Positions 1 to 20,000 of a stretch of 20,000 nt of DNA are shown here, piece after piece. The stretch's first letter is position 1; every line of letters begins with the position of its first letter. Source of the stretch: an uncultured virus (IMG/VR IMGVR_UViG_2061766007_000547) (lineage: Duplodnaviria > Heunggongvirae > Uroviricota > Caudoviricetes); the IMG/VR virus record IMGVR_UViG_2061766007_000547; one strand, 5' to 3'. The position numbers and the translations under genes are program-made. Below the pieces are notes generated by a model. That model saw only the letters and a list, made by a program, of their open reading frames with translations. It was not told the DNA's origin and searched no databases.

Positions 1-2
1 TC

Positions 3-176
3 CATTCCCAATATGAACAAAGGATTGTTGTTTATTCTCTCTTCTACCTTAACAGCAAATACTCCCTTGTCATAATATATTCCCTGCTGCTTTAATGATG
101 CGATATCTTCCATAGTAAATCTCTGGTTCTCTGCAGTTATCCATGTTTTCTTGCCGTCTGTTAATGTCTTATACAT
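3..176 (-). CDS. hypothetical protein (partial, runs off the left edge)
   Basis: GGGAGG SD upstream of ATG at 176; MYKTLTDGKKTWITAENQRF... stays open to the edge; not in ORF track. Confidence 0.7.
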   Translation of the reverse strand, partial: MYKTLTDGKKTWITAENQRFTMEDIASLKQQGIYYDKGVFAVKVEERINNNPLFILGM

Positions 177-189
177 ATCAATTCCTCCC

Positions 190-366
190 TTAATATATTG
201 ATTTTAAAGTTCTGCTCTTATAAACTTCGTTTGCTCTCTGTTGCGTTGCCTCAAGCTCATCAGGATCGCTTGTGTCAAAATCAATTATTTCAACGTCCAT
301 ATTCTGCGTTGCAAATACTGCCTGTACCATGCCATCTTCAATCTCAATCACAATCTTATTTTTCAT
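190..366 (-). CDS. hypothetical protein, 58 aa
   Basis: GGGAGGTAAACAAG-ATG; MKNKIVIEIEDGMVQAVFATQNMDVEIIDFDTSD...; fills the gap between neighbours; not in ORF track. Confidence 0.8.
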   Translation of the reverse strand: MKNKIVIEIEDGMVQAVFATQNMDVEIIDFDTSDPDELEATQQRANEVYKSRTLKSIY

Positions 367-381
367 CTTGTTTACCTCCCT

Positions 382-564
382 TTAATCTTCAATAGTATAT
401 CTCTCATCAATAGGAACCCAACCGCCAGCGCCACCTAATACCCAAAGCAGCATGTCAATCTGGCAATTTGCCTGTTCTTTAGCTACGTCATCTTTTCCGT
501 TAACCTTCTTAGCAAACTCAGCAAGCTGTCCAAGCTTTTCATTGATCTCTTGTAAATCTCTCAT
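382..564 (-). CDS. hypothetical protein, 60 aa
   Basis: TAAGGAGG SD; ORF track. Confidence 0.8.
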   Translation of the reverse strand: MRDLQEINEKLGQLAEFAKKVNGKDDVAKEQANCQIDMLLWVLGGAGGWVPIDERYTIED

Positions 565-577
565 AATGATTTCCTCC

Positions 578-793
578 TTATCTCCACTTATCTTTGGTTT
601 CGCCTCTGCATGTCCAGCGTGTCATTGATATATGATATTCGTCACCAAACAACTGTCTGAAAAATTCTAATTTCGCTTCTGCTTCCTGTTCAAAATCGTT
701 TGACAGTTCAATTGTGCAAAAATAAACACCATACTCGTCATCTGGGCTTTTCTTCTTTGCTACATTGATTTCATAATTGTCTGTTATACTCAT
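578..793 (-). CDS. hypothetical protein, 71 aa
   Basis: AAAGGAG SD; ORF track. Confidence 0.8.
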   Translation of the reverse strand: MSITDNYEINVAKKKSPDDEYGVYFCTIELSNDFEQEAEAKLEFFRQLFGDEYHISMTRWTCRGETKDKWR

Positions 794-807
794 AACTTAT
801 TCTCCTT

Positions 808-1059
808 TCATGCATATAAATTTAAATAAACCCTTTTGCGTTCTTTTCTTTCCCCATAATGAACGGGGATAGGAACGATTGCATAATAACCACAAGGCGT
901 ATTGCCCATATGATCGTCCCATGTCCGTTCATGTCTGTAATACATTTTAAGATTGACAATCTTATAATTGTCGATACATAATGTAACCTTTTCCTTATCC
1001 CAGCCATACTCTTCAATCGTATGCTGTTTTCCATATTTGTCTGTTACATAGTGCTTCAT
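808..1059 (-). CDS. hypothetical protein, 83 aa
   Basis: AAAGGAGGTG SD; ORF track. Confidence 0.8.
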   Translation of the reverse strand: MKHYVTDKYGKQHTIEEYGWDKEKVTLCIDNYKIVNLKMYYRHERTWDDHMGNTPCGYYAIVPIPVHYGERKERKRVYLNLYA

Positions 1060-1074
1060 GCTTTCACCTCCTTT

Positions 1075-1410
1075 CTATAATGTTTTAAACGCTTCGTAAT
1101 TCCATATGCGTTCAAGTTCTTTGTGTAAACTACCATCAGTTACATATGTATCCTCAGTATCATCTACTGCTTTTCCATTCTGCGTCGTAACGATTATAAC
1201 CATGTCGCTATACTCTGCGTCCACCGCTGCGTTATAATCCCCGTCTTTGTAAAGATGAAGCGTTAAGTCTTGATTGCTACCAAAATTATGTACTACCAGT
1301 TCATCGTTTGCCATCATAGTATGACAAACATTTACAATACTGTTGAACCAATAATCTTTGTTATAATATCCTGCGTTTAAATCTGTTGGTGAATAAGAAT
1401 CATATTTCAT
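1075..1410 (-). CDS. hypothetical acidic protein
   Basis: AAAGGAG SD before MKYDSY (start moved from 1434 to 1410). Confidence 0.8.
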   Translation of the reverse strand: MKYDSYSPTDLNAGYYNKDYWFNSIVNVCHTMMANDELVVHNFGSNQDLTLHLYKDGDYNAAVDAEYSDMVIIVTTQNGKAVDDTEDTYVTDGSLHKELERIWNYEAFKTL

Positions 1411-1440
1411 AACACTATCTCCTTTCAAACTCAACTTTTA

Positions 1441-1854
1441 TCAATAATCTGTTTTTGTTTCAAAATCTTGTCCAAGCAATTCTTTCGCTTTCTTTTTAGC
1501 CCATGCATCACAACTCATACTTGCAATTTCTTTTCTTGTAACAACTGCTACCCAACCAGTTACATATCGAAGGTTTTCATAACCACTGCTCTCTAAAATA
1601 AACGCCTCATCATCAGGAAGTATCTCTTGTAACCTACTCAACCATTCGTCAAAATCATATTCATCACTTTCTTCGTCATAATATTCCACATCTCCATAGC
1701 ACCCAAAACCATGATGAATAGTTCCGTCTGTTTTAGTTTCTGTAAAATCTTCTATTGTATCTTCACTCGTAAGCATCTCAAATAATTCTTTATATTTCTC
1801 TTCATCGGTTACTCTAAAATAATTTGTTCTTGATACTGCCATATAATTTGCCAT
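1441..1854 (-). CDS. hypothetical acidic protein, 137 aa
   Basis: GGGAGG SD; MANYMAVSRTNYFRV... Confidence 0.85.
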   Translation of the reverse strand: MANYMAVSRTNYFRVTDEEKYKELFEMLTSEDTIEDFTETKTDGTIHHGFGCYGDVEYYDEESDEYDFDEWLSRLQEILPDDEAFILESSGYENLRYVTGWVAVVTRKEIASMSCDAWAKKKAKELLGQDFETKTDY

Positions 1855-1880
1855 ATTTCATTCCTCCCTTAAAAGTTATT

Positions 1881-2078
1881 TTATTTATTAAGCACCACTG
1901 TTAACGTAGCTAATCCATTTTTTCCTTCTGACTTCCAGTTCACCACTTCTTTATTATTCATATTTCTTCGTTCGCTTTCGCTCTTGATTTCTATTTTATT
2001 TCCATCTGCATCAAGCAGGATTATAATGTCTGCATAATCCCATATCTTCATCTTCCGTAAATCTTTAAGTTTTGTCAT
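1881..2078 (-). CDS. hypothetical protein, 65 aa
   Basis: GGAGGT SD; ORF track. Confidence 0.75.
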   Translation of the reverse strand: MTKLKDLRKMKIWDYADIIILLDADGNKIEIKSESERRNMNNKEVVNWKSEGKNGLATLTVVLNK

Positions 2079-2102
2079 TTTACCTCCAATTAAAACCTTT
2101 CC

Positions 2103-2396
2103 TTAATCAGCAATTGCTAATACTTCCTGTCCTGCAATATAATCAGCATACATCTGTGCGATTATCGCCTTATCTTCTATTGACAACTCAGCTTTATTCA
2201 TTTCTGCGGCTCCGTTTTTATAACCATGCTCTACCCAAAAACGCCATACAGGATCGGCTTTTATCGGAGCGTCAAAACCTAACAAATCATAACTGCCATC
2301 GTCATTTCTGTTGATATAACCAAGTGTGTAAGAATCCTCAATATAATGCTCAACCTTAACATCATATGCAATACCAAATTGTGTTGTAATATTCAT
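2103..2396 (-). CDS. hypothetical protein, 97 aa
   Basis: AAGGAG SD; ATGA overlap with upstream gene. Confidence 0.8.
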   Translation of the reverse strand: MNITTQFGIAYDVKVEHYIEDSYTLGYINRNDDGSYDLLGFDAPIKADPVWRFWVEHGYKNGAAEMNKAELSIEDKAIIAQMYADYIAGQEVLAIAD

Positions 2397-2605
2397 AGTT
2401 TACTCTCCTTTTTAATTTTAGATTTTAAATAATTGTATCTTCGCTTTGCCTTTAGTAACGTAGGATAAGTCCGCTCGTTAATTACATAGTAGCGACTACC
2501 ATCAAATGTTTTAGATGAACCTACTTTGTACGCCATGCTATACTTATCTTGATCAATATACACATAGCACTCATTAATTTTTTCTTCTTGAATTACCTCA
2601 GTCAT
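2393..2605 (-). CDS. hypothetical protein, ~70 aa
   Basis: GGAGGTG SD before MTEVIQ (start moved from 2659). Confidence 0.75.
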   Translation of the reverse strand: MTEVIQEEKINECYVYIDQDKYSMAYKVGSSKTFDGSRYYVINERTYPTLLKAKRRYNYLKSKIKKESKL

Positions 2606-2621
2606 ATATATCATCACCTCC

Positions 2622-2912
2622 TTAGTCTGTTGTTGTGAAGAAGTAATCAAGCTCCTCACCCTTTAAGTTACTTAATGCATAATCTCTTGCCTCATAATAA
2701 TAGTCGGCATATAGTTCGCTGTACTGTGTGTTTCCCTTGCCATGCCAATCCCAACATTTCCAGTTGAGTACCAGCACCAGTTCCGTTAGATAAATATAGT
2801 CGGACTTCCATTCATTAAATGCCCGCTTATAAGTATCCTTGATAGCATTAATACCAAAACGATCTGCGATTGAAAAATCCTGCCAAAATGTTGTTTTAAA
2901 TTCGTATCCCAT
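2622..2912 (-). CDS. hypothetical protein, 96 aa (Trp/Tyr-rich)
   Basis: AAGGAG SD; TTFWQDFSIADRFG...TELVLVLNWKCW. Confidence 0.85.
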   Translation of the reverse strand: MGYEFKTTFWQDFSIADRFGINAIKDTYKRAFNEWKSDYIYLTELVLVLNWKCWDWHGKGNTQYSELYADYYYEARDYALSNLKGEELDYFFTTTD

Positions 2913-2914
2913 AA

Positions 2915-3325
2915 TTAATAATCTCCTTCATACCAGCCGTCCCAGAAAGGAACATAATAACCGCCAAACATGCAATCAACTACCCATTCTCCATCGTTCT
3001 TGTATACCTGAGGCGAATCTTCAAGCATAAAATCACTGAAGTCATCCCATAATAATTCGCTTACTTCCCTTGCCTCTGCTTCAGTATCAAACTCCCAGAT
3101 AACATTTCCGCTTGTGGTGGCGCTAACTACATAATGCAATATATTTACAACTGCCATCTTTGCATCTGTATCTGCTTTCTGTTTATACTCTTCAATAACT
3201 GAGTTCATATAATCAGCCTGAAAGTTTGATATCTCTTCGTATCTCCGTTCCCACTCATCACCAGTTGCATATTTAAGCCAATCGCTTTTCTCATCCATAG
3301 CCTGCCTATATTCATCATGTGTCAT
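2915..3325 (-). CDS. hypothetical strongly acidic protein
   Basis: GAGGTGATAAT-ATG before MTHDEY. Confidence 0.85.
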   Translation of the reverse strand: MTHDEYRQAMDEKSDWLKYATGDEWERRYEEISNFQADYMNSVIEEYKQKADTDAKMAVVNILHYVVSATTSGNVIWEFDTEAEAREVSELLWDDFSDFMLEDSPQVYKNDGEWVVDCMFGGYYVPFWDGWYEGDY

Positions 3326-3336
3326 ATTATCACCTC

Positions 3337-3519
3337 TCAATCTGAACTAATCGGCGGTTCGCTTGCTGCGTAACCTTCATCTGTCCAAGTTGCCTTCCAC
3401 GCTGCACCAAGCACTGTATAGTTAAACATTTCAAGTGTTTCTGCAACTGTTTCTGCAATACCAGTTCCATCGTATTCCTCATCTGTTACTGCGATATCAA
3501 CACTAATCTGTACTACCAT
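3337..3519 (-). CDS. hypothetical acidic protein, 60 aa
   Basis: GGAGGTG SD. Confidence 0.8.
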   Translation of the reverse strand: MVVQISVDIAVTDEEYDGTGIAETVAETLEMFNYTVLGAAWKATWTDEGYAASEPPISSD

Positions 3520-3534
3520 ATCATCACCTCCTTT

Positions 3535-3723
3535 TTACATAATTGCTTGATAGCATTGAATTTCAAAATCATCTGCGCTGCGCTCATACTCTATGGCAAG
3601 AGCATTTTCAATAAAATGATTTGCATCATTGATTGCATCTTCCTTTGTATCAAACTCATAGTCGCCTTGATCCCCAACAAATTGCCCATCAAGTATGATG
3701 TCGTACAACCATTTGTCTTTCAT
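3535..3723 (-). CDS. hypothetical acidic protein, 62 aa
   Basis: AAAGGGGTG SD before MKDKWL. Confidence 0.8.
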   Translation of the reverse strand: MKDKWLYDIILDGQFVGDQGDYEFDTKEDAINDANHFIENALAIEYERSADDFEIQCYQAIM

Positions 3724-3727
3724 ATTA

Positions 3728-3928
3728 TCACCCCTTTCCGCCAGTAATCTCATTCCAGATGTTCATGCCATCTTCCTTAGTTATCTTGCCCGCAACTTCT
3801 AATGCCGTTAGCACTCCATTCCAGAATGCCTTTGCTACCGCGCTGGGATTTGACACATAAAACTGCGCCAGATCATATCCCTTATATCCTTCACACAAAT
3901 ATTGCCACACATCATTCCATGTTTTCAT
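3728..3928 (-). CDS. hypothetical protein, 66 aa
   Basis: GGGAGGT SD before MKTWNDVW (start moved from 4024). Confidence 0.8.
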   Translation of the reverse strand: MKTWNDVWQYLCEGYKGYDLAQFYVSNPSAVAKAFWNGVLTALEVAGKITKEDGMNIWNEITGGKG

Positions 3929-4097
3929 GATTAACCTCCCTTCTGTTGCGCATATCAAGTGTTCTGCTTTCATCAGGCTGTCCTGCATAACTGCCAAGTG
4001 CCTTTTCACATATGACTTCTTCATTCATATCATATGTAACATCAACTACATATGTTCTATCTTCCTGCATGGAGTAGAACACTTCCGTTACTGTCAT
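3912..4097 (-). CDS. hypothetical protein, 61 aa
   Basis: AGGTGA SD; ORF track. Confidence 0.75.
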   Translation of the reverse strand: MTVTEVFYSMQEDRTYVVDVTYDMNEEVICEKALGSYAGQPDESRTLDMRNRREVNHENME

Positions 4098-4112
4098 GTT
4101 ATCACCTACCTT

Positions 4113-4325
4113 TCAGAGTGGATATATAATACGTCCTGTCTTTTTAATCTTAGGAACAAGCTGAATATAATCATCATCTTTAACCCACTCAACATACTTA
4201 GCTGCCTCACGTTCTGCTTCGTTAAGTTCCGCTTCATTCATAGCGTCTGCTGGCTTATCCAGATTGAATGCTTCAACCTCTTCATTAATCCGTTCAAGTT
4301 GTTCTTCAATAGAATAATAAATCAT
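4113..4325 (-). CDS. hypothetical protein, 70 aa
   Basis: GGAGGTG SD. Confidence 0.8.
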   Translation of the reverse strand: MIYYSIEEQLERINEEVEAFNLDKPADAMNEAELNEAEREAAKYVEWVKDDDYIQLVPKIKKTGRIIYPL

Positions 4326-4337
4326 ATCATCACCTCC

Positions 4338-4589
4338 TTACCACATTTTCCGTATGAACTGATTTGTGATATCAAGCCAGATACCTATGCCAGAATCCCC
4401 TGTGATATTTACATCATAATAGCCGTCCTCACCGCAGCCATCCTCAAAGATCGGTCTGGCTATTTCATCTCCGTTATCCTTTTTCATGTAACGGATTTCC
4501 TTTAGTGGATTATTGTCTGGTAATCCAGCCGCGTCTGTTGTTCTGAGTGCTATACAAATTGCTGTGCATACTGTCTGTTTGTTTTCCAT
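4338..4589 (-). CDS. hypothetical protein, 83 aa
   Basis: AAAGGAG SD before MENKQTV (start moved from 4706). Confidence 0.8.
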   Translation of the reverse strand: MENKQTVCTAICIALRTTDAAGLPDNNPLKEIRYMKKDNGDEIARPIFEDGCGEDGYYDVNITGDSGIGIWLDITNQFIRKMW

Positions 4590-4602
4590 AATTAATCTCC
4601 TT

Positions 4603-4791
4603 TCAGTCAATTTCAACTTCATACTGTTCGTAGATATATTCTTTAAACATTTCTTTTGCAGCTTTTTCCGAACGTATATCGGAGATTTCGGCATCAATCC
4701 TGTCACCGACGCATATTGTTACAGTGTGGTTGTCCTTGTCGAAAATGTAGTTTGCGAGATTTTTGATCTGTGTCTTTGATATTCTTTGCAT
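4603..4791 (-). CDS. hypothetical protein, 62 aa
   Basis: AAGGAGG SD. Confidence 0.8.
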   Translation of the reverse strand: MQRISKTQIKNLANYIFDKDNHTVTICVGDRIDAEISDIRSEKAAKEMFKEYIYEQYEVEID

Positions 4792-4814
4792 GTTTAATTC
4801 CTCCTTTTAATCAG

Positions 4815-4833
4815 GAGGGGCATTACGCCCCTC
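4815..4833 (-). other. intergenic stem-loop GAGGGGC-GTAAT-GCCCCTC (no U-tract)
   Basis: Perfect 7 bp inverted repeat just after the DUF932 stop codon. Confidence 0.6.
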
Positions 4834-4836
4834 ATT

Positions 4837-5772
4837 TTATGCGCTAAGTAATATTCCAACTGTCTTATCGAGCAAATCGTTTCCGTCCAGTGCTGACTTG
4901 AAATGATTTTCCTCATAGTTTGCGGTACGTCTTAATGGTATGATATGACTTGTGGTGTCAGCTACAGCCTGCACAAATCTTGCACCAGTCATCTCCCTAT
5001 CCTTAAGATCAGGTGCATTGTAGAACCTGTACAGAATATCATCTGATACTCTCTTCAGATTATCTCGCTGCTTAACCGATAAATCTTCTCCGATAGGAAT
5101 AATCTTCTGAACAAGACTGTAAACTGTAGTGTCTGACATCTTTACCTTGTATAAGTCCTCAAACGTCTGCTTCTGAGCTTCGATATAAGCGTTTGCAAAC
5201 TGTAAGGTTTCCATTGCATCGTCAAGCTTATCGGCTATGCTTCCCGTATGTCTTGCTGACCATACTCGCTTTGCCTGTTTTAAAGCAAAGTTAAGTGTAT
5301 TCTGACAGACAACTCTAATGGGACTCATTGTTACCCTTACAGCGCCACTGCCGTCATGAGTATTAGTGAATACCAGATAAGGTTCAATCTCATCGTCTAA
5401 TATCTTGATCGTTTCAGGCATTCTTGCCAACAGCCAGATTGTCTTTCCGTCTTTCAACGAGCCTGCTGTTTCATATGTAACGCCCTCACCAAGCAGAGCG
5501 TCAGTGAAAGCAAACGCTTCGCTATTCTGAACGATCTTATATCTATCACCTACGATACCTAACGGCTTTCCGTCACTGCTTCTTACGTTTGCATAACTAC
5601 CAACGATCTTAGTTCCGTCTGCTAAGAATATGGGCTGCTGATGCACCTCCCAATCTAATCCTGCATAACGAATTGCATCCGCGCTTGTCGGTGCGCTTTC
5701 TACTGAAACGCCCAACTGATGCCAGGGCTTTTCTCTTCCTACAAAAAACATTGATTCTACGTTTGCTGCCAT
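4837..5772 (-). CDS. DUF932-family phage/plasmid-like protein (TIGR03299-like)
   Basis: Characteristic MAANVESMF..REKPWHxLG start, YKIVQN, YETAGSL, NTHDGSGA, PIRVVCQNTL, RHTG motifs; AAGGAGG SD. Confidence 0.9.
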   Translation of the reverse strand: MAANVESMFFVGREKPWHQLGVSVESAPTSADAIRYAGLDWEVHQQPIFLADGTKIVGSYANVRSSDGKPLGIVGDRYKIVQNSEAFAFTDALLGEGVTYETAGSLKDGKTIWLLARMPETIKILDDEIEPYLVFTNTHDGSGAVRVTMSPIRVVCQNTLNFALKQAKRVWSARHTGSIADKLDDAMETLQFANAYIEAQKQTFEDLYKVKMSDTTVYSLVQKIIPIGEDLSVKQRDNLKRVSDDILYRFYNAPDLKDREMTGARFVQAVADTTSHIIPLRRTANYEENHFKSALDGNDLLDKTVGILLSA

Positions 5773-5813
5773 AATAATTATCCTCCTTAAATTTGTGTTT
5801 GTGTTATAGTGAT

Positions 5814-5839
5814 ATCAAAGGGGCAACCGCCCCTCTGAT
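5814..5839 (-). other. intergenic stem-loop ATCAGAGGGGC-GGTT-GCCCCTTTGAT
   Basis: 11 bp stem (one G-U on the minus strand) just after the DUF5688 stop codon. Confidence 0.6.
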
Positions 5840-6654
5840 TAGAACTCGTATGCTCTCCATGAGAGCACATCTGCCTCAGGAACTTCTGAGCTATTAATTT
5901 CCTTTACCATCTGTGTAAGCTCCTGCTTAGTAATATCAGTTGCCTTAGACATAACAATACATTCATGAATTGAACTGGGGATTACATAATAACCTTCAGG
6001 GAACATCGCGCCCAATTCATTTCGCATGGTGATCGCTCCGATTGCTGCGTACATCTTTGTGTTGCTTGTGATAACATACTGAGGCAATGCATCGGCGGGA
6101 GTTGGCGGTAACATATCGGGATCAATGCCCATGCTAGCCATAGATGCCTTGATCACATCCAGCATATTAAGAATACTAATCTGTACGTTAGCCTCGGTTG
6201 CTTCCATTGCGTCTGCGAACAGGATACATTCAGGCACTCCCCACATATCAACTAATGACTGATTTACTTTTGCAGCCATGCCTCTGTCAAGCTGGATATA
6301 AGGCACCAGAATAAGATCATCAAAGCCATAGTCTGCGGCTGACCTGAATACATCTGCCTTTGTTTTTTCGTTATATAACCTTAACCTGAGATTTCCTTTG
6401 ACAACGTTATAATCTGTCATAGCGTCAATGCTGATGTTGGGCAGAGGCTGAGCTTTGATCTCCTCTATTTCTTTTACCGCCTGATCTACTGTATATCCCT
6501 CATCATACATATCCTCTATGTGAATCGATGGAGATATGTTGGCTCCTACATTTACCACTATACACTTCCGCTTAACGCCATTTGCCTTTTCCGCATCCTT
6601 GACTATTCCGTCGACCTGTTCTGCTACTGCATTGATAAAATCTTCTTTAGTCAT
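5839..6654 (-). CDS. DUF5688-family protein
   Basis: KANGV..ISPSIHI N-terminus; YVITS, YYVIPSSIHE, MVKEIN..EV...DVLS C-terminal motifs; AAGGAGG SD. Confidence 0.8.
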   Translation of the reverse strand: MTKEDFINAVAEQVDGIVKDAEKANGVKRKCIVVNVGANISPSIHIEDMYDEGYTVDQAVKEIEEIKAQPLPNISIDAMTDYNVVKGNLRLRLYNEKTKADVFRSAADYGFDDLILVPYIQLDRGMAAKVNQSLVDMWGVPECILFADAMEATEANVQISILNMLDVIKASMASMGIDPDMLPPTPADALPQYVITSNTKMYAAIGAITMRNELGAMFPEGYYVIPSSIHECIVMSKATDITKQELTQMVKEINSSEVPEADVLSWRAYEF

Positions 6655-6683
6655 GTTTTTATCCTCCTTAATTTTCCGTTTGT

Positions 6684-6762
6684 TAGAGTGCGTTTATACT
6701 CCCTAGCCACTACGCCCATGTGATATTTGCCGTTCACATGCCTTAAGAGACGGCTTGGTAAT
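6684..6762 (-). ncRNA. candidate structured RNA element, copy 1 (family unknown)
   Basis: Intergenic; shares invariant blocks with 7656-7731; stems show compensatory changes between the copies. Confidence 0.6.
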
Positions 6763-7221
6763 TTATTCTTCGTCTTTCTTAGGACTGAAGAATTTTTCGA
6801 TATCTTCCTTGAACTGCTCAACAAGCTGTTCTTCTGTTCTCGGATATATATTGCAGTCTCCGTAGTTTCTGTCGTATCCAAGACAAACCAGAACTTTCTT
6901 TCCGATTAGCTCGTCAGTTATACTTTCGATGCCCGCCATATCATATGCCTTAATAAACATCTTGACAGTATGCAGATCGTCTGCGTTCTTGATTTCAATG
7001 ACTGCCAGCATAAACTCTTCGCTTCCATATCCGAAGCGTTCCCATATGCCGCACTCAGCGAATGGCTCTCCGATCATCAGCTGCTTAAGATCATGCAGTA
7101 TAACTCCCCTTGCAGTTTCCTCATACTTCTTGCATTCCTCTTCTGTTGCAAAAACATGCCCATCATCTGCCTCATATCCTGTGATAATTTCTTCTGTCTT
7201 TGTGTACTTAAGTGTTTTCAT
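6763..7221 (-). CDS. hypothetical protein, 152 aa
   Basis: AAAGGAGG SD; YEADDGHVFATEEECKKYE N-terminal motif. Confidence 0.85.
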   Translation of the reverse strand: MKTLKYTKTEEIITGYEADDGHVFATEEECKKYEETARGVILHDLKQLMIGEPFAECGIWERFGYGSEEFMLAVIEIKNADDLHTVKMFIKAYDMAGIESITDELIGKKVLVCLGYDRNYGDCNIYPRTEEQLVEQFKEDIEKFFSPKKDEE

Positions 7222-7237
7222 GCTTTAGCCTCCTTTG

Positions 7238-7630
7238 TTATGCTACGTTTGACCATTTGCCGTTTTCAAAATGAAGAACAGCTTCGTACTCACTACGCTC
7301 AAAGATTTCGATGCAACCTGAACTTTCTATATCATATTTTTCACATTCTGCCTTAATTGCTTCAAGATCTGTGGTGGAAGTTATCGGAGTCATATACGTA
7401 GGCTCGCCTTTTTCACGCTGGACTGCATTTCTCCATACTACAATTCCATATTCAGTCGTAAGAGTATAAGCATGTCCGTCAAAATAATAGGTATCTCCAT
7501 TTTTGGCTGTTTTTAACCATTTGTTCATGTTAGATAAGTAACTTCTCATTGTCTTTTTTGTAATAAAGTTACAGCAGCAATATCCTCTTAATAGTTCTTC
7601 AAATGCGTCTTTGATTTTCTGTTTTGTCAT
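7238..7630 (-). CDS. hypothetical protein, 130 aa
   Basis: AAAGGAGG SD. Confidence 0.8.
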   Translation of the reverse strand: MTKQKIKDAFEELLRGYCCCNFITKKTMRSYLSNMNKWLKTAKNGDTYYFDGHAYTLTTEYGIVVWRNAVQREKGEPTYMTPITSTTDLEAIKAECEKYDIESSGCIEIFERSEYEAVLHFENGKWSNVA

Positions 7631-7655
7631 GTTATCCCTCCTTTAAAATATTGGC

Positions 7656-7731
7656 TAGAGTGCATTTATACTCCCTAGGCGCCACCCCCATACAGCTTCC
7701 GTCTGTATGCCTTAAGAGACGGCTTGATGAC
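7656..7731 (-). ncRNA. candidate structured RNA element, copy 2 (family unknown)
   Basis: Intergenic direct repeat of 6684-6762 with covarying stems. Confidence 0.6.
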
Positions 7732-7734
7732 CTG

Positions 7735-8007
7735 TCAGTTCTCGTCCAGACCTTCGGGACACTGCTCTACAGCGTGAATTTCCTTTTCACATTCGTCACA
7801 TATCCACTCTCCGTTATCGCCTGCTACAAGTGCTATACAGTCCTGACATCTTATTTGTTTGCTGTCCATATTATCTCCTTCCAACGGACACTCCTCGTCC
7901 GTTATGTTATGTATTTCGTCCATACATTCAGTGCAGAGCCAGTTGCCCTCTTCGTCCTGCTCACAATAGCTGCACTTTTTACATCTGACCATTTCCTTTG
8001 TGGTCAT
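7735..8007 (-). CDS. small Cys-rich protein with two tandem CxxC...WxCxxC..EIH..CP repeats (probable metal-binding)
   Basis: Internal duplication visible in the translation; GGAGG SD; ATGA overlap with the 594 aa gene. Confidence 0.85.
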   Translation of the reverse strand: MTTKEMVRCKKCSYCEQDEEGNWLCTECMDEIHNITDEECPLEGDNMDSKQIRCQDCIALVAGDNGEWICDECEKEIHAVEQCPEGLDEN

Positions 8008-9788
8008 GACACTCCCTCCTCTTCTTCATTTTCTTCCAGTTCGTCGGCATGCTCTTCATCATAGTCGTATGTAAACCACCTCTCTTTGATGTCGCTCCAG
8101 TATGCATTCTCACGCTGCATCCATACGCAATAACCATCTTCATCGTAAGCACATATATTACCATCGGCTTTTGCATTATACTCTGAAACATAACAAAAGC
8201 CCTCTTCTGTACGTACTGCTAAGCTGTCGTCGTAATAATAACATTCGTCATAATCATCAACAAAATAATCTTCCGTTGATGACCATTCATCTGCGTCTGA
8301 CATATAATGAACACCATCACGCTCTGCACAACTTTCGCAACAATACCAATATCCTGTGGCTCGATCATAAACGGCATCGTTGTTATCTTCTATACTAAAC
8401 GAATCGCCGCAACGATTACACTCTTCTAACTCCTCACTACCGTCGGCATATCCCTCATCGCGACAATATTCGCATACGAGGTATTCATTCTCTGAATGTT
8501 CATCTCCGCAAACGGGACAGATTGGACGATGTCCTACATATATTGTCGTATCCGTATTTTCCGCCTTGTTAATCGACACATTTACATCATCATAACACTC
8601 ATAATCCCTGTAATGTGTTGAACCGCTGGCGGTTGTAATATAACTGCTGGTTTCTCCGCTTCCCTTTTTAAGCACCCAGTTGTTTGGAATGTCCCAGCAC
8701 TGAGCGACTATATCCTGCATAATCGCTCTGAACTGTGTAGCGATTCCCTTTTCTCCGCCGTCTCTGCCGTCTGGATATACGCGGCTTTCCACAAGGAGAT
8801 TTCCGTTGGGGCTAACATAGAAGCAACATCTACGGATCTTGTCTGCTTTCCACATCTGCTTTGTATTATCATATTCCTTTTCAACAGTGTAGAAAATCAT
8901 TGTTGATTCATCAAGGGCATATGATAATGTGCCTGAACAGTAGCAGCCACCATAATTTCCAGGTGCCTTTCTTCTGTTCTTTTTGTCGATTGTATGACAC
9001 GAAGCGTAATTCCTGCCAAATGCCATTGTAAGATAATCAAGTACGTTAATGCTGATTATCGTATAGGTTTCGTACTTTAACGGGTTGAAACCATCAAAGA
9101 GGATAGCAGACTTACGGTTCCATTCTGCATGCTGGTCTAAGCCAATCTTCTTTGCGATTGCGTTGACAACCTTTGAGCACTTCTGCCCGTTGACGCAGTT
9201 AACATCGGGGAAATATTTCTTGACTTCTTCCCTTACGTCGTCTGTAACAAGCTGTTCACTTGTATCGCGCATTACACAAATGACCTTATATAAATTTTCA
9301 TATGTCATTATGTAATCATATTCCTCCTGTGTTACAGGATAGCTACGATAGAACTTTTTATCGCGTTCAAGTTCTTGAATTTTCGCATAGACTTCCAAAT
9401 ACTCAGCATAAGCCTCACCACGCTGAAGCAATACATCATAAGTCTGTTCTTCTGCGTAGGAAAGCATCAGCCGCTTCTTCCTCCAATAGCTCAGTTCGCT
9501 ATGGAGCTTATTGTTCTGCTGAGTTGTTGATAACAGCTGGCACTTTGTCTGAGTAACTTCAAACAACCAGTCAAGGAATGTTTCGATACGTGTCTTATCG
9601 AAATCCCTTGAATATTCTGCCTTGAGCACGATCGCCTGCTGTTCCTCGTCCCAGTATGGCGATTTTCTCAGATGTTCTCTGAGGTTATTTTTTGCCTCCC
9701 ATGTTTCTGTGTCGATTTTTTCTACACCTTTATCGGTGTATGCGTGATCGTAATCACCCAATAAATAAGCAATGTCTGTTTCGTACAT
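8004..9788 (-). CDS. large hypothetical protein, 594 aa; SCHTID/GCY core plus Cys-rich acidic C-terminus; paralog of 10911-12668
   Basis: Long ORF, AAGGAGGT SD; shared motifs RKxPxWDE, ISxNxLDYxTM, SCHTID, GCY, RVYPDxRD, QFR, PICPxCG. Confidence 0.9.
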   Translation of the reverse strand: MYETDIAYLLGDYDHAYTDKGVEKIDTETWEAKNNLREHLRKSPYWDEEQQAIVLKAEYSRDFDKTRIETFLDWLFEVTQTKCQLLSTTQQNNKLHSELSYWRKKRLMLSYAEEQTYDVLLQRGEAYAEYLEVYAKIQELERDKKFYRSYPVTQEEYDYIMTYENLYKVICVMRDTSEQLVTDDVREEVKKYFPDVNCVNGQKCSKVVNAIAKKIGLDQHAEWNRKSAILFDGFNPLKYETYTIISINVLDYLTMAFGRNYASCHTIDKKNRRKAPGNYGGCYCSGTLSYALDESTMIFYTVEKEYDNTKQMWKADKIRRCCFYVSPNGNLLVESRVYPDGRDGGEKGIATQFRAIMQDIVAQCWDIPNNWVLKKGSGETSSYITTASGSTHYRDYECYDDVNVSINKAENTDTTIYVGHRPICPVCGDEHSENEYLVCEYCRDEGYADGSEELEECNRCGDSFSIEDNNDAVYDRATGYWYCCESCAERDGVHYMSDADEWSSTEDYFVDDYDECYYYDDSLAVRTEEGFCYVSEYNAKADGNICAYDEDGYCVWMQRENAYWSDIKERWFTYDYDEEHADELEENEEEEGVS

Positions 9789-9793
9789 AAACT

Positions 9794-9886
9794 TTACCTC
9801 CTTTTAGCCTGTTCTTTTTCATCATGCAATAGCCAACCAATAACTAAACCTATGATATACAATATTCCCGCGCCGATTAGCTCCAT
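9794..9886 (-). CDS. small single-TM membrane peptide, 30 aa (MELIGAGILYIIGLVIGWLLHDEKEQAKRR)
   Basis: TAAGGAGGT SD; hydrophobic stretch; its end contains the SD of the 594 aa gene; not in ORF track. Confidence 0.75.
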   Translation of the reverse strand: MELIGAGILYIIGLVIGWLLHDEKEQAKRR

Positions 9887-9921
9887 ACGCTACCTCCTTA
9901 AAATGTGTTGTATCTTTGCCA

Positions 9922-10914
9922 TCACATCAATCCCATTCTTTTTTTATCTCTGTACCACGACCAATAGTCGTCGTCAGATGCCGTATCCAGATAGCACTGC
10001 AGGACATTTCCGTATGGTAGTGTCGGGTGATCTTCAGCCCAATAGCCAATCGCCTCTATTCTGGACATTGCCTCGTAAATTTCTTCCTGATTTTCGAGGT
10101 TCTCGTCGATATATTCGACGATATATACATCATCATAATACCAGTGTTCATATGATGATCTCTTATTGCTGTATAATGATGTATATACGGGTTTATATTC
10201 TATGTACTCAAATTGTTCTACATCCGCAGCTGCCTTGATTAATTTTTCTGCGGCGTCGATTGCTGCAATCATTTCTTCCCATACAACATATTCATCTGTC
10301 GTATGTGCCTTATAATATCCACAACTGAGATTGACACCAGCAATCCCCGTTTCTGGACAGAAGTTGCTTATATCTGAGAACGATCCGTGATCTTCTTTCC
10401 AGCCCGTTACCTTTGCGCACCACTCATGGAACTCCTTATTATTATCGTAGTAGTACACAAGATCATCTGCGTGTGCTCTGTCTAACTCAATAAAGAATTT
10501 CTCTGCGCCAAGCATTGTCAGCATAGTTTTGTTCCTGCATAATAGGTCACTACCTACACCGCCAACTTCCTCGTCCTCGCAGAAGATAACAGTCGGTCTT
10601 AACCCTCGTTCAGCTATGAGCCGCTGTATCATATAGACACCACAACGATCGTCACCTCCTATCCCTTGTGGTGACGATATGATTGTTGCTGTGCCGTCGT
10701 TTGTGATATCCACACGCTGCACTGGAGTAGGATGTACTGTATCCATATGAGCTGTGACTACCACGCCTGCGCTTCCCTCTGCGTAGATATATCCGTCTGC
10801 AACGATTGGCTTATATCCGTTGCATTTTAACCATTCAGGCAGATACACCTTTAACTGATCCTGTGTCATTTTGCAAATTTCGATAAAATGTTTAATTCCC
10901 TTCTTTAACCTCAT
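9922..10914 (-). CDS. zinc-dependent peptidase/amidohydrolase, clan MH (M20/M28-like)
   Basis: Metal-ligand motifs TAHMDTV, GGDDRCG, EDEEVG, IELDR, SDIS, GYYKAHT in canonical order. Confidence 0.85.
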   Translation of the reverse strand: MRLKKGIKHFIEICKMTQDQLKVYLPEWLKCNGYKPIVADGYIYAEGSAGVVVTAHMDTVHPTPVQRVDITNDGTATIISSPQGIGGDDRCGVYMIQRLIAERGLRPTVIFCEDEEVGGVGSDLLCRNKTMLTMLGAEKFFIELDRAHADDLVYYYDNNKEFHEWCAKVTGWKEDHGSFSDISNFCPETGIAGVNLSCGYYKAHTTDEYVVWEEMIAAIDAAEKLIKAAADVEQFEYIEYKPVYTSLYSNKRSSYEHWYYDDVYIVEYIDENLENQEEIYEAMSRIEAIGYWAEDHPTLPYGNVLQCYLDTASDDDYWSWYRDKKRMGLM

Positions 10915-12668
10915 ACAACCGCCTCCTCTTCTTCTGTGCTATCCTGTTCTTCATCAGGATATGTATAGTAACAATCGTCTCTATGCCTATAGAGATCGTC
11001 AATAGGATACCAGTGGTAGTCATCACACGCCATTTCGTATCCCATCTCATATGCATTATCATCACAACTGAAGGTGTGTCCATCTTCAGTTTCGATGTAT
11101 GGAGTACCAGCGTAGTAGTGGTCGTTATACGAATCAATATACCACTCATCACGCCAATCCTCTGTATCCTCACAGTAACGATAACCATCCCTTTGAGCAC
11201 ACTCATAATCGCAATAGATGCGATCGTCATATGTTGTGATATAGTCATAGCTAGTTTCTTCGTCGATGACCGCACCGCAGTTATAACACGTGGTTTCTTC
11301 CACTCCATCGGTACATCGAGTGCAACAAATGTTATCATTTCTCGTATGCGTTTTACCGCACTGTGGACAGATCGGCTTAGCTCCGATATACACTTGCGGC
11401 ATACGTTCAACAACTCCCTTGTTGACGCTGACATTACAGTCACTATAATGAAAATAGTCACTGTAATTTGTCTTTCCGTCATTCTCTGTGATGTAATCAG
11501 AACAGTTATCAGTGCCTTTCTTAACTTCCCAGTTGTTTGGCACTTCATAACATTCGCTGATTACATTCTGTACTATTTGTCTGAACTGCGGTGCATACGA
11601 TGTATCATCGTCGTCTCTTGCGTCAGGATACACCCTACCTTGCACAAGGACAGTACCGTCTACATTGACATGGAAGTTGCACCGCTTGATCTTATCTTCC
11701 ATTTTACCTGTATATACGATGAATGTCGATTTGTCCAGCATGTAGCTTTCTGTTCCTGAGCTATAGCATCCATTGTATGTGTGCTCCCCGTTCAATTCAT
11801 AACGGAGATTTTTTACATCAATGGTATGACAGCTCGACCAGTGGTGACCAAAGGACATTGTCCAATAGTCGAGCGGATTAAGACTGATGTACGTTTTCGC
11901 TATCACTTTAAGCGGATTGATAGCGTCTGCGAACTGCGCGTATTCCTGTTCACACATCAGCTTTCCCTTGTCGTTTAGAGTTTTATCTTCAAACACTCCA
12001 AGCGGCGTCAGAAGCTTTTTTATAACTCGTGAAGTTTTTGCACCAATCGGCGCATCAAAATCACATGCTTCCTTAATCAGATCTTTTAATCTCTGATTAA
12101 TTATATGCTCACCCTCTTCGATATCCTCAACGACAGAAGATATCTTGCGCCACTGCAGGTATTTATTCCAATCTTCCTTACGCACCCAACTGTCGTGTCC
12201 ATTATCCCACTGCAGCTGGTTAAAAATACTTACCAATTCGCTTTGCTTTGCACCTGTTTCCATTAAGATATCATTAGGTATATCAACGCCCACTGATTTT
12301 AATGACGACAGAAGCGACATACATGTATTTACGTTGTTTAAATTGCGCTTTAGATCGTAAATCTTCTCTCCATTGAAGTAGGTGATTTCGCAATTCGCAA
12401 TCCATTTGCCTGCCTCGCGTCTCAAGTACTTTGCGTAATTTACGACATGTTTCTGATTAAATGTACGCAAATACTCTGCATCCAGTACAATCGCAAGACG
12501 CTGTTCATCCCAGTTAGGATGTTTACGGAACTTCTCAAGCAGCCCTGCGTTATTTTTTTCCCATGTGTAAATTATCGCATTAACTACGTCCCAGTCAATG
12601 TCATAGTCATACCGCTCAAGCAAGTTACATGCTTGATTTACTAAGTTTTCGCGTTCCATAATATTCAT
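10911..12668 (-). CDS. large hypothetical protein, 585 aa; SCHTID/GCY core plus Cys-rich acidic C-terminus; paralog of 8004-9788
   Basis: Long ORF; GGAGG SD; TAATG and ATGA coupling with neighbours; motifs as in its paralog. Confidence 0.9.
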   Translation of the reverse strand: MNIMERENLVNQACNLLERYDYDIDWDVVNAIIYTWEKNNAGLLEKFRKHPNWDEQRLAIVLDAEYLRTFNQKHVVNYAKYLRREAGKWIANCEITYFNGEKIYDLKRNLNNVNTCMSLLSSLKSVGVDIPNDILMETGAKQSELVSIFNQLQWDNGHDSWVRKEDWNKYLQWRKISSVVEDIEEGEHIINQRLKDLIKEACDFDAPIGAKTSRVIKKLLTPLGVFEDKTLNDKGKLMCEQEYAQFADAINPLKVIAKTYISLNPLDYWTMSFGHHWSSCHTIDVKNLRYELNGEHTYNGCYSSGTESYMLDKSTFIVYTGKMEDKIKRCNFHVNVDGTVLVQGRVYPDARDDDDTSYAPQFRQIVQNVISECYEVPNNWEVKKGTDNCSDYITENDGKTNYSDYFHYSDCNVSVNKGVVERMPQVYIGAKPICPQCGKTHTRNDNICCTRCTDGVEETTCYNCGAVIDEETSYDYITTYDDRIYCDYECAQRDGYRYCEDTEDWRDEWYIDSYNDHYYAGTPYIETEDGHTFSCDDNAYEMGYEMACDDYHWYPIDDLYRHRDDCYYTYPDEEQDSTEEEEAVV

Positions 12669-12853
12669 TATGCTTCACCCTCCTCTTCTTCAATAAAACT
12701 GCCTATGACCATCGCTACGACGATCAAACCAATTCCCTTTGCCCATAACCATATCTGGTCGGACATCGGGGCTGTCGCCTCCGTTTCGCTAAACAGCAGG
12801 CACACGCCTGCCATTGCCATCAGGCAACATAACCACATGAGCACCTTTTTCAT
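12668..12853 (-). CDS. small membrane protein, 61 aa (two hydrophobic segments, acidic tail)
   Basis: First gene after the consensus promoter; AAGGGAG SD. Confidence 0.8.
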   Translation of the reverse strand: MKKVLMWLCCLMAMAGVCLLFSETEATAPMSDQIWLWAKGIGLIVVAMVIGSFIEEEEGEA

Positions 12854-12876
12854 TCTATTTCTCCCTTCTGTACGTC

Positions 12877-12905
12877 ATTATAGACGTTTAATACATTTTT
12901 GTCAA
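12877..12905 (-). promoter_or_regulatory. sigma-A/sigma70 consensus promoter TTGACA-N17-TATAAT
   Basis: Minus strand reads TTGACA aaaatgtattaaacgtc TATAAT: perfect boxes, 17 bp spacer, intergenic. Confidence 0.9.
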
Positions 12906-13171
12906 GGCGTATTTTTCGCCTTGTTATCTATTAGCAACTTTACATTAGCAAGAATTTCTTCGTTGCCTTGCTTTAACTTTTTAATGCCAGTCATTAGACG
13001 TTCGTTCTGCTCTGACAGCTTCTGCAAGCGCTGTTCTGACAATTCACATAGAATTGCCAGATCATTTACCAACCCGTCTATATCCTGTTGTCCCTTGACG
13101 TAGCGCATTAGAAACTCCGCTGCAAGTCCTGGGTGTCTGGCTGCGATTTCCTTTGCCTTTGTTCTGTTCAT
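12902..13171 (-). CDS. hypothetical protein, 89 aa, coiled-coil-like C-terminus; paralog of 13168-13347
   Basis: AAGGAGGT SD; MNRTKAKEIAARHPGLAA...LAILC. Confidence 0.85.
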   Translation of the reverse strand: MNRTKAKEIAARHPGLAAEFLMRYVKGQQDIDGLVNDLAILCELSEQRLQKLSEQNERLMTGIKKLKQGNEEILANVKLLIDNKAKNTP

Positions 13172-13347
13172 ACAATTACCTCCTTTTCAAGCTGCGCTAT
13201 ACGCTCTTCTCTTACATCGCAGAGAATAGCCAAACAGTCAATTACATCAATAATTCTCACTTTTGGATCACGTGTGAGACTGCTAATAATGCTCGCTGCA
13301 AGTCCATGATGCTTGTCAGCGATTGCTTTTGCGTCTGTTCTTTTCAT
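13168..13347 (-). CDS. hypothetical protein, 59 aa; paralog of 12902-13171
   Basis: GAGGTG SD; MKRTDAKAIADKHHGLAA...LAILCD; ATGA overlap; not in ORF track. Confidence 0.85.
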   Translation of the reverse strand: MKRTDAKAIADKHHGLAASIISSLTRDPKVRIIDVIDCLAILCDVREERIAQLEKEVIV

Positions 13348-13362
13348 GACGTCACCTCTCTT

Positions 13363-13551
13363 TTACCACCACTGACCTGTGAATGCCAGTGAATCTATAT
13401 CTACATTTTTATCACAGATAATATCATCTATACCTTCTGTTGCTTCGCGATATGTATCCGCTGTGAAGATCATTTCCCTGTTATCATACACCTCATAGTG
13501 TCCATATATTTGGACTATGGTGTATCCCTCATATTTATATGTTCTGCCCAT
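13363..13551 (-). CDS. hypothetical protein, 62 aa
   Basis: AAGGAGG SD. Confidence 0.8.
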   Translation of the reverse strand: MGRTYKYEGYTIVQIYGHYEVYDNREMIFTADTYREATEGIDDIICDKNVDIDSLAFTGQWW

Positions 13552-13563
13552 AACTATCCCTCC

Positions 13564-13932
13564 TTAACCTAATGCGTAACTTTCTACTCCGTTAGAATAA
13601 CAACCGCTATATTTACTATCGATTGTGTGGCAACTATGCCACGACTGCCCATAATCTATTACATATGATACTTTTGGCTGCATATAATCCCACTCTTGCT
13701 TACTGCGGGCATGCGGTCTCGCTTGTATATCTGGCGTATATTCGTATTCGACAGTTGGATAATGTGTGCATCTATATCCCCACTCCTCATCATAGTCATC
13801 TTTGCTTTCTTTGCGCCAAATGTCTATAGCTTCCGCTGGAGTATTTGCTTCCATAGTATATATCTCTGTTTCGTCGTCATACTCATAGTGATTACACCAT
13901 TGTTCGATCACATATTTCTTTTTGAATGCCAT
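13564..13932 (-). CDS. hypothetical protein, 122 aa, ending in an isolated SCHTID..GCYS..ESYAL motif
   Basis: AAGGAGG SD; the last ~29 aa match the core motif of the 585/594 aa proteins. Confidence 0.85.
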   Translation of the reverse strand: MAFKKKYVIEQWCNHYEYDDETEIYTMEANTPAEAIDIWRKESKDDYDEEWGYRCTHYPTVEYEYTPDIQARPHARSKQEWDYMQPKVSYVIDYGQSWHSCHTIDSKYSGCYSNGVESYALG

Positions 13933-14268
13933 TTATACCGCCTCCTTTTTCCAATTTCTTTTTATTAGCGCGTTTTCTGCCAGCGCTTTTGCAGACGTGT
14001 CAATTACTTTTTCTATTTCTTTTGAGAGTTTGCCATATTCACTCTCATATAGAGCCTCAACAACAAAATATGTATTCCATGAAGCTTCCTTTTGTGCTTG
14101 GAAATGCTTTATTTGAATATCGTCTGCCTGTCCTCTTGCAACAAGGATATCTATGACGGCTCTAGAAAAATTTATGTTGGCTTTTTCTACCAGCATAGAC
14201 GTTATGAAGCGCTCCTTTAAAGGCATCTCTTTGAGTTCTGCTGTTGTTAGCACATTAAACATATTCAT
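13933..14268 (-). CDS. hypothetical protein, 111 aa
   Basis: AAGGAGG SD before MNMFNV; ATGA overlap. Confidence 0.8.
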   Translation of the reverse strand: MNMFNVLTTAELKEMPLKERFITSMLVEKANINFSRAVIDILVARGQADDIQIKHFQAQKEASWNTYFVVEALYESEYGKLSKEIEKVIDTSAKALAENALIKRNWKKEAV

Positions 14269-14639
14269 GATAATTTGCCCTCCTTTACAAACCAGTAACA
14301 TTCAGGAAATCGCGTTTCCATATTTCTTGCAGCTTCTCTTGCGTCCATGTCGCATTTTGCAAAAATTTCCTTTTTGAATACCATTTTATCGGTACTCTTA
14401 TTCTGAAACCAAATAGTAAATAACTTACTTTCTTGTAGTATAGTTGCCATATCAAGCAAGTTTTCTAAGTGCCACTGAGCCTCACCTATTTCGCCGCCCA
14501 TTTCCATTGCGCCTAACGCTTCGGCTTGCTCTGCTAACTGCGATAATAATTTTATTGTTTTTTCTACCATATGTTTTCCTTCATTATCGCAAAGCATAAC
14601 AATATAGTTGTCTTTATCACACGTCAAATCTACTATCAT
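14265..14639 (-). CDS. hypothetical protein, 124 aa
   Basis: AAGGAGGT SD before MIVDLT; ATGA overlap. Confidence 0.8.
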   Translation of the reverse strand: MIVDLTCDKDNYIVMLCDNEGKHMVEKTIKLLSQLAEQAEALGAMEMGGEIGEAQWHLENLLDMATILQESKLFTIWFQNKSTDKMVFKKEIFAKCDMDAREAARNMETRFPECYWFVKEGKLS

Positions 14640-14989
14640 ACTTCTACCTCCTTTAAGGGCGTGATAGTGTACCACAATATATGATAATTATCATATCTGT
14701 TATCACCATAATCCTCAAAAGTATCATTGTATTGCACATGAAATACGCGTTCTGTTTTTGCGCGCATTTCGTCATGCCAGCTGTCTAAAATGCCATCAGG
14801 ATCGCCCTCAATCCATTCCAAATCTTTTGATACACCATATATTCGAGTATGATATTTTTCTGGTGTATGATTTTTAATAAAATCTTTTGCCTTATTTTCC
14901 GTTTCGGCATATCCAATAGCATTGCTAATGTGCCTCCAATCGTAATCTTCTTCTCCGTTATCAAAATGCTCTTCAATTAAATAGATCAT
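14636..14989 (-). CDS. hypothetical acidic protein, 117 aa
   Basis: GGAGG SD; ATGA overlaps at both ends. Confidence 0.8.
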   Translation of the reverse strand: MIYLIEEHFDNGEEDYDWRHISNAIGYAETENKAKDFIKNHTPEKYHTRIYGVSKDLEWIEGDPDGILDSWHDEMRAKTERVFHVQYNDTFEDYGDNRYDNYHILWYTITPLKEVEV

Positions 14990-15554
14990 ACCTCTACCTC
15001 CTCCGTTATAATGGCGATGTCAAGTATATCCCGCAAAAAACTTGCCGCTTCTTCTAATTGCTCACTATCGTCACCGTCTACTAATGTTGACAGATAATAT
15101 AAAAGTTCTATTGCATTTTGAGTTTGATCATATTTTTCGCGCGTCAATTCAATTTCATTATAATTATCATAATCATCATCATAATANNNNNNNNNNNNNN
15201 NNNNNNNNNNNNNNNNNNNNNNNNNNNNNNNNNNNCGCAATCATCATCGTTGCAGCTATGCTTTTCAATATCCTGATCAATATTATATTTGCCGTTAGCA
15301 TAATAAAAGAACCATGCTTTACCTAATGAAATTCCTATGGTAATCGGAGCATAAGTAAAACGCTCTCCATGCGCTTCTGTTATACCGCTAGCGCAATAAT
15401 CATATTTGCCGTCGTATAAGCTAATAGGCAAATCTGGTCTGCCTTTGAGTGCCTCATAGATATCAGGTAGTATAGGCATAAAATCATCTTTGCCTATTAA
15501 AAATGGATCGAGAAATTCCTTGCATGCTTTTAATAATTCTAAACCTTCGTTCAT
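14986..15554 (-). CDS. hypothetical protein interrupted by an assembly gap (N at 15187-15235); one gene or two
   Basis: AAGGAGG SD at 15554; open frame to ...HSCNDDDC, gap, then YYDDDYDNY...EEVEV stop at 14986. Confidence 0.55.
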
Positions 15555-15721
15555 ATTAGTCCGTCCTCCTTTATGTTAATTATAATTTCAGTTATTTCCA
15601 ACCATTCTTCACGGGTGTAAATACCCCGTTTGTATCTTTTATCGGCAAGTTTAATTGCCTTATTACAGTTTTCGCCACACTCATCAATTAGAGAGTAGGC
15701 GTTTTTCTGTGCTATCGACAT
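15551..15721 (-). CDS. hypothetical protein, 56 aa
   Basis: GGAGGTG SD; MSIAQKNAYSLIDECG...; ATGA overlap; not in ORF track. Confidence 0.75.
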   Translation of the reverse strand: MSIAQKNAYSLIDECGENCNKAIKLADKRYKRGIYTREEWLEITEIIINIKEDGLI

Positions 15722-15873
15722 AATTTCACCTCCACTGCAAATCTAACAAACGCCTTGAGCTTTTTCTCTTGCTCAGACGTTATATCCTCTACGTACTTTG
15801 GACATTCTTTGCCTAAGATGACTTCCAGCATTTTGCGCTGTCCCTTAGGCAAGCCCTTGATTTTTGTTTTCAT
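15712..15873 (-). CDS. hypothetical basic protein, 53 aa
   Basis: AAGGAGGT SD before MKTKIK. Confidence 0.75.
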   Translation of the reverse strand: MKTKIKGLPKGQRKMLEVILGKECPKYVEDITSEQEKKLKAFVRFAVEVKLCR

Positions 15874-15926
15874 CTGTGATACCTCCTTCTGAGATATCTT
15901 AGATACCAATTATGTGGCATTTTCAT
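15870..15926 (-). CDS. micro-ORF, 18 aa (MKMPHNWYLRYLRRRYHR)
   Basis: GGGAGGTG SD; ATGA overlap with the next gene. Confidence 0.6.
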   Translation of the reverse strand: MKMPHNWYLRYLRRRYHR

Positions 15927-15941
15927 TGTGTATCACCTCCC

Positions 15942-16073
15942 TTATAGAAATAATATCCAGCCGATAAAGCCATCAACGCACTCCGTTGCAGGACGATAGG
16001 ACACATTTTTGCCCTGTGCAACTAAAATAGCAACCTCATCTAATAAGGTTGCCTTGTCTTTAAAATATTTCAT
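15942..16073 (-). CDS. hypothetical protein, 43 aa
   Basis: AAAGGA SD; MKYFKDKATLLDEV...GWILFL; fills the gap exactly. Confidence 0.7.
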   Translation of the reverse strand: MKYFKDKATLLDEVAILVAQGKNVSYRPATECVDGFIGWILFL

Positions 16074-16086
16074 GTTTATTTCCTTT

Positions 16087-16260
16087 CTACCAAATAGCGC
16101 AGCCGTACTTCAGATATACGACTGCCCTCTGCAGTTGTCCGTCCGTGACAGACACTTTCATTTGTCTTGCTACGGCGGACACTAACCGTTCGATACTTGC
16201 GTTGTCACTGCAACGCTTGTTCGCAAGGATTGCCTTGCATTTCTCTAAGACCTTACTCAT
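16087..16260 (-). CDS. hypothetical basic protein, 57 aa
   Basis: GAGGTG SD before MSKVLE. Confidence 0.75.
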   Translation of the reverse strand: MSKVLEKCKAILANKRCSDNASIERLVSAVARQMKVSVTDGQLQRAVVYLKYGCAIW

Positions 16261-16462
16261 AGCACACCTCATTATCGATCATTTCGGGCTTTCCATTGCG
16301 CCCATACATTGTGACGAAACTGCCCATTGTATAGCATTCACACACGGCTACCTTTTCGCTATCCACAATAACAGCCTCTAAGCCATTATCATAGGGCAAG
16401 TACGGATAGTCGGCTTCGAGCTTCACGCCCTTTGCCTTTAAGAATTTCTTTACGCGGTTCAT
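16253..16462 (-). CDS. hypothetical protein, 69 aa
   Basis: GGAGGTG SD before MNRVKK; ATGA overlap. Confidence 0.8.
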   Translation of the reverse strand: MNRVKKFLKAKGVKLEADYPYLPYDNGLEAVIVDSEKVAVCECYTMGSFVTMYGRNGKPEMIDNEVCYE

Positions 16463-16665
16463 GCATTCACCTCCATTTTGTGCACTCTGTCCGATATACA
16501 GACAACCATTCTGCGCATAGTGCATGCATCAAGCTTTATCTTGAGCGCACGGCACTCAGCTATAACATACTTTGCAACCTGTTCCTTGCGTTCTCTTACA
16601 CATAAGCCAGACAACTTCGCAAGGCGCTTTCCGTTTGTAACAATTCGCTTTGAAATAACGTCCAT
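16459..16665 (-). CDS. hypothetical basic protein, 68 aa
   Basis: GGAGG SD before MDVISK. Confidence 0.75.
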   Translation of the reverse strand: MDVISKRIVTNGKRLAKLSGLCVRERKEQVAKYVIAECRALKIKLDACTMRRMVVCISDRVHKMEVNA

Positions 16666-16678
16666 AATCATTCCTCCG

Positions 16679-16735
16679 TTTCCCTATGGATTGCCATTAT
16701 ATGTATGATTTCCCTATAGATTGCCATTATATGTA
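16679..16735. repeat. tandem direct repeat, 2 x 27 bp (period 30): TTTCCCTAT(G/A)GATTGCCATTATATGTA
   Basis: Read directly; one mismatch between copies. Confidence 0.9.
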
Positions 16736-16877
16736 AATGCAATCTATACAAGTATGTAATATACATACTTTACAATGTGCATATTGATATAATATGCCCA
16801 TTACAAAACGTGTATATTAACAATCGGAGCCTATTATAAAAAACAGCTCCATGTTGTGTGCGGCTGGTATAAAATCA

Positions 16878-16915
16878 GCGGGCAAGTGCCGTAGTAGTGC
16901 GCAAGACTTGCCCGC
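16878..16915 (-). terminator. GC-rich stem-loop GCGGGCAAGT...ACTTGCCCGC, possible weak terminator
   Basis: 10 bp perfect inverted repeat downstream of 16939-17139; only a short T-run follows on the minus strand. Confidence 0.45.
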
Positions 16916-16938
16916 CGTCGTTTCTATTATTATCGTTA

Positions 16939-17139
16939 TCACAGCCCTTGTGCCTCACATAACTCCATCATTTCGTGCTGCGTGAGCTTTTTCGTCAATT
17001 CACACCACTCGTCCGTGAGCTTCTGGAGTAGGTATGAATGCGTGGTTATTGCATTCCAGCCACTACACTTCATAAGTGCATCTTCTTGCACCTTAATTTT
17101 AACCTCTAAATCCATAATCTTTTTAACACGCCCACTCAT
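16939..17139 (-). CDS. hypothetical protein, 66 aa
   Basis: GGGAGGT SD. Confidence 0.8.
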   Translation of the reverse strand: MSGRVKKIMDLEVKIKVQEDALMKCSGWNAITTHSYLLQKLTDEWCELTKKLTQHEMMELCEAQGL

Positions 17140-17171
17140 AATCTAAACCTCCCACTTATCCCCTTTATCAT
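17136..17171 (-). CDS. micro-ORF, 11 aa (MIKGISGRFRL)
   Basis: GGAGGATAAATAAC-ATG; ATGA overlap with the next gene. Confidence 0.5.
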   Translation of the reverse strand: MIKGISGRFRL

Positions 17172-17187
17172 GTTATTTATCCTCCAA

Positions 17188-17367
17188 TTAACACATGTTT
17201 CTTACATCATGCATAACACGGCTTATCTCGGCATATGTATCAGCATTATTTATGCGCTGTATAAAGTCAAGACGTGTTTCTAATGTATGATGTGCCAATA
17301 GCTCATTTATTGCTATACAAGCAAAACGCTTACTCGATCTTATTCCATGTATATCTTCATAGCTCAT
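17188..17367 (-). CDS. hypothetical protein, 59 aa
   Basis: AGGAGGT SD; MSYEDIHGIRSSKRFAC...; not in ORF track. Confidence 0.8.
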   Translation of the reverse strand: MSYEDIHGIRSSKRFACIAINELLAHHTLETRLDFIQRINNADTYAEISRVMHDVRNMC

Positions 17368-17378
17368 AATTATACCTC

Positions 17379-17663
17379 CTACAGATAATGTGCGCCACTA
17401 TTGCGAACCACAGGGTGCGCCAACTTAATCTCATAATAATTGCGCGTAGATTTTACCATGCACATATTGCACTCTGCCTCCTGCGCACGTCTTAATAATA
17501 TACGGCTTGCCAATACAATATCACCACTTGATACAATGCGCCTCTGGCGTCTTGATAATGCGCGTCTTATTGCACACTTCGCGCTTTCCATTTGAGCCGA
17601 TGATGTGAGCACAATGCCCTGCGCGATAACCTTATTGATTGCGTCAACTAATGCTTTTTGCAT
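17379..17663 (-). CDS. hypothetical Arg-rich basic protein, 94 aa
   Basis: AAGGAGG SD. Confidence 0.8.
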   Translation of the reverse strand: MQKALVDAINKVIAQGIVLTSSAQMESAKCAIRRALSRRQRRIVSSGDIVLASRILLRRAQEAECNMCMVKSTRNYYEIKLAHPVVRNSGAHYL

Positions 17664-17678
17664 AATGATCCCTCCTTA

Positions 17679-17870
17679 TTATCCTCTGCCATATAAATCA
17701 GCGGTCTGCTCACCTTTGCGATGATAATATACGCCGTTTTCATACTTCTCACACTCAAAGCCATCGAATACCATGCACACATGCGCATCGTCCTCATGCT
17801 CAAACGTATAACTCTTAGTCACGTTGCCCACTGCGTCTTTATAATCAATAACCCATTCTCTAATTATCAT
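17679..17870 (-). CDS. hypothetical protein, 63 aa
   Basis: GAAAGG SD; ORF track. Confidence 0.75.
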   Translation of the reverse strand: MIIREWVIDYKDAVGNVTKSYTFEHEDDAHVCMVFDGFECEKYENGVYYHRKGEQTADLYGRG

Positions 17871-17904
17871 AGTAATACCAACCTTTCATAATATGTGCAT
17901 GTGC

Positions 17905-18156
17905 TCAATATGGTGAATTGAGTGTCAACGCGCCACTTTCAACGTCAAACTCAAGGTGTAACAGGCTGCCGTCTGGATACGATATATCGCACACTTTACA
18001 CGCAACCTTATTATCTTCGCCGTATGCTTCATAGATAGCGCAATAGTAACCAGCCCTCTCAGCATGTAAGCGCACATAATCCAACTTAACACATTCTGAC
18101 GCCCTCTCAGATAAAGCGTCCAACTTCTCAGATATCACACATGATAATCTTGCCAT
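17905..18156 (-). CDS. hypothetical protein, 83 aa
   Basis: GAGGAGGT SD before MARLSC (start moved from 18381, which would run through a terminator). Confidence 0.8.
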   Translation of the reverse strand: MARLSCVISEKLDALSERASECVKLDYVRLHAERAGYYCAIYEAYGEDNKVACKVCDISYPDGSLLHLEFDVESGALTLNSPY

Positions 18157-18295
18157 AATATATACCTCCTCTGCGGCTTTGAGCCTTGCGCGTGTCGTTA
18201 TGAAACAAGCCCTCACGCCGTGTTTTAAAAAATACGCGTCCACGCCATGTATAATAAAAAATAACCAAATGTGCGCGTACACACGCGCGCGCACG

Positions 18296-18329
18296 AAAAA
18301 AAGGCAAACGGGGCAAAAGCCCCGTCGCC
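18296..18329 (-). terminator. Rho-independent terminator
   Basis: Minus strand GGCGACGGGGC-TTTT-GCCCCGTTTGCC followed by T7, just after the 219 aa gene. Confidence 0.85.
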
Positions 18330-18349
18330 CGTCCGTCCGTCCGACTGTA

Positions 18350-19009
18350 TCAAACCTGAGTGATGCCCTTTTCATCATCAACGTAAAGCCCTGCCGTCTT
18401 GAGCATATAGTCAGCGATAAGCGAAATAACCAACTCCTTGAAAGTGTACTTGTTCAGATATTTGGTGTGCTGGTCAATGCTCTTTTTGTCAATGGCGCGC
18501 TGAACCTGAATGGTATTAACGAAATTCTGAAACGGTTTATCGTCGGCGGTTTCAACCTTGCCAAAACCTAAAGCCTTTACAGCCTTGCGCAGCCCGTCCG
18601 ATAAATCAGCACAGCCCTCAGCGTTGATATAAGAAGCGTAAACGGCGTCCGAAATGTACTTGTTACAAAAAGCCTTTACCTGCTCACGGCTATCGGAAAT
18701 ATCGTTTTTGCATACCTCAATCTGACGGTCAAAATCAAGCATTTCAGCGTGGTATTTTTCAACTTTTGCGATATACTCAGAGTCTACAGCCTTATAATCG
18801 GAAACAGCCTTTTCTAAATCATCGCCCTTGTAATTAGCGGTAAATTCCGAAACCATATCGGCAAGTTTTGCTAAATAGGTTTCCTGCCTTTTTGCCTGCT
18901 TCTTTTCAAGCGTCCGCTTCTTTTCTCCCGCCTTAATGCCAGCTATACGGGGAAGCTCAAAATCATTCATGTTAGCGATTGCGATAGGTGTTGTTAATAA
19001 TGTTTTCAT
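18350..19009 (-). CDS. hypothetical protein, 219 aa (Lys/Ala-rich, helical-looking); first gene of the array
   Basis: TAAGGAGG SD; has its own terminator. Confidence 0.85.
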   Translation of the reverse strand: MKTLLTTPIAIANMNDFELPRIAGIKAGEKKRTLEKKQAKRQETYLAKLADMVSEFTANYKGDDLEKAVSDYKAVDSEYIAKVEKYHAEMLDFDRQIEVCKNDISDSREQVKAFCNKYISDAVYASYINAEGCADLSDGLRKAVKALGFGKVETADDKPFQNFVNTIQVQRAIDKKSIDQHTKYLNKYTFKELVISLIADYMLKTAGLYVDDEKGITQV

Positions 19010-19562
19010 AAAATGCCCTCCTTAAGGTCAAAATTTTAAAAAGTGTTAACAGTGAAAATTTATTCGGTTTGTGGGCACGGCGTCCGCCGCGACGTTACAA
19101 GCACGTAAACCTACATGAAATATTTTTGATTTACCGCGCCGTCCGTTCGTGCTACTCTTTACCCGTTTTGATTTCGTCGGCTTTTCAACTCCATTATGTC
19201 GCGACTTGTTTCAACCTCAATAGGCTTGATTTCCTCACACTATCATTGACCACACACGCCTCACGGCGGTTACAAGGTTTGTGAACGGGGACGTTTAAAA
19301 TCGAAATATTTATTTTTCTATCGGTAAGATGTGGGAAGCCCACTAAAGACGGAAGCCGTCTATGCCTAACCTACAAAACAAGGTAAGTGGTGCGCCTTGT
19401 TAGGTGACGTCTACAGTCTAACACATAAAAACCTCAATTTTTTGGCGTTATACGTCTATAAAGTGGGGCTGGGAAAAACCCCGAAACCCGCATTTTTAAG
19501 CCATTTGGGCATAGCTGATACATTCCGACATCCAGTCATTTTTCACACCAAGAAATAAAAAT

Positions 19563-19594
19563 AAAAAAGAGCCACCACTCCAATAGTGCAGCTC
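19563..19594 (-). terminator. probable Rho-independent terminator
   Basis: Minus strand GAGCTGCACT-ATTGG-AGTGGTGGCTC followed by T6 (imperfect stem). Confidence 0.55.
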
Positions 19595-19599
19595 ACACA

Positions 19600-20000
19600 A
19601 CACAATAATTTCATATTTATGTATTTATATCACATTAAACTAATATAGCCAGATTATGTACCGACTTTATAACCAGATTAATTCAGCTGAAATAAGCGGC
19701 GTTAATAAATAATTATTATCCAAGAGTAAGTAGTAAGTAAGTATTGATATCCAGCTACATATTGATATTAACCAGCTATATATCTAACTAACAATCCATA
19801 TATACCTACCATACGTATTTATATCAGATANNNNNNNNNNAACCATAATTTTATTTTAAATTAGTATATTATTACCTACTGTACGTATATATATGCAATA
19901 TTAGTTTGTATGCATATTTACCTGATATATATTATTACAGCTTATATAAGCTATTATTGCCTACTATACGTAATAATAGTTAATATCGTAATATTTTCCT
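19600..20000. other. AT-rich non-coding block with short degenerate repeats; N gap at 19831-19840
   Basis: No ORF in track; repeats CCAGATTA x2, TATTGATAT..CCAGCTA x2, ATTRCCTACTRTACGTA x2, AGTA runs. Confidence 0.6.

What the first reader, a model, noticed from the sequence alone, without database searches (positions are those of the whole stretch)
6684..7731. Twice-repeated intergenic element with compensatory base-pair changes: candidate new structured RNA
Seen (minus strand). Copy 1 (6762->6684): AUUACC AAGCCGUCUCUUAAGG CAUGUGA ACGGCAAAUA UCACAUG GG CGUAGU GG CUAGGGAGUAUAAACGCACUCUA. Copy 2 (7731->7656): GUCAUC AAGCCGUCUCUUAAGG CAUACAG ACGGAAG CUGUAUG GG GGUGGC GC CUAGGGAGUAUAAAUGCACUCUA. 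The variable positions largely preserve pairing. The inner stem CAUGUGA/UCACAUG becomes CAUACAG/CUGUAUG (four double changes). The enclosing stem AUUAC/GUAGU becomes GUCAU/GUGGC (two double changes plus C-G to U-G). The G-U pairs favour the minus strand. The loop-start ACGG is kept in both copies and is complementary to the invariant CCGU, a possible pseudoknot or switch that competes with a GCC/GGC hairpin. A GAGU/ACUC hairpin follows shortly before the SD of the next gene. Each copy starts within a few bases of a stop codon. Inference: a multi-stem mRNA element (ribozyme, processing site, riboswitch-like or protein-binding RNA). I could not match it from memory to hammerhead, twister, pistol, HDV-like or c-di-GMP consensus. 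The copies also form direct repeats around a two-gene cassette (6763-7630).
Basis: partly seen in the sequence, partly recalled or inferred. Interest (0 to 1): 0.85.

Follow-up and report, generated by a model that had tools for sequence, protein, structure and literature searches.

The report
Pseudoknotted intergenic RNA in rumen phage
A conserved stretch of about 80 bases between genes of uncultured cattle-rumen phages very probably folds into a knotted RNA that matches no catalogued RNA family, and it most likely tunes expression of the gene that follows it.

Summary
Two ~80-nt copies lie on the minus strand at 6680-6760 and 7652-7729, and neither matches Rfam. I found two more members in other rumen phage contigs (L006, L083).

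Across the four members, a four-helix model pairs 79 of 79 cells, and 10 of 20 pairs keep pairing through changes on both sides:
- 7-bp hairpin P2: 6 of 7 pairs covary.
- Pseudoknot between the 5' GCCGU and the P2 loop ACGGC: 2 of 5 pairs covary. This was predicted from the window alone.
- A 3-bp mini-hairpin: 2 of 3 pairs covary.
- An invariant hairpin P3.

The element always lies between a stop codon (5-11 nt upstream) and the next Shine-Dalgarno site. It sits inside an early operon of a tailed phage, mostly in front of a DUF5688 gene. The upstream stop is in frame with the element in 4 of 4 full members, and the frame closes at an invariant UAG GGA GUA UAA.

Best reading (about 0.4): a cis-acting mRNA operator that sets translation or stability of the downstream cistron.

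Rivals: a hairpin-plus-promoter cassette, a processing or stabiliser site, and a pseudoknot-driven readthrough signal.

The family is narrow (4 full sequences) and no RNA data exist. It is a real, uncatalogued motif whose function is open.

The parts
6680..6760 (-). Element copy 1, whole (covariance-model hit, alignment columns 1-81)
   Evidence: R1 hit at 106.4 bits; sequence
7652..7729 (-). Element copy 2, whole. It has a 3-nt shorter P2 loop.
   Evidence: R1 hit at 94.7 bits; sequence
6763..6765 (-). TAA stop of the upstream 152-aa ORF, 8 nt before S1 and in frame with the element
6750..6754 (-). Copy 1, S1 5' strand (GCCGU) of the pseudoknot
   Evidence: columns 7-11 pair with 28-32; 2 of 5 pairs covary
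6741..6749 (-). Copy 1, L1: invariant CUCUUAAGG, which is anti-SD-like (CUCUU)
   Evidence: invariant in 4 of 4 members; pairs with the SD in constrained folds
6717..6740 (-). Copy 1, P2 hairpin: 7-bp stem at 6734-6740 with 6717-6723. Its loop begins with the S1 3' strand ACGGC at 6729-6733.
   Evidence: 6 of 7 pairs covary and 28 of 28 cells are paired
6705..6716 (-). Copy 1, 3-bp mini-hairpin (columns 45-47 with 54-56), closed by a G-U pair
   Evidence: found by alifold; 2 of 3 pairs covary
6682..6705 (-). Copy 1, invariant 3' block UAGGGAGUAUAAAYGCACUCUA(A/G)C. It contains the SD-like GGGAG, a TATAAA, the in-frame UAG..UAA pair, and the P3 hairpin (6685-6702).
6652..6669 (-). SD (AAGGAGG, 6663-6669) and ATG (6652-6654) of the DUF5688 gene served by copy 1
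7735..7737 (-). TGA stop of the upstream zinc-ribbon ORF, 11 nt before S1 and in frame with copy 2
7689..7723 (-). Copy 2 pseudoknot core: S1 5' strand 7719-7723, L1 7710-7718, P2 7703-7709 with 7689-7695, loop ACGG 7699-7702
7654..7688 (-). Copy 2 mini-hairpin (7677-7688) and invariant 3' block with P3 (7657-7674)
7628..7643 (-). SD and ATG of the 130-aa ORF served by copy 2
6763..7630 (-). Two-gene cassette between the copies (130-aa and 152-aa ORFs). Related contigs lack the 130-aa gene.
   Evidence: the joint 7228->7637 appears in contigs of runs X5 and X7
12877..12905 (-). Consensus sigma-70-type promoter (TTGACA-17-TATAAT) that probably drives the operon containing both copies
   Evidence: 12 of 12 match; no minus-strand terminator-like site is listed between it and 4837

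Best explanation
The element is a cis-acting structured segment of a polycistronic phage mRNA.

Architecture. It forms an H-type pseudoknot followed by two hairpins:
- S1, 5 bp, stacked on P2, 7 bp, with a conserved 9-nt loop CUCUUAAGG.
- A 3-bp mini-hairpin.
- An invariant hairpin P3 that carries an SD-like GGGAG.

Position. It fills the whole gap between the stop codon of one early gene and the Shine-Dalgarno site of the next.

Function. I think it most likely sets expression of the downstream cistron after transcription.

Proposed working (inferred, not shown):
- The pseudoknot holds the anti-SD-like CUCUU of its loop out of reach.
- P3 occupies the second anti-SD-like ACUCU.
- The true SD therefore stays open.
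- When S1 is melted, CUCUU can pair with the SD. S1 could be melted by a ribosome terminating 5-11 nt upstream, or its stability could be changed by a bound factor.
- The start-less GGGAG may also hold a 30S subunit and stabilise the downstream RNA.

Shown: the repeat, the helices and their covariation, the fixed placement, the strand, and the absence from Rfam. Inferred: that it acts as RNA, and the switch logic.
For: Structure:
- Four members pair 79 of 79 cells in 20 pairs; 10 pairs have changes on both sides. 0 of 500 shuffles reach this, and slid controls pair 27-49% of cells.
- The pseudoknot was proposed from the window alone and then passed in L006 with two double changes.
- 49 of 81 columns are invariant. 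Most differences fall in helices.
- The neighbouring DUF5688 proteins are only 42-56% identical.
- The invariant G-U pairs G45-U56 and G59-U76 would be C-A on the other strand.

Placement:
- The element lies in the same place in 4 of 4 members: a stop codon 5-11 nt before S1 and an SD 15-20 nt after the block.
- It lies inside an operon, downstream of a consensus promoter, with no terminator-like site listed between them.
- The host record G001 is a tailed phage and holds one copy in 69.5 kb. That number is typical of a gene-specific operator rather than a promoter class.

Switch logic: blocking S1 and L1, as in a formed pseudoknot, raises the SD unpaired probability in 3 of 4 members: 0.51 to 0.70, 0.42 to 0.83 and 0.29 to 0.88. 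L006 is unchanged at 0.45 to 0.46.
Against: - There are only four full sequences from a narrow lineage, and L083 looks like a mosaic of the other types. Formal covariation statistics are not possible, and the shuffle control ignores relatedness.
- Folding energies are not better than shuffles.
- No RNA-seq holder was offered, so transcription through the element is only inferred.
- The CUCUU-SD pairing cannot be tested by covariation, because both sides are invariant and any SD pairs with CUCU.
- L006 shows no SD effect in the fold test.
- The 22-24 invariant bases of the 3' block, which include TATAAA 33-38 nt before the ATG, are more than the model needs. They fit a protein or polymerase site as well.
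- Three different downstream genes are served, so the element is not a classical gene-specific riboswitch.
Confidence: 0.4

Rival explanations
1. Composite DNA regulatory cassette. The invariant 3' block is a promoter, with a -10-like TATAAA read by host RNA polymerase helped by a phage factor, or by a phage-specific sigma or polymerase. The hairpins upstream of it belong to the end of the preceding transcription unit. This would resemble the PeSL/PmSL terminator-promoter cassettes that shuffle small genes in T4-type phages.
For: - TATAAA lies 33-38 nt before the ATG in all four members, a normal promoter-to-start distance.
- A 22-24-nt invariant block suits a polymerase or factor site.
- The element precedes three unrelated genes, and the two copies bracket a variable cassette. 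Contigs of two runs lack the 130-aa gene, and the 3' block appears in further contexts in runs X5 and X8.
- Two other gaps have a hairpin followed by TATAAC or TATAAT about 30 nt before an ATG: window 5773-5838 and L006 6780-6810.
- G001 encodes an RNA polymerase alpha-CTD-like protein.
- PeSL features were taken from PMC4122927 (passages).
Against: - No -35 hexamer at 16-18 nt. The promoter scan lists no site at either copy on the minus strand.
- The hairpin has no T-run and is not listed as terminator-like.
- The reading does not explain the covariation of the pseudoknot and the mini-hairpin.
- It does not explain why the -10 would sit in the loop of a 5-bp hairpin whose arms are invariant and complementary.
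- There is only 1 copy in 69.5 kb of G001 and 2 in the 20-kb window, which is few for a phage promoter class.
- No sigma factor or RNA polymerase was found among 57 window and G001 ORFs scanned in Pfam.
Confidence: 0.22
2. Intercistronic RNA processing and stabiliser site. The mRNA is cut in or next to the pseudoknot, either by a host or phage endoribonuclease or by self-cleavage as a new small ribozyme. The downstream fragment is then protected by 5'-proximal hairpins and by a ribosome held on the start-less SD-like GGGAG. This uncouples the stability of neighbouring cistrons.
For: - The position is intercistronic, and sequence and structure are conserved.
- GGGAG has no AUG, GUG or UUG 4-12 nt downstream (reading).
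- SD-like sequences without productive translation stabilise Bacillus and phage SP82 mRNAs (review PMC7509114, passage seen; details of Hue et al. 1995 are recalled, as the paper is not held).
- Many invariant bases next to covarying helices and a pseudoknot is the usual look of small ribozymes.
Against: - The stems are 7, 5, 5 and 3 bp, too short for RNase III-type sites.
- No match to hammerhead, twister, pistol, hatchet, HDV-like or any other Rfam model even at E<=10.
- No read-end data are available.
- No cleavage motif can be named.
Confidence: 0.15
3. Recoding signal. The pseudoknot, placed 5-11 nt after the stop codon, makes a fraction of ribosomes read through the stop (or otherwise senses termination). 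They then translate 17-20 further codons through the structure and stop at the invariant tandem UAG GGA GUA UAA about 40 nt before the next start. This would remodel the RNA or deliver ribosomes to the next gene.
For: - The upstream stop is in frame with the element in 4 of 4 full members although the upstream genes are unrelated. The spacers to AAG/AAA CCG are 6, 9, 6 and 3 nt. The frame stays open to the invariant UAG and a second in-frame UAA. The only indel is 3 nt. Chance of equal phase is about 1 in 27.
- A fifth junction, in a run X5 contig, is also in frame.
- The geometry (stop, short spacer, H-type pseudoknot) is that of viral readthrough and frameshift stimulators (PMC3835772 and PMC4178896, abstracts in the listing).
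- G001 carries a tRNA-like gene with anticodon UUA 4.8 kb upstream.
Against: - A sixth junction, in a run X7 contig, is out of frame by one base.
- The stops are a mix of UAA and UGA, and UAA is a strong terminator.
- The same short basic tail would be added to four unrelated proteins.
- Peptide similarity is no more than the nucleotide conservation dictates.
- A second frame is also open through the element in 3 of 4 members.
- The tRNA scores below Rfam's threshold (20.1 against 29 bits), would not read UGA, and would also read the closing UAG/UAA.
- I recall no pseudoknot-stimulated readthrough in bacteria.
Confidence: 0.1
4. DNA-level site. The overlapping inverted repeats are a binding or recombination site for a protein (an operator, an attC-like folded site, or a homing-endonuclease target), and the repeats serve cassette exchange.
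For: - All 48 cells of S1 and P2 are Watson-Crick, so they do not by themselves tell RNA from DNA.
- GCCGT..ACGGC and ACCGC..GCGGT are symmetric half-sites.
- L1 contains the palindrome CTTAAG.
- The copies flank a variable cassette.
Against: - Two copies in one genome have different P2 sequences, so P2 is selected as a structure and not as a read-out sequence.
- The cassette indel ends lie at the SD sequences (7228/7637, with 8 shared letters) and not in the element.
- The 5' and 3' blocks are not inverted repeats of each other, as attC ends are (reading).
- No integrase or recombinase family was found among the 57 window and G001 ORFs scanned in Pfam.
- G-U pairs are needed for two of the helices.
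Confidence: 0.05

Closest known systems
PeSL / PmSL cassettes of T4-type phages (composite terminator-promoter motifs; PMC4122927, PMC2839356)
   Same: Short, well-conserved intergenic motifs that combine a stem-loop with a -10-like box. They are repeated in front of small genes of unknown function in plastic early regions, with gene gain and loss next to them (paper passages).
   Different: PeSLs have a G-rich/C-rich terminator-type stem and a sigma-70-like -35/N17/-10 promoter, or a Mot box. Here there is no -35, no T-run, a pseudoknot and a mini-hairpin with covariation, and only 1-2 copies per genome.
Pseudoknot stimulators of stop-codon readthrough or -1 frameshifting (e.g. the MuLV gag-pol signal)
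   Same: An H-type pseudoknot begins a few nucleotides (5-11 here) after the recoding codon, and the reading frame stays open through the structure.
   Different: Those signals lead into a long functional ORF, whereas here the frame closes after 17-20 codons at tandem stops. The stops are UAA or UGA, the hosts are bacteria, and L1 is long (9 nt) and invariant. No extended product is known.
5' mRNA stabilisers of Firmicutes built on a start-less SD-like sequence (SP82 polypurine stabiliser, cryIIIA STAB-SD; partly recalled)
   Same: A strong SD-like purine run (GGGAG) with no start codon behind it, upstream of the real SD, in a phage early mRNA.
   Different: Known stabilisers need no pseudoknot. 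In SP82 the stabiliser is created by an RNase III cut in a long hairpin, and no such hairpin exists here.
Pseudoknotted translational operators (T4 gene 32 leader; E. coli rpsO/S15 and alpha-operon/S4 leaders; recalled)
   Same: A pseudoknot upstream of or around the ribosome-binding site of a single gene, in 1-2 copies per genome, controlling initiation.
   Different: Those are bound by the protein they regulate and are gene-specific. Here three unrelated genes are served, two further hairpins lie between the knot and the SD, and no binding protein is known. DUF5688 has a confident model (pLDDT 94) but no recognisable fold.
RNase III processing sites between the early genes of T7 and SP82 (recalled)
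   Same: Similar structured elements repeated between the stop codon and the next SD within one early polycistronic mRNA.
   Different: Those are hairpins of about 20 bp with internal loops. Here the longest helix is 7 bp (12 bp if S1 stacks on P2).

Membership tests
Any Rfam 15 family (4227 models) | Covariance-model score at or above the family's gathering threshold | tested here: not met
   0 matches over the whole window. At E<=10 over 6500-7900, the only match is an IS009 hit inside a coding region at 17.6 against 117 bits.
Small self-cleaving ribozymes (hammerhead, twister, twister-sister, pistol, hatchet, HDV-like) | Match to the family's consensus core and helices | tested here: not met
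   No hit to any of these Rfam models even at E<=10. The helix order here, with a 5' strand pairing into the loop of the next hairpin, differs from pistol and HDV by reading.
Small self-cleaving ribozymes (any, including an unknown class) | Site-specific self-cleavage in Mg2+ | not testable with these tools
   Needs in vitro transcription and a cleavage assay.
PeSL / PmSL cassette | Terminator-type stem-loop (G-rich stem, C-rich return, T-run) | tested here: not met
   P2 is A/U-rich and is followed by GGG or GCC. No terminator-like site is listed at 6684-6762 or 7656-7731 on the minus strand.
PeSL / PmSL cassette | Sigma-70-like promoter (-35, about 17 nt, -10) or Mot box plus -10 | tested here: not met
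   TATAAA is present, but no -35 lies at 16-18 nt. No promoter-like site is listed at either copy on the minus strand. Mot-box-type activation is not testable.
PeSL / PmSL cassette | Repeated next to variable small ORFs, with indels between relatives | tested here: met
   The copies flank a two-gene cassette. The 130-aa gene is absent from contigs of runs X5 and X7.
Recoding pseudoknot (readthrough stimulator) | H-type pseudoknot starting a few nt downstream of the stop codon | tested here: met
   The distance from the stop to S1 is 8, 11, 8 and 5 nt. The pseudoknot has covariation in 2 of 5 pairs.
Recoding pseudoknot (readthrough stimulator) | Frame open beyond the stop into a functional extension | tested here: inconclusive
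   In frame in 4 of 4 full members, and in 5 of 6 when read-derived junctions are counted. The extension is only 17-20 codons and ends at tandem stops.
Recoding pseudoknot (readthrough stimulator) | Extended protein product | not testable with these tools
   Needs reporters or proteomics.
Intrinsic (Rho-independent) terminator | G+C-rich hairpin followed by a U-run | tested here: not met
   One search lists none at the element. By reading, no U-run follows P2, the mini-hairpin or P3.
Integron attC-like folded recombination site | Conserved inverted core sites at the two ends that pair with each other; an integrase nearby | tested here: not met
   The 5' and 3' blocks are not reverse complements of each other (reading). 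No integrase was found among the 57 window and G001 ORFs scanned in Pfam. The cassette indel ends lie at the SD, not in the element.
SD-like 5' stabiliser (STAB-SD type) | Strong SD-like sequence without a start codon at initiation distance | tested here: met
   GGGAG is invariant in 4 of 4 members, and no AUG, GUG or UUG lies 4-12 nt downstream (reading).
SD-like 5' stabiliser (STAB-SD type) | Raises the half-life of downstream RNA | not testable with these tools
   Needs half-life measurements.
T4 gene 32-type operator | Pseudoknot followed by an unstructured A/U-rich tract reaching the RBS | tested here: not met
   Two hairpins (columns 45-56 and 59-76) lie between the knot and the leader. 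The feature list for this family is recalled.

The most novel reading that the evidence does not exclude
The element is a termination-coupled recoding device of a dsDNA phage. A pseudoknot parked at the mRNA entrance of a ribosome that sits on the stop codon lets some ribosomes read through UAA or UGA. In the relative G001 this might be helped by a phage tRNA with anticodon UUA. The ribosomes then run through the structured spacer in a frame that is kept open, and are released at an invariant tandem stop just ahead of the next gene. In this way, expression of the downstream early gene is set by how the upstream stop is decoded. Pseudoknot-stimulated readthrough has, to my recollection, not been described in bacteria or their phages.
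Probability: 0.1. Interest if true: 0.85.

Novelty: new variant of a known kind. Interest (0 to 1): 0.58.

Why it matters
If it is real as RNA, this is an uncatalogued pseudoknotted cis-element of phage early operons. It is small enough (about 75 nt) for direct mutational, probing and structural work.

It would add a post-transcriptional control point to the largely unknown early genes of abundant rumen phages of about 70-150 kb or more.

The fixed phase between the upstream stop codon and the knot gives a concrete test of whether bacteria and phages use pseudoknot-stimulated readthrough. Such readthrough is known so far from eukaryotic viruses.

If the promoter reading is right instead, the element would define an unusual -35-less promoter with a structured upstream part.

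Tried and rejected
Searches for more members that found none:
- Exact and gapped pattern scans of IMG/VR returned only the record of L006 plus three coding-region chance hits (L170, L175, L176).
- The JGI metagenome scan gave L082 (the same record as L006), L083 (a true member) and L084 (a 3'-block-only chance hit in G+C-rich DNA).
- The GTDB genome scan gave 0.
- A scan of 401 genomes of the family of G002 (the genome holding L090) with up to 3 mismatches gave 3 matches, against 9 for the reversed control pattern. That is chance level.
- blastn against GenBank phages and PLSDB plasmids found nothing, apart from SD-region chance matches.

Covariance model R1:
- In the 80 IMG/VR loci around DUF5688 relatives, only L006 was hit.
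- In 80 genome loci and 80 loci around relatives of the 152-aa protein, there were no hits.

Structures rejected:
- A nested AGCCG/UGGCU stem, paired in 17 of 20 cells with no covariation.

Hypotheses rejected:
- A conjugative leading-region single-strand promoter (Frpo-like). G001 is a tailed phage with portal and terminase.
- Stop-codon reassignment. Stop-to-stop frames of at least 100 codons cover 87% of G001 under the standard code, and reading TAG as sense adds only 2 points; the standard code gave dense ORF calls across its structural module. The 72% for the window, with its many short genes, is less informative.

Other steps that led nowhere:
- No RNA holder was listed among the sequencing runs.
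- The DUF5688 fold search gave no clear match: Foldseek best E 0.05, VIA-align best Z 5.1.
- Literature searches for DUF5688, and for DUF932 with 'leading region', returned nothing.
- Earlier-findings look-ups returned nothing.
- A nucleotide-identity comparison of flanking genes with a gap-friendly aligner was uninformative. Unrelated genes scored 75-80%, so I do not use it.
Full report
OBSERVATION

On the minus strand the window carries two copies of an ~80-nt intergenic element, at 6680-6760 and 7652-7729.
- The 19-nt 5' block and the 23-nt 3' block each occur exactly twice in 20 kb. In 200 shuffles the expected numbers are 0.02 and 0.00.
- The repeat finder lists both blocks.
- Each copy fills the gap between a stop codon and the next SD/ATG. 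Copy 1 lies between TAA 6765-6763 and ATG 6654. Copy 2 lies between TGA 7737-7735 and ATG 7630.
- Minimum-free-energy folding is no better than for shuffled sequence (z -0.08 to -0.92).
- Rfam has nothing, either at gathering scores over the window or at E<=10 over 6500-7900.

CONTEXT

No genome is held for the window. No GenBank phage or PLSDB plasmid is similar at the DNA level.

Nearly all ORFs lie on the minus strand, are small, and have no family. The exceptions are:
- DUF5688 (5839-6654, E 3.5e-42).
- DUF932/TIGR03299 (4837-5772).
- A peptidase-like protein (9922-10914).

A consensus TTGACA-17-TATAAT promoter lies at 12905-12877. No minus-strand terminator-like site is listed from there to 4837. 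Both copies are therefore probably internal to one early operon.

A profile of DUF5688 (A1) recovered 80 IMG/VR loci. One of them, L006, has the element directly before its DUF5688 gene. Its 69.5-kb record (G001) encodes portal, large terminase, tail fibre and exonuclease, so it is a tailed phage. It shows the same local gene order as the window (large unknown protein, peptidase-like protein, element, DUF5688, later DUF932) and holds only one copy of the element.

Runs that hold the window's DNA are bovine-gut and other gut or feces metagenomes. None is RNA.

FAMILY SIZE

A scan of JGI metagenomes with the 3' block gave one further member, L083. This is a 2.8-kb contig with the order element, DUF5688, small ORF, DUF932.

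Every other search found nothing:
- Five further pattern scans of IMG/VR.
- The GTDB genome scan.
- 401 genomes of the family of G002, the genome holding L090, with up to 3 mismatches: 3 hits against 9 for the control pattern.
- Model R1 on 80 genome loci and on 80 loci around relatives of the 152-aa protein.

Contigs of four other runs laid on the window show that the element is more widespread in rumen data than these collections suggest.
- The 3' block has about three times the depth of its flanks in run X5.
- Loose ends show the 3' block before other SD-ATG starts and behind L006-type hairpins.
- Contigs of X5 and X7 (two studies) skip 7229-7636. There, copy 2 directly precedes the 152-aa gene.

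STRUCTURE

Model R1 (from A2) aligned the four members into alignment A4. I tested a model of four helices:
- S1: columns 7-11 with 28-32 (the pseudoknot).
- P2: columns 21-27 with 38-44.
- Mini-hairpin: columns 45-47 with 54-56.
- P3: columns 59-63 with 72-76.

Results for this model:
- It pairs 79 of 79 cells.
- 10 of 20 pairs keep pairing through changes on both sides: P2 6 of 7, S1 2 of 5, mini-hairpin 2 of 3, P3 0 of 5.
- 0 of 500 shuffles reach these values.
- Slid controls pair 27-49% of cells.

The pseudoknot is the important test. It was proposed from the window alone, and L006 then changed GCCGU/ACGGC to ACCGC/GCGGU.

Alternatives fare worse:
- A nested AGCCG/UGGCU stem pairs 17 of 20 cells with no covariation.
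- A small GCC/GGC hairpin that competes with S1 remains compatible.

Other points:
- Two invariant G-U pairs (45-56 and 59-76) would be C-A on the other strand, which favours the mRNA strand.
- 49 of 81 columns are invariant. Most differences fall in helices.
- The adjoining DUF5688 proteins are only 42-56% identical.

Caveats:
- There are only four sequences, and L083 looks like a mosaic of the c1 and L006 types.
- The shuffle control ignores relatedness.
- S1 and P2 are all Watson-Crick, so on their own they do not distinguish RNA from single-stranded DNA.

A NEW REGULARITY

In all four members the upstream stop codon is in the same phase with the element, although the four upstream genes are unrelated.
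- The stop is followed by 6, 9, 6 or 3 nt, and then by AAG/AAA CCG.
- That frame stays open through S1, L1, P2 and the mini-hairpin.
- It closes at the invariant UAG GGA GUA UAA.
- The only length difference between members is 3 nt.
- S1 begins 5-11 nt after the stop. That is where a stimulatory pseudoknot sits in viral readthrough and frameshift signals (PMC3835772, PMC4178896; abstracts seen).

Of two further junctions seen only in low-depth contigs, one (X5) is in frame and one (X7) is shifted by one base. Equal phase in four members has a chance of about 1 in 27. This is suggestive, not conclusive.

G001 carries an ARAGORN tRNA with anticodon UUA. It has a 7-bp acceptor stem and a canonical T-loop but scores only 20.1 bits against Rfam's 29. 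There is no sign of a reassigned stop codon: stop-to-stop frames of at least 100 codons cover 87% of G001 under the standard code, and reading TAG as sense adds only 2 points. The 72% for the window, with its many short genes, is less informative.

MECHANISM

I rank a cis-acting mRNA operator first, at about 0.4. The element fills a stop-to-SD gap inside an operon and is selected as a multi-helix fold on the mRNA strand. It occurs once or twice per genome.

It contains one SD-like and two anti-SD-like invariant runs: GGGAG, CUCUU in L1, and ACUCU in P3.

In constrained folds, locking S1 and L1 as in a formed knot raises the unpaired probability of the true SD in 3 of 4 members. When L1 is free, it pairs with the SD in several predicted structures. 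This step is inference. It cannot be tested by covariation because both partners are invariant.

Rivals:
- A hairpin-plus-promoter cassette like the PeSLs of T4-type phages (passages of PMC4122927), at 0.22. It explains the TATAAA 33-38 nt before each ATG, the invariant block and the variable cassette. It lacks a -35 and a terminator, and it leaves the pseudoknot, the mini-hairpin and the P3 complementarity unexplained.
- A processing and stabiliser site, including an unknown ribozyme, at 0.15.
- The readthrough device, at 0.10.
- A DNA-level protein or recombination site, at 0.05.

An early idea was a single-strand promoter of a conjugative leading region, prompted by DUF932 and DUF5688. I dropped it once G001 proved to be a tailed phage.

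COMPARISON AND NOVELTY

The element is not a member of any Rfam family. It fails two of three PeSL features and is not an intrinsic terminator or an attC site. It meets the geometric feature of recoding pseudoknots but not, so far, the functional ones.

It works most like known pseudoknotted translational operators, or like the structured intercistronic sites of phage early mRNAs. It is not homologous to any of them.

I rate it a new variant of a known kind: a real and uncatalogued motif, from a narrow lineage, with function open.

VERDICT

Interest is 0.58. It would rise sharply if the stop-phase rule holds in a larger family.

Noticed in passing
L173:5000-5092 (+) (= G001 45000-45092): ARAGORN calls a 93-nt tRNA with anticodon UUA (an ochre-suppressor type), with a 7-bp acceptor stem, a canonical T-loop and a long variable arm. 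Rfam's tRNA model gives only 20.1 bits against the 29-bit threshold. Stop-to-stop frame coverage gives no sign of stop-codon reassignment in G001 or the window.
   Followed up: partly
L174:2671-2902 (+) (= G001 62671-62902): A HEARO RNA (RF02033, 115.8 bits, E 3.6e-23) lies in the phage record that carries the L006 copy.
   Followed up: no
L173:13744-14133 (+): A 129-aa phage protein with an RNA polymerase alpha C-terminal-domain-like region (PF03118, E 1.2e-9), 3.8 kb downstream of the element in G001. It may be a transcription factor mimic.
   Followed up: no
window 6640-6765 and 7616-7737 (-); L006 5863-6015; L083 1988-2137: A second reading frame (+1 relative to the upstream ORF) is open from inside the element to a stop that overlaps or abuts the downstream start: AUGA in copy 1 and L006, UAA 1-2 nt before the AUG in copy 2 and L083. 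In 3 of 4 members the downstream ATG is also in phase with the upstream ORF. No consistent start codon or SD for a leader peptide was seen.
   Followed up: partly
window 7229-7636: The 130-aa ORF is a presence/absence polymorphism. Contigs of two runs from two studies join 7228 to 7637 with 8 shared letters at the SD. The same contigs replace 7723-7869 (the end of the zinc-ribbon ORF) by 8-9 other letters.
   Followed up: partly
window 16679-16735: A tandem direct repeat of 27 nt with 30-nt spacing (96% identical) lies in a 291-nt gap at 16526-16816. Each unit holds TATAAT and ATAGGGAAA. It is probably the main regulatory region of a neighbouring operon.
   Followed up: no
window 12877-12905 (-): A perfect TTGACA-17-TATAAT promoter lies in front of a 61-aa membrane-like ORF and the 585-aa ORF.
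   Followed up: no
window 9794-9886 (-): The 133-nt 'gap' between the 330-aa and 594-aa ORFs holds a 30-codon hydrophobic ORF with its own SD, so it is not non-coding.
   Followed up: no
window 5805-5835 and 4815-4833 (-); L006 6768-6795: G+C-rich hairpins lie directly after DUF5688 and DUF932. After DUF5688, in both the window and L006, the hairpin is followed by TATAAC or TATAAT about 30 nt before the next ATG.
   Followed up: partly
L009, L017, L011, L013, L014, L003 (about 140 nt before position 6001): Other phage lineages carry different G+C-rich structured-looking sequences, conserved within pairs, upstream of their DUF5688 genes. For example, L009 and L017 share GAGAGGATCAAGCCCGG inside a stem that has one compensatory change.
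   Followed up: no
window 5839-6654 (-): DUF5688 gives a confident AlphaFold model (pLDDT 94, pTM 0.86) with no clear PDB fold match (Foldseek best E 0.05; VIA-align best Z 5.1). PSSxHE is a nearly invariant motif. At least 582 relatives occur in Lachnospiraceae-type genomes.
   Followed up: partly
window 13118-13187 and 13294-13363: A 70-nt direct repeat (73% identical) covers the starts of two adjacent small minus-strand ORFs, which are probably paralogues.
   Followed up: no
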